NCBI GenBank assembly: GCA_965240325.2
Contig: OZ251222.1
Location: forward strand, 2,480,001-2,544,000
Source of the DNA: Rebecca billardiae RCC1528
Taxonomy: Eukaryota; Protista; Haptophyta
Length of the DNA stretch: 64,000 nucleotides
Reading direction: 5' to 3'
Shown here: one piece after another, positions 1 through 64,000 of the stretch
Layout of the letters: each line of letters opens with the position of its first letter
Position numbering within the stretch: position 1 is the first letter of the stretch
Translations under genes and position numbers: made by a program
Notes under the pieces: model-generated
Seen by the model: the letters and a program-made list of their open reading frames with translations, nothing else
What the model was told of the DNA's origin: nothing
Databases searched by the model: none

Positions 1-2
1 CG

Positions 3-3000
3 GCGGGCGCCGAGGCGGCCGACGGCGCCGCGGCGCCGTGGGCGGCGCTGCTCGACCCCAGCTCGAGCTTCAAGCTCCTGTACGCGCTGCAGGTCGTGGA
101 CATGCTCATGCAGCCCAACGACGCCGACGTCGAGTCGCCGCTCTGCCTGCCCGTCGAGGCGGGCGCGACCGTCTCGGATGGGCTGGCGCTCGTGAGCGAC
201 GTCACGCAGCTCTCGGCGTGGTGCGACGCATTCCTCGCGCGCGGCGGCGTGACGCACATGATCCACGTGCTCACCTCGCACGGGCCGGCGCTCCTCGACC
301 CGTGCCGCGGGCCGCAGCGCAAGGCGTGCGTCGCGCTGCTGCTCAAGCTGCTGCTGCAGGTGATCACACGCCCCGAGCTCGCGCAGGCGCACGCGTCTGT
401 GCTGCGCGAGTTCGAGCTCAGCGAGCACTGCGTGTGCATGCTCGACCTGGACGCGAACGACGAGCGGCGCGAGGTGCGCCGCGTGTGCTTCTCCTCGCCG
501 CTCGTCGACGCGATGCTCGAGCTCGTGCTGCACATCGCGCGCGAGCACAGCCCGGGCGCGCGCGGCGGCGCGGGCGCGCCGTGCGCCGAGGCGCCGGCCG
601 CCGCGGCCGAGGCGGCCGCGCTGGTGCAGCCGGCGGCGGCGGCGGACAGCGACGCGGAGATCACGAGCTGCGCGATGCGGCTGCTCGTCGCGATCGCGGT
701 CGCGGGCGTGCAGGGCGCCGACGGCCTCGAGCCCCCGCCGATCTGCCGCGTCGACGCGCCCGAGGGCCTGCAGCGCGCGCTCCAGCAGCTCGTCGACGGC
801 TGCCTGCTCAAGTGCGACCACACCGGGCTGCGCTGGGAGGTGGCCGCGGCGCTCTGCATGCTCGCGCACGCCACGAGCGCGCCGGTGGCGCCCGCGCCGC
901 CGGGCGCCGACGCGCCCGCGCCCGACGCGCCCGACGCCGAGCGGCCCTTCCTGCCCGCGGTGAGCGCGATGCTCGTCTCCTTCCTGCCGCAGATGAGCGT
1001 CGCGCCTGGCGAGCAGGTGGTGCAGTACTTCACCGCGCTCAACGCCGTGTACGAGCTGGCGTGCTCGGCGGGCGGCGCGGCGGGGGCGAGGCTCGGCGAG
1101 ATGCGCGCGCTGCTCCACGCGGTGGTGCAGCAGATGCAGTCGCTGCCCATCGTCGAGCCGCGCTACCCCGACGGCGAGGACAAGGCGCTGATCGGGCTGC
1201 TGCGGCTCACGACGACGATCGTTCGCGCCTTCCCCGACCTTAAGCGAGAGCACGGCCTCATCTCGGTGCTCTTCGACTTCCTCTTCACGATCCAGCTGGC
1301 GAGGCGCACGGAGGGCGGCGGGCACCCGCCGCCGCGGTGCAAGACGCCCGCGTGCCGCGAGGCCGCGCTCGGCTGCCTCGTCGAGCTCGCGCGCGGCTCG
1401 TTTGAGAACATGATGCGGCTGTCGGGACTGCTGCTGCCGCAGCACTCTGGCGGCGAGTCGCGCGCGCAGTGGCACTACATGCCGGCGGTGCTTGAGAAGT
1501 CGCGCAGCGGGTACGTCGGGCTGAAGAACCTCGGCGCGACCTGCTACATGAACTCGCTGCTGCAGCAGTTCTCGATGGTCCCCGACTTCATGCGCGGCAT
1601 GCTCTCGCTGCGACTCGACGACGCGCTGCGGCCCGCGGCCGGCGCGGAGGAGGCGGAGCCGTCGCAGCAGGAGGTCGAGTGCATGGCGCTGCTCTCGCAG
1701 CTGCAGACGATGCTGTGCTACCTCGGCGCGTCGGAGAAGCGCTTCTTCGACACCTCCGAGCTGTGCGCCACGTACAAGGACTTCGACGGCCAGCCGATCA
1801 ACACGTCGGTGCAGATGGACGTGGACGAGTTCTTCTCGACGCTCTTTGACAAGCTCGAGCTCGCGCTCAAGCGCACGCCGCGCGGCAACCTGCTCAAGGA
1901 GCTGTTCGGCGGCGAGACGGTGTCGCAGGTGATCGGCAAGTCGGACGACTGCACGCACACCTCCGAGCGCGACGAGGTCTTCTTCGCCCTGCAGATCAAC
2001 GTGAAGAACAAGCGCTCCGTCTTCGAGGGGCTGAGCGCGTTTGTCGAGGGCGAGATGCTCGACGGCGACAACAAGTACCACTGCGACCAGTGCGGCAAGC
2101 AGGTGGACGCGCTCAAGCGCTGCTGCGTCAAGCGGCTGCCGAGGAACCTGATCCTGCACCTGAAGCGCTTCGAGTTCGACTTCGACCTGATGAAGAAGTT
2201 CAAGGTGAACGACCTGTGCGAGGTGCCCATGACCATCGACATGTGGCCATACACCAAGGAGGGGCTGGCGGAGCTCGACGACGCGCCCGCCGCCGCGGAC
2301 GAGCGCCAGCGCCGCGCGGGCAGCGCGGACGGGATGGGCGAGGACGAGGACGAGGACGAGGAGAACGACCTGCAGGACGGCGGCGCGCGGCGCGCGGCGC
2401 GCGGCAGCGGCGCAGGCGCCGACGCCGGCGCCGGCGCCGGCGCTGACGCCGACGCGGACGCCGACGCCGGCGGCGCGCGGCCCGCGGCGGCCGGGCAGAG
2501 CGGCGCGCCGCACCCGGGCTACATCTTCGACCTCAAGGGCGTGCTCGTGCACACGGGCACCGCCGACTCGGGGCACTACTACTCGTTCATCAAGGAGCGG
2601 CAGCCCGCGCACGGGCGCACCTCGCCGCGCTGGTTCCAGTTCAACGACACGCTCGTCGAGGAGTTCGACGAGGCGGACATCCCGCGCTGTACGTACGGCG
2701 GCCACGAGCCGGTCACGCAGTGGGACCCGATGCAGCACAAGCACGTGCAGCGCTGGCAGCTCAAGACGCACTCGGCGTACATGCTCTTCTACGAGCGGCG
2801 GGACGAGGCGGCGGCGGGCGCCGCGGCCGAGCCGGACGCCGAGCCCGCCCCGCGCGCCGCGAGCGCGGACGCCGCCGCCGCCGCGCGCGCGGACGAGTGC
2901 GAGCTGGGCGGGATGCCTCCTGAGATCTCTGATCTCGTGCGGCGCGAGAACGTGCAGTTCTTCCACGACCGGCACATCTTCGACGAGGCGTACTTTGCGT

Positions 3001-6000
3001 TCGTCTTCGACGTGTGCGCGCTGATGCTCGGGCTGCCCACGCTCGACGCCGATGGCGCCGCCGCGCCCGTCGCGCCGCTCGCGCCCGCCGGCAGCGGCTG
3101 CGGGTCGCCCATGGACGTGAGCGCGTGCGCTGCCTCGCCGGCCGAGCCGCCTTCGCCCATGTCGGGCGCGGTGCCGTCCCCGACGCGCGCGGCGCTCGTC
3201 GAGCGCGCGCTGCAGCTCGGCACCACCTTCTTCGTCGAGACGCTCGCGCACGCCAAGGACAAGCGCAGCGTGCCGCGCTGGGTCGACCTGCTGCAGCGAG
3301 GGTACGCGCAGAGCCTGCCGTCGTGCCGCTGGCTGATGGCGCAGCTGGCGACCGACACGACGTGGCTCAAGCAGATGCTGCTCTGCTGCACGATCGGCGA
3401 GATGCGCGCGAGCTTCTCCGCGCTCGTGCTGCACGTCGTGCGCGTGCTCCGCCCGCACGAGCTGCACCTGTACGAGGCCGAGGCGCGCGCGCTGCTCGCC
3501 TGGGAAGGCGCGGGCGCGGGCGCGCGCGGCGGCGGCGGCGCGGCGGACGGCGCGGACGGCGCCGCGCGCGCCGAGCTCGGCGCGCACGGCGCCGACGCGG
3601 GCGCGCGCGAGCGCAGCTGCGTGCTCGCGATGGCGGAGCGGCTGCTGCTGCTCCTGCGCGAGGCGCACTCGCACTGGCGCAACCTGCAGCAGCTCTTCGA
3701 GCTGCTGCACGAGTTCGCTACGCTCGGGCGCGCGGAGCGGCAGTGGCTGCTCGCCAAGCACGGCATCCGGCTGCTGCTCGACTTCTACCTGGGCGACGAG
3801 CGCTCCGCCGAGCAGCAGCACCGGCAGAAGAAGAGCAAGATGGGCGACAAGCTGATGGTCCCCAACCTGGGGCACATGCTCGAGCTGCTCTCCAAGCTCG
3901 TGCGCTCGTGCCCGCCGCGCGCGCCGACGGAGGCCGACCCGACGGGCGGCTGGGACGCGGTCGACGGCAGCGCGGGCGCCTTCTGCCCGCCCGACGCGGA
4001 GGGCGAGCCGCTCGCGATGCCCGCGGACGACCGGCAGCTGCTCTCGCAGTGCGACCTCGTCGCGCGGCTCGTGCGCGACGACGTGACGGTGCACTCGGTG
4101 CTCGTCCTCGTGCGCTACCCGTGCTGGCGCGACATGCGCGCCTCGCAGCAGGCGATCGAGTGGGCGTGCAACGGCGTGCACGCGTCCGAGACGGACTCGC
4201 TCAAGCCTTACTTTGAGGTGCTGAACGCGCTGCTGATGCTCGACGACGGCCTCGCGCACATGCGCGTGCCGTTCGCGCTCGAGCGGCTGATGCGCGCGAT
4301 CTCGGAGAACCTGCGCTTCCGCGGGCCGACGATCGCCTGCTTCCGCTTCCTGATCGCCGCGCAGCAGGGCTCGGCCGTCGTGCGCGAGTGGGTGGTGCGG
4401 CAGCACGAGCAGTACTTGCCGGGCTGGTTCCTGCACCCGTGCGACTACGTGCGCGCCAACGCGCAGCAGCTCGTGTGCCACCTGCTGCAGCGCACGCCGC
4501 TCGAGGACGGCGAGGTCGGCGTGGTCGCGCTCGAGCCCGCCAGCTGGGGGCCGGACGAGCTCGTCGCCTCGTCTGTCTTCCAGACTCTCATGGCGGTGGT
4601 GACGGATGCGGTGAACGTCGCGCGCGACGCGCCGTCGAGCGTGATGACGCCGCGCGGCACGCACCGGCCGAGCTCCGCGGAGGACCTGTTCTACCACACG
4701 TGGGTGTTCGTGCACTTCCTGCGCGCGGTCGACTACTGCGTGCGCGAGTGGGGCCACGTGGTGATCGCCGACCTCGCCAAGAGCTTCGGCCGGCTGTGGG
4801 AGCTGTACGACGCTCTGGATGCGCTGCAGGTCGAGTGCGATGAGAGCAAGAAGGTGCGGCGCGTGCGGCCGTGCGGCTGTGTGTGCGGCCGCGCGCGACT
4901 GTGTGCGTGTGCGCGTGTGCGCGTGTGCGCGCCCACGGCGAGCGGCGCATGGCCGCGCCCGGGCCCGCGCGCGCGGTCCTCCGCCGCGATGGGCTTCGCG
5001 CCGCCCACGCGCTCACCGCTCGCGCCGCCGTGCCCTCCGCCGTGCCCGCCCGGCTACGCAGGTCATCTTTGCCATCTGGGCGCACGCGCTGCAGGTGCAC
5101 CCTGAGCTCGTCAACTTCTTCACCGAGACGGCGCGCTTCGAGCGCATCCTCGCGACGCGCGTCGCGCAGCGCTCGTCTGCGCAGCACCACGAGTACAACA
5201 ACGAGGTGCGCGCGCACGCGCACGCGCGCACACGCGCCCACTGGCGTCGCGCGGCGGCCGGCGCGCGCGCTCGCGAGCGCGCGCAAGCGCCGGCACGCAG
5301 CGCGACCGCGCCGGCTGACGCGCGCTCCCGCCTCTCGCGCGCGGCTGGCTGGCTGGCTGGCTGGCCGCGCGGCTGCCGCGAGCGCAGGCGCTGCCGGCGC
5401 TGTACGCGGTGATCCACAGCGCGCTGAGCAAGCGCCCAGAGCTGGTGGTCGCGCTCGCGGCGCACGGCTCGTTCCGCTGGGCGATCAAGGTGCTGCTGGT
5501 CGACGGCATGGAGGGCGCGCACGCGCTGCACCGGCACCTGCTCGAGCTCGCGCGCGTGTGCGCCGGCGCGGTGCCGGCGTTCCGCGCGCAGCTGGTGAAG
5601 CTGGTCCTCGACTCGGCGCGGCTGCACATGGGCGCGGACGGCGCGCACGCCTCGATGGTCAAGCTACTGCACCTATCGATGTGCGAGCACGACGACCACG
5701 CGCTGCTCTTCGACTCGCAGGGGCTGGCGCATCTGGCGATGGCGCTGCACCGCGTCGCCTCCGCCTTTGTCAGCGGCTCGCCCGGCGCGGTCGGCCTGGT
5801 GCTGCACCTGCTCTCGCTGCTGAACGGCGCGCTGCGCGTGCTCAACCGCATGATGAACGAGCGGCGTGACGTGAGCATCGCGCTCGAGCAGTTCGACCCC
5901 TGTGCGCGCGCGCGTGCTCGGAGCGCGCGCGCCTCGCGTCTCACGCGCGCGCAAGCGCAAGCGCAAGCGAGCGAGCGAGGAGAGGGCGAGAGAGCACGGC

Positions 6001-7320
6001 CGCCGCAGTGTCGCGCGCCCGCGCCGCAGCGCAGCGCACACCCCGCCACCCTCTGCTCACCCGCGCGACGAGCCCGCCTGTGCCGCGCGCCGCCGTGCCG
6101 CGCCCCACCACCGCGCGCGCGCAGCCGCCGTCGCCTCGACCGCGTGCTCTCTCTTCACGCGCGACGACCCGACGCGCGGCGAGGTGCACAAGGGCGCCGC
6201 GCAGCTCGCGCTGCTGCTCAGCACCGTCAACCACGAGGTGCGCGCACAGCGCTGCGCGCACAGCGCTGCGCGCGCACGCGCCGTGCACGCGCCAGGAGCG
6301 CGCGTGCACGCACCATGCCGCGGCGCCGCGCCGTGCGCGGGGCTTGCACGCCGCGCACGCCCCGCTGAGCGGCGCTCGGCACGTGCTCGGCCGCGCCTCC
6401 TCGCCACCGCGCGCGCGCGTGCGCAGAGCGCGCGGCGCATGATGATGATGATGCTGATGCAACGGGAGCGAGGCCACTTCTTCTCCGCGGTCGCGGCGCG
6501 CGAGGGCGCGGTGGCGGCCCACGCGCTGCCCGCCGCGGCCGCGGGCAACGTCGTGCTGATGCGCTGCCTGCTGACGCACCACGCGCCCGCAGACGCGCGC
6601 CAGCTGCAGGCAGAGCGGCCAGAGCTGTACACCGCGCTGTGCGACCTGGAGCTGCAGCTGTGCTACGTGAACGCGCAGCTCGCGCAGTCGACGGAGCACG
6701 AGCAGACGATGATGCTGGTCGCGCGCTACCTCACGCTACTCATCGCCGAGAGCTCGCTCTTCACGCAGCACCAGGAGCGCTTCTGCACGCTGCTGCGCCA
6801 GCTGTACCACAGCCAGCCGCCGCTCGCGCTCGCGGCCATGCAGGAGCCGGCGCAGCGCGAGCTGCTGCCACTGGCCGTGCTGCACGCGATCGCGCTCAAC
6901 CCGGCGTGCGCCGCGATCGAGGAGTGCGCGCAGCTGTACCGAGGCGTCCTTGGTGGGATCGACGCGGACGACATGCACGTGCGCCAGCGCCTTGCGGAGG
7001 TGGCCGAGGCGCTCGCGCAGCGCGCGCACACGACCGCCGAGCCCGAGCCAGGCGTCGCGCAGGCGCTCGAGATCCTCGTCCAGGCGGGGCAGCCGGCGGC
7101 GGGGCCGATGGCGCCGCGCGTCCCCGAGGCTGGCCCCGCGGCTTCGGCCCAGCAGACTGGCCCGCCCTCGGCAGAGGCCGAGACCCCCGAGCAGCCCGCG
7201 CCCGCGTGCGGCGGCGCTGGGCACTCGGAAGAGGCACCAACTGAGCACGGAGGCGAGCACGCGAGGCATGCCGCGCCCGTGGAGGGCGCGAGTGCATCCG
7301 CTACTGTCCGCCCTCCGTGA
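3..7320 (+). CDS. Large ubiquitin-specific protease, USP9/24/34-like (5'-partial; inferred introns 4854-5061, 5206-5387, 5902-6124, 6238-6426)
   Basis: The frame is open from the window start (KLLYALQVV). It has the Cys box GYVGLKNLGATCYMNSLLQQ, QMDVDEFF, LHLKRFEFDFD, the His box GVLVHTGTADSGHYYSFIKER, WFQFNDT and SAYMLFYER. GT..AG junctions restore a continuous frame to TGA at 7318-7320. Confidence 0.93.
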
Positions 7321-7638
7321 TCATCGTTGCCAGAGTCTAATCTGACTACGTCTACTGGCTACTGCATTGTATTTGTAAGAATACTACTGGTACTTGGGAC
7401 TAGCACTGCTATCTGTTTCCGTGCTATGATCAAAGGAATAGTAGAAGTGCTATGATCTACTTGACCAATTGAAGTGACACGACGATGTCATAATAGTATT
7501 ATTAATACTGACTAGTGACTGCCGACTGACCGAATTTCTGAGTTCATATCATATTGATTTGATGACGGTCGTCGACAAGAAAGTGATGCCGTGACGAAGA
7601 AATCGCGGGCGAAGAAATAAAGCGCGAGCGGCTACTGT

Positions 7639-7795
7639 GCCGGTCTGTGGCCGAGTGGGAGTACTGGCGTGCTCTTGCGTCTGAGGTCATGGGTTCAAAC
7701 CCCCAGTTTCCAGGTCTCTCTTCGGAGAGCGTGCGATGAAGGATGGCGCGGCAACCTGCCACCGTGAGCCTTACGCACGTTAAAACAAATATTAA
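7639..7795 (+). mobile_element. tRNA-derived SINE-like element or pseudo-tRNA with a structured 3' part
   Basis: A-box TGGCCGAGTGG at 7648-7658 and B-box GGTTCAAACC at 7692-7701 are at tRNA spacing, but the acceptor stem does not pair. A UUCG hairpin (7716-7729) and an A-rich tail follow. ACTGT flanks both sides (7634-7638, 7796-7800). Confidence 0.55.
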
Positions 7796-7890
7796 ACTGT
7801 AGGGAGCGAGCGGAAGAAGATTAATGGCCCAATAAGATTAATCCCGAAAACAAGGATGGCCGACGCGATCGCCGTCTCCTGAGCTCAAGG

Positions 7891-8640
7891 ATGGTCTGCG
7901 CTGACTGCGAGTCTAAGCTTTCCCGCGTGTCGGCGCCGGACCCGTGGAAGTCGGGCTCGCGCAACACCAACGAGACGGGCCGGCGTGTCGGCGAGAGCAA
8001 GCTCGGCAAAAGCTTCGCGGCACGCCGCTTCAACCCGTACGCGACCTCGCGGTGCTCGGTGTGCAAACAGAGTGCCGCGCAGAATGGCGCCAAGTTCTGC
8101 CAGCCGTGCGCGTACGCAAAGGGCGTGTGCGCCATCTGCGGGAAGCAAGTACTCGATACGCGCTTCTACAACATGGGCGATGGGGCAGCGCGACCCACTC
8201 GAGTGGTTGACCCAAAGGAATTCCACCCTGAAGGCTGGACACCGGAAGGGAGCCCCGCGGCTGCCGATGCTGCCGATGGCGGTGATGGCAAGCGGCCGGC
8301 GCGCAGTCGGGGAGTGGCTAAGGGCGTGCGGCCGGGAAGTAAGCAGCCAGCCGCATCAGCGGCTGTTGCTGCACCACCAGCACCAGCTGCAGGAGGTGCA
8401 ACAGCGAGCGCCGAAGCAGCTGGCTCGGGCACCGGTCCAGCGGACTGGCAATTCGACCCGGCGACGAATCTCTACTTCAGCGTGCAAGCTCAAGCGTACT
8501 ATGACTCGGCGACGGCCATGTACTTCATGGGTGGCGAGTGGCATCGCGAGCTGCCTCAGCAGCTGCCGGCGCAGAGTCAGGCAACGCCAGTCTCAATCCA
8601 AGCTGCCGGCGCCCCTGCGCCTGCTGAACCCGCAGATTAG
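7891..8640 (+). CDS. CRIPT: CRIPT-family zinc-binding protein with a C-terminal OCRE-like domain
   Basis: MVCxxCExKL, PDPWK, RFNPY and CxxCK…FCQPCAYAKGVCAICGK..LDT are CRIPT hallmarks. WQFDPATNLYFSVQAQAYYDSATAMYF has the OCRE octamer aromatic repeat pattern. Confidence 0.88.
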   Translation: MVCADCESKLSRVSAPDPWKSGSRNTNETGRRVGESKLGKSFAARRFNPYATSRCSVCKQSAAQNGAKFCQPCAYAKGVCAICGKQVLDTRFYNMGDGAARPTRVVDPKEFHPEGWTPEGSPAAADAADGGDGKRPARSRGVAKGVRPGSKQPAASAAVAAPPAPAAGGATASAEAAGSGTGPADWQFDPATNLYFSVQAQAYYDSATAMYFMGGEWHRELPQQLPAQSQATPVSIQAAGAPAPAEPAD

Positions 8641-9943
8641 TCGGTAGTCACTAGTCCGGTAGTCCCCGCGGGCCTGCTGTCTGTGAGTGCTGATTGATTA
8701 GCCGCTACCTGATGAGTGATATCAGGGCCTGGTCATCGGAGCGCCTGCTGATGACTCTCGCGTCGATGCGGATAACGCTGGATCGGACCGTCGCGCTGAT
8801 GGCATTCTGACTCCCGACTCGGTCACGTCCACTACACATCGCATTGTCATACGTACTATATCACGACTTATCTGGTATCAGTCTGGCATCGGCACTACAG
8901 TTTACTAATACTAAGAATAAGAGACGCACACAGCTCAGGCAGGCGAGATTGACGCCCGGCGTCTACTTATCGGGCAGATGACCCGCGAATAATTAAATTA
9001 CGTTAAATAATTGTATATATATTAAATGAACCGTAGTTACTACTTGTTAACGTCTTAGCCGTATTAGGCCTGTTTTATTTCTACCAGATTCCATTTCCTA
9101 TGTCACGGCGACAAACCCCTGCCCGCCAGTGGGAATCGGTGTCACGCCCCGTTGGATGTACCTCTCACGGCCGATGGCGGCCCCCACGTGCGCGAGGAAC
9201 GCGATTCCTGCACTCCTCGGTGACCGGTGAGTGCAGGAATGCAGTTGCGGCGCTCGTCCGCCTCGTCGTTGTCGCACACGAGGTACATCCAACACCATGG
9301 GTCGTATCCCAAAACTCTCCGCGCGCTCTGCGCCCGCGCGGCGAGCGATTGCAGGCTTGTTCTCATCATCTTGGCCAAGACTGCAGCCTGCCAGATGCGC
9401 CAGGAGACGTGTGCACGCCTTTCCGCGCGTCATGGGTGCGCGTGGCACGCACCTTGTCATATTTTACGCCGAGGAGGCCTGAGCATCCGGCCTACCAACC
9501 TTCCGCGCTCACGTTCAAATGCAGGCGGCAAGCTGCATGCAAGCGCACGCCGAACGGAAGCATCTCAAGCTCGACAAGGTAGTGGCGGCGGAGCGTTTAG
9601 AGCTGGTGGCGATTGCAGTCCATCTGGCTGTGAACTGGTCGCTAACTGACACGGGTGCGATGCAGCCAAGGCAGAGTGCTTGCAGCTTGCAGAGGGCCTG
9701 CAGCTGCGGCGGTTTGCCCGCCGCTCGCCGGCTGCATCGTACACACTGCCGTGCACCGCGAGTGACCCCTGTGTCAAGGCGAAGCACCACGGCAAGGCGA
9801 GGCAGCATGTCTGACAACATTCTTCGCTACAGCGCAGCGCATCAACACGAGAATGCGCGAATGACGTGCCATCACTACTCCGGACTAGCTCCGGCGCCCG
9901 CACCAGCGGGCAAGCCGCCATTGTTCCCAAAACAGGCCACGTA

Positions 9944-10548
9944 TGGAGCGCTCGTTGGAACTTGGCGGGGCTTGGAACTTGACACCGCATTTCCCAGCGA
10001 AGTGCCCCATCTCGGCGGGGCTGGCACGGTCGGCACACGCTCCTGAGCGCTCGCTTTGCGGTGCGGCAGGCCTTGGGCAGCCCAGACAGACATGCCGCGA
10101 CCGAATTACCGGGCCATGCGCGCACCACACCCGCGCTACATGGCCTGCGCGCTGGACGACTGAGAGGCAACGCCGAACCACTGCATTCCACTGCCCCGCA
10201 TGCACCCCGAGTCACCTTCAGAGGGCGTCGACGAGCGCAGAGCGGGTGCGTGGGAGTTCGACCAACTCATGTACCTTCTTGCAAGCACCAGCGGCGAGGT
10301 CGCAAGCCGAACCTTGACCAGCCGTGGAACTTGAGCTGGTCGGCAGCAAAACCACCGTTTAACCCGGATCAAGTTAGCAGCGTGCGAGGAGGAGGCGCGG
10401 TGCGCGTCCGCGGCTGGCGAGAGGCGTCCGGACCGTGCCGTTCTCGGCCGCGCCCGCGCGCTTCCCGCCGCCGCGGGCCCCGTGTACGCCCGTCGTCGCC
10501 CTCGCCGCGCGGGCGCCAAACCGGCGTCAAGTTCCAACGAACGCTCCA
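9944..10548. mobile_element. Non-autonomous TIR element (MITE, Tc1/mariner-like TA target duplication)
   Basis: GTATGGAGCGCTCGTTGGAACTTG (9941-9964) is the reverse complement of CAAGTTCCAACGAACGCTCCATAC (10528-10551) with 1 mismatch. TA lies on both outer sides, and the TGGAACTTG motif is repeated internally. Confidence 0.7.
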
Positions 10549-10823
10549 TACCAGTAGTAGCATCTGCATCAGAAGTACTGAGTCGTAGTAGACTCGTCAT
10601 CAGCGGCGCCTGATCACTGATGAGCGATGATGAGCGAACTGCTCCGTCTCAGGAGGCCCGTCTAGACTTAGGATGTGTCCGCCGGGTCTGTGACGCCGCG
10701 TTCGGAGCGTTGAGCCGTTTGAGCGTAGTTGATCGGCTCAGCTAAGTGGGACCGTGCCAGGCTTGTGATGATGCCAATATTACGACGACCCCGCGCAGCC
10801 AGCCCGGCGGTGGCCACGCCGAC

Positions 10824-12304
10824 CTACCTCTTCACGCGGCCAATCGCACCTGCGAGCAAGACAGCCAGCGCCGCGCTCTCTGCTGCGTCACGAGCAGCGA
10901 GCTCTCGCGCCGCGTTGGAGGTGATGTCGACCAAAGCATGGGCAGCGAGGGGCGTGATCGCGAGGGCTGCGTGCTGCTCGTCGCCAAGCCCGCCCCGCGC
11001 GTGGCCGAGGAAATAGCGGATCGCAGGTAGCAAGAGCACGGCGGCGAAGATGTACGGCCGGAACGGCTCGATCGCCTTCCAGGCGCTCTGCATCCGCTGC
11101 CGTGCCTTGAGCACAAACTGCAGCACAGCGAGCATGCGCTTGACTCCGGGCGGGAGCAGCCCCGCGCCACCGAGGTCGCCAAGCCCGCTGAGCGCGCTGA
11201 GTGCGCCCAGCCCGTCGGACGAGCCGCCGCCCGGCCCGCCGCCGAACATCTCCGACATCTTGGTCATCGCCTCGAGGAAGTCCCCGCCGCCCGCGCCGCC
11301 TGCTCCGCCCATCTGCCTGAGCAGATCGCCCGCGCCCCCAAACGGCGCGTCGCCGTTCTCGCCGCCAAGGAACGCATCAGCCGACGTGCCCCCGGCCATC
11401 AGCCTCTCCAGGCGCGCGATGCGCGGCTGCAGCTGCTCGGACTCCGCCTATGACGACAAACGTACGGGCGAGGGAGCGATGCGCGGCGGCGCACCGGTGG
11501 TCAGGTCAGTCGGCGCTTCGCATGTGGGGCCGTCAGGAGTTGGTGTGAGCGGCACGTGCGCGCGCGGCGCCGCCCCGTGTCGAAGCGCACCTCAGACATC
11601 AGCTTGGACGCCGCTGTGTAGTCGGCAAGGGCATCGGCAAGCTCGCCGGCCGCCTCCCGCGACTGGGCCCGCTTGCACAACGCCTTGGAGCACGCGGGGA
11701 AGTGCGCGAGCACCTGCGCGCACCCAGAGGTTGAGCGGAGGGAGCCACGCCGCGAGTGCGGGGAGCGCCGTGAGGCACCCCGCAGCACCGAGGCAGGTGC
11801 GCGCAGCCCCTCGAGCGCAGGCACGCGCGGCGGCGGGCGACGCACCAGGTCGCACTGCTCGACGGCATCCTCCCACTCGCCCATGCGGATGTAACACGAT
11901 GCCAGGTTCAGCCGACACCTCCTGTCCAGGTTGGCCGCCTCGGCGCTGCCGGCGCCATCAAACGCCAGGGCGCGCAGGGCCTCGTGGTACTTGACAGCCG
12001 CGCTGGCGCAGTCGCCCTCTCGGATCAGATCGTTTCCCAGCGCCTTCAGCCGGAGCGCGCTCTCGATCGCCTCCTCCTCGGCCATATCATTTGCACTGCC
12101 GCCGCGCATTCGAAGCGCTAAGCGCGCGCGAGCTCGCACATGTAGTGCCGTCGGATGCCCTCGGCGGGAGGAGGCGGCGCTCGCACCTCTATCCCAGCGT
12201 GCCGCGTGTAGCACGGCGCGTGCGCTGACGTGCCCAAGCCCGACCAAGCACAGCACGGCGAGCGTGGCGCGCGTCGGCGCATGTTGCCTGATGTGTCGCC
12301 GCAT
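10824..12304 (-). CDS. Signal-peptide-bearing TPR protein (co-chaperone-type TPR) with a Gly/Met-rich linker and a C-terminal hydrophobic segment (introns 11714-11845, 11448-11590)
   Basis: TPR motifs LKALGNDLIREGD…AVKYHEAL, LNLASCYIRMGEWEDAVEQCD and KALCKRAQ…ALADY are present. GT-AG splicing joins ORF 11501-12304 to ORF 10824-11399 in frame. The N-terminus is hydrophobic. Confidence 0.75.
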
Positions 12305-12508
12305 GGCGCTCCGCTGGGGCCGGCCTGGGCTCGTGGCGAGCCGGACAAGCCGGTGAGGAGTGTCCCGGACCGTACATCGCGGGCAAGGCGTTGGTCAAAG
12401 TGTCAAACGGAGGCAACCTTGCGGTGTGTCGAGCGATCTCGAGTCGGCGGGTCGAGCCAGGCGGAAGGGTTGCGAGACCTTCCTTCGCTCGCACGTGACC
12501 TGGCGGCG

Positions 12509-13102
12509 ATGGTGAAGACACGCGGCGGCGTGAGCGTCTCGCCCATACCACCGAAGGCGAAATCGCCGAAGCTCCCGGAGAAGCCCAGCTCGAGCCGCCG
12601 GGTCGACCCTGGCCCGAGCGACGCGCCTAAAAAGGCACCAGGCGTCAGCCTGCCCTCGAAGAAGGAGATCGAGGACATCGGCCGCGGGGCGCAGGGCAAA
12701 CTGCTCCAGGCGTATCGCTTCCTGAACGCATTCGCCACGTTCGCGACCAACTCCGAGGACCTGAGGCTGGACCTCGCGAAGGCGAATGGGAAGCTCAAGG
12801 TGGAGAACAAGCGGCTGCAGGGGCGGATCAAGGATCTCGAGGAAGACCTGAAGGAGAAGGTCGAAGATATGTCGAAGCGGCAGCAGGTGCTGCGGCAGAA
12901 GGAGTCGGCGCTGTTCAAGCAGCATCGCGTGCAGGTGCCCGCGGGGCTGCCGCCGGCCAAGCCTGCGCACGCTGCCGCTGATTCGGACAGCGACAGCGAC
13001 GGCGATGGCGACCACGCGGACGGGGACGACGGGCCGCAGAGTCGCTCCCCGCGCAAGCAGCCGCCCCGCCGCGGCGCAGCCCACGCAGCTGAGCAGGAAG
13101 AT

Positions 13103-13134
<32 letters not shown>

Positions 13135-13159
13135 CGATGACGACGCGGAGCCGATGGCA

Positions 13160-13205
<46 letters not shown>

Positions 13206-13794
13206 GCGAGGACGAGAATGACTCGTCCTACAAGCAGGACGAGGAGGCGGCGGCGGCGGAGGAGGAGGACGACGAGGAGGAGGAGGAGAGCAGCGACGAC
13301 TCCGGGATCAAGCGCAAGCGCAAGGCGCCCGCGCGCATCAAGTCGCTGCCGGCCGTCGCCAAGACGCCGAAGTCGAAGGACGATCGGCCCTCCTTGAGGC
13401 AGCTGATGCAGCAGCGCACGCCCAACGCACGCATCGCCTTCACCATCGAGGAGAAGCGCTCGCTCGTGCGAGGCGTGAGCAAGCACGGATTTGGCAAGTG
13501 GAAGGACATCCGCTGGGACGCGCATCTCCACTTCAACGACGTCCGCACGTCGGTCGATCTCAAGGACTTGGTACGCGCGCACGCTCGGATGTGCGCCATC
13601 GCCCCCGCGTGCGGCCTCGGGATCTCCACCCTCGCGCCGCGAGCCGGCGTGCGCGTCACTTTGACCGTGCTGGCCCCGCCCCCGGCGCGCGTGCCCATGT
13701 TGCACAGTTCCGCAACATCGTCAAGAAGTACTACGGCGGCGACAAGGACGCGGTTCTCGAGGATCCGAGGGGGATGATGGTGGTCGACGACTGA
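12509..13794 (+). CDS. Single C-terminal Myb (TRF/telobox-like) protein with a coiled coil and an acidic tract (intron 13571-13707)
   Basis: After splicing it reads FTIEEKRSLVRGVSKHGFGKWKDI…RTSVDLKDL|FRN, which resembles the telobox RTxVDLKDKWRN. It has an NLS-like KRKRK and long Asp/Glu runs. Confidence 0.75.
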
Positions 13795-14118
13795 GTCGCG
13801 AGCTGGGCCAGCCAACTCTTCACCCGGGGTCATTCGAGCCTGTCCATCTCCATGGCGCCCGCCCGCCGCCAGCCCCCGGTCGCTCGCGATCTGAGCGCAG
13901 CGGTGACGGCGCGGCGCGGCCCGGCGGGCAGCCGCCTGCTGAGTGCTGGTAACACGCCGGGCTGCGATGCGCTGTTATATTTATTGCTGATACAATGGGC
14001 TTGTGGGATGCACATCGTGCACGGCTGTCTGCTCACGCGTCGGCCGTCGACGTGGGCTCAGGGCTGCCCGTGAGAATGAAGTCGGTCAGACTGCTACTAA
14101 TCTGCTATGAAGTAGTGA

Positions 14119-16198
<2,080 letters not shown>

Positions 16199-16949
16199 TC
16201 TGTCCGGTTCTGACACGGTTCGATGACAGCCAGGATGTGCAGACTCGATCTGGATCGCTACGCGAGTTCTGAGCCGTCGGCACCGTGACCGTCGACAGGC
16301 TGCCCGGCCCCGGGACGGTTCGCCGTCAGAGATCATGAGTCGTACTATATATATATATAGAATAGGCGTCATCATGGACATGCGGCGGAGATCGATCACA
16401 GACCCGAGTCCGAGACCGGACCCGCAGACCGCACGTCACTGCGTCACGCTGCTAGTGAAGCTGTACTTGCCTGCTGCGCCAAGTGAGCTGGTCTGCTGCC
16501 AGGGCCTCGTGTCGTCCGCGAATAACGGCGAAGTCGCGACGACGACGTCCGGTGACCGCGGACTCCGGCCGGTCTCCGACTCGGGCCGGGCCTCCGGCCC
16601 GGGACAAAATAATCTCGTCGTCTGGCGGCGCGGACTATTAACGAATGCGAATTCAGTAGACGACGATGAATAATCAGCAATATCATTATCAGAGACTGCC
16701 GCAATTAATAATTTATTTGCCGCAATACTGAGCAGTATACTCCGGTCCGCGTAGCAGCCGAGCTAGCTTAGTCAATTAGTATAGTATTATTATGATCGCA
16801 GATCGGCTACGCCGATCTTCGTTAGTAAACAGCAACGAAGTTGAGGGCGCACGGCCCTACCAGACCAGTGGTAGTTCAAGTATATATAATAAGTAGCACA
16901 GTGCCGGATTGGAATTTTCCGTGACCATTCGGACGGTCCGCTACTCCGT

Positions 16950-19000
16950 CAGCGAATCCCGTCTCGGCCGGACAGTGGAAGCTCGCCGCGGAGCGGGCGA
17001 CTTTGCGGCGACGGAGGACAAACGAGCGGGCTGCCTCGCTCGCGGCGCGACCTACTCCGCGAAGACCGACGAGGCTGCTCGCGGACCCGACTATGCGTCG
17101 ACGCGGGCTGGGGTCGTCTTCCGCGTGGCGCTGGGCAAGTTCCTCGCCGCCCTGACGGGTGCTCTCCTTTCGCCCTCACGGCGCGCGCGGTGCGAGCGCG
17201 CCGCGGCCCGCATGCGCCGCGCGCGGTTGCGCCCGAGCCTGATGCTTCAGTCGACACGGCAGGTGTGTCTTGTGGGGTGCAACTGTGTGCTGGTGCCGCT
17301 GGCGGTGCGTCTCACCCTTCTGAGTATCCGTGGGAGGCTGCTTGTATCCACGCGTACACCGCGCCACGCCCGCGGCGTGCCCGCGAACGCTCCGCGTCGC
17401 GCAGTTGACTTTGACCTCGAGCGAGCCGGGGGCGTGGAGGCGACCGACGGCGGGGTGCGACTTGCCCACCGACCCGAGCCGCATCACCCAGCGCAGCCTC
17501 GCCCGCGACGACGCTTCGCCTGGCTGCCACTGCTCAGCCGGCGTGCCCGGCGGACTCGGCGACGTCTTCAGCCGAGCGCGGCTGCAGCGCAGCACGCGAG
17601 AGGCTGGAGCGCCATGACGCGGATGGCGGAGCGGGCTTTGGGCTGGCTGGCATGAGCCGCCAGGCTGTACCGTCCGCGCAGATCGCGCTCGGCCCGGCCG
17701 CAGCCCTCCTGAGCGCGTGCCTCAGAGCTGAGACTGATCACGGACAGGGCGCACAGCACTACTGCCGTGGCTTTGTCGAGCCGCTGCGTGTGCCCGAGGC
17801 GCGGCGCTCGCACGGGCTACGCGGGCGCAGCGGGTGCGCGCAGCTGACGCACGCAGTGCCACGTCCTGCGGCGCCAGTTTGGCGGCCGTCCGCCACCCCG
17901 AGCTCGAGTTCTGCGCGCTTTGCGACGGCGCGGCCGGCCGCGCCCATCTTCCTGCTTGTTGGGCACGCCAGCATCTGAGCATGGCCGCCGGCGGGCCTGC
18001 TGCGCGCGCCGAAGCTGGAGGGCGGAGGAGGGCGCTGGGCTGCTCCTACGGCGTGCTGCAGCTCGGGCAGGCTCTAGCGCGGCGCGGCGAGGCCGTCGCG
18101 CCTGCTCGCCGCCGTCGAGTCGCCCGTGCTGCGTGACCGTCGGCCGCATGTGCTCGGCGGCACCGCAGGCAGGCGTCCCATACCAGTGTGCTCGAGCCGC
18201 TGCGCGCACCCAAGGCGAGCTGCTCGAGCGGGCTAGGTGGGCCCACGGAGTGCGCGCAGCTGGCGCACGCAGCCCCGCGTCATGGGGTGTCGGTTTGACG
18301 GTCGCCAGCCCCCGTGGGCTCGAGCGCTGTGCGCTTCACCGCGGAGGTGCCGGCGGCGCCCCGCTGCGCGCAACCGCGGGGCAGCATGGCCGCCGCCGGC
18401 GCCGCCGCACATGCCGCCGCTTACGGGCAGTCGAGAGCTTGGGGCAGCACCTACGGCATGCTGCAGCTCGGGCGGGCTCTTCCAGCCTGCTGTGGCGTGA
18501 TCGCGCATCTGCCAGACCGTCGACTTGCCCGCGCTGCAGATTTGTTTGCCGCGCGTGCTCGACGGCGCCGCTGCTGCCGCTGCGGCCGCGCGTTGCTGCG
18601 TCGCGAGCGAGCCCGATGCGAGCTGAACGGCGGCGTGCTCATCGCTGCTGGCACAGGTGGGCGCGTCATGGTGGCCACGCACGGTGCTGAGTGCTCGCGC
18701 GTGCCAGACGAGGCGCGTGCTCGCGCTGTGGCTCAATGTCCGGCAGTGCGTGTGGCATGCCGCTGCTGCTCGACAACACAGCCAGCGGGCAGCGAACGAG
18801 CGAGCCCGCGCCGCCGCGCAAGGGCTGGGCGACCGGCGCCGAGGTGGCGCGCACGTCGTCCGCAGCCGTTGGCGTCACGGCGGACGCTGCAAGCTCGTTC
18901 GGCCGGCGTGTTTTCTCCGACGCCCGCCTGCGTGCGCTGCCGGCACCGTGCTCGGGCGTCAGTGCCGGCGGGCCCGAGCACGCGTGGTGAGGCGCTCGGA
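16950..19000 (+). pseudogene. Probable decayed coding sequence or TE remnant with an internal duplication
   Basis: The region is GC-rich and gene-like but has no coherent ORF. A segment is duplicated at 17978-18075 and 18383-18480 (SMAA…YG[VM]LQLG[QR]AL). Confidence 0.3.
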
Positions 19001-19712
19001 GCGGTCGACGGCCATGATCGGGCAGCGCACGGTGGGCGCAGGCCACGCGCACGCCAGCGCCCCGCGTGGCGTGGCTTCACGAGGCGCAGCCGCCAGGAGA
19101 CTGTGCTGCCGCGAGCTCGGGCGCGCTCGGGCGCCGTTGCTCTGCATTTTCCGAAAAAATCGGGGTTCGTGACCTCGACCGGTGGCATGCCGCCGGGGTG
19201 GCCGCAGCTGCACTCGGAGCAGCGCGCACGGGCACCGCCGTGCGCGCCCGCCCGCTTTCGCCGCCGCCGAGCTCGACCACAGCGCTGCGCGGGGCTGCGT
19301 AGTGCCAACGGCACCTGCTTTTTTGCCCGCGCCGAGCGCGCGTCGGCGCGCGCAGCGCGCTCAGGCGTGGCCTGCTACCAAGCTCTGTGCCACGATTCGA
19401 CGCGCCTATGGTGCGCCGAATTTAGGCGCGCCGCTTCAGAATTTTTCGATGACTCGACTAGTGGTGCGGACAGCTAAATGGGGCAAGTTGGGTCGTTTTC
19501 TTGCACTGTGAGTTGTCGCAGTTGTCGCGTTCTTCACTATTGACTATACCGAATCACAATGCGCGCGCATTACTTATAACATAATCAGTAGAAGTTCATT
19601 TAAAAGTAATTAATACTGCTTTAGTGTAACTGTAGTAAACTGACCGCCCGCCAAGGGGCATCAACGCGAACGAATTCCTCAGAGGCGTCACGTATGCACG
19701 ATTTCACACCCC

Positions 19713-22700
19713 TCAGCTGATGACGCATGCGCTCGACTTGACCGTCATCTCTGCCGCCGGCTTGCCCGGCTGCGCGCCCTGCTGCTGCAAGTACGCAGCG
19801 AGCTTAGGGTGCTTCGCCGCCTCGTCCAGTGGCGTGTGCCCCCACTTGTCCTGCGGGCTGGCGTCAGCTCGCGCCTCCTCGAGCAGGAACTGGGCCGCGG
19901 CCATCTGCCCAGCTGCCGCGGCGAGGTGGAGCGGCGTTCTTGCGTCAAAGTTGCCGCGGCCGGCGAGCGCCATGCCGTGCGTCTGCGCCAGGTCGTTCAT
20001 CGTGTCGACCCTGCCGCGGTAGGCGGCCGAGCACATGGCCGCGATGGCCGCGTCGCCCTCCGCCTTCACGTCCGTCACGTGCGCGCTCTTCCCGCCGCGC
20101 TTCTGCAGGAACTCGGCGACGCGCGTGTGCTTCTCGCGCACCGCGTCGTCGTACGCGCTGTTGCCCCACCGGTCGACCGCGTCCACCTCCGCGCTCGCCT
20201 CGTCGACGAGGTACATGACGGCCTCGAGCTGCCCCTCGGACGCGGCGAGGTGCAGCGGCGTGCGCTTGTCGTAGTCCGCGCGGACGAGCCCGTCCTCCTC
20301 CTCGCCGTCGGAGATGAGGTTCGCGCGCGAGACGAGCTCCTTGAGCTGCTCCACCTTGCCGCCTGCCGCGGCCGAGCACATCATCGCTGCGTGCACGTCA
20401 CGGCGCAGCTGCCGCGGCGCCGCCGCCGCCGGGCCGCTGGCCGCGCCGTTCCGGCGGGCGGCGCCGGCGGCGGCCTTCATCGCCTCGTCGTCGGCGTGGA
20501 TCACCGCGTCCAGGATCGACACGCGCTTCTTCCCCTTCGTCGCGCCCTTCTTGATCAGGTACTCGACGACGGCCTTGTGGTCGTGCCGCGCGGCGTCGTC
20601 CACGGGTGTGTTGGACCAGCGGTCGACGGGGCTCACCTCCGCGCCCGCCTCGTCGACGAGGAACTTGACGACGGGCAGCAGCCCCTCCGAGGCGGCGACG
20701 TGGAGCGCGGTGCGCTTGTCGTAGTCCCCCGCGTTCACGCTCACGCCCTGCGCGAGGTACTTGCGCATCTTCTCCACGTCGGACTTGACGGCCATGTCAA
20801 TCAGGTCGCCGACGGTCGCGTCCATCCGCGTGCCGCGCGTCGCGCCCGCCTTGGTCAGGTAATCGACGACGGCGTCGTGCTTGTGCCGCACCGCGTCGTC
20901 GAGCGGCGTGCCGCCCCAGCGGTCGACCGGGCTGAGCTCGGCCTTGCCCTCCTTCACGAGCAGCTTCACCATCTCGAGGATGCCCTCCGAGGCGGCGAGG
21001 TGGAGCGCGGTGCGCTTGTCGTAGTCGCCCTGGTCCACGTCCGCTCCCTGCGAGATGAGCACGCGGATCGCGGTCACGTTGCCCTGCGACGCGGCGTCGC
21101 ACATGTTCATCGACTGGTTCTTGGTCTTGGAGTCGTCGAGCAGCTTCATCGCGGGGAAGCCGCCGTTCGCCTGCAGGTACGCCACGACGCGCTTCGCCTT
21201 GGAGCGGATCGCGTCGTCGAGCGGCGTGCCGCCCCAGCGGTCGACCGGGTTGATCGACGCCTGCGCCTCTTCGACGAGAAACTCGACGACGGCAAACAGC
21301 CCCTCGGACGCGGCGAGGTGGAGCGCCGTGCGCCGGTCGTAATCGCCCTCGTCCACCTTCACGCTCGGGTCCTTGAGGATGCGCCGCATCTCGTCGAGGT
21401 CGCCCTTCGCCGCGGCCTCGATGAGCGCGCCCGTCGCCGTCTCCTTGCTGCGCTGCGTCTCGCTCTGCGACGCGCCGCCCGGCTCGGCGCCGTGCGTGCG
21501 CAAGAACTGCTCGACGTCGTCGTGGTTGGAGCGCGCGGCGTCGTCGACCGGCGTGTTGCCCCAGCGGTCGACCGGCGAGACCTCGCACTTGGCCTCCTCC
21601 ACGAGGAACTTGACCACCTCGAGCAGCCCCTCGGACGCGGCGAGGTGGATGGCGGTGCGCTTGTCGTAGTCGCCCACCGAGAGGTCGAGCCCGTCCTCGT
21701 GCATCGAGCGCAGCGTGTCGAGGTCGCCCTTGGACGCGGCCTCGCACACCTCCGCCGAGGCGTTGGCGTTGGAGACGCTGCCCGACGAGATCCGCCGGGC
21801 CATGCCCTTGCCCTTCGTCGCATGCTTCGTCAGCAGGTACTCGACGACAGCCTTCTCCTTGGAGCGGATCGCGTCGTCGAGCGGCGTGCCGCCCCAGCGG
21901 TCGACCGGCGACACGTCAGCACCGCAGTCCTCGATCAGAAAGCTCACCACCTCGAGCAGCCCCTCCGACGCGGCGAGGTGGAGCGCGGTGCGCTTGTCGT
22001 AGTCGCCCTCGTCCACCGGCGTGCCCTCGTCGATCAGCTTCTTCAGCTGCGCCAGGTCCGAGTGCGCCGCGGCCTCGCACAGCGCCGCGCTCGCCGCGTA
22101 CCGAGATTGAATCTCAGACTCGTCCTCGCCCACATACATGCCAAACTCCTCGTCGAGCATCACCGCCTCGCGCGCGGCGACGCCCTTGCCGCGGCCGTCG
22201 CCGCCCGCGGTGCCGCCCACGAGCGCGCGCGCGCCGAGCAGCGGCTTGAGCGGCGCCTCGAGCTCGCGCGAGTACAGCATGTCCCAGTCAAGGCCTGCGC
22301 GCGGCCGCGGCCGGCCGGCAATGGCGTGGCGTGGCGTGCGCGCGCGTCAGCCGGCGACGCGCGCGCGCGGCGCGGGCTCGGGCGCGCGGCGAGCCGCGTG
22401 GGCCCAGGTCGGGCGCGGCGGCGGCGGCGGCGGCGGCGGCGGGCGGGCATGGCGCGGCGCCTGTCACGCCGCGCGCCGTCCGCGCACGCACCCGTGAAGA
22501 AGGGGTGGCGCTTGAGCTCGTCAAAGCCGTCGGCGCCGCAGCACATCCGCTTCTCGATTGGCACGGTGAGCAGCCGGCGGATCAGGTCGGCGGCGGGCTT
22601 GGAGAGCGCGCTGCGCGGGGGTGCGCGGTGAGCGGCGGCGGGAGTCGCATGCGCTCAGCGCCGACTCGAAGACGATGCGCGCGCGCACGCGCGCGCTCGG

Positions 22701-23848
22701 CCAGGCGAGGGCGAGCGCGTGCGTGCGCGCGAGAGGCGGCATGCTGCGCGCCTCGCCGCGCGCGCGTATCGCGCCGGCGCGCGCACGCACCGAGGCAGCG
22801 GCTTGAGGTGCGTGCCCTTCTGGAACGACTCGACGCGCGCCGCCATGTTGTCATCGTCCAGCCCGATGAGCGGCAAGTCCCCCGTCACCATCTCGCAGAA
22901 CAGCAGGCCGAGCGCCCACCAGTCCACCGACGTGCCGTAGCCCTCGTCCAGGAACATCTCGGGCGCAGAGAAGGCCATCGTCCCGATCATCGTGTTGAGT
23001 CGGCCGCGCTTGCCGCCCGGGCCGCCGGTGTGCAGCTTCTTCGCGAGGCCAAAGTCGGCCAGCTTGAGGTGGCCATCGTGCCCGACCAGGATGTTCTCGG
23101 GCTGCCCCGTTCCAAGCCGCGCGCGACGCGCGCGGGGGCGGGCGTGGTCGAATCAGCGCACAGCGCACGCGAGCAGCTGCGACCGTGCGGGCGCCCGTGG
23201 CGTGCGCGCGCATCCCCGCCCGTTTACACTGCCCCGCCCCCGCCTCTCCTCCTCTCCCCCCCCCGCGCGCAGCCCAGCGCACCCTGGCTCCCGCGCCCCG
23301 CGCCCTGCACGGGGCGCCCTGGCCCCCGCGGCCGCGCGCACCTTGAGGTCGCGGTAGACAAAGTCGTTCTCATGCACGTGGTTGATGGCGAGCGCGATCT
23401 CCGCGACGTACATGCGCGCCCACTCCTCGGAGAAGGTGCGCTGCTCGAGGTGGGAGTACAGGTCGCCACCGCCCACGAACTCCAGCACGAAGTACACGTG
23501 CTCCGCGTCCTGGAAGGCGAAGTGAAGCGTCACGATGAACGGGTGCTTGATCTCCTGCATGGCGGCGCGCTCCGAGATGGCCCGGCGCGCGTCGCCCGAG
23601 CGGCGCATGTTGCGCTTGACGAGGACCTTGAGCGCGTAGAGCTTCCCCGAAGTCTTCTTTCGCACCAGCAGCACCGTGCCGAAGCCGCCTTCGCCGATCT
23701 TGGAGAGCACCTCGAAGTCCGTGATCGAGAGAGACTGGTCGGCCTTAACCACGCCCGCCCATGTCGAGCCGCCCGACACGGATCCCTCGTCCATGGCACT
23801 GGTCGCGATGGAACCACCCGTGTCGAGCCGACCACTTCGGAGTGCCAT
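19713..23848 (-). CDS. AGC-family Ser/Thr kinase fused to about 21 ankyrin repeats, ending in a CaaX box (introns 23102-23341, 22611-22790, 22295-22491)
   Basis: Kinase motifs IGEGGFGTV, YALK, HPFIVTLHFAFQ, YRDLK|PENIL, DFG, APE, DWWALG and LKRHPFF..DW are present. They splice in frame into seven DYDKRTALHLAASEG/DRWGxTP modules. The C-terminus is CVIS*. Confidence 0.9.
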
Positions 23849-25514
23849 CGCGCTGGCCGGGTGACCCCACCTGCCAAGGCACACCCCGCGGCCCTCGGCA
23901 GCGTCCGCGTGGAGCGGCGAATAGCAGGGGAAACAGCGCCCGTGCGGGCCGAGCTCTCAATCTCCGAAGGTCCTCGGTTTGGTGTAACGAGACGTCGTAA
24001 TCGTTATCATATCCACGACTGCTGTATGATGGGGGCGATATGTTTCTGTGCGACCAATCAAGGCCCTTGGACCAATTTGATCAGACAATACGGCCCTTGG
24101 ATCAGGGAGCGTTCGTCACACAACTTTTATATCTCCAGGCAGATCAGAGATATTCAGGCGGTTGCATAGTTGCATCTTCCCGTTCGCCACCGGTGTCTTT
24201 AAATCATAGAATTGGTCCGGGGTGGTCCCAGACAAGGGCCCGACGTTACAACCGGCCACTATAGGGGTACTGGATAACGTCTTTTTATGTCGAGACCGAG
24301 CGCACGCATGTCGGCATGACGACTCGTCGTAGTCAGTTCGACGAGGGCCTGCCCGCAGCTCCCTGTCAGGCGCCTAGATTGCCCACGAGGCCACGAGACC
24401 AGTCTCTTCCAGTATCCTCTTTGTTGGCATAGCGGACTTCGGACCGAGTCGCCTGTCATTGCCTGACCGCACCTCGGGGGAGACATGTGTCGTGCACAGT
24501 GCCCGCGCCGGTAGCCATTCGCAGCTGTGTGCGAGTCGGCCGAAGCAACGCGTCCCTGCTTCAGAGCGGGCTTCGCGAGCGGCGTTGTTCCGATCCCGGA
24601 CGAATTCTATGATTCAACGACACAGGTAGGACGGCGCATGTCTCCTGATTCGTCGGCGGCAGTGCCCGATCTTCGACAAGGCGACGTTGGTGGCAGAGCA
24701 CCGCCCGCGCTTCAGCGGCTGCAGCGCGATCCACCTGCGCTGCGCGAGAGTCCCAGATTGATCATAATGGGAGGTTTGCGCATCAGCGCATCGGGGCGTG
24801 CGGCTGCCCGCCGACCGCGTAGCGCACGATGCTCTGCAGCGAGGCTGTGCCGAGAGGTCCATCCAGTTCCTGATCGATCTGACGTCAGTCAGGGGCAGTT
24901 CGGGGCGTCGAGGCAACGCGCTGAGTCGCTGACGGCGGGTGAGCAACGACGTCTATGGACTGATCGGAGGACTTGCAGGCCGTCCGCGGTCCGCCGCAAC
25001 CAGGTGGTGGGTGGGCAGTGACCATGACGCGGCCGTGGCGGCGATCTCACAGCCGTGCAGGCGGCGGAGGGGAGGGTGGCAGCTCGAAAGCAGGCGCACC
25101 TAAGACTGTTGTCACGTGGATGGCGTCGGCGCTGGGTTGAACCACTCAGTCTGTGGGGGGCAGAAGATGGCTGCCTCAGGCTGCTCCTCGCCGCGCTGAA
25201 TTCTTGGCCAGTGGGCCGTATACTAGACGGAATGACCGGTGTCGGTGACTTAGCGGCGGCTCTGCCACAGTCTGGGAAGGACAGGAGAATCTGGGAACGG
25301 GGGCAAATGCCGGATGCTGGACTGCTGGAGTTCGAGGAGAGCCCGTCTGTGAGCACCTGCTCTCGGGGCGCCACCACCGCCGAAGACACACTCAGCCATC
25401 ATGCTATTGCTAATATCACTCGTTACTCACTCCGCGACACCATCGCCACGTACTCGTTGTAAAACTGTACTCGGAAGGAATTCGCAATGAACTGCCGTGC
25501 GCTAGTACGTATGG

Positions 25515-25675
25515 CGGGCCTGACGACGTCGACGACGACTACAACAACATCAACCCTGGCGACCAACATCAACGTGCTCACACCACTGCCACTGCTGCAA
25601 GCTTCGACCAGTACCGAGACAGACGAATCAGGAGAGCTGCGCCCTCGTGCCTGTGTCTTTACATCATAGAATTAG
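25515..25675 (+). repeat. Dispersed repeat family copy A (5'-truncated)
   Basis: Shares …CAGACGAATCAGGAGAGCTG(C/T)GCCCTCGTGCCTGTGTCTTTA(A/C)ATCATAGAATTAG with the copies at 25710-25976 and 47525-47865. Confidence 0.8.
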
Positions 25676-25709
25676 TATGATAACAGTGTCAACGGTATTA
25701 ACTACCGCA

Positions 25710-25976
25710 TCATCATCCACCTGCTGTTGACCAAGTGCGTAGGCGACACCCTCGACGACACCAACATGCTCACCAGTCTTTGCCTTGCTACCTACTTCCT
25801 GCCGGGCCGGACGACGTCGACGACGACAACTACAATGACATCATTCATCAACCCTGGCGACAAACCGTCAACTCAACGTGCTCACACCACCACTTCCTCA
25901 AGCTTCGACCAGTTCCACGACAGACGAATCAGGAGAGCTGTGCCCTCGTGCCTGTGTCTTTAAATCATAGAATTAG
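25710..25976 (+). repeat. Dispersed repeat family copy B
   Basis: Same 3' end as copy A, with a longer 5' part that aligns to the reverse complement of 47525-47790. Confidence 0.8.
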
Positions 25977-26578
25977 TATGGGTACTACAACAACTGCTCA
26001 GAGTTGACGCCGCTGCCAGCCGCGCTGCGGTGGCTACGGCTGCCGCCGCGCGCGGCGTCAGAAGATAATAATAATATCACTTATCTTTATTCTTCACTTG
26101 CCGTTGCGAAGTGCGGAAGATCGAGATGATGATTTTGGCGTCAGTGAACATCGTCGCGAGTCACAATTTACCTTTACTGGACAAGACTCTCAGGACGTTT
26201 GGCGCCCGGCACTACTAGCTAGGCGGGTCCCAGCGTCCCGCTAAGGCTCGCGTCGAAGGCCCCGACCGATGGACCGTCTGAGCCGCCCGCGCGCAGGCGC
26301 GGCGGCGGACCGGCGGCCGGCGCCACGGCTCAGCCGCACCGGGCCCGCCGTGGCAGGCTGCCATTGACCCAGTCTCTGCTTGCTGCTGCTTTCACATGCC
26401 ACTACGCGTACACATATGGTCTACATCCGATGTGAATCATGAAATGAACGTTTAGGCTGTGACCGTGAGCGGTTCTAAGGTCGGCGGCCTGCCGTCAGTG
26501 CGCGTAAAATACGTCCCGTCAATACCGCAGTACGGTGTCGCACCCGCCATGACTCCGACGGGCGGCTTGGAGGCTGGC

Positions 26579-27244
26579 TCAAAACTGGCGCACTGCCACC
26601 ATTGTCGGCATGGCTGGGTGGGGGAGAACGGCAGGATGCACGGTCCAGCCGGCGTTCGACGGCGGCTGCGAGTGGGGAGCGAACTGCCCGAGCGGGTGCC
26701 ACTGCTGGTAGACGAGCATGTTGCCTGCCTGGTATGGCGATGGGCCGGAGAAAGGAAGGGGGGCGTGCGATGCGCCCATGAAGGAGGCCGGTGCTGGCTG
26801 CGGAATCGACGGGAAGCTGTGTGCGGGGCCGGTGGGTGATGTGCCCTGAGCCACCGTCAGCAATGCAGCAGGAGGCGGGGTCATCATCATCATGCCACCA
26901 GGATGCGACGACACACGCTGGCGCTTGTGGAGGTTTGAGTGGAAGAGGCCATCGCGCACGGCGAGCGCGCATGTGTGCCCCTTCTTGCGCTGACCGCACT
27001 TGCTGCAGCGATAGCTGTCGCCCACGGCCTTGCGCGCCCTCCTCACGTACGGCACCATCACCTCCGTCGAGTCGTCTGAGAGCAGCGAAGTTGCCGGCGA
27101 TGGGAACGAAGTGGGCACGGGGGAGGGAGGCGAAGGAGGAGTTCCGGGTGGAGAAGGTGAGCTGTATCCACTCGCTGCAAGCAGCGCCTCGGCCGCCTCG
27201 AGCTCGAGTGCGCTGCGCGACGGTGCGGGAATCGAGGTCGTCAT
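26579..27244 (-). CDS. Low-complexity protein with a YxCxxCGxxKKGHxC zinc-knuckle motif (putative nucleic-acid-binding regulator)
   Basis: ATG-initiated 221-aa ORF with YRCSKCGQRKKGHTC, Ser/Pro-rich flanks and an EAAEALL motif. Confidence 0.65.
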   Translation of the reverse strand: MTTSIPAPSRSALELEAAEALLAASGYSSPSPPGTPPSPPSPVPTSFPSPATSLLSDDSTEVMVPYVRRARKAVGDSYRCSKCGQRKKGHTCALAVRDGLFHSNLHKRQRVSSHPGGMMMMTPPPAALLTVAQGTSPTGPAHSFPSIPQPAPASFMGASHAPLPFSGPSPYQAGNMLVYQQWHPLGQFAPHSQPPSNAGWTVHPAVLPHPAMPTMVAVRQF

Positions 27245-27721
27245 GTGTTGTAGTGTGTGTTGATGAGCTGGAAGGGGGTACAGTATCCACCTCGAGTTCG
27301 AGCTTCTCTCGGGTTGTGCGGCTTGATGCAGTCCCGGCGTCCCGGTGTGGGTGCTGCGGTGCCTTCCAACATCGGTCGATTTCGTCAGGTGAGTGAAGAT
27401 GCGTTTTCGTCAATTCTGGTGATCCAGTCCTCCCATCAACCTTGAATATGAGCTGGCAACACAACGCCGGGTATCCTAGGGTAGGTAGGGATCCGGCCGA
27501 GAGAGCGAGGAGCTTCTATATATATATATGATTCTCCTGGGTTATCAGTGCATAGGAAAACATACGTAAACGATTAATACTGTATTCGCTCAATTGGTGA
27601 ATCGGAGGCTCGGAGGACCTTGGATTAATAATGTTCATGATCAGGGTGGGCAGCACTCTCGCGCGTCGTTGATTATCATATGACAAAGTTGGGGTATCTT
27701 CTATTATAAACCGCGGCAGGC

Positions 27722-29833
27722 ATGCGAAGGATCTTGCCGCGACCCGGACTCTACGCACTACTTATTCTCAGCTTCACGCCTTCACGTTGCATCCGGACCG
27801 GCGCTCTAGCTTGGGCGCCCAGCATGGCGCCCATGTACGCCCGCACGCCGGGCGTTGCGTCCGCGATGCTCGCCGTCGCCGACATCGGCCCGGGTCCGTC
27901 GCAGGCGCAGCTCGCCAAGCTGCGGCTTCTCCTGCCGTTTGTCTGCTCGTTCGTCGCCAACGTGCCCTCGGCCGACCTGGTGCTGTTCGGCACGCCGCTC
28001 AGCGCGCTCGAGCCCCTCGCGCGCGCGCACCCACGCGTGCACGTGCTGCCGCTCCCCGGAGCGGTGCCGCCGGAGGGCGTGCAGTCGGGCAGATACGCGA
28101 TGTACTCGTCGTTCATGCACGGCTCGTACGGCGCTGACGCGCGCGCCCTCCGTCGGGTCGCGATTTCGGACAGCTTCGACGTGATCTTCCAAGCGGATCC
28201 GTTCGAGCGCATGCGCGACGACGGCCACGAGGAGATTCAGTTCTTCCTCGAGAAGGACGGGTACGACCTGAACGCCTCGTATTACAACCGGCTCTGGCTC
28301 GAGACGCTGTACGGCGTCGGCTGGATCGACCCCATCATCCACCGCACGGTGAGCTGCTCGGGCTTCTCGATGGGCACGAGCGGCGCGATGCGCACCTACC
28401 TGGCCAAGATGGCGGCGGCCGTGACGAAGGAGGTGCGGCCGCGGGTGCGCGAGTTCAGGAAGCGCTTCGGCTGGCAGTTCACGCGCGGGTACGACCAGGG
28501 CGTGCACAACCGCCTCGTGCTCGCCGAGGGCGGCGCGGCCGACGCGGGCACGGCGGTGCGCACCGTCTCGAGCACAGCCGGCATCGTGCTCACTGCCAAC
28601 AAGATGACGCTGGGCGAGCACTTCCAGCTGCTAGGGGTGCGGCTGGTCTCGCCGAGCGGCGTGCTGTACGCGGCGGTGCACCAGCACAATCGCGTCGTCG
28701 AGCAGCTCAACGCCGCGGGCGTCAGCCTCACCTGCGAGCACGCAAAGCTGCGCGAGCCGCCGTACTGCGCCGCGTGCAGCGCGCGGCTCAGCTACGCCAT
28801 CGCCCTGCCCGGCGCCGCCGCACCCGCACCCGCACCCGGCACAGCCGCCGCCGCACCCGGCGGCACGATGGCGGGCGCAAGGAGTAGGGCCGCGGCCGCC
28901 GGCGCCATCGACGCGCGCGCGCGTGCCGCTGGGCAGCACTCGCTCGAGCAGCTCCGGACGTGGGTGATCAGCCTGCCGGGAGAGCGCACCAAGTTGGGCC
29001 GCGCCGCGCTGTTTGGGCGCGCGGCCGAGGTGAACCTCACCGATCACCTCGCCTTCGTCGACGCGGTGGATGGGAGCGACGCTCGGGCCGTGTCGGCGTG
29101 GCTGGGCGGGAAGAACTTCTCGCACGTCAAGTGCGCCGAGTGGCGCGACATGGCGCACAAGAAGATCGTGCTCTGGGCGTCGGCCATGCGCGCGCTCGAG
29201 CGCGCGGCCGCCACGACCGACGCGCCCTCGCTGCTGCTCGAGGACGACGTCGTGTTCCGGCCCAACCCGCGCGCGTTCCGCCAGTTCGTGCGCACGGTGC
29301 TTGCGGCGCTCTCCGCGCCCGACGCGCGCGGCAGCGGCCCGTGGGACGTGGTCTTCCTCGGCTCGTGCCTCGAGCAGCTCGACAAGGCGTCCCCGTGCTA
29401 CAGCCTCGGCGGCGGGCTCTTCCTCTCGCTCGCGTACATGCCCGTGTGCGGGCACGCGCTGCTGCTCAGCCCGCAGGGCGCCAGGCGCATGCTGGAGCTG
29501 CTCCGTGGCTGGGGGGAGGAGTACCACAAGCGCACGCGCGAGCTGCGCCAGCCCACCGACTGCGCCAAGGCGGCGAACACCAAGCAGCGAGGCGAGCGCA
29601 TGGCCGAGTGGTGGAAGATGTACGAGGGGAAGGACCAGTATGTCAAGTGGATGATCAAGCTCGGCAAGCTGGACGCGTACCACGTGTGGCCGCAGCTCAT
29701 CTTCCAGCAGAACCGGCTCAACGACCACCGCTTCACGTACTGGCACAAGCTGCCGGCCTCGTGCTCACCCACGGCTGCGACGCCGATCACCGCCGAGCGC
29801 CTGCGCGCAGCAAGTGGCAAGCCGCGCCCATAA
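27722..29833 (+). CDS. Two-domain glycosyltransferase: GT-A-like N-terminal domain plus GT25-like C-terminal domain
   Basis: The N-domain has ISDSFDVIFQADPF, CSGFSMGT and DQGVHN. The C-domain has WVISL..R, FVDAVDG, LLLEDDVVF, WDVVFLG and HALLLSPQGARRML. The N-terminal segment is hydrophobic. Confidence 0.85.
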   Translation: MRRILPRPGLYALLILSFTPSRCIRTGALAWAPSMAPMYARTPGVASAMLAVADIGPGPSQAQLAKLRLLLPFVCSFVANVPSADLVLFGTPLSALEPLARAHPRVHVLPLPGAVPPEGVQSGRYAMYSSFMHGSYGADARALRRVAISDSFDVIFQADPFERMRDDGHEEIQFFLEKDGYDLNASYYNRLWLETLYGVGWIDPIIHRTVSCSGFSMGTSGAMRTYLAKMAAAVTKEVRPRVREFRKRFGWQFTRGYDQGVHNRLVLAEGGAADAGTAVRTVSSTAGIVLTANKMTLGEHFQLLGVRLVSPSGVLYAAVHQHNRVVEQLNAAGVSLTCEHAKLREPPYCAACSARLSYAIALPGAAAPAPAPGTAAAAPGGTMAGARSRAAAAGAIDARARAAGQHSLEQLRTWVISLPGERTKLGRAALFGRAAEVNLTDHLAFVDAVDGSDARAVSAWLGGKNFSHVKCAEWRDMAHKKIVLWASAMRALERAAATTDAPSLLLEDDVVFRPNPRAFRQFVRTVLAALSAPDARGSGPWDVVFLGSCLEQLDKASPCYSLGGGLFLSLAYMPVCGHALLLSPQGARRMLELLRGWGEEYHKRTRELRQPTDCAKAANTKQRGERMAEWWKMYEGKDQYVKWMIKLGKLDAYHVWPQLIFQQNRLNDHRFTYWHKLPASCSPTAATPITAERLRAASGKPRP

Positions 29834-30220
29834 GTCCCGTCGTCGAATTCGAGACGAACGGAGTCTAAGCCGCCGCCATACTTGTTAATTAAATACCGGC
29901 ACGCCCCGGTACTCGGCTCGGCAGTACGTACGAGCAGATTATTCTGACTGAATGCGGCTGTCAGCGCAGCCCTCTGCGGCACTCTCTGCGAGGCGTGCGA
30001 GCCTGTCCGCCGTGTCGTCGGCGGCATCATCAATACTTGTTCAAATAATTAATATATTATGCTGTCGGGCGGTCGCCCTTAGGCGCGGCCCTGTGGCCGC
30101 TCGGTTCCGCCGAGTGACTCGGGCTCGGTGACACAGACGTCAGTCACAGAGGTCCCGCGTCTCTGAAGACGCCGAGCCCGCGAGCCCGTACCAAGGAGAC
30201 TTTAAAAATCCACTGGCCGG

Positions 30221-30448
30221 CCCGACTGGGGAGGAAGGCAAGTGGACCGATGCTCCGTACCCTGGGGTTCGAGTGTCCGGTGTTTTGGAAGGCTGGCCAC
30301 TGTGGCTTTTTGTCCGGAGATCGCCCAGAATAATAGGCGTTTCAGCGAGAAAAGTACCGCTGAAGCCTGCAAAAACACCGGACTCTCAAACCCCAGGGTA
30401 CAGAGCATGGGTCCAAGCTCGCACTGGGGGCTTCCTCCCCGCAGTGGG
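30221..30448. mobile_element. Long imperfect foldback (MITE-like or hairpin RNA)
   Basis: TGGACCGATGCTCCGTACCCTGGGGTTCGAGTGTCCGGTGTTTT pairs with AAAACACCGGACTCTCAAACCCCAGGGTACAGAGCATGGGTCCA. The outer arms are GGGGAGGAAG and CTTCCTCCCC. Confidence 0.75.
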
Positions 30449-31283
30449 TTATTTGTAAGACCCCTTGCCCGTACTAACTCTAATCAGAAGTAGCCGTCAT
30501 CGCGGATGATTATTCATCATCCGATCGTAGTGAACGTCACGGAGTCAGTCAGATCACCGTCAGTCACACAGAATAAAGTGTCACACTACTATATAATATT
30601 AACTCAGTATATACTACATCATATTAATATATATATATTAATATCGGACGAGATAATTTATCGAAAAAAGCGGCACCGGGATGCACCGTAGCTTAGCTAC
30701 GGGCTCGGACTCAGCTGACCGTCAATCACAGCGCGCCAGCGGCATCTCGCCTCTCGGAGGCCGTAGTTAGTCTGCTGTCTGATCACTCACTTCACTCAGC
30801 AAATCCGAATTAATTCTGACGATGCCACTTATGCGTTTACACTCTGAGTCGATCTGATTATCTAACATGGCAGCACCATGTCTGTCCATGACGATGACAC
30901 GTCCTCGGAGTCTGATTCCCTGAGGCCTGAATCAGGTATCGGACCCGTCGTCATGCCCGCCGCGCGCGGCTCGGCGCGCGGACCGTACTGGTCCGCCGAT
31001 GAGTCGCGGCCAGGTGCCCTCGCTGCCGTGAGCCCCGATAGCACTCAACGCCCAAAGGCACAAGTGCAGCGGTCACCGGACTTTCACGCATGCTATGTCT
31101 CCTGCACGCCCCACCCCCGGGCACATCCGAGTCTTCTAGCCACATTCACCGTGCTGGTGTGCATGTGACCGCCCACCTCAGAACTCAGAAGAGGTTGAGG
31201 GTGGAGGAAGCCTCCAGGTGGAGCCTGGAGGCCAATTCGGGCGGGATGGGCTTGCGTGCACGTGTGGCGCAGCTCGAGCGCGA

Positions 31284-31532
31284 TCAGCAGATGGTGCAGA
31301 TGATGAAGCCAGCGTCGGACGTCAGCGAGTTGAAGTGGCCACATGATCGGCAACGCCAGGATGTTGCGCCTCGCGGCAAGGGGTATAGCGCGCGGCATTT
31401 CTGACATGGATGTCCCGGGGGCGCGTCGGCCGAGGAGGATTCATTTCGCGCCGTTGGGTCTGTCCCGACCCCATAGTCACCGCCCGGCTGCTCCAGCACG
31501 AACGCCGTGCTCTTCTGCTCTTGTTCAGCCAT
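31284..31532 (-). CDS. 82-aa protein with one LSD1-type zinc finger and a terminal CaaX-like motif
   Basis: CQKCRALYPLPRGATSWRCRSCGHFN fits CxxC…LxxGAxxxRCxxC. It ends CTIC*. The start is taken at MAEQEQ, and upstream ATGs are possible. Confidence 0.65.
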   Translation of the reverse strand: MAEQEQKSTAFVLEQPGGDYGVGTDPTARNESSSADAPPGHPCQKCRALYPLPRGATSWRCRSCGHFNSLTSDAGFIICTIC

Positions 31533-31828
31533 CGACTCACTCACACGCCCGTCCGCCAGCGACAGCAAGGCGACGACAGGTTGCGTCGAGACGTCAAGCA
31601 GATGTGCGCCCAGGCACAATAATTGTATGGCGGCCGCGCCCGCCATTTTCATCAGCCAATCAAAGCTCATCAAATCGCGCGCAGGGCAACGTTTCGGAAG
31701 GCCGCCAAAGCCCGGCCGGGCCGCCAAAACCGAATAACTAAAGCTTAGACGCCGGCCTATCGCTAAACCGCCTTGTGTGCTTGTGGGGGGAGGCGGGCGT
31801 GGGCCGAGATTCTGCCGAGGAGTTGGCG

Positions 31829-34800
31829 ATGGCTGCGGCTTGGCTGGCTCTGGCCGTCTTCGGCGGGGTCGCGGGTGTTCCGAGCGGCTGGCGTGCGGTG
31901 CACACTGTCCACGTGCGCCCGCACGGCCCACTCGGTGCGCGCGCTGCCGGCACGCCACCAGGCACGGGCGCGGGCGACGCCGAGGTTGCCGACCGCGTCG
32001 AGCTCAACCTGCACGTGGCTAACCGGACAGTGTCCTTCGAGATGGAGCACCGCAGCGTGTTCGCGCCGGACGCGAAGGTGGTCATCCACCGCGCTGGGCG
32101 CGTGGAGGTCTCGCCACCGCCAAAGCTGCGCACGTACGCGACGCGCGGCCGGCCGCACGAGTGGGCGCACGCGACTGTCATGCCCGATGGCACCATCAAG
32201 GCCGTCGCCCACTTCGCGCTGGAGCACGGCGGCGCGCCCGACGTGTACGTGATCGAGCCCGCCACCTCCTCGCACACCGACGCCCACGGCCGCGCCTTTG
32301 CGCACGGCCGGCCGGTGATGCACCGCATGGCTGATCTCGTCGTGAGCAGCGATCAGAAGTGTGGCGCGCCCGACCACGCCCACGCCCACGGCCACGGGTA
32401 CACCGTGACGAAAGCGGAGCCCTCGGATGCGCACGCGCATGGTGAAAGCACCGCGCGGGCGTCGGCCGACCATGCCCGTGGCCCTGCGCATCGCCGCCGC
32501 GAGGGTGGGCAGTCACGGCGCCGCCGCTCGAACGCCGCCGGCGCGAGCGCGCGCCCGCTGCCTGGCAACCGCACGACACGTGGCGCCCGCCGCCTGAGCG
32601 GGCTGAACACGCTTCCGACCGGCCCGCCGTACGGCCGGCTCTCGTCGTGCCCGAGCACGGATCGCCAGTACACGATGCGCGTCGGCATCGTCGCCGACCA
32701 CGGCTTCACCGCCGCCAACACGGACGCGGCGGGCACGCTCGCTGAGATCTCGTCCATCCTCAGCCTCACCAACGTCGTGTACGACGACCAGGTGGGCGTG
32801 AGCCTGGTGGCCGGGCACGTGATCATCAACGAGGACGACTCGCTCGGCTTCGCGCAGAGCGGGCCGAACTACAGGCCCAGCACGCCCGGGCAGAAGACGT
32901 GCCCGTCGCCCATCCAGGACGGGACGCTGGCCACGATGTTCAACACCGCGCAGGCGGAGGTGCAGGTGCGCGCGAGCGCCGCGTGGACGCTGCTCAACCA
33001 GATGGCGATGTGGTCGGCGAACTACGCGCCTGACGTGAGCGTGGGCACGTGGCACCTGCTCACCAACTGCCTCGGGCTGACGGGCACCGTCGGGCTCGCG
33101 TGGACGGGCACCGCGTGCACGGGCTCGCAGAAGCTGTACGTCTCTGACACCGGGAGCGCGTGCAGCGGGTGCGAGCTCAGCCTGGTGAGCAACGGCAACG
33201 CCGCCGGCACCGTCGTCGACTCGTCTCCGTACGTGGCCGACGCGTGCCCGCCCGACTGGAACCTGTGCATCGCGAACGTGGCCGTCTCGTCCAACTCGCC
33301 GACGACGTGGCGTACCTTTGCGCACGAGGGTGCGCGCGCGGCGGCGCCGAGCGCGAGTGCGCCGCGCCGCGCTCGCGCGAGCGACCGTGCCCCCATCCAG
33401 CCCGCCCCGTGCCCTGCTCACTCGAGCGCCGCCGCGCCTGCGCCCCTCCGCGGGCGTGCCTCCGTGTGCGCCGCGTGGTTCCAGTCGGGCACAACCTCAA
33501 CGCGCCGCACACCTTTGGCAGCGGCGGCCTCATGGCGTACTCGGGCGACCCGCAGTTCTACGACGACGGCAGCGTGTGCACGTACGTGCAGGCGCGCCTC
33601 GACGAGCGCACGTACGCGGACGCCGACTGCATCATCGACGAGACGCCCGTGTGCGGCAACGGCGTGCGAGAGACCGGCGAGAGCTGCGACGACGGCAACG
33701 CCAAGCCCGGCGACGGCTGCGACGACGCGTGCCACGAGGAGTGCAAGTGGAAGTGCACGGAGGACGCGGCGGGGCTGTCGACGTGCGTGCAGGCGTGCGG
33801 CGACGGCGTCGTCGACCACTCGCTCTTTGAGGAGTGCGACGACAGCACGGCGTGCTGCTCCGGCTGCCGGCTGGTCTCGGGCGCGGAGTGCTCCCCCGGC
33901 GACTCCGCCGAGAACGAGTGCTGCACCGCCGGATGCCTGCTGAAGCCCGCCACGAGCACGTGCGGCGTCTCTGGCTTCTGCGGGTACGACGGCGCGTGCG
34001 TCGAGGAGGCGACCTTCTGCGAGTACGGGCTGGGCGCCAACTACGCCGTGGACACGAAGGGCGCGGAGAACGCGGACGGGATCGCGTGCCCGATCCAGAC
34101 GGCGAGCCCGTGCACGCTCCAGTGCTTCCTCATCCCGACCAAGACCTGCTTCAGCGTGAACAACGCCGCGTACAGCCACGCGATGAGTGGGCAGCGCTGC
34201 GAGGTCGGAGCGCAGCGCGGCATCTGCGACGGCTTCAGCTGTGTCACCGGCGCGACGTGCGGCAACGGCGTCGTCGAGGGGTTCGAGGAGTGCGACGACA
34301 GCTCGCCGTGCTGCGACCAGAGCACGTGCATGCTCGTCGATACCGCGTCGTGCAGCCCCCCCGGCACCGGCTGCTGCTCCGCCACGTGCGTCGCCGAGAC
34401 GGCGAGCGTCGCGTGCGCGGACGGCGCGGGCTACTGCAGCAAGGGCACGTGCCGCACGGACGTGGTCAACATCGCGTGCGAGGGCTGGGGCCTCGCCGTC
34501 TCGTTCAACACGACGACGTGCCCCTTGCGCCACGGGCTCGAAGAGGGCTGCGCCATCGAGTGCACCGACACCTCCACCCGCGCGCCGTGCTTCACCACCG
34601 ACGACACGCTGCCTGACGGCACGATCTGCAACCGCGGCAACGGCGTGCACGGCGTGTGCGTGAGCGGCCTGTGCGAGGAGGCACAGACCGAGTGCCGGGC
34701 GGGGGTGAACCCGCTGCCGCCGCCGAGCCCGCCGAGCACGCCGCCGCCTGCGCCGCCCTCGCAGCCTCCGCCGCCGTCCCAGCCTCCGCCGCCCTCGCCG

Positions 34801-35703
34801 CCCACGCCGCCCACGCCGACCAACCCGACGCCGCCGCCCGCGCCGCCCTCGCCGCCCAAGCAGCCGCCCAGCCCGCCGCCCTCGCCGCCGCCGTACCGCT
34901 TTGGGTACAAGCACACCGTGCAGATGACCCTCTCGGGAGCGGCGTCGAGCTGGGACCAGGCGACCTCGGGCGGGCGCGCGCGCTGGACCGCCCTCCGGCT
35001 GAGCGTCATGTCCGCGCTCGACCTCTCGGACGAGGCCAACGTGAACTTTCTCGACGCGGCACAGGGCGACGCGGCCGACCAGACGATGCTCACCTTTGAG
35101 ATCTTCGAGCCGTCGTCGGGCGGCGCCGACGCGATCTCGGGGATGGTCACGTCGCAGGCGGTGAAGATCACCTCGCTCGTGACGAGCACGCTCGCCCTCT
35201 CGGTGCTCGCCCAGGCCTCCGTCGCCAGCACCGTCGGCGTCAACCTGCCGGCGCCGCCGCCAAGCCCGCCCGCTCCCACGCCGGACGTGGACAGCGGCGC
35301 CGGGGCGAGCGACGCCGGCGATGACGATGACGACGACAACTCGCCGTCCGCCTCGCCACCGGCGGCGGGGCCGGATGCCAGCCTGACGGACTGGCTCAGG
35401 GGCCTGCCCACCTTCGCGATCTACATCCTCGTCCCGCTCCTCGTCGTCTTCTGCTGCTGCTGCGTCGTCGTGTTTGTCGTCCTCTCGCGTCGCTCCAAGC
35501 GCGACAAGTTTCAGGACATCCAGGTGCCCGAAGTCGGCACCGCGGGCGATCCGGACGGCGTGCGGCACGGGCGCACGCGGGTGGACGTGGGCATGCCGGG
35601 CTCGCCGAGGTTCGAGCGCAACTTCCCGCAGACGCCCAAGGGCCAGCGCGGGGACTGGGTCGCCGAAGCGATGGCGCCGACGCCGCGCCCCGCGCGCGAG
35701 AGC

Positions 35704-35738
<35 letters not shown>

Positions 35739-36282
35739 CAACCAGCATGAGCCGGACTGGGTGGCTGCCGCGCTCTCGGTGCCGCAGCAGCCGAGGGAGC
35801 CTCGGCGCAGCCGGCCGTCGGACCAGCGACACACGCCACGGGACCTGGAGGCGCGCGCGATGGCCGAGACGCCCCCTGGCACGCCGCCCGGCACGGCGCG
35901 CCGGCACGGCCGCCCCGATTCGAGCCGGCAGCAGTGGGACCCGCACGCGCCGACGCCCCCTGGCACGCCGCCCAAGGAGCACCATCGCAACTTCCACAAC
36001 GGCAGCGAGCACGGCTCGCAGGGGCGCAGCGGCGGCGGCCGACGCGCGCGCCCCCTCGACGACGAGCGCAACACGCCTGAGTTCAGCTTCGCATTCGACG
36101 AGCGCAGCGGCGGGCCGCAGCAAGGCGAGCGCCGCCCGCGATCCACTCTGGGCGCGGGCCGAAGCGACGGCGAGGCCGGCCGCCAGGCTCACAGCGAGCA
36201 CCCACGCTCTCAGCGGCGCGGCGATGCCGACTCGGATGCGCGCAGGCCCCGCCAGAGCACCCCTGCCAACCTGTCGGTGTGA
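31829..36282 (+). CDS. ADAM-like (reprolysin/M12B) type-I membrane metalloprotease with disintegrin-like Cys-rich repeats and a Pro-rich stalk (intron 33330-33484)
   Basis: It has a signal peptide, a prodomain with KCG and basic cleavage sites, and GTVGLAW. The spliced zinc motif is TFAHE|VGHNLNAPH with Met-turn GLMAY. CGNGVxE.GE.CDD repeats, a TM segment AIYILVPLLVVFCCCCVVVFVVL and a disordered tail follow. Confidence 0.9.
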
Positions 36283-36684
36283 TCGAGACTTGATCCGTGC
36301 AGCACCTCGACCGGGCACCGGCTGGCTCACGTCGGGGTCCGGCGCCCTCGTCCCACCCCTCAGTCACTCGTCGTCAGTATTCACCGCCCCGCGACTCACA
36401 ACTTGAAACATGTCACCCTGCGGCGCCGTGGGTCACGGTGGAGTCGCGCGGTGTTGTACTGTGAGTCGCATACGTACAGCAGTCGTAGTACATCGCGCGT
36501 TTATTTACATATTACTCTGATGAAGATGATGTAGCCAAGCTAGCTGAGTCTGCTGCCACCTGACAGCATGGCCTGCTGCTCTCAGTCAGCAGCTCTTACG
36601 CGCGCCGTGAGTCCCGTGTCACCACGACTCACGAGTCACGTGTGACGTGACTCACATCACATATCAGACGTCGCAATCGCGTCG

Positions 36685-37587
36685 TCAGGAAGCACTCCCA
36701 AACGCGACGACTATGCTGATGCGCTCCGGGTTGCGCCGAAGGAGGTAGTCCGAGCGTCCCCAGAAGTCCACCACACTGCGCCGCCCGTCAGCCTCGGTCA
36801 CCTCCATCCCGCCGCGGATGGCGTGGCCCCAGGAGTCGCGCGCAGGGCCGGAGAAGCTACACAGGCTGCGCTTTTGTAGGAGCACGTCAATGTCCTGGTC
36901 CGTCCAGGAGCGGAGCCCGATCTCGACCGGGTCCTTCCGCGGCTTGACCCCCGGGGGCACGAAAGTCAGGACGGCGTCGCTGAGGAGCCCTAGGATGAAG
37001 ACCGTCGGCCCGTCGCCCTGAGGGTCCACGTGAGGATCAAGCCGGAAGAAGTGGTTGTCGCGGTAGTTGATCGTCACGTCGCACACGCGCCCGAGCGCGT
37101 ATCCGCTCGCGTTCAGGCCCCGGATGCTCGCCACGAGCTTTGTCATGGCCGCAGGTAGCGCCCCTTCATCGAAGTCGTCGCCATAGCCCCAGGGCGCTGG
37201 CTTCTCCTGCCGCTCGGGCCGCCCCGTGATGCGGCGTGACTTGAACTCGCCAAACTGCTTCATCTCCTCCTTGCTCCCCTCCGAGACCTGCTTCGCACCA
37301 TCGACGGTCACCACCTCGAGACCATGGCCCTCTGTCGTGAAGCCCCATTCTGGCTCCAGCTCACGCACCTCACGCTCGAGCTCCGCTGCAGACTCCTCTG
37401 AGACGAACTTGGACTCGAGGCGGATCCCTGGGTTTGCGTCGGTGCGGATGCGCTTGCCGGTGCCGACTCGTCGGCACGCCTCCTCGTCCAGTTCACTGAC
37501 GGCGCGCTGGAGGCTGCTGAGTGTGCGAACCAACGGACGGCGCAACGCGTTGCTGCACAGGCGGTGCACCTGCCAAGCGACCACCAT
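36685..37587 (-). CDS. AlkB-family Fe(II)/2OG dioxygenase (ALKBH7-like), possibly mitochondrial
   Basis: FVSEE…, TINY, HVD (HxD), R..WGHAI (distal His) and RISIV. The N-terminus is Arg-rich and presequence-like. Confidence 0.8.
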   Translation of the reverse strand: MVVAWQVHRLCSNALRRPLVRTLSSLQRAVSELDEEACRRVGTGKRIRTDANPGIRLESKFVSEESAAELEREVRELEPEWGFTTEGHGLEVVTVDGAKQVSEGSKEEMKQFGEFKSRRITGRPERQEKPAPWGYGDDFDEGALPAAMTKLVASIRGLNASGYALGRVCDVTINYRDNHFFRLDPHVDPQGDGPTVFILGLLSDAVLTFVPPGVKPRKDPVEIGLRSWTDQDIDVLLQKRSLCSFSGPARDSWGHAIRGGMEVTEADGRRSVVDFWGRSDYLLRRNPERISIVVAFGSAS

Positions 37588-37892
37588 CGTCTCGCCGGCA
37601 GGGCGCGGCATACAATGGCGGCCAGGCCGATCGCACGATCGATCAAGGGGGTTCGATCGATGATGCAGCGGCTCGCAGGCCGAAAGCCGACGACGACAGT
37701 CGGCTTGCCCCTCCGCTGTTGACTCCCCTTGGCTGTTCCGCACCGGCAGGACTCGGGAGCCGCGGCCCGGGCGGGCCGGACGTGGAAGCGGTCTTACGGT
37801 ATCCCTCGTCACACACGGCGTTCGGCACCGACGACGCGCGCAGAGCGACGTGCGGATTTTCGCCACGACCTGTCAGCGATACCCCGGCCACG

Positions 37893-39962
37893 ATGCTCAG
37901 CGCGTACAACCGTATGCTGAGCCCCGACAAGCCCGCTGCCGAGCCGCGCATTGACGCCGCGCTCGTCCTGCACTTTGCGCCAACCTGCCCCGACGCTCTC
38001 GTGAAGCATTGTGTCGCCGCCGCGGCGGCCGATGGTCTTCAGGCGGAGGCTGTGGGCGAGCGCTCCATCCACGTGCGTTTCGGCGCGAGGGCGCGGCTGC
38101 GGGCCGAGGCCGAGCAAGCGCGCGTGCTCAAGTTCTCCAAGAAGGAGGGCGCGTGGCTCGAGTACCTCGCCGAGGCGCACGACGCGTACGAGCCGATGCC
38201 CGCGGGCGCGGAGTCGCTGTTCTGCGCGTCTGAGGAGCTCCACCTCCTCGAGCGCGCGGCGAAGCAGATGCCGAGCACCGACGAGGTCGAGCGCGCGCTC
38301 GCGGACGCTCGGCTCGGCTCGCTGCTCCACTCGAACGAGACCCTGCTCGGCGCGCTCGAGCGGCTTGGGCTGCTGCAGGGCGTGCACCGGCCGCACGCGC
38401 GCGCCGAGCTGCGCGCGCTCTGGCGCACGCACGGCTCGCTCACGCGCCCGCTCGACCCCGCCGCCCTCGACGCCATCCGCGCGTACTTCGGCCCCGCCGT
38501 GGGCTTCTACTTCGCGTGGCTCGACCACACCACCTGCTGGTACATCCCGGCGGGCGCGGTGGGCGCGTGCGTGTTTGCTTACCACCGGCTCGAGCACGTG
38601 ACGGTGGACAACTCGCCCATCGTCCCCTTCTTCACGGTGGGTATGCTAGCGTGGGCGCTGGCGCAGCACTGCGCGTGGCGCCGCGCGGCCGCGCGGCTCG
38701 CCGTGCGGTGGGGCGTGTTCGAGCCGCCCCCGGAGGCGAGGGAGCCCGCGCGCCCCGGTTACACGGGCGAGCTGCGCATGTCGCCCGTCACGCTCGAGCC
38801 AGAGCGCCACTTCCCACCCGCGCGGCGCGTCTGGCGGTACGCGGTGAGCGCGGTGGTGACCGCGGCGATGCTCTGCCTCGCGCTCTGCGCGACGGTCGCC
38901 TCGCTCAACTTGCAGGGCTACGTCGACGAGGCCGAGGCGCCGCTCGTGTACGTCGCCGCCCTGCGCCGCCTCTCGCGCGCGGGCGCGCTCTTCGACCCCG
39001 CTGGGCCGAACCGGCTGCTGGCGAACGCGCCCGCTGTGATCCACGTGCTCGCGATCCGCGTGCTCAACACGGCGTACTCGCACGTGGCGGCGGCGCTCAC
39101 CGCGCACGAGAACCACCGCACGCAGCGCGAGCACGACGCGCACCTCGCGAGCAAGCGCTTCCTCTTCGAGGCGGTGGACGCGTACGCGTCTCTGTTCTAC
39201 CTCGCCTTTGTGCAGCTGGACGTGGTCTCGCTGCGCGCGGAGCTGTGCTCGCTGTACACGACCGACTCGGTGCGGCGCGCGCTGACGGAGGCGGCGCTGC
39301 CGCGCGTGCTGCAGTGGTTCGGCCAGCGCCGCCGCTCGCGCGAGCTCGGCCGGCGCAAGCAGTCGGACGGCGACGCGCCCGCCCCCGCCGCCGCGTGGGC
39401 CGACGAGGCTGAGCTGGACGAGTACGCGGCCTTTGACGACTATCTCGAGATGGTGATCCAGCTGGGGTACGTGTCGCTCTTCGCGTCGGCGTTCCCGCTC
39501 GCCGCGCTGCTCTCGGCGGGCTGCACGCTGGTCGAGAGCCGCTCCGACCTGTGGAAGATTACGCACGTGAGCAGGCGCCCCGCGGCGGAGCCGGCCGGCG
39601 GCATCGGCGTGTGGCAGCCCGTCGCGCTCGCCATCGTGCTCTCGTCGATCCTCTCCAACGCGGTGCTGTTCGCGTACGCCTCCGACCAGCTGCAGCAGTG
39701 GGCGCCGTCGCTCTTCGACCCGTCGGTGCATCACCACGGCCCGAACGAGGTGAGCGCGACGTCCCATGCGCACTTCACGCCGCACTTCAAACCAGGGATG
39801 GGCTCGACGGTCGCGCTCATCGTCGTCGCCGCTGAGCACGTCGCGCTGCTCGTGGCAGCCGCCGTGCTGATCGGCGTGCCCAACGAGCCGGATGACGTAG
39901 CCATCACGCGCGCCCGCCGCCAATGGGTCCTCACGCAGCGCCGTGCGGCAACGACGAGCTAA
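37893..39962 (+). CDS. Anoctamin/TMEM16 (ANO8/ANO10-like) channel or scramblase
   Basis: IRAYFGPAVGFYFAWL, LTAHENHRT, SLFYLAF, FDDYLEMVIQLGYVSLFASAFPLAALL, GIGVW and AEH. Confidence 0.93.
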   Translation: MLSAYNRMLSPDKPAAEPRIDAALVLHFAPTCPDALVKHCVAAAAADGLQAEAVGERSIHVRFGARARLRAEAEQARVLKFSKKEGAWLEYLAEAHDAYEPMPAGAESLFCASEELHLLERAAKQMPSTDEVERALADARLGSLLHSNETLLGALERLGLLQGVHRPHARAELRALWRTHGSLTRPLDPAALDAIRAYFGPAVGFYFAWLDHTTCWYIPAGAVGACVFAYHRLEHVTVDNSPIVPFFTVGMLAWALAQHCAWRRAAARLAVRWGVFEPPPEAREPARPGYTGELRMSPVTLEPERHFPPARRVWRYAVSAVVTAAMLCLALCATVASLNLQGYVDEAEAPLVYVAALRRLSRAGALFDPAGPNRLLANAPAVIHVLAIRVLNTAYSHVAAALTAHENHRTQREHDAHLASKRFLFEAVDAYASLFYLAFVQLDVVSLRAELCSLYTTDSVRRALTEAALPRVLQWFGQRRRSRELGRRKQSDGDAPAPAAAWADEAELDEYAAFDDYLEMVIQLGYVSLFASAFPLAALLSAGCTLVESRSDLWKITHVSRRPAAEPAGGIGVWQPVALAIVLSSILSNAVLFAYASDQLQQWAPSLFDPSVHHHGPNEVSATSHAHFTPHFKPGMGSTVALIVVAAEHVALLVAAAVLIGVPNEPDDVAITRARRQWVLTQRRAATTS

Positions 39963-40555
39963 AGACGGCAAGCACGCTGGGCCGGGGCACGGGATGTTGG
40001 GCGATGATGTGGTGAAGCAGCCGAGTCGTACGTCCGTTTGGCAGTCGAATATCAGCAGGCGAGCCGTGAGACAACTCGTCGATCAGAATATCAGAGTCGG
40101 TGTCATCAACATCAGCATCGGACTGAGTCTGACAGAGAGCGTGTCGACTGTGAGACTCGGTCGTAGTGAGACGGCGCGCGCCTCGACCGCCTCGTCGTCG
40201 CGCAGTCGCATCAGCGCATGCGTGTAAATAACTACTAACTAGCTGCGCTTATTCGCGATGATGATGGAATTAGACGATCAGTAGCAGCTGCGCTAGATCG
40301 AGGTTCACGCATCAGCCTGCAAGTCTGCTCTGGCGGATGAGGCGCTGATCGAGCCTGCGGCGGCTGCGCGCGCCTGCTGTACTCCAATAATAATGCGACT
40401 ACTGACTCTGCAGTCTGCCGCCATGCATGTGAGTGTGCGAGGCGCCTCGTCCGCGGGGCGGCAGGCGCCGCGCAGGGCGGGGACTGCCCGCATCGTTATC
40501 ATTGTTGGCGGCGCACGCGTGCGCATCGTCATTCGTCAGTGACCTCTAGAGAGCT

Positions 40556-42294
40556 CTACCCCATGCGTGTCGGGAGCACCTTCATGCCGCCGCTGTAGCC
40601 GAGGAGGGTTCCCACGATGCTCGCGCCGATGGCCACGCCGACGTACGCGCCAGTAGCCATGGCGCTGTCGCTTGCCTCTGAGAGCGCGCGACTCCCAGCG
40701 GGGCCCACGCACGGATCAACTCCATCATCGTCGTCGTCGTCGCCAACACTTGCGCCACAGCTGAGGAGCGGCAAGGGCTCGTCAGGCACCGTTCCCTGCG
40801 CCGTGAAGCCCACGCGCTGGGCAACATACGCAGCGAGCCGAATCGTGACGACGGAGCCACTTGTCGACACAATGTCACCGTTCCAGACGGAGCTCAGGGC
40901 GATGCCACTCGAGGACCAGTCGACCTCGATCACCGCGCCTGGCACCCACGGCGTGACGCTCACGTAGCCGTTGAACCCACCTGCCCATGAGTTGCTCACG
41001 CCGAAGCTCAGCGCGAGGTCGCACTCCGAGGGCGGCGGCGAGGGCGACGCCGGCGGGCGGTGGGGTGCGGGTGGTGACGGCGGCGGGGATGGTGGCGAGG
41101 GCGGCCCAGCTGGAAGCCTTGCCTGCCTCGACTTGATGTAGCTTCGCAGGAAGCTGCCCGAGCACGAGACTGCATCCCAGTCCTGCGCCGCGCACGCGCC
41201 GGGCAGTAGGGCGGCGGAGGACTCGGCCTTGTCGGCATACGACCACTGGGCGAAGGAGATACGCTGGCCGTACGCGCCATCCGCGTCCTCCATCACGTCG
41301 AGGAAGCGCAGCGCCGTGTCCATGTGCACGCCGCCGTTGCCGTCGGCGGTGGAGGTGCCCCACTCTGTCACAAAGATTGGGATCTGGGCGTGGCATCGCA
41401 GCAGGGTGGCGCGGCGGTGGGGACAGCAGGGCAGGGAGGGCACGGTCGAGAAGTGTGAGCTGTAGCGCGCACGTGACACCCCCGCTCCCCGCAACGCGGT
41501 GAGGCCGAGTGGCGTCTCACCTGCGACGCATACTCCTGCAGGCGCGGCAGGAGAAACTCGTGAGTGCCGGCGTAGAAGTGGAACGCGTACATTACGTGGT
41601 GCGGCTGCGACACGGGGTCGGCGGCGGCGTCGTGGATGTCTTGAGACCACGTGGGTGTGCCCGCAAGGATGATCGTCTCCGCATCGATGGCTCGGATCTT
41701 AGGGATCAGCGCGTCGTGGTACCCCTTCACCTGCGCCCAGCTCACGCCGTTGGGCTCGTTGGCCGTCTCGTACAGCACGTGCTTTTTGCCCACGAAGTTG
41801 CGTGCGGCCTCTTCGAAGAAGCGCGTGGCACCGAGCATAGCATCATGGTACATTGCGTCGTTGGGATCACCAGGCGTGAGCACGTGCCAGTCGATGATCA
41901 CGTAGATGCCGAGCTCCTCTGTCCAACGCACAACGTCGTAGACGGTGGTGTTCACACCGGGGCTGCCGTCCGCATACCCACCCTCACCAACGTACATGGC
42001 CGCGCGAAAGACGTTGATGCCCCAGTGCTCCACCAGGTACTCGATCGATGCCTTCGAGTAGCAGGAGGGAAACCAGTGCAAGCCGTGCGACGACATGCCC
42101 ATTAGCTGCACGGGCTCGCCGGCCTCGTCAACAAGTTGCACACCGTCCAGTCGGAGCTTGCCGTGACGCGTAGCGAAGCCCGTGTTGTCGACATCAGGAG
42201 GATTCGGTGGGACGCCATCGGGCATGTCGCACGCTCCTCGAGCCGGGCGCAGCGCCGCCGTCGCGAGGAGCGCAATGAGCGCGTGCTTGAGCAT
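40556..42294 (-). CDS. GH5 endoglucanase (cellulase) with a Pro linker, CBM2-like domain and C-terminal TM anchor (intron 41384-41520)
   Basis: Signal peptide; QLMGMSSHGLHWF, YVIIDWH, YETANEP (acid/base), FHFYA and IFVTEWG (nucleophile). The CBM2-like part has NSWAGGF…W…SVWNG…GF. The C-terminus is hydrophobic. Confidence 0.92.
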
Positions 42295-42479
42295 CGCGCC
42301 GGCGTCGGACGGGAACGCCGGGTGCAACTTTCCTTCTACTCTCCTATTGGCTGTATTTGGCTCTCAGAAATCGGATGAGCAGCAGCAGGGTGCACTTTCG
42401 TCCCACCCCGCCCGCCCGGGCCGGACCACCCTTGCCTCCGCCGGCGCGCGGAACCCGGTGATTAAAATTCCCCTTTATA

Positions 42480-42985
42480 ACGGGCTCCGGGTGATCAGAC
42501 TGGCGGCCGAAGCCTCCAGCCCTACCATGGCCAGCCCCCAACCAACCACCACCCTCACCCAACCTCAAACCACTGACCGAGACACCAAGTGCCTTGACAC
42601 CACTCCGCTGTGGACAGCCCGCCTCCAGAGGGGGCGGGCGCCGCGAAAGCGCAAGCGCGTAGTTTACCCCCATACCAGTAATTGTTCGTCGTCCCGACGT
42701 CAAGTGACAGTCCATCCATGTCTGATTAGACTCGAGTGATGTCTTGAGTAATGAGTCACTGCTTAGCAGCTTAGCGGATGACGGGCTCCTGGAGTGATCA
42801 GACTGGCGGCCGAAGCCTCCAGCCCTACCCTGGCCAGCCCCCAACCTACAGTAGAGTACCTACCACCAACTACAGTACCACGTCCACCACCCCCACCCAA
42901 CCTCAAACCGCTGTACCTGAGTGCCCTGACACCCTGACACCACTCCATCCACTGTGGACAGCCCGCCCGTCCAGAGGGGCCGGGG
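42480..42985 (+). repeat. Diverged direct repeat pair (about 160-200 bp units at 42480-42638 and 42781-42985)
   Basis: GTGATCAGACTGGCGGCCGAAGCCTCCAGCCCTACC.TGGCCAGCCCCCAACC, CCTCAAACC, GACACCACTCC and TGTGGACAGCCCGCC each occur twice in the same order. Confidence 0.8.
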
Positions 42986-43812
42986 GTATGCCATTGCCAA
43001 CAGCCCGTCACAGTCGCACAGAGACGCCAGAGTACGGTCACAGAGTGTCCGACTCCGAGACTCGGGCGACGGCGACGTACTCCCTATGTCTGACTCTGAG
43101 TCTCGGGCCGGCCACGTCGCGCCTCGCGGACGTTACTTATACTACGGAGTACGGTGGCGCCACCGTACTACTAAGGCGGTCTAGCTAAGAATACTAAGCG
43201 GCGGTGAACTAGCCTGTCCACGGCGGGGGGGTAGCTAGTGTCTGAGTCTCTGAGAGCGGTCACGAATTATTTGCTGAACATCCGATTACCGAATCCGTAT
43301 TAGTATATCAGTCCGTATAAAGTTCTAGCGTATAGCGTCGGCGGGCTCGGAAGTCGGAACCGCCCGTGGCCGTGACAGACTTACGGTCAGTGATTAACTG
43401 ATTTTATAGTAGCTAGTACAGTGCTGCTACTAAGCTAGCTGATGATTAAAATTTACTCATATATATTAATCATACGACCGGCTGTCAGCTACTTGTAACC
43501 GGAGGCGGCCGCCGATTGTATAATATATATATATATATAATGATATGAATGATGATTCGATATATATATATAATCATTGAATATGATATTAGACAGATTA
43601 GATTGACGAATATTGTCCGACATAGTGGCATAGTACGGTTCCGAGAGTCCCGGTCCGCGCCACCTGATAAAGGCCTGCTGACGGCTGATAATGGTGTCGC
43701 CGCCGCTACTTTCTTTGTCCCGTCCGGCGATCGCCGCAGCCGGCTGAGTGCGCCGCCAGTCCGGCCCGAGCACCCGGCCCACACCGACCCGAGCATGGCT
43801 CAGACTCATCAG

Positions 43813-45384
43813 TCAGCATGGGCGCACTCGTTGGATGCCTAGCTTGAGCAGGAACGAGATCGGGCATGCGGCTTGGTGCCCAGATGGCACACCGGGCACC
43901 GACGGCACCGACGCGCGCGCACCGAGCGCCATCGTGGGCGTGTCGTGAGACAGCCGGCTGCCAGCGCCGCGGTGCGCGTCTTCATCGGCATGAGCGGGCG
44001 AGGGCGGCGAGCAGTCGGCGTTGTCCACGGCGCCCCACCACTGCCGCTCAGGGCTCTCCGAGGCGGCCGCGTGCTCGTGAGGCGGGGCGGGGTCCGCCGT
44101 CGGCGGCGAGGCGGCGGGCCCAACCACGACCACGTGGTGCGGTGGCGCTGGCAGGTTCGCGCACAGCATGCGCAAGAAGCTCGCCGGGCACTCGCGCTCG
44201 GGGTCGGGGAGCCTTGGGCGCTTGGCGGATGGCGGGTGGCCTGCGGAGCCACGCGCATCGGGCGAGAGAGCCGCCTCCACGCCAGGCGCAGCCTCGACCG
44301 AAGGGGTCTCCGCCGGCGCGTCGGGCGAGGGGCACGGATCGCGCCCCGGCGTGGGGCACGCAGGCGTTGCCTTGACCAGCACGCGCTCGCGCGCGTCCTC
44401 CTCGGCATCGTCGTCGATCCCGCGGCCTGCGTTGGGCTCCGGGGCAGGCCGCTTGGCGCGAGGCGCAGCCTGTGCACTCTCGGCGTCGTCGTCGCCCGCC
44501 CTACTCGCGAGAGCGGGGCTCAGACTCGCCAGGGGCGCCGAGCCCGCGGGCGCCCTCTCGAGCTCGAGCTCGTGCTCGAAGTAGACGCCGTCCTGAGCGC
44601 ACGCGCCGACGGCCGCGCTCAGCGGAATCGGCGTTCCGGCGCTCACGCTGAGGCTCACGCAGCCGCTGCCCGGGGCCGCAGCACACGGACGCCGCGCGGA
44701 GTCGTGCCCGGAGCCCGGGGAGGCGTGCCCCGCACCAGCGCACCCCGCGCGCGCAGCCGCGCGCGCCTCGTCCGCGGCCCTCGGCGCCGGCTGGCCGCCC
44801 CAGTCGGCCGGGTCGGTGATGGCGTCGAGCGCCCGGCGCGCGTGCGGAGGGATGGTGAGGCACTGCTTCATTTGGAGCTGCTGTGCCGCGGATGCGCGTG
44901 CGGCCGCGGAGTGCGGGTGTGTGAAAGCGGCATGCTTGACGCGCGCTATCAGCCGACGCTGGGCATCCGCGCTCAGCATCAGCGGCTGCGGATCATCAAT
45001 GGTCTGCGTGCGCGTGTTGCCCGCCACCTTCCATGTATCCACGTCGAGGTAGAAGTGCGGCCCGTCGCCGTCGGCGCGTACGACGTCACACAGCCTGATC
45101 GCAAAGCTGTCGACGCATACAACGTGCCCGCTGAGCGGCCTCGTGTCCCCGCTGACGACCAGGCGCGCACGCATGTGGTGGGCACGATCGCTGATGCTCA
45201 CGTCGTGGAAGCTCGCTGCACCCTGGCGATCTGCTCCGGTGCCGGCGCCGCTGGGAGCCGCGGGGGTTGCGTGGACATATGTGATCTGCGCGTAGTGCTT
45301 CTCGCGCATGGGGACATCCATCATGCTTCCCTTGAGCGCGTCGAGAAGCCAAGGCTGCTGTTGGCGCAGAATACTCGCAGCCAT
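43813..45384 (-). CDS. TPP1/ACD/Est3-like OB-fold protein with a long disordered C-terminus
   Basis: N-terminal QPWL…ISDRAHHMRARL…GHVVCV…HFYLDVD…ADAQRRL mirrors the TPP1 OB pattern (PWI…VSDGTHSVRC…EFYLQVD…DVQKKL). Confidence 0.65.
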   Translation of the reverse strand: MAASILRQQQPWLLDALKGSMMDVPMREKHYAQITYVHATPAAPSGAGTGADRQGAASFHDVSISDRAHHMRARLVVSGDTRPLSGHVVCVDSFAIRLCDVVRADGDGPHFYLDVDTWKVAGNTRTQTIDDPQPLMLSADAQRRLIARVKHAAFTHPHSAAARASAAQQLQMKQCLTIPPHARRALDAITDPADWGGQPAPRAADEARAAARAGCAGAGHASPGSGHDSARRPCAAAPGSGCVSLSVSAGTPIPLSAAVGACAQDGVYFEHELELERAPAGSAPLASLSPALASRAGDDDAESAQAAPRAKRPAPEPNAGRGIDDDAEEDARERVLVKATPACPTPGRDPCPSPDAPAETPSVEAAPGVEAALSPDARGSAGHPPSAKRPRLPDPERECPASFLRMLCANLPAPPHHVVVVGPAASPPTADPAPPHEHAAASESPERQWWGAVDNADCSPPSPAHADEDAHRGAGSRLSHDTPTMALGARASVPSVPGVPSGHQAACPISFLLKLGIQRVRPC

Positions 45385-45590
45385 GGCGCCCCCGTTTGAC
45401 GACGACGCAATAAGATTTGAGCAACCGTTCAAGCGGCCAGTCCGGCCAGTATGGCTGCAGACCTGCGCCGGACACGGTGCCCGCTCAGCGGCTCAGGCGC
45501 TCACACCCCTGCCCAGGCCGCGGTTGCGCCGGCACGAGCAAGGACCGCACGCGCGCGCGCTGTGAGGGTGCGCTCGCTACAGCCGTCCAC

Positions 45591-46373
45591 ATGGACTACG
45601 AGCTGCCAGGGCAGCGCGAGCGGAAGCCGGTCAAGTTTGGGCTCGTGTCTGACGACAGCTCTGACGACGAGGACGGCCTCGGTGGCACACTTCGCCGGCA
45701 GCGTAAGAGCCCGACCAAGCGCACAAGTGCAGGCGCCAAGGCGGCGGCCCCAGAGGAGCCGGCCTGCGCGCAGCCGAGGAGCAAGCGGGCCAAGGCCGTG
45801 GCATCGGGCTCGCCACAAGTCATCGACCTTGACGGCGACGAACGCAAGCCGAGGCAAGGGGCGCCCCCTCCGCGCGGCAGGAGGTCGGTGCCCGAGGACT
45901 CTGAGGACGAGGACAACATCGTCCTGAACGCGGACGAGCTCGAGGACCCAGAGGCCCGGGAGCGCCGGCTCAAGCTCGAGCGCTCGCGCAAGATGCTCAC
46001 AGAGGCAGCCGCAATCGACCTGGACGACGAGCCCGCGCCGGAGCCAGACGCCGTCGTGGAGGAGGAGGAAGACTTCATGCTGCTGAGGCGGCGTGCTGAG
46101 CCACCGCCTGCTGCGCCCGCGCCGCCGGCGCCGCGCCGTACCGAGCAGCGCACGATCCGCTTTGCTGTGCGCGTGGGCCAGGGCGAGCCGAGTATGGTGA
46201 AGACCTATTACGACGCGACGTTCGAGAAGCTCATCGCCAAGATGTGCCAGATCCACGGCTTCGACCCGAAGATGGCGAAGCTGCGCTTCGACGGCGATGT
46301 GGTGAAGCCGACTCATACGCCGGCCCAGCTCGACCTGGACGAGGACGACCAGCTCGACTTCGCGGCGAGGTGA
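45591..46373 (+). CDS. Rad60/Esc2/NIP45-like protein with SUMO-interacting motifs and one C-terminal SUMO-like domain
   Basis: SIM-like VIDLD, IVLNADE and AIDLDDE. The C-terminal F.KLI..C…LRFDGDVVKPTHTPAQLDLDEDDQLDF is SUMO-like and lacks the diglycine. Confidence 0.8.
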   Translation: MDYELPGQRERKPVKFGLVSDDSSDDEDGLGGTLRRQRKSPTKRTSAGAKAAAPEEPACAQPRSKRAKAVASGSPQVIDLDGDERKPRQGAPPPRGRRSVPEDSEDEDNIVLNADELEDPEARERRLKLERSRKMLTEAAAIDLDDEPAPEPDAVVEEEEDFMLLRRRAEPPPAAPAPPAPRRTEQRTIRFAVRVGQGEPSMVKTYYDATFEKLIAKMCQIHGFDPKMAKLRFDGDVVKPTHTPAQLDLDEDDQLDFAAR

Positions 46374-46936
46374 ATGTTCGCGTCCCGCCCGCTGTGCAGC
46401 TGCTGTGGGCTGTGGGCACTCAGCCTGGCACTTAGAGCCGATTTGTGCGGCCGGTGATTCGGTGTCCCAGGCTGCCAAGTCTGCAGCTAAGCGCCCACGG
46501 TCATGCAGTGTGAACCGGTGGGCCGCGTGGCGACGTCGTCCTCCGCAGCTTGTCAGTGACCAAAAATAAAAGGATTGTCCACGGCTCCAGCGTGAGTGAG
46601 GAGGGACACGACGAGCCCATTATTACAGTCGGCGTCGTCACTTTAATGAGACTGCTTGCATTACTTAATATAATAATAATAATACTGAATATATATATAT
46701 ATGCTGACAGTATGTATATATATATTTAACGACGTGGCAGCATCGGACAAGCGTCAGGCTCAGAGTGCAACAGACACATAGAATGCGTCCGCGCCTTCCG
46801 ACCAGGTCAGACAGTGCGCCACCCGCAGCCCTGCCCCCCTACGGGAGCGGGGCCGGGATGGAGCACCGCCTCGGCCTGGGGCACACGGCGGCGACGGCAG
46901 ATGCCGCCGCGGCCGAGCGCCTTCCGGAGCACACAT

Positions 46937-46940
<4 letters not shown>

Positions 46941-47000
<60 letters not shown>
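46941..47000. repeat. (AT)n microsatellite
   Basis: About 30 perfect AT units. Confidence 0.95.
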
Positions 47001-47005
<5 letters not shown>

Positions 47006-47524
47006 CTCGGGTATTATCCTGTAGCGACCGATGACCGTCAGACGAGGTCCGCCACTCCGCCGACTCCGCGGGCCGCGGGCCGCGTCACACTGCGGTGACT
47101 CGGGCGGTGACAGCAGGACCGCACTGGCCCGTGCGGAGGCAGCCGGAGCCGCGGGCGCGCGGCGCGAACGCGAATGCCGCCGAATGGCGCCCCGATTTGG
47201 CCCGAATTCGAATGGCGGGCCGAATGCGGCCCGTCGCCGGGCCGAGTGCGGGAGTGGCCGCGGCTTCCCGGCGGTCAGGCGGCGGTTGACCCCGGCCTAA
47301 GGTAAAGCCTAAAGGAGACTACAGTCCGGTCGTTGGAGGAGCACATCTCGACACGGAAATCGGCGCGGGATCGCCGCGCCACTGATGATCTGCAATAGCT
47401 CCTAGACCACCCCAGGCGCCTCCCTTGGACGATATGACGGCCAGATGGATCATCAGCCACCCCTCTCACTCTGTCAAGGTCAGTCTGTGAGACAGACGGA
47501 GTGATGCTTGCTCACTGCCGCTGA

Positions 47525-47865
47525 CTAATTCTATGATTTAAAGACACAGGCACGAGGGCGCAGCTCTCCTGATTCGTCTGTAGTGGTACTGGTCGAAGCT
47601 TGCAGCAGTGGCAGTGGTGTGAGCGCGTTGATGTTGGTCCCCATGGCGGATGTCGTTGTTGTCGTCGTCCGGACGTCGTCAGGCCCACCAGGAAGTGCAT
47701 GGGTACGAAATCAAAGGCGAGTGAGCATGTTGGCGTCGGCCAGGCCGTCCCCTACTTGGTCAGCAGCTGGTGCGGATGATGTCGTCGCCTACTTGGTCAG
47801 TGGCAGGTCATGGTGGACGATGGTGTAGCCTGTTCTTGGTCAGCAGCTGGTGGATGATGTTGTGG
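47525..47865 (-). repeat. Dispersed repeat family copy C (longest, inverted), with an internal subrepeat
   Basis: Reverse complement of copies A and B. CTTGGTCAGCAGCTGGTG.GGATGATGT is repeated internally. Confidence 0.8.
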
Positions 47866-48017
47866 CCGAAGTTAGTGGGTGAGCACGCCGAATAAAGACG
47901 AGTGTGCTGGGCGCGAAAATAATAATCGCGCGCCTAAAAAAACCGATGACGATCCCGCGCGCGCTTGAAAACATCCGCCGAGCCACAAAGAGGCGCTGCC
48001 GGACCGCTCGCGCTATC

Positions 48018-49263
48018 ATGGTGGCGCCACGCCTCATTCAGGTCGCCGCGCTGCTCGTGGCCCTCGCCTTGGTGACGCCCTCGGAGTGCAGCAGGCGACA
48101 CCGCCGCCACCGGGATGAGCCTGAACCGACGCCGACCCCTACGCCCACGCCCGTTCCCACACCTGAGCCCCCGCGGCTGCGGACGCCGGCGGCCGCGCCA
48201 GTCACCTACGCGCTGGGATGCGAGGACAACTCGGCGTGGAAGGACATTGATGGGAACGGATGCGACGTGTATGTGAGCGAGGGCTGGTGCGTTGGCTCGT
48301 ACTTCGCCCCAGGGTCCGAGGACAAGGCGGATGCGAACAGCAAGCCCGGGCCGGAGGACAGCTGCTGCGCGTGCGGGCGCGGGCGCGGCGGCTGCCTGCA
48401 GGCGCGCATCGATCAGTACTGCATGGAGCAGGGCGCGGGCGTGGTCGCGCGCAAGGCCCACCTCGTTTGGAACTGCTACGCCTACGTCGGCACCCGCTCG
48501 AGGCGGCAGTGCGTCAACACGGGCGGCTGGGACGAGGACTGCGCCGAGGGCCTCAGCGCGGCGGACGAGCCGGTCAAACACAACGACGCGATCCACGCGC
48601 TGCTGCGCGAGGGCTGCGTCTCGAAGAAGGAGCACGAGGAGCGCAAGCACGAGCGAGAGGCGGCGAAGCGCGAGGAGCACAAGGCGAAGGAGAGCGGCGA
48701 GGTCTACGGCTCGTGCATGCAGGAGGCGATGGACGCGCTCTGCTCGGAGGAGTTTGCGCCGGGCGCCGTCTCGCGCCGCGCGTACGCGCAGTACTACTGC
48801 TGCACCAAGACCGTCGACCCGGCCGAGGCGACGCCCGAGCAGTCGCTCGCGTGCGTGGATAAGAACGGCTACTTTGTCGAGTGCGCGCCGTGCGACACGA
48901 GCGACGAGACCAGCTTCGCCATCATGTCGAAGCAGCTCCGCGCGGTGATGTGGAACGGCTGCAGGAGCAAGCTGAGCGCGCTGCCGAGCGCGCGCGCGGC
49001 GGCGCTCGGCGTGGGCACGGGTGCGCGCAGCCCTCGTGCACGCGCGTGACCGGACAGCGCGGTAAGTCTGCGCGTGCGTCCGCCGTGTCTCGGCGCCGGC
49101 TCACCCCCCTTGCCCCTCCCACCACCCTGCAGGCGCGCTGGCCCGACTGGCGCTGGGCGCGCTGATCGTCGCCTCACTCGCGGTGGCGACGGCGGCCCTC
49201 GTCAGGCGCGCGCGCTCGCTTCGTGCGGCCGAGCACGTGGCAGCGGACGTCGAGCTCGAATGA
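48018..49263 (+). CDS. Type-I membrane Cys-rich protein with two MAR-like repeats (intron 49021-49132)
   Basis: Signal peptide, PT linker, Cys module C.D…W.D..G.GC..Y…CCACG and two homologous Cys repeats. The spliced last exon encodes TM LALGALIVASLAVATAALV plus a short tail and TGA at 49261-49263. Confidence 0.8.
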
Positions 49264-50265
49264 TCGGCAAGACGTTCATCCATGCGCATCGGCCGAGTCC
49301 CAGGTGCGTAGCCTGGACCGGGACTCGCGTTTTGGCACAGGACCACGCCCATCGCTTTGTCGTACGCTGTACCGTGGTCCGCGTGTGCGCCGTGCCCGGC
49401 GCTACTTATAATGCTACTATCTATGCCTAGCTAGCTTGATAGTTCATTGATGATCGTAGTAATTAACTTACGCGCGAGTAGCTATCGTGATATATCATCC
49501 TGCTAGTGTTCGACGAAGGCTTCACTGAGAACTTGCGCGCGGCGGCCCGGCGGCGCGATTCGCGAACATCAACATAAGTATATATATATATATATACTAG
49601 CTACTACGTCTACTAAGCCTGACCGACGACGAATAATCGCGCGACGATATTACTACAGTAGCTAGCAGACCGAATGCGTGCCTGCATCATTCGTCATCAT
49701 CATCAGCGCACTTCATGCGGTGACGATCAGATGGATGCTGATGAGTCAACTTATAAAAGAGTACTTGACGATTCGGATCTGCTGCCACTCTGAGGCGATG
49801 AGACTGGCGGGCTGATCGAGTGAGCCTGACGCCACGGACTCACTGACTCACTGAGACCGTCTGAGACGTGTCGTCAAGCACGGGCTTGAGCGGCCTAGTA
49901 ACGAGTAACGGCCAGTGCTTTCACTAGTGGAACTTGCTGAATCAGAGTTATCAGAGCCGCGCCCCGCTGCCCGGCCGGTCACCGCGGGCTCAGTCAGGCC
50001 GTCCGATGAGCGCGCAGCTTGCTGTATAGTGAGATGAAAAAAAGATTACGCAGTAGTTGATGACGAAGGCCTTCACCGATCGTCTCACTTCTGCCTGCCT
50101 GCCTGACCATGGGCAGCTCTGCGGCGGCGCGCCCCGCGCCGCCCGCGGCGTGCCAGCGTCTGCCGCTGCGCCGCGCCAGCCGGCCGATGGGCTCCTGGCC
50201 TGGGACAGCTGGGTCGCGATTGTCATGGTCGTTGCCTCGCGCGCTAGCTACTGCCTACTGCACAC

Positions 50266-53200
50266 CTACTGGACCTTGTTGAGAATGTCCTCGGCCTGCG
50301 AGTGCATCGCACTCTCGGCGAGGGCGAGCAGCTTGTCAAAGCCGATGGCCTTCCACATGCGCTGCCACTCGTTGTCCACGGCCTTGGCGTCCAGCCCGTC
50401 GTGCTCGACGCGGTGCACCTGCTCGACACTCGCGCCGTACGGGTCGAGCCCAGCGGCCGTCGCGCGCGCGTGCAGCGCGGCCAGCTGCTCGTCCTGGTTC
50501 TCGGGCGTGCGCGAGAGGAAGTTGATCCCCTCGAAGATGCGCACGCCGCCGCGCTCGAGGCACTGGAACTGCAGCGCCTGCGTGTACTCGCCGCGCGCGT
50601 CCTTCTGCACGTCCACGATCACGTTGGGGAAGGTGAGCCCGAACCCGGACTCCTGTGCGGTCCAGGTGGCGGGCAGGCGGGCGGGCGGTTTGGGGGCGGA
50701 GAGCTCAGCTGGCGGGGTTGCGCGGCTGCGTGGCGCGCGGGCGCGCGGGCGCGCAAGCGCGCGGCGGCGCGCGCAACGCACCTGCAGCACGCCTGGCTTG
50801 GACGGGTCCACCTTGCCGTACAGGAAGTAGTGCGCGCCGTTGGCCGCGGGCGACTTGTCCCACGAGCGCGGCGCGGCGAGCGGCGCGGGCGCCTTCACCG
50901 CAAAGTCATCCACCCAGCGCTGCCCGTCCGCCGAGAGCTGGATGTCGAGTGTCGTGTCGTAGACCTCAGAGAACTGCGTCCAGTCGTGAAAGCCGAGCTC
51001 GTACCACCGCCCCTGGTACTTGGCCACGTCGAAGCCCTTCATCGACGGCTGCTGGATGTCCTGCACCGCCGGGCAGCCGCGCACGCCGTCGTCGAGCGCG
51101 AGGTTGTACGCGGTCAGCTCGCCGCGCCCGCCCACGCCCGCGGAGACGAAGCCGACGAACGCGGCGGCGAGCAGCGCGTTCGCCGCGGCGCGCAGCCGCG
51201 CGGACGCGCCGAGCGCGCCGAGCACGCCGACGTTCGCCAGCGCGAACGACGCGGGGACCAGCCCGCCGAGCAGCGGCCCGGGCCACGCGCCCGAGTGCAG
51301 CACCTCGGAGATCCACAGCGCCGGCTTGAGCAGAGGGTGCATGGCCGCAAAGAAGGCCCAGAACTTGATGGGTGCGAGGTCCGCGTCCATCGCGCCCGCG
51401 GCCCAGATGCGCTGCCAACCGTCGACCAGCGGGCCCCACGCGCCGAGGTTGGGGAGCGCGAGCGCGGCGCACGCGCCGGCGAGCGCGACGTTCGCCGCGA
51501 CCGATGCCGCGCCGCCCGCGCCGCCCTCGCGCGCCGCGGCCGCCAGCTCCTCCGAGCCGAGCGCGCGTAGCACGGCCAGTAGCCGGTCTGCGCACGCCGC
51601 GCGCTCCGCGGCGGGTACGAGCGGGTCGGCGGCGTTGAGCGTGAGGTGCAAGGCGCCGTCGACGGTGAGGCACGACCAGGGCAGCAGCGCGCCCGTCAGC
51701 GCGTGCGGCACCGCGAAGAAGACCGACTCGAGCTCGAGCGCGCCGGACGCGCCGTCCACCTCGTGCCGCGCGCTGCCGCCGTACACGCCCGCGTTTGAGA
51801 GACCCGCGCCGTACGCGCGGCCGAGCGTGAGCGGGTTGTCCGCCTCCATCTCGAGGAGCTTGGTCATCTCGAACGAGCGCGTCGCCCAGTCGAACACCAG
51901 CACCGAGTCGCGCACGAACGGCGACTCCTTCGTGAACGAGCGCACCTGCGCGGCGCTCTCGCGCGCCGCGCGCCACACGTCGCGCGCGGCGCCAAGTCGG
52001 CCGTCGGCGACCGCGGCGGCGGTCGTCCCCGCGCACGGCAGCACGACGTCGAGCGAGCCGGCCTGGCAGCACAGCGGCTCGGTGGCGGCGAAGCTGCCGA
52101 ACGCGCGCATGTCCAGCCCGAGGAGCACCTTGAGCGGGCTCTCCGCGCCGTCCGCCGGCCGGCAGAGCTCGGAGGCGACGGCCGCGGCCGCGGCGCTCAG
52201 CAGCGCACCCACGGTGACGCCCGCCTCGCGGCAGCGCGCGCGCAGCGCCTTGGTGGTCGGCGCGTCGAGGGTGCGGAACTCGGGGGCGGAGGCGCGCGAG
52301 GCGCGCTTGATCGACTCGTCCGCCGCGCGCTCGAGCAGCGGCGGCACGCTCGGCGGCAGCTCCCCCGCCGCGCCCTCGCCCAGCTTGCTCAGCAGGTACT
52401 GCTGCGTGCCGTGCTCGAGCGCGAGCAGCCCGGTCCCGCCCGTCTCCTCGGAGAAGAAGCCGACGGAGCGGGTGTCGCCGAGCACCGAGGCCTCGAGGCT
52501 GGGCGGCACCGCCGCCGCGCTCGTCTCGAGCGCCTCCGCGCCGCCCGCTCCGCCGCGCGCCTGCGCCACCGCCGCGTCCGCCAGGAAGGTGTCGAGCATC
52601 CGATTGGCCGAGACCTGGTCCGAAATCGCATGGTTGAACGCCCAGACCAGGCACGTGCGCGCGCGCGAGCGGAGGACGGTGAGGCGCCAGAGCGGGCCGT
52701 GCTCGCGCTCGAACTCGCCGAAGCGCACGTTGAGCTCGTCCGCGAAGCGCGCGCGCCACGCCGCCTCCAGCGCCGCCTCCTGCGAAGCGTCGTCGCCCTC
52801 GGCGCCGACGTCGCTGATGGTCACCGCGCGCGCGACGATGGACTCCGGTGTGGCGTCGGGGATCGGCGCGAAGCGCAGCGGGTTCGGATCGCCCACGCGC
52901 ACCATGTCGTCCCCCAGGAAGGGCAGCACGTTCGCCATCACCCCCGACGCCTGCACGGAGCCGATGCGAGTGTGGCGCTCGGGCTGGCCGTCGCCGACGA
53001 TGCGCCGCGCGAGCATGGGCTGCGAGGCGACGGCGCGGCGGGCGGCCTCGAGCAGCGCGGCGTCGGTCACGCGACCCTTCACCGTGGCGCACATCACGTG
53101 CGGCGTGTACGGCGTGGTGCACCCCTCCATCCGCCGAGGCGCAAAGAGGTTCTCCATGCTGCCCAGCTCGCGGTCCGTCGCCGGCTCTCGCGCGAGCGAG

Positions 53201-53358
53201 GCCGTCTCGCCCGCCGGCTGGCCGCTGGGCGTGCGCTCGCGGTCGACTGAGACGGCGCGGATGAGGCTGCGACGCGGAGCCACGCGCCGCACGCTCGCGA
53301 ACTCACCCCCGAGCACGAGGCCGAGGTGAAGCACCGACGTGATCACGAAGACCCCCAT
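50266..53358 (-). CDS. Fusion of a CoA-dependent HxxxD acyltransferase (condensation/alcohol-acetyltransferase fold), TM helices and a lipocalin domain (in-frame intron 50653-50781)
   Basis: GPLWRL, FNHAISD (HxxxD), CREAGVTVGALLSAA, DMR and LSNAG mark the acyltransferase. About 4 hydrophobic segments follow. The lipocalin has FDVAKYQGRWYE (SCR1) and NFLSRTP (SCR3). The N-terminus resembles a signal peptide plus an Arg-rich transit peptide. Confidence 0.8.
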   Translation of the reverse strand: MGVFVITSVLHLGLVLGGEFASVRRVAPRRSLIRAVSVDRERTPSGQPAGETASLAREPATDRELGSMENLFAPRRMEGCTTPYTPHVMCATVKGRVTDAALLEAARRAVASQPMLARRIVGDGQPERHTRIGSVQASGVMANVLPFLGDDMVRVGDPNPLRFAPIPDATPESIVARAVTISDVGAEGDDASQEAALEAAWRARFADELNVRFGEFEREHGPLWRLTVLRSRARTCLVWAFNHAISDQVSANRMLDTFLADAAVAQARGGAGGAEALETSAAAVPPSLEASVLGDTRSVGFFSEETGGTGLLALEHGTQQYLLSKLGEGAAGELPPSVPPLLERAADESIKRASRASAPEFRTLDAPTTKALRARCREAGVTVGALLSAAAAAVASELCRPADGAESPLKVLLGLDMRAFGSFAATEPLCCQAGSLDVVLPCAGTTAAAVADGRLGAARDVWRAARESAAQVRSFTKESPFVRDSVLVFDWATRSFEMTKLLEMEADNPLTLGRAYGAGLSNAGVYGGSARHEVDGASGALELESVFFAVPHALTGALLPWSCLTVDGALHLTLNAADPLVPAAERAACADRLLAVLRALGSEELAAAAREGGAGGAASVAANVALAGACAALALPNLGAWGPLVDGWQRIWAAGAMDADLAPIKFWAFFAAMHPLLKPALWISEVLHSGAWPGPLLGGLVPASFALANVGVLGALGASARLRAAANALLAAAFVGFVSAGVGGRGELTAYNLALDDGVRGCPAVQDIQQPSMKGFDVAKYQGRWYELGFHDWTQFSEVYDTTLDIQLSADGQRWVDDFAVKAPAPLAAPRSWDKSPAANGAHYFLYGKVDPSKPGVLQVRCARRRALARPRARAPRSRATPPAELSAPKPPARLPATWTAQESGFGLTFPNVIVDVQKDARGEYTQALQFQCLERGGVRIFEGINFLSRTPENQDEQLAALHARATAAGLDPYGASVEQVHRVEHDGLDAKAVDNEWQRMWKAIGFDKLLALAESAMHSQAEDILNKVQ

Positions 53359-53523
53359 CCTCGTTGAATCGTCGTCGGCGGAGTTCACGTCCGGCCGCCA
53401 GCCCACAAATTAGTGCGATGACAATTAGCCTGGGCTGATTTCTTTTCGCCGCCATTTTGCTTTTCTTCGGGCGAAAAATATTTAACGACGTGGTATGCGA
53501 AAAATATGCGAAAAATATGGATT

Positions 53524-54393
53524 CAATCTTTCATGAAAGATTGAAATGGCCATTGAAAGTTTCAGTATTTTTCATGAAAATTTCATGAAAAGTGAAAGAT
53601 TGTGAAGTTTTCACGTCCTGCGCTGCGGGAATTGATTTATTCCCGCAGCAGCAGTGAATAAAATGATTTTCCGCCCACCATGTCGGCGGCATCGCCCCGT
53701 GGGCGGAGCAAGGCCGGGCGCTACGGCGCGTGCGGCGCGTGAGGCGCGCGCACGCACGCGCGTGGCGCGCTCCACCTTGCTGAGCCCCGGCTTTTGTCCT
53801 GCTCCCTGGCTCCCTGCTGCGCGTCTCCGCGCCGCAGACTGACGGCGCCGACTACGACGAGCCGTGATCACACGGCGGCTCGGCGCGTGTGAGCCTGCTG
53901 TGTGAGCGAGCTCAGACGACCGAGGTCGAGGCTGACTTCGACCGGCTGCTGCAGGAGAAGCCTCAGCAGGAGCTCGAGGCTGAGAAGGCTGCCGAGCGCT
54001 TGCGGACGCTGACTCTGGACAACCGGGTGATGGATTCTACGGAGCCACGGTCGCCTTGGCGGTGCTCGGTGCTCTCGAGGCCCGAGATGTTGTTGAATGT
54101 TTCGCTGCAGGGTATATGAAGGGCTGACGGAAGGCATGCCGAGGATAGTAGCATGTTGCGCCAAGGCCGCATGCCGTGACAGTGACGATCCACGCGCTGT
54201 CGGCCAGCACCGCTGGCTTGCCGTGCGCAGCCGCGCCACGCGCGGCCATGCTGGCAAGGAATATATTTTCTGAGAAAATCACGTCATTTTTTATTCCCGC
54301 TGAGCAATCTTTCATGAAAGATTGGAATGGCCTTTGAAACTTTCAGTATTTTTCATGAAAATTTCATGAAATGAAAGATTGTGAAATATTTCA
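53524..54393. repeat. Pair of ~90-bp AT-rich palindromic direct repeats (53524-53613 and 54305-54393) bracketing ~690 bp
   Basis: CAATCTTTCATGAAAGATTG (a perfect 20-bp palindrome)…TTTCAGTATTTTTCATGAAAATTTCATGAAA…GAAAGATTGTGAA occurs twice. Confidence 0.85.
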
Positions 54394-54452
54394 GCCAGAT
54401 CCATAGCGAAAATGCGACGACGCGAGCGCGCATCTTGCTGCGTGGTCCCAGC

Positions 54453-55250
54453 ATGGCGTACGCCACGTCGCTCTCCGCGCTGGATGGCCTGATTGCAGCG
54501 GTCGCTGCAGGCAAGGTCGGAAGCGCCGCTTCAAACGGCGTTTGTGGCGTGCGCGCTCAGCCCAGCGCGCAGGCGAGTGCGCAGTCGGCCAAGCCAGCGA
54601 CAGGGAAGGGAGCCACGGCGGCGGGGGCTGGGCCTGCGCCGAAGGCCGAAGGGCCCCCGAAGGAGAAGAAGGAGAAGGCGCCCAAGGAGAAGGCCCCGAA
54701 AGCGGCTAAAGCGCCGAGCACGCCTGCGGCAGACCGCATCATCGACGTCTCCTGGCTCGACCTGCGCGTCGGCAAGATCCTCGAGGCCGAGCGCCACCCA
54801 GAGTCTGAGAAGCTCTACGTCGAGAAGATTGACGTGGGCGAGGCCGAGCCAAGGACGATCCTCTCGGGCCTCGCGCAGCACATCCCCCTGGACGACGTGA
54901 AGGGCGCACGCGTGGTCGTCGTCTGCAACCTCCCGGCCAGGCCGCTGGCCGGGATCCCATCGCACGGCATGGTGCTGTGTGCCTCAGAAGTAGATGCGCA
55001 GGGCAACAAGGCCAAGACGGAGTTCGTGATCCCACCTGATGCTGCCAAGGTGGGCGAGCGCATCAGCTTCGCCGAGTTCCCGGGCGAGCCAGAAGATGAG
55101 AAGAAAATCAAGAAGAAGAAGGTGTGGGAGGCGTGCGCCCCGGACTTGGCGACCAACGCGCAGGGAATCGCGTGCTACAAGGGCGCGCAGTGGACCACGT
55201 CGGCTGGCGCTTGCACCGCGGCAACTGTCAAGGGCGGCCCGATCTCATGA
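54453..55250 (+). CDS. tRNA-binding OB-fold protein (Arc1p/AIMP1-EMAPII-like) with a Lys-rich linker
   Basis: LDLRVGKI…HPESEKLYVEKIDVGEAEPRTILSGL…VVCNL.AR.LAGIPSHGMVLCAS…PP.A.VGER. Confidence 0.92.
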   Translation: MAYATSLSALDGLIAAVAAGKVGSAASNGVCGVRAQPSAQASAQSAKPATGKGATAAGAGPAPKAEGPPKEKKEKAPKEKAPKAAKAPSTPAADRIIDVSWLDLRVGKILEAERHPESEKLYVEKIDVGEAEPRTILSGLAQHIPLDDVKGARVVVVCNLPARPLAGIPSHGMVLCASEVDAQGNKAKTEFVIPPDAAKVGERISFAEFPGEPEDEKKIKKKKVWEACAPDLATNAQGIACYKGAQWTTSAGACTAATVKGGPIS

Positions 55251-55469
55251 TGATGATGTGAATAATTGATGACGTAATACTGCGCGGGCGCCCGGTGCCG
55301 TACGCCGGTCTGTTTTGTGGCGGTGTCTTTGTGCAGTGTTGGATGGCGTCAATCACGCCTTAACCAAGTGTGCACATTAAAACCGATATAGTCGTAAATA
55401 ACTGTATCGCAATAAATCGCTGGCGCCGGCCCAGTGGCCCCAGTTGTGCCGAAAGGTCATAAGGGGTTA

Positions 55470-55985
55470 AGCCACTATAACTGTCAGGCAGCCGCCATCG
55501 TGCGACGACGTGCCCACGCCCACGTGCGCGAATTTGTGCGACGTTCACAGCGACGAGGTCGCGGTCCCCGGCCGCTCCGACGCGCTCTTGACTTCCGCGT
55601 GGGACGTGCGGAGGTCAAGAACCCATCCTACTCGTCGACGGTGCCGACCTCGCAGCCCTGAACGTCGCACAAATTTGAGATTGGCACCTCTGGCGGGGGC
55701 CGCGACACGCATGCCAGGTCCGCGCGGCGCTCTGTGGGCAAGCGAGCCAAGGGGCGCAGCGAGTCCGGTGCGGCTGTCGTACGGGTCGAGCGCGAGCGCC
55801 GAGTCGCAGCCGCGCGCGCGCCGCGCCGCTGGCGCCGGGTCGCCCGGGGGAGAAGGCGCAGCTGCAGTGCTCCTCTGCCATCACGCGATCCGCCGGCAGA
55901 AAGACCAGACTTTGCGCCCAGTTTTGACCAAAACGATGGGTTTTTAACTCCGCGCGATCTGGGTAACCTGACACTTATAGTGGCT
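55470..55985. mobile_element. Non-autonomous TIR element containing a nested hairpin (55531-55675)
   Basis: AGCCACTATAACTGTCAGG (55470-55488) matches the reverse complement of CCTGACACTTATAGTGGCT (55967-55985) with 1 mismatch. The inner pair is AATTTGTGCGACGTTCA / TGAACGTCGCACAAATT. Confidence 0.65.
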
Positions 55986-56409
55986 CGGCCCTTTATCGGA
56001 CCGCGTTCCGCGGTCCTCTAAGTCCGTCAGAACCAACGTAGTTGGGGGCCCGCGGTGCAGCTATGCCACCCGCTCCGTCGCGGCACATTCTGTCTTCGGA
56101 GTTCGGTCTCGGTCTCGGACTGTCTGATGTAGCCACGCCGCGGTCGCCGCCGCGTCGTTGCAGTGCGAGGGCCGCTGCACGCGTTGGCGCCGCCGCGGCG
56201 GTGGACCGACGGGGCCGCGGTGCGCGAGGGCGACTGCGAGCAGCGGGGCGAGAGGGGAGCACGGCGTCGCCCGTAGCATATGCCACCTCGCCATCGTCGC
56301 GGAGACGCCGCTCGCAGATCAGCCTATAACCGGTGGCTGTCTCAGAACTACAGTGCTGAGTGGCACCTCGGACTCGGCGGTGACCAGACTCCAGAGTCGG
56401 TGGCAGGTC

Positions 56410-57165
56410 TCATCGCGCACCATCACCGCCAGCGGATTCTATACCAGTCGAGGACGCCTCCGTGCCAGCGAGTGCCGCCATCGAGTTTGTCCCGAGACTG
56501 CTCGAGACTGGCGTGCTCGAGTTGGGGAGACCTATCTTGGAGAGCACGAGCGCGTCCACGTGCCGGCTCGAGCGCGAGGTTTGGATCGTCGTGGCATTCC
56601 GCACTGGCGCCGAGGACGGGCGAATGCCGGCTGGTCTCACCTGCCGGCCGGGTTGTGGCGTCCGTGGAGTTCTCGAGGCGATACGCGGCGGCGGGCGCTC
56701 GGAGGGGACCAGGGTGACGTGGCCCAGCGCTACAGCCTTTCGTTCTTGCTGCTGGGGCGGCCTGGCGCGGCCACGATGCGGTCCACTCGTCGTCGTGCCA
56801 AGCTGCACCGCAGGGACCGAGCCCGTGTCAATGAAGTCGCGGTAGGCTGGGTACAGCCGCCCCTGAGGCGTGATGCCCACGCGCCCACGGGCACCCATGT
56901 GCATCTCGAGCTGCACCACGCGCTCGCGCACGGAGAGCAGTAGGTTGATCAAGTCGCGGTTCTGCCTGGCGAGCGCCGCGTTCATCTCCTCGCTCTCATC
57001 GAGCGCCCTGCGCATGGACTCGGCCTCCGCTTCGAGCGAGGCGCACAGCGCGTCGGCTTCTCGCGCCTTGCGCTGCGCGTAGAGGTGAAGTTGGACTGCG
57101 TGGTGTGCCTCTTCATCCGGGCTGCTGTTACGCGCAGTAGTACGATCAGCACGCCGGGCCGCCAT
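56410..57165 (-). CDS. Hypothetical coiled-coil protein
   Basis: ATG-initiated 251-aa ORF with a heptad-like N-terminal half (ALCASLEAEAESMRRALDESEEMNAALARQNRDLINLL). It is divergent from the aspartic protease gene. Confidence 0.55.
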   Translation of the reverse strand: MAARRADRTTARNSSPDEEAHHAVQLHLYAQRKAREADALCASLEAEAESMRRALDESEEMNAALARQNRDLINLLLSVRERVVQLEMHMGARGRVGITPQGRLYPAYRDFIDTGSVPAVQLGTTTSGPHRGRARPPQQQERKAVALGHVTLVPSERPPPRIASRTPRTPQPGRQVRPAGIRPSSAPVRNATTIQTSRSSRHVDALVLSKIGLPNSSTPVSSSLGTNSMAALAGTEASSTGIESAGGDGAR

Positions 57166-57364
57166 GGTTGATGCAGTGCTGCGGTTTTCGTTTTACACCG
57201 CCGGCCCCGGACCGGTCCAGTTTTATTCAGTTTTCGTTTTCCATCGGACCGTGGTCCTGTCCTTGCTTTTGCCTTTGCTTTTGGCTTTTGCCCCTCCCAA
57301 CTTCCATCTTCCGGGGCCTCCGGGGGGGTGGGTGGGTGAGATCAGACGCCGGTGGAGGAGGGAG

Positions 57365-59293
57365 ATGCGTGCTGCCCTTCTCGCGCTGCTGCTACCCGTC
57401 GCCGCCGCCGCCGAGTTCGTGCGCATCCCTCTGCACAGCTTGAACGGCACTCTCGCCGTCCACGTCTCCCTTGGCGACCGTGGCCCGCTCTTCCTGCGCG
57501 TGGACACGACAACCTCACTTGTCACCGTCCCAGCACGTGGATGCGAGTCGTGCCGGCCAGCTGGCCCGTGCTACGAGCTGTATGAGTCCTCGCACACACG
57601 CACCATCGCCCCGTGCGATCGCGGCTGCGCCGCGTGCAGCACGTCGGGGGCGTGCCTCTTCACCGACGAGCTGCACGGCGCCACTCGGACCGGCGTGTTT
57701 GCTTTCGAGCGGCTCGAGCTGCTGGGCACGCGCACGATGGCCGTGATCGTGCGGCTCGGCGCCGTGCTCAACGTGTCTCGGCCGCGCTCGCTCGCCCCCG
57801 AGCACGCCGAGCTCGGCGTGCTCGGCCTGGGCCTGCCGCTCAAGGTGCGCCACCGCACCTCGAGCACGTTCGTTGAGGCTCTGATGCGTTGGAGCCTCGC
57901 GTCGCAGCCGGTGTTCTGCATGTGCATGGGCGGCGGGGGCAGCGGCACGCTCGCGATCGGGGGCGTCGACGCGAGCCTGTTCACCAGCGCGCTGCAGTGG
58001 GCGCCGTTGTACCCGAGCAGCACGCTGTACGCCGTCGGCGTGCACGACCTGGCTGTCAGCGTGGGCGCGCGCGGTGGCGCGGCGCAGCGCGTGACGCTGA
58101 GCGCAGGCCTGCCGCTCGAGGCGTTCCCGGCGGCGGTGATCGACCCGTCCTCCGGGCCGATGCAGCTCCCGGCGCCCGTCTACGACGCGCTCGCGGCATT
58201 GCTCAGCGCCGGCTGCGAGCTCGCACACAGCAACGCCGACCCTCGCGTGTGCGCGCGCCAGCGGCGCGTCCTCGAGCGTCCACACGCGTGCATCGACGCA
58301 CCTCCGGCCGAGCTGGGCCGCTGGCCGGAGCTCGAGCTCGTGCTCGACGGCGGCGCGCGCGTGCGGGTGCCGCCGGCCGCGTACCTGTACGAGGAGGAGC
58401 GCGGCAGCGCCAATCGATCGGACGGAGCCGCAGCCGCCGCCGCGCGGCAGTGCGTCCGTCTGGCCGTGCGCAGGCGGTCTGTGTCGCGCGGCCAGATTGT
58501 GCTGGGCAGCCGTCTGCTTGCACAAGTGCTGCTGGTCGTCGATCGCGCCGCCGGCCGTGCTGGGTTCGCGCAGCCCAACCGCGCGCAGTGCGGCGCGCGC
58601 GGCCCGTCGCCACCGCCGGAGAACGAGACGGCGCCTGCCTCGTCGTGCCCCGCACCGCCGCGCGGTGCCGACGACTTCCTGTCGGGCGCGCACGCGCTGG
58701 GCTGGTTTAGCGGCTGGGTGCGCGCGGTGCTCCTCTCGCTGGCGTTCACCTCCGGCGTCGCCGGCGTGTTCCTCGCCGGCCCGCTGCTACTGCAGCGTGC
58801 GCTGGGCCTCGTGACGCGCGTCTTTTCGAGGCGCCGGCGCCTCGGGGCGGAGCAGCTGCTGCGCGCGCCTGGCTCCGAGGCCGCCCCAGCAGACGAGGAC
58901 GGCGCGGGCGGCGAAGACGCGAGCTGGTACGAGACTGACGACGATGCGGAGGGCGAGGAGGGGGAGACGGAGGGGGACGACGACGGGAGCTGGGCCGACG
59001 AGGCCGACGAGGATGCGCGCGAGCCAGATGTGGAGGCGTCCGCGGAGGCCGTGGACGTCGATCCTCGCTCTGGCGATCCGGAGGCGCTGCACCCCGGCCT
59101 CGATGCGGATGCTGCGACGCCCCCGCTCCCGTCCGGGGGCTCGCTTGAGCTGCAGCCGGCTGGCAGCGCGCAGGAGAGCGACGCAGCCGAGGTGCGCGAG
59201 GGTGTAGATGCTGGCGCAGAGGAGCGAGCGGCGGGTGCAGGGATGCGACGTCCTGCTCGCCCTCCAGTCGTCCCGTCGTCGGCAACGGCATGA
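57365..59293 (+). CDS. Pepsin-family (A1) membrane-anchored aspartic protease homolog with degenerate catalytic motifs
   Basis: Signal peptide, LRVDTTTS, GVLGLG, FCMCMG…GTLAIGG, AVIDPSS, IVLG…VVDR..GRAGFA..C, a TM helix and an acidic tail. Confidence 0.85.
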   Translation: MRAALLALLLPVAAAAEFVRIPLHSLNGTLAVHVSLGDRGPLFLRVDTTTSLVTVPARGCESCRPAGPCYELYESSHTRTIAPCDRGCAACSTSGACLFTDELHGATRTGVFAFERLELLGTRTMAVIVRLGAVLNVSRPRSLAPEHAELGVLGLGLPLKVRHRTSSTFVEALMRWSLASQPVFCMCMGGGGSGTLAIGGVDASLFTSALQWAPLYPSSTLYAVGVHDLAVSVGARGGAAQRVTLSAGLPLEAFPAAVIDPSSGPMQLPAPVYDALAALLSAGCELAHSNADPRVCARQRRVLERPHACIDAPPAELGRWPELELVLDGGARVRVPPAAYLYEEERGSANRSDGAAAAAARQCVRLAVRRRSVSRGQIVLGSRLLAQVLLVVDRAAGRAGFAQPNRAQCGARGPSPPPENETAPASSCPAPPRGADDFLSGAHALGWFSGWVRAVLLSLAFTSGVAGVFLAGPLLLQRALGLVTRVFSRRRRLGAEQLLRAPGSEAAPADEDGAGGEDASWYETDDDAEGEEGETEGDDDGSWADEADEDAREPDVEASAEAVDVDPRSGDPEALHPGLDADAATPPLPSGGSLELQPAGSAQESDAAEVREGVDAGAEERAAGAGMRRPARPPVVPSSATA

Positions 59294-59915
59294 TGACGAA
59301 AGCGATCGCCCGGCCAGGCGCCAGCCGGCGGCCGGGCCGGCGGGCGGCGGCAGCAATTTAAGAAATACTGAGGCACTCCGATGACGGCGTCGGCGATGAG
59401 TCGCGATGATCGATGGCGATGACAGCCGTACGACGACTACCATTGATGATGATGAGTATAAGCTAGCAGTGATAATAATGACGACTGATGATGACGTTCC
59501 GGGATCCGATTCAACTCATTTGTCATCGGGCTCATCGGCAATCGGCATGGCTGTGAACGTACTACGTAGTCATCGTCCGATCAGTCTGAGTCTCAGATTA
59601 TATCATCGCGGCGGCGATCGTGCGCATTTCGTGCATGCGCCTTGGCAGCGCCAGCGGATCTATAAATAGGCATCATCATGTATTCGCGCGCGGCGCAATA
59701 ATTAAATTCATCATCAAAATTTTAAAGTAGACTTTATTTTAATTATATCTATATGCTGCGCTGCCGTGGCCGGGCGTGCGCTGCCTTCATCAATCAGTCA
59801 CCGTGGCTAAGCGCGCGCGCATCGTCCGATCGTCCGACGAGGCGCGCCGCGCGTCGATTCATCACTCGTCATCAGGCAGAGTCAGAGGTCATCATCTGGA
59901 CATCACTCATAGTCA

Positions 59916-61370
59916 TCAGTCATCGTCGTCCCCCGGCACGGGCGGCCAGATGCCGACAAACGTGAAGCCGCCCACGTCCTTTGCGACGTTCACAGTGATG
60001 GCGCGCTTCTTGAGCGCGTTATCGGTGGGTCGCCACGAGTGGCGCGCGCGGTCAAACGCGCAGAACGTGAGGAGGAAGTCGGTCGCGCACCACAGGCTCG
60101 CGAACGCCCGCATCCGCGCCTCGCGGTCGGCCGGTCGGAGCGCGAAGAAGGTGAGCGTCTCCCACTCGGGCGCCCAGACGCCCGCGATGCGGTTGAGCTG
60201 CATCAGCCCGCCGGTGACGGAGACGAGCTCTTTCGGGGGCAGCCCGGACGCGGCGAGGTGCGAGCGGTGCACGGGCAGCACCTCGCGCGAGCCCAGCTGC
60301 GCGTCGCGCTCGCCCGCGGCCGCGCGCACGTACGGCGGCGTCGGCACCGTCTGCAGCGGCACCACAAAGGTCGCCTTGCCTGACGGCACGTTCGGGTCTC
60401 CGATCACCTTGCGGAAGACGAGCCGTCGCGGCTTGCGCTCGTCGACGTCGCACGGGTCGAACGCGTCCGAGTCCGCCTCGCCCTCGTCGAGCACACACAC
60501 CTGCACCACCTCCAGCCCGTGCGAGCCGTACCGCGCCAGGTAGAGGCCCGACAGCTCGCCCGCGCCTACGAGCGCGAGCTCTGGCGGCTGACGGACGGGG
60601 CGGCCTGGCCAGCAGCCCGCGCCCTCGAGCCTCTCGAAGTGCTCGGTGCTTGCCTGCGCATCGAGCCCGTGGAGCACAGCCGGCACGCCCGGCGGGAAGC
60701 GCGGCTGCCCCAGCGCGCGCCCAAAGTCCACGTCGACCGAGCGCCCGTCGCGCCCAAACACGATCTGCGCCTGCCGGCCGCGCGGCGTGCTCACGTAGTC
60801 GCTGAAGACGGTGATCTGCTTGTGCACGCGCACGGCGCGGCTCGCCGGGCCCATGAACTCCTCGACGAAGCGGAGGCAGAAGACTGGGTCGGTGCGCAGA
60901 CCCAGCGTGTGGTCCTCCGCGAGGCTGGCGCGGCGTGTCAGCTCGCACATCAGCCCCGACTCCGTCCACTCGCTGACGAGCAGCGCGCCGGCCGGCTGCC
61001 GGCTGGTGGAGCGCCACTGGCCCACGCCCCCGCACGCGCCCGTCTCCTCGAGGAGCGTGTGCAGCGCCCTGTAGCTCGATAGACCCGCTGTCTTGCGCAG
61101 CCCCTCCAGCCACCCCTCGGCCATGCCTGCGGGCAGACCGAGTGCCACCTCGCGCTCGATGCACAGGTGCCGCCACAGGTCCTCGTCGCGGCTCGCGATC
61201 GTCAGCTCGATGCATACGCCGGCGCAGGCCCGGACCGCCACCGGCTCCGCGTGCTTTAGCACGGCCACCCACGCATCTGCGTTGAGCACCACCTGCTGAC
61301 GGTCCTCCCCGCCATCACCGACAACGCTCGCACCTTCCATTGCTTCGATCCCAGCCGCGCGCGCGGACAT
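59916..61370 (-). CDS. F-box protein with a Cyclin-D1-binding/FBXO31-like beta-barrel
   Basis: F-box LNADAWVAVLKH…CAGVC…DEDLWRHLC, plus GLYLARYGSHGLEVV and KVIGDPNVPSGKATF. Confidence 0.82.
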   Translation of the reverse strand: MSARAAGIEAMEGASVVGDGGEDRQQVVLNADAWVAVLKHAEPVAVRACAGVCIELTIASRDEDLWRHLCIEREVALGLPAGMAEGWLEGLRKTAGLSSYRALHTLLEETGACGGVGQWRSTSRQPAGALLVSEWTESGLMCELTRRASLAEDHTLGLRTDPVFCLRFVEEFMGPASRAVRVHKQITVFSDYVSTPRGRQAQIVFGRDGRSVDVDFGRALGQPRFPPGVPAVLHGLDAQASTEHFERLEGAGCWPGRPVRQPPELALVGAGELSGLYLARYGSHGLEVVQVCVLDEGEADSDAFDPCDVDERKPRRLVFRKVIGDPNVPSGKATFVVPLQTVPTPPYVRAAAGERDAQLGSREVLPVHRSHLAASGLPPKELVSVTGGLMQLNRIAGVWAPEWETLTFFALRPADREARMRAFASLWCATDFLLTFCAFDRARHSWRPTDNALKKRAITVNVAKDVGGFTFVGIWPPVPGDDDD

Positions 61371-61529
61371 CCTCAAGCTTCCAGCAGCGGAGCACTCGTC
61401 CGGAGTTCTCAGGCGACCGCCCGGACTCGTTTTTGCCGTCAAAGAAATGCGTCCCTGATGTTCATTTTTTCGGCGCCGAAAACATTCAAACTCAAACGAC
61501 GGCCGACGGGCCGCTCGGCCGGCCCGGCG

Positions 61530-64000
61530 ATGGAGCAGCCCTCGGCCGAGGAGGTCGATGACCTCAGGCGGGCGCTGTTCGACGCGCAGACGCGGACGTT
61601 TGTCCTCGAGGTGTGTGTGTGTGACCTCCAATGCTGCCAGCTCCGCGTACTCGCCTGCCACTTGTCCGCCGCGCACACCCAGGTGGACTGACATGCGTCC
61701 GCGCTCGCATGCCTGGCTCTCGTGCGCCATTGCGCAGAATCAAGTGGCCGACCTTGCCGGCGGGCGTGACGCCGCGGAGGTTCACGAGGAGCTGCTGAGC
61801 ACGCGCAAGAAGCTCGAAGAGCGGGAGCATAGCCTGCTGGTGCGCGCTCGCGATGCGCGCCCCGCGCGCGCGCACATGCGCGCGCAGCCCGAGACACGAG
61901 CGTGGCCCTCGGTGCGTCTGTGCTCGGCTGCAGGAGGTGGATCGCCGGGCCAAGGCTTACGGGCAGCAGGTGCGCGAGCTGAAGGAGCTCCTCGTCAAGG
62001 CTCGCGGCTCGCTTGCATCCAGCGCCGAGCGCGAGAACGCGGACGCCGAGGCCCGGCGCCTCCTCGAAGCCGAGCTGGAGGCGGCCACCGCGCGCGCGGA
62101 GGCGACACGCGCCGAGTCGGCAAAGCTGCAGCGGGTGATCGGCGCAGCAGGGTGCACGGTGGAGTGCCTGACGGGTGCGCTGGAGGACGTGGATGCCGAG
62201 TACGACCAGCTCTACGGGTGCGCGTGCGCCCCACCGCGACCAGCCTCATCTTCGGCCTGCGCCACGGACTGCTCGCACGGACTGATCTGACCTGACCCGC
62301 CGCGCCCCCGCGTGCGCACTCGCCGCGTGCATCGCCACCGCGCACCCCGCAGCGCGCACCGCGACTTCACCGCGGAGGTGGACGCGCTCCGCTGCACCTC
62401 CTCCCGCACCGCCGCGCACGAGCGCGGCGCCCTCGCCGAGGCGCAGGCGGAGCTGACCCGGCTTCGGCTTGACGCCTCGGGGCAGCGCGGACGGATTGCC
62501 GCGCTGCAGGCCGAGGCGACCAAGCTGAGGGCGCAGCTCGGCGCGGCGGAGACGAAGGCAGCGGACGCGGCGTCGAGCGGGGCGAGCGCCGCGGAGGCCG
62601 CGGCCAAGTTCGAGGTGCAGGCGCGCACCGTCGGGGAGGAGCTCACGGCGCTCAAGGCGCAGCTCGCACGCGCGCACGCCGACGGCGACGGCCGAGCGCG
62701 CCAGCTCGCTGAGGCGACGAGCTCGCTCGAGCGCGAGCGCGCGTCGCTTGAGGCGCTCGAGCGGCGCGCCGAGCGTGAGGCGCAGGTGCTGCAGGCGAAG
62801 CTGGACGACGCGAGCGCCGAGCTCAGCCGGCGCGAGCAGCGCTGCGCGCACCTGCAGCAGCAGCTCGAGGGCGCGCTCGGAGAGGGCAGGGAGGCACGCG
62901 CGGCGGTGGAGGCGGCGCGGCGGCACGGCGCGGGCGAGGGCGCTGCACACGCCATCGAGCTCCGAACGCTCGGCGCCGAGCTCGCTGTGCTCGAGACGTC
63001 TTGCGCACGGGTGGACGAGCGCGTCGCGACGCAGGTCGAGCAGGAGAGCGCAAAGGCGGCCGCGGCCACGGCGCGCGCCGAGCACGAGGCGGCGCACAAG
63101 ACGGCGGTGCGGAGCCGCGCGCGCCGGCGCGGCAGCGGCGCGGCGCGTGCCGCAGCTCGGGTGCTCCCACCCTCCGCTCACAGCGCCGTCCGCGCGCCCT
63201 CCGCGTGCTCCGTGCGCCCGCCGCCCGCCCGTGCGCGTGCGCAGGCCCTCGAGAGCCAGCTCGCCAAGACGAGCGCGCAGCTCAAGGTGGCCGAGCGCAA
63301 GCTGGGCGAGGCCACGCACCGGCTGGGCGCGGCGCAGCGGCACGGCACGCAGCTCCGCGCCGCGCAGGAGCAGCTCGCAGAGCTGCGCGCGGCGCTGGAC
63401 AAGAAGACCGCCCTGTGCGAGCGGCTGCTCAAGCGGCAGTCGGCGTTCCATCCCGCCGCACCGAGTGCGCACGCCGACGCCGGGCCGGACGACGACGGCC
63501 GCACGGGGCCGCGAGGGGCGTCGCTCGGCGGCGGCGGCGGCAAGGAGAACGCGCGTTCTGACGGGCTCCCCTCGCCGCGCCTCGCCGAGCAGCCGCGCTC
63601 GGCGCACGCGCGCTCCGGCCCGCTGCGCAGGCCCAACTTTGCGGCACCCTCGAGCTCGACAGCCAAGGGTGCGGCGCCCGCCGCTCGCACGGCCTTCCGC
63701 TCGCGCCCCGCGCTGCGCCCGGGTGGCGCAGCCTCGGCGCCGTCGACGCCCAAGCGGGAGACACGCTCGCCCGCGAGCGCGCGGCCTGCGCCGTCTCCCC
63801 GGCTTGAGGTGAGCACAGGCAATGACTCGCCCTGTCACGGCGGCTCCGAGCAAGACGCGGCGGCGCCCGATCTCGACTGCGCATCCGAGGCCTCCTTGGG
63901 GGCGGCCGGCCCGAGGCCGCGGCGCAAGTCAGGCGTCAAAGTCGTGCCGTCGCGCTACATGGAGTCTGCGCTTGCAGCGAGCAGCAACCGCCGTCGCTCA
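61530..64000 (+). CDS. Long coiled-coil protein, 3'-partial (introns 61611-61737, 61840-61933, 62218-62352, 63107-63244)
   Basis: GT-AG splicing joins heptad-rich exons (MEQPSAEEVDDLRRALFDAQ…). The last exon stays open to the window end and includes KVVPSRYM. Confidence 0.75.

Follow-up and report, generated by a model that had tools for sequence, protein, structure and literature searches.

Proteins of the TPP1 type connect POT1, the binder of single-stranded telomeric DNA, to telomerase, and members of the group occur in animals, fungi (Tpz1, Est3) and ciliates (TEBP-beta, p50/Tpt1). The locus described here raises the question whether a haptophyte alga, Rebecca billardiae RCC1528, encodes a further member that has diverged too far for its family to be recognised. 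It lies in the window, the stretch of 64,000 nucleotides analysed here (assembly GCA_965240325.2, contig OZ251222.1, positions 2,480,001 to 2,544,000 of the forward strand), and a preliminary description made from the letters of the sequence had taken its product for a homolog of TPP1/Est3. The coordinates given there for the open reading frame (ORF) were exact: on the minus strand it opens with the first ATG, at 45384, continues unbroken up to a stop codon at 43813-43815 and specifies 523 amino acid residues (Table 1).

The ORF looks like a genuine gene. Its GC content by codon position follows the order GC3 (0.82) > GC1 (0.75) > GC2 (0.61), an order kept along the full frame and found alike in the neighbouring gene. 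This neighbour, a divergently transcribed and Pfam-supported Rad60-type protein with a SUMO-like domain, has its ATG 206 bp away from the start of the ORF. The locus is 99.1% identical to a second assembly contig (L001), on which the identical 523-aa protein is encoded, and all seven differences between the two assemblies fall outside both ORFs. Residues 1-160 have a globular amino-acid composition. Each of these observations argues against a chance long ORF within very GC-rich DNA. Such a chance origin draws some credit from an overlapping antisense ORF of 508 aa (43873-45399, plus strand), which indicates that long ORFs easily arise in this DNA, and from the fact that no RNA runs are listed. 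The antisense frame, however, shows GC1 > GC3, unlike the frame of the gene, and we regard the absence of a gene at this locus as very improbable.

Table 1 Features of the candidate gene and of its product; positions are those of the window
Feature	Residues	Position	Strand	Basis or remark
Whole gene, single exon		43813..45384	-	523 codons + stop, opening at the first ATG of the ORF
Candidate TPP1/Est3/TEBP-beta-type OB domain	1-158	44911..45384	-	Atlas neighbours and low-confidence AF2 secondary structure
QPW motif	Q10-P11-W12	45349..45357	-	Pairs with L18-Q19-P20-W21 of yeast Est3
ISDRAHHMRARL	64-75	45160..45195	-	Predicted strand-turn-strand
FYLDVD	111-116	45037..45054	-	Last predicted strand of the domain
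DAQRRL	140-145	44950..44967	-	Predicted C-terminal helix begins here
Helical stretch	159-215	44740..44910	-	AF2 pLDDT only 55-59, best part of the model
Low-complexity tail	216-523	43816..44739	-	Ala/Pro/Ser/Gly-rich
NLS-like basic motif	K388-R389-P390-R391	44212..44223	-	Tail sequence
CPASFL, first copy of the hydrophobic CPxSFL motif	399-404	44173..44190	-	Tail sequence
CPISFL, second CPxSFL copy, near the C-terminus	507-512	43849..43866	-	Tail sequence

In sequence searches the protein is an orphan. Hmmscan against Pfam at E ≤ 10 assigned no family to the whole protein, to residues 1-200 or to ten fragments. The profiles of TPP1 (PF10341), TEBP_beta (PF07404), Rep-A_N (PF04057), RMI1_N (PF08585) and HROB were all without a match at E ≤ 10, although matches weaker than about E 0.1-0.3 are suppressed by the filters of HMMER and a weak targeted match could escape. 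In the positive control, pieces of yeast Est3 matched PF10341 at 3e-18 and 4e-9. Phmmer against the PDB found nothing for the whole protein or for residues 1-158, a pairwise silence that is expected and uninformative for the TPP1/Est3 family, since yeast Est3, used as a control, retrieves only itself from the PDB. Exhaustive phmmer with residues 1-215 against 1.84e9 representative proteins returned only the protein itself, as did k-mer homolog searches with residues 1-215 (E ≤ 0.01), residues 1-172 (E ≤ 10) and residues 150-523 alone (E ≤ 10). A scan of metagenome contigs with the protein gave 112 pattern matches, none of which was confirmed by tblastn. With no homologs found, there is no basis for assessing conservation or for constructing a profile.

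A direct comparison was made with yeast Est3. Metagenome contigs were scanned with a 27-nt degenerate pattern for the Est3 peptide QPWIKALIE, and three Saccharomyces cerevisiae EST3 loci, verified by Pfam, were obtained; the two reading-frame pieces used (L002, 7798-8073 and 7530-7796, minus strand) were kept separate. BLASTP of the algal protein against the two pieces gave nothing, and Smith-Waterman alignment with shuffles gave P = 0.56 and 0.25. A post-hoc chaining score with length-independent gaps was non-significant as well (P about 0.05-0.13). In an hhalign comparison with Est3 the only block paired was QPW with QPW, at a probability below 1%, a three-residue match being weak when taken alone.

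The same tryptophan motif marks the start of the candidate domain, which sits at the extreme N-terminus of the protein and opens with QPW (the PW being residues 11-12, inside QQQPWLLDALKG), as the Pfam TPP1 profile begins with LQPW in yeast Est3. The size of the domain, about 147-158 residues, matches the 158 positions of that profile. Further strings listed in the preliminary description are present as well: FYL.VD at residues 111-116, D.Q++L at 140-145 and CLTIPP...L...W at 175-195, with CLTIPP at 175-180 and the tryptophan at W195. The pattern ISD..H.+.A.L fits ISDRAHHMRARL apart from its '+' place, which is occupied by Met71, not a basic residue, with an Arg one residue on. The observation on motifs and ORF was thus partly confirmed. 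The statement that the motifs stand in TPP1-OB order held for QPW, the sole motif checked, which agrees with that of Est3; for the motif set as a whole, neither the Smith-Waterman nor the chaining test against Est3 gave a significant excess over chance.

Structure prediction was carried out by AF2 without an alignment, and two runs reached a pLDDT of 39.4 and 42.1. With these models as queries, Foldseek against the PDB, VIA wide and the Atlas shape search placed no OB fold on top, and the OB domain of human TPP1 (5i2x_A) appeared at Foldseek rank 19 of 350,542 chains with a non-significant E of 1.1; models this poor (pLDDT 39-42) leave the fold searches silent about the true fold. In the low-confidence AF2 secondary structure, a helix at residues 2-22 is followed by strands at 36-39, 57-65, 70-78, 84-93, 96-103 and 107-113 and by a helix at 139-155. 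This predicted order, in which some six strands lie between an N-terminal helix and a long C-terminal one, would be compatible with a TPP1-type OB domain (secondary structure used for comparison: PMC7338525). Only about five residues link the predicted strands 70-78 and 84-93, likewise at low confidence, and hence no acidic TEL-patch helix or loop like that of human TPP1 is evident.

Positive support for the TPP1 reading comes from a single source, the search for language-model neighbours in the ESM-Atlas, where the nearest neighbours of the domain in feature space belong to PF10341/PF07404 with both queries. For residues 1-215, the best three clusters carry PF10341 TPP1 and PF07404 TEBP_beta, with scores of 0.93, 0.93 and 0.92 and 198, 193 and 189 shared features of 256; a cluster named 'EST3 family' ranks first. 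Seven matches of at least 0.9 fall in the TPP1/TEBP_beta set, and the ten best named matches are all common to one family or clan. Residues 55-172, a query without the PW helix, again place TEBP-beta/TPP1 clusters first (0.89, 0.87 and 0.87; 182, 175 and 171 features).

These neighbours have to be weighed against the possibility that the product is an orphan nuclear protein confined to its lineage, whose small beta-rich domain has another or a new fold, its likeness to TPP1 being a false positive common to the preliminary description and the language model. The complete orphan status across all sequence searches points that way, along with the lack of support from Pfam, PDB and fold searches and the pairwise Est3 tests at chance level. 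The Atlas scores themselves leave room for it: their calibration excludes protein parts, 4-10% of shuffled proteins reach 0.9, ten best matches sharing one family occur in a third of shuffled proteins, and the tool itself labels such matches leads. A false positive would, however, have to strike one rare, pre-named family twice with 171-198 shared features, when the Atlas mark of 170 shared features is reached by chance matches in only one or two of ten cases. Because the TPP1 family is rare and had been named from motifs before any search, the agreement of that naming with the Atlas is unlikely to have arisen by chance. We hold an orphan of this kind to be unlikely, though the least improbable of the alternatives weighed here.

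The same neighbour lists bear on a different identity. The protein might have an OB fold of a different protein-binding class (RPA70N-like, RMI1-N-like or HROB-like) and serve in replication or repair and not at telomeres, in which case the language model would merely have picked the nearest-looking OB families. Rep-A_N (RPA70N) is the next-best named family, at 0.87 for residues 1-215 (168 features) and 0.85 for residues 55-172 (151 features), only 0.04-0.06 under the TPP1-type clusters. HROB (0.79) and RMI1_N (0.76, rank 22 with residues 55-172) are among the neighbours too, the N-terminal OB domain of Rfa1 stood at Foldseek rank 26 with a poor AF2 model as query, and the divergent Rad60-type neighbour represents a genome-stability family. 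Against this, TPP1/Est3/TEBP-beta clusters lead both queries, filling ranks one to three and sharing more features, Pfam matches to Rep-A_N, RMI1_N and HROB are likewise absent, and the domain of about 150 residues, with its QPW helix and long C-terminal helix, is larger than the 116-118 aa of the Rep-A_N clusters in the Atlas listing. The preliminary description had named RPA70N or RMI as the best match that would contradict it; in the Atlas both rank below the TPP1-type clusters. Another protein-binding OB type appears improbable to us.

The layout of the protein, with an N-terminal beta-rich domain, a helical stretch and a long Ala/Pro tail with KRPR, fits TPP1/Tpz1. In TPP1, the OB domain is followed by an adjoining helical region, which contains the three-helix POT1-binding region, and then by a long variable disordered linker (PMC8653790). 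Residues 159-215 stand in the place of the POT1-binding region here, and three short helices (160-170, 180-190 and 200-212) were predicted within them by low-confidence AF2. CLTIPP also lies in this stretch, and CLTIPP...L...W had been likened in the preliminary description to the POT1-binding segment, a role that would remain putative here. The tail had been announced as disordered and Ser/Pro-rich; it is low-complexity, yet rich in Ala and Pro instead (A 19%, P 15%, S 10%, G 8%). Its KRPR motif may direct the protein to the nucleus, and a second basic motif, AKRP, lies at residues 310-313. The two CPxSFL copies are statistically unsupported as a repeat (self-repeat test of the tail, P = 0.65).

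Taken together, we favour, with a probability of roughly 0.55, the reading that the product belongs to the TPP1/Tpz1/Est3/TEBP-beta group, as a strongly diverged member confined to its lineage. The homology claimed at the outset is backed by Atlas neighbours of that family, while matches in Pfam and the PDB are absent and similarity to Est3 is at chance. On this TPP1-type reading, the N-terminal OB-type domain of about 155 residues, opening with the QPW helix, would contact telomerase (TERT TEN/IFD region) and possibly also RPA, and the helical stretch 160-212 would hold POT1 (encoded outside the window in this alga) by its C-terminal OB fold. The disordered Ala/Pro-rich tail would supply KRP(R) motifs for targeting to the nucleus, and its short hydrophobic CPxSFL motifs, one or both, might anchor the protein to a duplex-telomere factor. 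We infer the OB fold, all binding partners and the telomeric role of the protein. It is a good, as yet unproven, candidate for the 'missing' algal telomerase-recruitment factor, and the odds seem about even that it is the first TPP1/Tpz1-type protein for telomerase recruitment and POT1 bridging in Haptista, diverged beyond the reach of sequence profiles.

If this holds, haptophytes would join opisthokonts and ciliates as a third deep lineage of eukaryotes with the POT1-TPP1 pair, an ancestral POT1-TPP1 pair would be supported, and a concrete bait for pull-down experiments would be gained. Since much of the diversity of eukaryotes is already covered by opisthokonts and ciliates, a gap would be filled rather than a view overturned. 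The protein would further illustrate how a member of a family can be visible only to language-model or structure methods, and other algae and plants without an identified TPP1 may hide equally divergent copies that such searches could find. In Arabidopsis, a TPP1 homolog had not been identified as of 2021, and POT1a has been proposed as the direct contact of TERT (PMC8450087).

Compared with known systems, the N-terminal OB domain of RPA70 (PF04057) would share a protein-binding OB fold with the algal protein and is the next-best Atlas family, but with a lower score, fewer shared features (168 and 151), shorter clusters and no Pfam match. Budding yeast Est3 resembles the algal protein in the QPW at the domain start and in an N-terminal OB domain (a candidate one in the alga) of similar size. 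In contrast to it, Est3 is an OB-only telomerase subunit of 181 aa and not a shelterin bridge, and it matches Pfam TPP1 (3e-18, 4e-9). The partners of fission yeast Tpz1, Ccq1 and Poz1, are fungal. Tpz1 shares with the algal protein a similar total length, short partner-binding motifs in the C-terminal part (putative in the alga) and an OB domain, likewise putative in the alga, at the very N-terminus (aa 1-219 of Tpz1, preprint), whereas sequence similarity is undetectable and the two algal CPxSFL motifs are unrelated. The clusters of ciliate TEBP-beta (PF07404) are within the top three of both Atlas queries, although the algal protein has no PF07404 match; TEBP-beta of ciliates is, to our knowledge, the only member group outside opisthokonts. 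We know of no TIN2 outside animals, and a TIN2-binding motif like that of human TPP1 is not identifiable in the algal protein. The latter also differs from human TPP1 in the missing PF10341 match, in showing no recognisable acidic TEL-patch segment, in having yielded no orthologs that would show conservation, and in its Ala/Pro-rich tail, that of TPP1 being Ser/Pro-rich. Nonetheless, human TPP1 (ACD) and its metazoan orthologs (PF10341) are the nearest language-model families, and the algal protein would have in common with human TPP1 an OB-type domain, a short helical stretch and a long disordered low-complexity linker in that order (TPP1 layout: PMC8653790).

The candidate protein is encoded by a single unbroken minus-strand ORF, as the preliminary description had placed it. 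This ORF starts at the first ATG past an upstream stop and ends with a TGA/TAA-type stop at 43813-43815. The GC contents at its three codon positions (GC1 0.75, GC2 0.61, GC3 0.82) follow the order GC3 > GC1 > GC2 over the entire length, as in a neighbouring Pfam-supported gene (0.73/0.48/0.85). A second assembly contig of the locus from a public run (L001, 3238 bp) is colinear with the window, 99.1% identical to it and encodes an identical protein; the seven differences between them, six indels and a substitution, are all located outside both ORFs on the contig. Based on the codon-position GC and the L001 copy, the gene is taken as real, and both the codon-position order and the avoidance of ORFs by the differences make a non-gene very improbable. 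The indels comprise a (TA)5 microsatellite unit and stretches of 9, 3, 3, 2 and 1 bp and are confined, like the substitution, to the non-coding flanks at 43559-43643 and 46494-46688; they represent either different individuals or strains, or error-prone assembly of AT-rich stretches. Nearly all of the gene is overlain by an antisense ORF. Since GC1 exceeds GC3 in this frame and its translation is Arg-rich nonsense, it is a by-product of GC-rich coding DNA and cautions against ORF-based annotation in the Rebecca billardiae genome.

Features at the candidate locus and EST3 genes recovered for comparison
Feature	Sequence	Position	Strand	Remarks
Candidate ORF	window	43813-45384	minus	uninterrupted, 523 codons
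Antisense ORF	window	43873-45399	plus	508 aa
Rad60-SLD SUMO-like-domain neighbour	window	45591-46373	plus	260 aa; PF11976, 3.3e-8
GH5 cellulase ORF	window	41368-42327	minus	Pfam 5.8e-44
Anoctamin / calcium-activated chloride channel ORF	window	37521-39962	plus	Pfam 1.2e-96
Saccharomyces EST3	L002, metagenome contig	7527-8073	minus	+1 frameshift intact
Saccharomyces EST3	L003, metagenome contig	9915-10461	minus	+1 frameshift intact
Saccharomyces EST3	L004, metagenome contig	719-1265	plus	+1 frameshift intact

The Rad60-SLD neighbour, acidic and Ser-rich over its N-terminal half and with the SUMO-like domain at its C-terminus, is a Rad60/Esc2/NIP45-type genome-stability protein. It is divergently transcribed from an ATG located upstream, 206 bp from that of the candidate, and hence the two genes likely share a bidirectional promoter. 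Together with the GH5 cellulase and anoctamin genes, it provides no functional clue to the candidate. Between the cellulase gene and the candidate gene, at 42491-42913, two copies of a stretch of ~86 nt occur 303-338 bp apart, consisting of 56-nt and 30-nt blocks that are 96% and 93% identical; they form either a short dispersed or a tandem repeat.

In sequence searches, the candidate is an orphan. Pfam contained no family matching the whole protein, residues 1-200 or ten overlapping fragments at E ≤ 10, and phmmer against all PDB chains yielded no match at the same threshold. K-mer searches of 5.8 billion clusters recovered solely the protein itself with residues 1-215 (E ≤ 0.01), 1-172 and 150-523 (both E ≤ 10), and exhaustive phmmer with residues 1-215 over 1.84 billion representatives had the same outcome. 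No relatives were found in a metagenome scan. There is therefore no alignment to build, which limits all later tests.

In an ESM-Atlas feature search with residues 1-215, the first three clusters all affiliated with TPP1/Est3/TEBP-beta: the 'Telomere replication protein EST3 family' (PF10341 TPP1 60%, PF07404 TEBP_beta 28%; score 0.93, 198/256 features), a ciliate cluster (PF07404/PF10341; 0.93, 193 common features) and a TEBP-beta cluster (0.92, 189 common features). Seven matches within this set scored at least 0.9, and lower scores were obtained for a vertebrate TPP1 cluster (0.87), Rep-A_N (0.87) and HROB (0.79). The search was repeated with residues 55-172 to test whether the N-terminal PW helix alone drives the result. 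The top three were again TEBP_beta/TPP1/Est3 clusters (0.89, 0.87 and 0.87, with 182, 175 and 171 features), followed by Rep-A_N (0.85) and RMI1_N (0.76). In a calibration on whole proteins rather than parts, 0.9 was reached by 4-10% of shuffled proteins, and at least 170 features by 9/10 true same-family first matches versus 1-2/10 chance or distant ones. RPA70N and RMI, which the preliminary description had set against its TPP1/Est3 proposal, are thus present among the results. The Rep-A_N scores of 0.87 and 0.85 favour another protein-binding OB type, e.g. an RPA70N-like one, but Rep-A_N and RMI1_N ranked below the TPP1-type clusters and such an identity is unlikely. Somewhat less remote, though still doubtful, is an unrelated orphan nuclear protein whose resemblance to TPP1 is a false positive; landing twice by chance on a rare family, named beforehand from motifs alone, is improbable, and we give this consideration the greatest weight. 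The language-model neighbours are the only positive evidence for the TPP1 reading.

The motifs behind that proposal were found at residues 11-12 (PW, within QQQPWLLDALKG), 111-116 (FYLDVD), 140-145 (DAQRRL) and 175-180 (CLTIPP, followed by Leu and Trp195). The segment ISDRAHHMRARL at residues 64-75 carries the ISD pattern, except that the position given as '+' is Met71. Low complexity characterises the tail, which begins around residue 216, but it is Ala/Pro-rich (A 19%, P 15%, S 10%, G 8%) instead of Ser/Pro-rich. It contains two AKRP motifs, one of them extending to KRPR (388-391) and resembling a nuclear localisation signal. CPxSFL also occurs twice (399-404 and 507-512), but testing the tail for self-similarity gave no significant result (P=0.65).

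AlphaFold2 without an alignment gave mean pLDDT values of 39.4 (residues 1-215) and 42.1 (residues 1-158), and the predicted three-dimensional models of the domain are unusable. The low-confidence model consists of a helix (2-22), six strands (36-39, 57-65, 70-78, 84-93, 96-103 and 107-113) and a helix (139-155). This predicted order is compatible with a TPP1/Est3-type OB fold, in which five core strands are accompanied by a conserved C-terminal helix (PMC7338525). With the low-confidence models, Foldseek found no PDB match under E 0.27, and an Atlas shape search gave TM < 0.4. Human TPP1 OB (5i2x_A) ranked 19 of 350,542 chains with the model of residues 1-158 (E 1.1, 17% identity, TM 0.18), at best a faint echo that is not significant by the program's statistics; the Rfa1 N-OB ranked 26. 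An acidic TEL-patch-like segment was not located in the low-confidence model, in which the predicted link between strands 70-78 and 84-93 spans only ~5 residues.

For comparison, yeast Est3 was retrieved from metagenome contigs by means of a degenerate 27-nt pattern for QPWIKALIE, a budding-yeast Est3 peptide. The programmed +1 frameshift of EST3 is present in all three contigs recovered; relative to the other copies, that of L004 has three residue differences (T58K, S133P, V157I). The two frame pieces, compared separately and not as one joined protein, both matched the 158-position Pfam TPP1 profile, one at 3.1e-18 (residues 18-92, covering positions 1-70) and the other at 4.3e-9 (positions 98-154). 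As a control, phmmer of the pieces against PDB matched S. cerevisiae Est3 alone (9swn, 2m9v) and missed Hansenula Est3, human TPP1, Tpz1 and TEBP-beta. A lack of pairwise matches is therefore normal in this family and uninformative on the candidate. That the profile readily detects Est3 but the candidate not at all counts against membership. The profile begins at L18-Q19-P20-W21 of Est3, and the candidate carries Q9-Q10-P11-W12 in the corresponding position, at its extreme N-terminus. QPW was the sole block paired by hhalign (probabilities < 1%), BLASTP against the Est3 pieces gave no alignment, and Smith-Waterman comparison, assessed by shuffling, yielded P=0.56 and 0.25. With gaps scored independently of their length, a post-hoc chaining score reached z -0.1 to 2.0 (P ~0.05-0.13, except 0.39 and 0.54 in two settings for the second piece). 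Judged from sequence, similarity to Est3 is not above chance.

Membership in the TPP1/Est3/TEBP-beta family is not established: only the language-model neighbours and the three-residue motif link the candidate to it, the profile does not match, and the OB fold is putative. We consider a divergent TPP1/Tpz1-type protein somewhat favoured (probability roughly 0.55). Pfam TPP1 reportedly occurs throughout the metazoans and in 'a number of unicellular organisms' (PMC8653790), a TPP1 homolog had not been identified in Arabidopsis as of 2021 (PMC8450087), and our literature searches located no work on haptophyte telomere proteins. If right, the candidate would be an extremely divergent new TPP1-type member in a lineage without any described. 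Its OB domain would then contact TERT, the helical region (160-212) may hold POT1, and the tail could tether the protein to duplex-telomere factors.

TPP1 consists of an N-terminal, telomerase-binding OB fold, an adjoining three-helix POT1-binding region, and a disordered linker of 50-700 residues followed by a short C-terminal partner-binding motif (PMC8653790). In Tpz1, the OB fold occupies residues 1-219. In the candidate, residues 1-~158 form a beta-rich domain in the low-confidence model, followed by three short predicted helices at 160-212 (pLDDT 55-59, the best part of a poor model) and a low-complexity tail of 308 residues, in which NLS-like motifs and a pair of short hydrophobic ones occur. 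This layout of beta-rich domain, predicted helices and long tail fits TPP1/Tpz1 better than Est3, which is OB-only.

Follow-up and report, generated by a model that had tools for sequence, protein, structure and literature searches.

The window analysed here is a 64,000-nucleotide stretch of Rebecca billardiae RCC1528 (contig OZ251222.1, positions 2,480,001 to 2,544,000 of the forward strand, assembly GCA_965240325.2), and all coordinates below are counted from its first nucleotide. A single open frame spans positions 47904–49049 on the plus strand. The probable start codon is the ATG at 48018, which is preceded by AT-rich, 5' UTR-like DNA, and the exon 1 product comprises 343 codons up to the unspliced stop. 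The features of the gene are as follows.

48018..48092, plus strand: start codon and signal peptide, residues 1–25 (from the translation; homologues begin right at the hydrophobic segment)
48093..48215, plus strand: basic, then Pro/Thr-rich linker, residues 26–66 (from the translation; pLDDT <50)
48216..48389, plus strand: N-terminal Cys-rich module without a named family, residues 67–124 (present in all orthologues)
48390..48617, plus strand: MAR-like repeat 1, residues 125–200, 76 aa with 6 Cys (translation, AF2 model and structure matches)
48618..48707, plus strand: charged helical linker (KKEHEERKHEREAAKREEHKAK), with a helix predicted at residues 203–225 (kept in orthologues)
48708..48962, plus strand: MAR-like repeat 2, residues 231–315, 85 aa with 8 Cys (translation, AlphaFold model and structure matches)
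48963..49020, plus strand: short stalk and end of exon 1 (from the translation; the donor G/GTGCGC at 49020/49021 fits the exon 2 frame)
49021..49132, plus strand: intron of 112 nt, GT..AG, phase 1 (from the sequence; the Diacronema lutheri intron lies at the equivalent position)
49133..49263, plus strand: exon 2, with a transmembrane (TM) helix (49135–49203), RRAR, a 19-aa cytoplasmic tail and the stop codon at 49261–49263 (from the translation)

The hydrophobic segment encoded by exon 2 is 23 residues long and is followed directly by the basic stop-transfer sequence RRAR. The spliced TM anchor is supported by two observations: four homologues (P0002, P0003, P0004 and P0007) share a C-terminal TM segment with a basic stop-transfer tail, and the single intron of the annotated D. 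lutheri gene lies at the equivalent position, just 5' of the TM exon. The gene product is likely to be a type I surface membrane protein, with the surface location inferred from the signal peptide and the TM anchor. Note that all searches and structure predictions described below were run on exon 1 or its parts, without exon 2 joined in.

The only Pfam signal in the Pro/Thr linker is a low-complexity PROL5-SMR match below cut-off. The N-terminal Cys-rich module carries the motif C-x-D-x3-W-x-D-x2-G-x2-C ... CCxCG, has no match in Pfam and is modelled by AlphaFold with low confidence; in the ESM Atlas it is found only in unnamed eukaryotic clusters, diatoms being the most frequent.

The gene and its architecture are real. 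A search of 5.8 billion proteins recovered seven pavlovophyte orthologues that are 47–55% identical and share 46 invariant columns, including Diacronema lutheri KAG8466338.1, Pavlovales sp. CCMP2436 KAJ1622501.1 and MMETSP transcripts. These relatives place the window's own genome among the pavlovophyte haptophytes. A chance open frame in GC-rich DNA can be dismissed given these orthologues and transcripts. Contamination by coccidian DNA was likewise rejected, since the domain is found at seven or more loci on different contigs of a 72-Mb genome of ~70% GC and the orthologues occur in three named pavlovophytes. No Pfam domain was found in the seven orthologues. The Diacronema orthologue is listed as a 'hypothetical protein' at NCBI and as 'Cellulase' in UniRef; we rejected the latter label, having found no glycoside hydrolase or CBM domain. 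The two repeats are genuine copies rather than a chance likeness, as they align with one another in a BLASTP self-comparison (E 2e-5, 29% identity).

These results confirm the first-pass annotation of the gene. It had placed two Cys-containing repeats within 48390–48962, and both lie there in a single frame. The motifs that it listed for repeat 1 (CLQARIDQYC, VVARK, WNCY, QCVNTGG and EGC) and for repeat 2 (CMQEAMDALC, AVSRR, YYCC, ACVDKNG and NGC) are all present in the translation. The signal peptide that it proposed corresponds to residues 1–25, and the spliced TM anchor is borne out by the phase-1 intron, the homologue tails and the Diacronema intron.

Two important questions for any interpretation of this protein are (i) whether the repeats are homologous to the microneme adhesive repeat (MAR) domain and (ii) whether they adopt its fold. 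Single-sequence searches do not answer the first. Neither the window protein nor either isolated repeat matches the Pfam model PF10564 (MAR_sialic_bdg) even at E 10, where only noise is returned; phmmer with the whole window protein as a single query finds nothing in the PDB, and an ESM Atlas search with the repeat region gave no usable match. Profiles built from the family do. Profile A2, made from the two-repeat region of seven species, matches a single PDB protein, TgMIC1 (E 0.03), with both MARs in register; EtMIC3 is not recovered and nothing else appears at E<=10. Profile A4 contains 16 copies of the single domain, all from pavlovophytes and all encoded in high-GC DNA (seven of repeat 1, seven of repeat 2 and two paralogues). 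When compared with 177,635 PDB sequences, it matches TgMIC1 at E 1.3e-6, again with both MAR domains in register, and the MAR of EtMIC3 at E 1.1e-3, with nothing besides these two proteins at E up to 10. Adding two environmental copies (profile A3) strengthens both PDB matches, to E 1.6e-7 for TgMIC1 and 8.7e-5 for EtMIC3, with Mia40 appearing at E 0.28–0.44.

The environmental proteins provide a bridge between the algal family and the Pfam model. An exhaustive HMMER search of 1.84 billion representative proteins with A2 recovered only the family itself and four distant proteins, with the environmental sequences P0009 and P0010 found at E 4e-7 and 4e-6, respectively. P0010 exceeds the PF10564 cut-off (27.4 versus 25.1 bits) and P0009 scores 18.7 bits. 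The contigs encoding P0009 and P0010 are 39% GC and are therefore not from pavlovophytes; a word-indexed search with P0010 returned only P0010 itself, and the source organism of this bridging sequence has not been identified. A search for coccidian proteins of MIC1 length with alignment A5 returned only family members. Within the family, isolated repeat 1 gives sub-threshold PF10564 matches of 12.9–18.2 bits in five of seven proteins (the window's own excluded), all copies of repeat 2 and both window repeats give none, and no pavlovophyte copy reaches the gathering cut-off of 25.1 bits. A six-frame scan of the genome with PF10564 yields a single match, at 16.2 bits, at a locus other than the window gene. 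The Pfam MAR model thus misses the algal copies, and surveys for this domain need a rebuilt profile.

The shared signature is colinear throughout the HMMER alignments: [LI]Q-x2-[LI]D-x2-C in helix 1, then A-R, W-x-C-[YF] and C-V-D-x2-G-x4-C, followed by a C-terminal helix ending in G. Based on these profile comparisons and the fold matches described next, both repeats are very likely true, if distant, homologues of the MAR domain.

For the second question, AlphaFold2 models based on an eight-sequence alignment have pLDDT values of ~70–77 for repeat 1 and 80–90 for repeat 2; repeat 1 modelled alone with an 18-sequence domain alignment reaches a pLDDT of 96.8 and a pTM of 0.85. Each repeat is predicted to form a helix, three to four strands and a second helix. 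The top four Foldseek matches of the whole model in the PDB are the TgMIC1 crystal structures (E 4.5e-4 to 8.8e-4, at a Foldseek match probability that is near-certain to certain), followed by the EtMIC3 MAR (E 0.16), and all others have E >1. With repeat 1 alone, the top four are again all TgMIC1, with a query-normalised TM-score of up to 0.70. A comparison with 48,161 PDB representatives using VIA-align, a method independent of Foldseek, gives the same answer. Repeat 1 superposes on TgMIC1 with Z 7.9 and an rmsd of 2.0 Å over 72 of its 76 residues and on EtMIC3 with Z 7.0 and an rmsd of 2.3 Å over 74 residues, the third chain having Z 3.6. For repeat 2 the corresponding values are Z 8.3, 2.4 Å and 79 residues for TgMIC1 and Z 8.2, 2.6 Å and 81 residues for EtMIC3, with the third chain at Z 3.5. 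No other chain among the 48,161 exceeds Z 5 for either repeat.

A Z score of about 8 is middling when taken alone. We find the match convincing because the next chain lies more than three Z units lower, the full domain is covered, and sequence and fold point the same way. A caveat is that AlphaFold was trained on the PDB, MIC1 included, and these two lines of evidence cannot count as fully independent. The MAR fold consists of a distorted beta-sheet or barrel between N- and C-terminal helices (PMC3192848), and it is very likely, as judged from the predicted models, that both repeats adopt it, the superpositions covering nearly the whole domain. A Foldseek search of viral structures (BFVD) gave no match, and there is therefore no sign of a viral vector.

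Among the closest known systems is the MAR region of TgMIC1 (PDB 2JH1, 2JH7, 3F53 and 3F5A), particularly its second, type II MAR domain. As in TgMIC1, two MAR-fold domains stand in tandem downstream of a signal peptide, and the helix-1 Cys, A-R, W-x-C-[YF], C-V/A-x3-G-x4-C and C-terminal helix are arranged in the same order. Unlike TgMIC1, the algal protein is TM-anchored, carries an N-terminal Cys module where MIC1 has a C-terminal galectin-like domain, and belongs to a free-living alga without micronemes; sequence identity is merely 16–22%. The Eimeria tenella MIC3 domain MAR1b (PDB 2LBO), a type I MAR, has the same fold at 21–23% identity, but the algal domains lack its type I insertion, C2–C3 disulfide, LxxY contact residues (PMC3192848) and HLT motif.

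Type I MARs have an extended helix-1/loop insertion and an additional C2–C3 disulfide, type II MARs lack the insertion, and some type II MARs bear a C-terminal beta-finger (PMC5646145). The algal domains are 76–85 aa long, shorter than those of TgMIC1, and place the helix-1 Cys 6–9 residues before A-R, similar to the spacing of 8 in MIC1 MAR2 and far from the 21 in EtMIC3 MAR1b. There is no Cys pair in the algal segment between the helix-1 Cys and A-R, and no extension of beta-finger length. The algal domains thus represent a minimal, type-II-like MAR core without the type I insertion.

The disulfide pattern differs in part. The core disulfides of the MAR domain are C1–C4, C5–C7 and C6–C8 (PMC3192848). 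In the HMMER alignments, algal cysteines 2, 3, 4 and 5 correspond to MAR C1, C4, C5 and C7, whereas MAR C6, the second Cys of C-V-D-D-C, falls on a non-Cys residue. The first algal Cys, at the start of helix 1, and the last, in the G-C that follows the last helix, correspond to no MAR cysteine. We infer from the alignment, with no distances measured, that two of the three core disulfides are retained and that C6–C8 has apparently been replaced. In repeat 1 this would leave the first and last Cys with only each other as partners, a pairing that would fit antiparallel packing of the two helices; this too is inferred only from the alignment. Repeat 2 has one additional pair of cysteines, the second C of CC and the C of A-P-C, whose bonding is likewise inferred.

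It could be argued that the likeness to MAR domains is convergent, and that the repeats are an unrelated small, disulfide-rich alpha/beta domain sharing a few Cys-flanking motifs. In favor of this view, identity to MIC1 and EtMIC3 is merely 16–23%, the Pfam model remains below threshold on every pavlovophyte copy and one disulfide is inferred to differ. Against it, the family profiles match TgMIC1 at E 1e-6 to 1e-7, and apart from EtMIC3, A4 finds no other PDB protein at E up to 10 despite the thousands of Cys-rich chains available. Superposition takes in the whole domain (72–81 of 76–85 residues), the next chain trails by more than 3 Z units, the order and spacing of the motifs are colinear, and the bridging sequence P0010 lies above the Pfam cut-off. 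We therefore regard convergence as very unlikely.

The first-pass annotation had proposed a resemblance to MIC1-type MAR domains, and this part of it has held: profile and predicted-fold matches to TgMIC1 and EtMIC3 were both obtained. It had suggested scoring the repeats against the Pfam MAR model, which the window repeats fail to match although the pavlovophyte-built profile matches MAR entries in the PDB, and comparing an AlphaFold model with MIC1 structures by Foldseek, where TgMIC1 took the top four places. It had also named two outcomes that would refute it. The first, that neither a profile nor a structure comparison would match MAR significantly, did not occur. As to the second, a different disulfide topology, the alignment suggests a partly shared pattern, in which two core disulfides out of three are retained and the remaining one is seemingly replaced, by inference.

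The region corresponding to the sialic acid-binding motif also differs from the coccidian domains. An HxT motif is kept in many MARs, but not in all (PMC5646145). Where MIC1 and EtMIC3 have their HxT (HAT and HLT, respectively), the aligned residues are P-V-K for repeat 1 and F-A-I for repeat 2, so that the Thr position is occupied by Lys and Ile; the first-pass statement that no clear HxT was visible is thus upheld. Across the orthologues, the Thr position of repeat 1 is K, H, T, T, Q, L and A, with no conserved Thr. Among orthologues, A-G-T is found only in repeat 1 of Diacronema and of one relative, and N-A-T occurs at this position in the C5 paralogue described below and in P0011. One residue after the Thr position, a His is invariant in repeat 1 across orthologues. 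In Eimeria MARs the Thr of HxT is essential for binding: domains with Ser or Glu in its place do not bind, and a VxT variant does (PMC5646145). Because this Thr is missing from both repeats, canonical sialic-acid binding is not expected, and we consider it unlikely for the window protein, an inference from sequence with no binding data. Any ligand site must therefore differ from the canonical one.

The window gene is not the only one of its kind. A six-frame genome search with the domain profile gave eight significant matches, spread over seven loci, and MAR-like domains thus form a multigene family with at least seven loci in the genome. Four of these genes (C30:920247, C16:1911427, C19:950971 and C19:943121) encode proteins in which a signal peptide and a single MAR-like head are followed by a long, extensin-like (SPPPP)n rod. 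C5:1927672 resembles P0011 in having a single domain and a TM anchor, and C17:1781168 is similar to P0012 from Pavlova sp. CCMP459, whose 1007 residues include two MAR-like domains and, at the C terminus, a PAN domain. Based on these architectures, we infer that the MAR-like domain is likely a mobile extracellular module of pavlovophyte surface and matrix proteins. Green algae have surface glycoproteins composed of a globular head and a hydroxyproline-rich rod, and the four rod-bearing paralogues are similar in overall plan. Their head domain is unrelated to those of the green-algal proteins, however, and the window gene lacks a Pro-rich rod, having only the short Pro/Thr linker and the TM segment.

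The same genome also contains genes for the synthesis and transfer of acidic sugars. A two-exon NeuB sialic-acid-synthase gene was found (145.7 + 51.8 bits), together with 32 over-threshold matches to GT29 sialyltransferases at ~25 places, and haptophytes make Kdn (PMC6200933). An endogenous acidic-sugar ligand is thus conceivable, although this evidence is circumstantial.

Considering these observations together, the reading that we favor is a surface adhesin or receptor of the lectin type, binding glycans through a non-canonical site. The protein would be a type I membrane glycoprotein whose ectodomain comprises the Cys-rich module followed by two MAR-fold domains split by the charged helix. 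The two MAR-fold heads, held off the membrane, may allow bivalent binding, and the chemistry of the ligand-contacting residues would differ from that of the canonical His-x-Thr sialic-acid site. An adhesive or matrix role is favored by the paralogues with extensin-like rods (at least four) and by C17, given the terminal PAN domain of its Pavlova orthologue. Both the lectin function and the surface location are inferred, and binding, localisation and expression data are absent for R. billardiae; as it stands, the lectin reading is at best slightly more likely to prove right than wrong. The suggestion in the first-pass annotation that the protein serves as an adhesin for prey capture or haptonema adhesion remains speculation without functional data.

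It is also possible that the repeats, though folded as MARs, do not work as lectins and instead act as disulfide-stapled structural or protein–protein interaction heads in a cell covering or extracellular matrix, by analogy with the globular heads of hydroxyproline-rich glycoproteins. This alternative is supported by the missing HxT Thr in both window repeats, as Thr-less Eimeria MARs do not bind fetuin or cells but are still expressed (PMC5646145), and by the four paralogues in which single domains are fused to extensin-like (SPPPP)n rods. Against it, every MAR domain with a reported ligand in the literature that we examined binds sugar, repeat 1 keeps across species the face on which the invariant His adjoins the HxT position, and the rich sialylation-type machinery of the genome could supply ligands.

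A further alternative is that the repeats are working sialic-acid or Kdn lectins that do without HxT and recognise nonulosonic-acid glycans, whether of the alga itself or of its prey or partners. The NeuB gene and the ~25 GT29 loci, together with haptophyte Kdn, are consistent with this possibility, as are the Thr kept in some family members (A-G-T in Diacronema and one relative, N-A-T in the C5 paralogue and P0011) and the binding-competent VxT variant of Eimeria. In the window repeats, however, the Thr position is taken by Lys and Ile, a Thr is not conserved across the orthologues and binding data are lacking, and we consider this alternative unlikely.

The MAR domain has been described as restricted to coccidial parasites, and the parasite literature treats it as a lineage-specific means of entering host cells that carry sialic acid (PMC5646145). 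We found no literature report of PF10564/MAR_sialic_bdg or of a MAR domain outside the Apicomplexa, Chromera included, but full-text coverage was incomplete and an earlier report cannot be excluded. What appears to be new is a small multigene family with the MAR fold in free-living, photosynthetic haptophytes, outside the alveolates. The presence of the fold in haptophytes implies that it either long predates the Apicomplexa or has moved between lineages. The first-pass annotation had suggested that the algal protein may be ancestral or transferred, and the present data do not discriminate between the two.

A bolder reading is that the MAR is an old eukaryotic module for binding nonulosonic acids, rather than a coccidian invention, and that the pavlovophyte domain recognises surface glycans of the alga itself, capped with Kdn or sialic acid by way of NeuB and the expanded GT29 set. 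We think this joint claim unlikely to hold as a whole. If it were true, a unicellular alga would possess an endogenous 'sialic acid plus reader' system of the kind later turned by coccidians against the sialoglycans of their hosts.

For the algae, the relationship described here puts a name on surface and matrix proteins that are otherwise unannotated, and it ties the family to a testable class of ligands, because genes for sialic-acid/Kdn synthesis and transfer are present in the same genome. For parasitologists, the haptophyte domains offer an outgroup against which the origin of sialic-acid binding on the MAR scaffold can be studied.

The MAR-like domain of the window gene recurs elsewhere in the Rebecca billardiae genome (G000), where four paralogues combine a signal peptide and one MAR-like domain with a long (SPPPP)n extensin-like tail and a large protein carries two such domains:

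G000:C30:920247-920489, extensin-like paralogue (L016)
C16:1911427-1911666, extensin-like paralogue (L018)
C19:950971-951105, extensin-like paralogue (L020)
C19:943121-943291, extensin-like paralogue (L021)
G000:C17:1781168-1781404, large protein with two MAR-like domains (L019)

The two C19 genes are adjacent and in opposite orientation, with ~8 kb between them. The orthologue of the large protein in Pavlova sp. CCMP459 (P0012, 1007 aa) has a PAN domain at its C-terminal end (PF00024, 29.4 bits). Modules of the MAR and PAN/apple types cooperate in Toxoplasma, yet they sit on different proteins (MIC1 and MIC4).

In six-frame translation, the sole direct PF10564 match in the genome is a further locus (L013, G000:C7:1331334-1331486, 16.2 bits), which encodes a signal peptide followed by a half-MAR-like segment (C-x8-C ... 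L-A-R-K ... W-R-C-Y) and, downstream, a region with a weak match to GDP-fucose O-fucosyltransferase (PF10250, 18.1 bits).

An H-S-T tripeptide lies three residues past the fifth conserved cysteine in both the C16 paralogue (C-F-K-H-S-T) and the environmental relative P0010 (C-V-G-H-S-T; L009:427-666). Its position differs from the one that aligns with the MAR HxT motif, and it may be either a coincidence or a shifted motif.

The window gene also encodes an N-terminal module that is kept in all orthologues:

window 48216-48389, Cys-rich module, C-x-D-x3-W-x-D-x2-G-x2-C-x2-Y ... W-C ... C-C-x-C-G

This module belongs to no Pfam family and its AF2 model is of low confidence; the nearest ESM Atlas clusters are eukaryotic, unnamed and most frequent in diatoms. 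The Diacronema lutheri orthologue (P0004, KAG8466338.1) is named 'Cellulase' in UniRef (A0A8J5XFX3), apparently through automatic mis-annotation, since the protein contains neither a recognisable glycoside hydrolase domain nor a cellulose-binding one.

On four other pavlovophyte contigs (L003, L005, L006 and L008), a gene for ribosomal protein L24 (KOW) is the head-to-head neighbour of the orthologue. Comparison with window positions 47000-48000 shows a different neighbourhood here, because tblastn found L24 nowhere in the window. The window gene is flanked by (TA)n microsatellites (46950-47030 and 49575-49600), which translate as IYIYIY among the listed ORFs.

Probable genes for nonulosonic acid metabolism are also present:

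G000:C5:1184648-1185474, NeuB-type sialic-acid synthase gene in two exons (L023/L024)

GT29 sialyltransferase-like genes are strongly expanded (about 25 loci). From this synthase gene and the GT29-like expansion we infer that the alga probably both makes and transfers a nonulosonic acid.

Follow-up and report, generated by a model that had tools for sequence, protein, structure and literature searches.

The locus at 50266..53358 (minus strand) of the window, the whole stretch of 64,000 nucleotides of Rebecca billardiae DNA analysed here, raises the question which reaction might be catalysed by a protein that combines an HxxxD acyltransferase, a membrane block and a lipocalin barrel, and whether these parts indeed belong to one gene product. 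The open reading frame comprises 1046 codons (50266..53406, minus strand) and reads, from the first ATG at 53358 to the TAG stop at 50266, as 1030 codons when unspliced, extents that agree with full-length homologues, while the gene call P0001 on a genomic Logan contig of the same species is identical to the 1030-amino acid (aa) protein. In agreement with the preliminary description, hydropathy, Pfam and fold searches reveal in this frame a leader followed by an AATase/PapA5-type HxxxD domain; four hydrophobic segments come next, and a lipocalin barrel succeeded by a helical tail closes the protein. An NCBIfam search of the protein gave no match. Very probably, as judged from the sequence, the gene is the orthologue, from a pavlovophyte and thus a haptophyte, of the plastid xanthophyll acetyltransferase XACT, which acts in fucoxanthin biosynthesis.

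The acetylation step in the biosynthesis of fucoxanthin and peridinin had been a long-standing gap until April 2026, when XACT was reported as the xanthophyll acetyltransferase required for fucoxanthin, with Phatr3_J36932 as PtXACT (Cao et al., PNAS, April 2026, PMC13080032). XACT has been defined as an AATase (PTHR28037) that may or may not carry a lipocalin at its C-terminus; its knockout abolishes fucoxanthin and recombinant enzymes supplied with acetyl-CoA acetylate allenic xanthophylls, with knockout and in vitro evidence from one diatom, eustigmatophyte, brown alga, dinoflagellate and haptophyte each (PMC13080032). The proposal that the protein is a candidate plastid xanthophyll acyltransferase has thereby gained an experimentally identified counterpart of the same architecture, to whose family it belongs, and the opinion that such an architecture is not known from characterised proteins no longer holds, as XACT with its AATase and lipocalin domains has already been characterised (PMC13080032). 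With the xanthophyll acetyltransferase function published, the central claim is not new; the modest additions made here are a haptophyte lipocalin domain, a conserved four-segment membrane block and an in-frame intron.

The acyltransferase domain (aa 60-599; 51562..53181, minus strand), delimited by Pfam, PDB profile and Foldseek searches, contains the HxxxD motif with the predicted catalytic residues His243 and Asp247, which can be read as CAT at 52630-52632 and GAC at 52618-52620 (minus strand), exactly where they had been placed before, and which are invariant in all seven of seven full-length relatives. Pfam assigns the domain to AATase (PF07247; 24.6 bits, cut-off 22), with weaker matches to PapA_C and Condensation, and a profile search against the PDB matched 8s6l with an E value of 5.9e-9. 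The structural model (pTM 0.81) displays two CAT-like lobes with HxxxD at their interface, and Foldseek retrieved 8s6l, the TRI3 15-O-acetyltransferase, PapA5, WS/DGAT and NRPS C domains with a probability of 1.00 and E values down to 2e-16. As modelled, the domain is a member of the CoA-dependent HxxxD acyltransferase/condensation superfamily. The motif and the two-lobed fold are common to AATase (PF07247), PapA5, TRI3 and NRPS condensation-fold enzymes (Foldseek E values 2e-16 to 1e-10; by-target TM-scores reach 0.71), but identity to yeast-type alcohol acetyltransferases, PapA5, TRI3 and NRPS condensation enzymes is only 10-18%, and those enzymes possess neither membrane block nor lipocalin and act on other substrates. 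With PtXACT, on the other hand, the N-terminal HxxxD AATase, the C-terminal lipocalin and, putatively, a plastid-type leader are shared.

This leader of approximately 60 aa (53179..53358, minus strand), recognized by hydropathy and comparison with homologues, consists of a signal peptide-like h-region (aa 1-23, hydropathy 1.82), Phe21 and a following R/S/A-rich stretch of basic and hydroxylated residues that is transit-like by composition. Homologues equally have a Phe directly after the h-region (xxA-F-type motifs such as ..ARA-F in Diacronema lutheri), and the leader extends to RxLGSxE, the conserved sequence with which the enzyme domain begins.

The lipocalin domain (aa 758-951 when unspliced; 50503..51087, minus strand, split by the intron) was located by its GxW motif and by fold search. 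Gly783 and Trp785 of GxW are invariant, LSRTP is found at 948-952, and Cys762 and Cys933 are invariant with dinoflagellates included. When the C-terminal model was compared by VIA-align with 48,161 chains, the best 40 matches were all lipocalins (Z 12.5-6.6, model residues 160-392), among them TIL 8wb2 (12.5), Blc (12.0) and the VDE lipocalin domain (10.1); the model, derived from seven sequences with the intron read through, has a mean pLDDT of 48 and was used for a match at the fold level only. A profile search of the lipocalin part against the PDB likewise matched exclusively lipocalins, at E values of about 0.4, and Atlas feature matches were all to lipocalin families. A fold check has been run on both halves, with HxxxD acyltransferases retrieved for the enzyme half and, from a low-confidence model, lipocalins for the C-terminal half. 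Pfam Lipocalin_2 (PF08212) stayed below its cut-off (14.5-17.2 bits versus 24, over profile positions 1-38 only, in four of seven members), and therefore only a lipocalin fold is claimed, not membership of the Pfam family by sequence. The C-terminal barrel with GxW and C-terminal helix conforms, in the model, to the eight-stranded lipocalin/calycin fold. As in Blc, ApoD, plant TIL and the VDE lipocalin domain (Z 10-12.5), GxW follows a short N-terminal strand, the barrel is succeeded by a helix and an N-terminal Cys is paired with a barrel Cys; sequence similarity to those proteins does not, however, go beyond the first motif (E values of about 0.4), and here the barrel is preceded in the fusion by enzyme and membrane block and is extended by a conserved tail of about 75 aa (50269..50502, minus strand). 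This tail, helical in the low-pLDDT model, is conserved by alignment in all ATLH proteins and in part in dinoflagellates.

While haptophyte XACT has been stated to be without a lipocalin domain (PMC13080032), pavlovophyte XACT has a full one, and the locus documents a lipocalin-bearing XACT in the haptophyte class Pavlovophyceae. The closest named relative is KFE25_002237 of D. lutheri (56% identity at a length coverage of 94%), identical in its four-part architecture and tail, an uncharacterised protein annotated as hypothetical (in UniRef as condensation domain-containing protein). A full-length relative from Pelagophyceae CCMP2097 shows 39% identity, and among the matches listed about 90 diatom proteins of approximately 1000 aa possess the same four-part architecture, including those of Nitzschia (annotated 'alcohol acetyltransferase'), Fragilariopsis and Pseudo-nitzschia and complete MMETSP transcripts. 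Orthologues of XACT have been delimited by a BLAST E value below 1e-20 to PtXACT Domain 1 (PMC13080032), for which related species served as proxies here, with diatom congeners standing in for PtXACT, as Phaeodactylum was not among the 120 matches listed. In BLASTP, the E values of the AATase domain were 2e-37 (Fragilariopsis) and 4e-50 (Nannochloropsis gaditana), and the whole protein gave 2e-43 and 1e-25 for the two domains against Breviolum; the identity of the AATase domain to diatom, eustigmatophyte and dinoflagellate proteins is 25-29%.

In addition to a quick tree, a careful maximum likelihood tree was calculated from 42 AATase domains, a sample in which congeners and relatives represent the assayed XACT proteins and in which no cyanobacterial outgroup was identified. 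The Rebecca protein, its D. lutheri relative and P0003 form one clade (100/99), which is sister to a pelagophyte-type clade (100/96) and lies within the group of diatom and pelagophyte proteins with membrane block and lipocalin (100/99), while Nannochloropsis, Tribonema, Fibrocapsa, Chromera and Symbiodiniaceae are placed on the other side. The tree thus positions the protein inside the monophyletic algal XACT clade as represented by these relatives. The names supplied by cluster look-ups (Nannochloropsis, Tribonema, Fibrocapsa, Chromera, Breviolum) include no prymnesiophyte, and an Atlas look-up of P0097 returned generic AATase clusters only. By domain content, pairwise E values and phylogeny, the protein is a member of the XACT family, and its putative catalytic activity rests on orthology to XACT. 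The grouping of its AATase domain with pelagophytes bears on how other haptophytes lost the lipocalin and on the links that have been proposed between their plastid and ochrophytes.

Could the gene nevertheless encode an AATase-family paralogue with another lipid or alcohol substrate, such as a sterol, a lipid or a different carotenoid ester, while the functional XACT is a separate AATase-only enzyme? As haptophyte XACT has been reported without lipocalin, pavlovophytes could carry such a second enzyme; also, the prymnesiophyte XACT clade is unlabelled in the trees and the AATase/condensation fold takes many substrates. We consider this unlikely, as the pavlovophyte clade is positioned firmly within the diatom and pelagophyte XACT-type group and no second D. 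lutheri homologue was present among the matches listed in the name-bearing searches. Moreover, the family has been reported only from algae that make acetylated xanthophylls (PMC13080032), and Diacronema (Pavlovales) contains fucoxanthin besides diadinoxanthin and diatoxanthin. The assignment as XACT orthologue is thus preferred.

The enzyme and the lipocalin of this XACT-type protein are separated by a block of four hydrophobic segments (aa ~621-640, 665-684, 699-717 and 727-743; 51130..51498, minus strand), recognized by hydropathy and a block HMM. With an HMM built from the block, proteins of pavlovophytes, pelagophytes and diatoms are matched at a coverage of at least 70%, segment 2 and the PGP behind it (FWxFFAxxHPxLxPxLWISxVLH..PGP) being best conserved, whereas neither this HMM nor the alignment found the block in Symbiodiniaceae, where the lipocalin of XACT is joined directly to the enzyme, or in AATase-only forms. 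The block, common to the Rebecca protein and diatoms, is not described in the text of the XACT paper, the main text of which never uses the word 'transmembrane' (PMC13080032). What the block does and how it is oriented in the membrane could account for the apparent dispensability of the lipocalin domain in vitro.

A further possibility, which we regard as improbable, is that the block is more than a passive anchor and puts the lipocalin on the lumenal side of the thylakoid with the enzyme remaining stromal, so that XACT would couple a lumenal xanthophyll conversion of the VDE/VDL type to stromal acetylation. Segment 2, with the lowest hydrophobicity of the four (median 1.48) and with conserved His and Pro residues, might therefore not span the membrane, leaving three spans; in a positive-inside comparison, a net positive charge is confined to the loop that connects segments 3 and 4. 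The barrel is flanked by the two invariant cysteines, an arrangement also seen in disulfide-bonded lipocalins, and the VDE lipocalin domain is, as mentioned above, among the structural matches. However, charged residues are virtually lacking from each of the four segments in 23 relatives, which speaks for an even number of spans with both domains on one side, Symbiodiniaceae XACT does without a membrane block between enzyme and lipocalin, and in Phaeodactylum the lipocalin domain is dispensable (PMC13080032). If true, such an arrangement would make XACT a trans-membrane device that ties lumenal xanthophyll conversions to stromal acetylation.

For the preferred reading as a XACT orthologue, the bipartite leader would carry the protein into the complex plastid, where the N-terminal AATase domain with its CAT/condensation-like fold, His243 of HxxxD acting as general base, might use acetyl-CoA to acetylate late precursors of fucoxanthin at the 3-hydroxyl of their allenic end ring. 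Proposed acceptors are allenoxanthin, phaneroxanthinol and fucoxanthinol. The four hydrophobic segments would anchor the enzyme at a plastid membrane, home of its lipophilic substrates, and the C-terminal barrel may bind a hydrophobic ligand in an accessory or regulatory role. In this scheme, the present analysis itself supplies the domain content, the conserved catalytic residues, the fold, the phylogenetic placement in the family and the intron. What is said of activity, of specificity for acetyl-CoA and of the lipocalin domain being dispensable derives from work on relatives (PMC13080032), and substrate, localisation and topology of the product of this gene are what we infer.

That the parts are joined in one continuous frame, as previously described, stands insofar as the frame is open throughout, but 129 nucleotides inside the lipocalin are, by their sequence features, almost certainly a GT..AG intron of phase 0 (50653..50781, minus strand), with CAG and GAG as flanking exon codons and GTGCGT...CACAG as intron ends. 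The frame is unbroken because the intron length is divisible by three and no stop occurs inside. Read through, it adds 43 R/A/P-rich residues (codons 860-902) which are missing from every homologue aligned, D. lutheri KFE25_002237 included, and the in-frame intron also distinguishes the gene from the described XACT (PMC13080032). Codon-position GC periodicity collapses exactly here (0.81/0.84/0.81 at positions 1/2/3 versus 0.74/0.55/0.96 in exon 1), the windows with the lowest GC3-GC2 of the whole CDS begin at codons 859-863, and DNA similarity to the locus of a relative, L002, begins exactly at 50652. With the gene model corrected by this one intron, the mature protein would therefore have about 987 aa. 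Although the intron demonstrates that open frames can cross non-coding DNA here and metagenomic ORFs with membrane block and lipocalin alone exist, it is highly improbable that the fusion is an artefact of neighbouring, separately transcribed genes for an acyltransferase and a membrane protein with lipocalin, since those ORFs are short pieces and therefore consistent with truncated gene calls, GC3 is 0.96 across both halves of 3.1 kb without a stop, PtXACT was expressed and complemented as a single protein (PMC13080032), and, on the question raised earlier whether the halves are also fused in other algae, three algal classes contribute, among the matches listed, more than 90 proteins with the same part order, some of them complete ORFs from MMETSP transcriptomes.

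The gene at 50266..53358 on the reverse strand belongs to the xanthophyll acetyltransferase (XACT) family, the function of which has already been published: a screen of 39 candidate genes in Phaeodactylum led to Phatr3_J36932 (PtXACT), knockout of which abolished fucoxanthin and caused fucoxanthinol to accumulate, and the recombinant enzyme acetylates fucoxanthinol, phaneroxanthinol and allenoxanthin with strict specificity for acetyl-CoA (Cao et al., PNAS 2026; PMC13080032). Active orthologues also come from Nannochloropsis, Ectocarpus, Symbiodinium and Isochrysis, and the family was found only in lineages making acetylated xanthophylls (PMC13080032). The preliminary description, which had proposed a xanthophyll acyltransferase, agrees with this characterised enzyme; its statement that the architecture was not known from characterised proteins does not hold (PMC13080032). 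The window gene adds modestly to this picture through the domain distribution and the membrane block.

An ORF scan delimits 1046 codons (50266..53406, reverse strand), of which 1030 remain from the first ATG at 53358. A gene call on a Logan genomic contig, P0001, is the identical protein, and as this contig agrees with the window to 99.9% across 5.6 kb, it derives from the same species. While the gene previously described as a single continuous frame is real and its limits are right, one putative in-frame intron lies inside (50781..50653, reverse strand; 129 nt, phase 0, starting with GTGCGT and ending with CACAG). The 43 residues between ..PGVLQ and ESGFG.. are missing from all relatives aligned, and the GC content of the insert at codon positions 1/2/3 is 0.81/0.84/0.81 compared with 0.74/0.55/0.96 in exon 1, the minimum of GC3-GC2 of the entire CDS being found in windows starting at codons 859-863, the beginning of the insert. 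DNA similarity to L002, the locus of the relative P0003, begins exactly at 50652, the proposed 3' splice site, and is detectable only in the second exon of the lipocalin (50652-50431 versus L002:4332-4553, 78.5% nucleotide similarity). We read the 43-codon insert as an in-frame intron, so that the mature protein would comprise approximately 987 aa.

The HxxxD motif is encoded exactly where it had been placed (CAT 52630-52632, GAC 52618-52620), and H243 and D247 are unchanged across seven full-length relatives. In Pfam, AATase (PF07247) scores above gathering, with weaker PapA_C and Condensation matches. The N-terminal domain model, built from a 7-sequence alignment (pTM 0.81), retrieved with Foldseek 8s6l, TRI3 trichothecene 15-O-acetyltransferase, MEL acyltransferase, PapA5 and WS/DGAT as well as many NRPS condensation domains (E values of 2e-16 to 1e-10 overall); searching PDB sequences with a profile gave a concordant result for this domain (8s6l at 5.9e-9).

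Word-index searches recovered D. lutheri KFE25_002237, the closest named relative (56% identity, 1018 aa), a Pelagophyceae CCMP2097 protein (39% identity) and, with a broader alignment as query, at least about 90 diatom proteins of ~1000 aa among the matches listed, from Nitzschia inconspicua ('alcohol acetyltransferase'), Fragilariopsis, Pseudo-nitzschia, Cyclotella and Ditylum and including complete MMETSP transcripts, and an exhaustive search with a profile yielded 200 representatives at E <= 1e-30. All fetched proteins were classified with HMMs built for the AATase (A), TM block (T), lipocalin (L) and tail (H). The enzyme and lipocalin halves, whose co-occurrence the preliminary description had left to be surveyed, are fused in pavlovophytes, the pelagophyte and diatoms (ATLH) and, without the TM block, in a Symbiodiniaceae cluster holding a Breviolum minutum protein (A-Lh), but the AATase stands alone in a Nannochloropsis cluster, Tribonema, Fibrocapsa and Chromera (A---). 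BLASTP of the AATase domain against Fragilariopsis and N. gaditana gives 2e-37 and 4e-50, and that of the whole protein against Breviolum gives 2e-43 for the enzyme and 1e-25 for the lipocalin; these values all lie beyond the published orthologue criterion of 1e-20, but refer to relatives of the assayed enzymes.

In an ML tree of 42 AATase domains, comprising neither PtXACT nor other assayed proteins and with the prymnesiophyte clade unlabelled, the window protein, D. lutheri and P0003 form one clade (100/99), sister to a pelagophyte-type clade (100/96), both inside a TM+lipocalin group with diatoms (100/99); a quick 71-row tree agrees. Since the pigments of Diacronema include fucoxanthin, diadinoxanthin and diatoxanthin, the window gene would be expected to act in the diatom/haptophyte route, where allenoxanthin, phaneroxanthinol and fucoxanthinol serve as substrates. 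Haptophyte XACT is said to be without lipocalin domain (PMC13080032), unlike the window protein, the D. lutheri protein and P0003, which all carry lipocalin and tail. Three AATase-only metagenome/MMETSP proteins (P0057, P0076, P0077) form a long-stemmed clade nested in the diatom XACT clade (100/100); they may represent a lineage from which both the TM block and the lipocalin have been lost, or the host of a tertiary plastid. Five ORFs of ~430-520 aa among the hits of the representative search (P0036, P0037, P0040, P0051, P0054) encode TM block, lipocalin and tail only, and are probably gene calls cut short on genes with introns, stand-alone TM-lipocalin proteins being possible.

Hydropathy locates an N-terminal h-region at aa 1-23, then Phe21, and a Phe also stands right behind the h-region in D. 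lutheri, pelagophyte and diatom relatives (e.g. ARA|F, CAA|F, ALG|F, ES|F). Such a Phe is a hallmark of the bipartite signals of red-lineage complex plastids (ASAFind motif). XACT proteins are predicted to be plastid-targeted (PMC13080032).

Enzyme and lipocalin are separated, at about aa 613-744, by four hydrophobic segments that are nearly free of charged residues in 23 non-redundant relatives, the second segment and the PGP after it being the best-conserved part of the linker. The four spans would place both domains on the same membrane side; the positive-inside rule gave no clear topology answer for the block. It is absent from Symbiodiniaceae XACT-type proteins, and as the main text of the XACT paper never uses the word 'transmembrane' (PMC13080032), the block is a new detail of modest added value.

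In the published XACT work, the lipocalin domain proved dispensable in vivo and in vitro (PMC13080032). Pfam Lipocalin_2 is sub-threshold at the GRWYE motif, and membership of that family is not claimed. The C-terminal model is poor (pLDDT 48); in a structural search against representatives, the first 40 places are all lipocalins, among the matches Arabidopsis TIL (Z 12.5), a Plasmodium lipocalin (Z 12.1), E. coli Blc (Z 12.0) and the VDE lipocalin domain (Z 10.1). PDB profile matches, Pfam scans of homologues and Atlas feature neighbours all weakly agree, and we accept the predicted lipocalin fold, as had been suggested for the barrel. Cys762 and Cys933 are invariant, dinoflagellates included, and their placement presumably suits an ApoD-like disulfide from the N-terminus to the barrel. 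The Symbiodiniaceae proteins P0188/P0189 (cluster including Breviolum minutum), in which ~40 residues join AATase and lipocalin, retain both cysteines despite the absent membrane block.

Upstream, an AT-rich direct repeat (53524-53611 and 54305-54390; 96% identity over 67 nt, with a further 22-nt extension) carries three copies of the palindrome TTTCATGAAA per repeat copy, and all six copies in the 64-kb window, with 0.1 expected by chance, fall within the two repeats. One repeat precedes the XACT ATG by ~170 nt, and the other stands just upstream of a divergent ORF (54381-55250, forward strand); the repeat may serve both genes as a promoter element or be left over from a transposon. In the translation of this ORF, read by eye, a lysine-rich low-complexity region precedes a stretch resembling a tRNA-binding domain of the EMAP-II/Trbp111 type.
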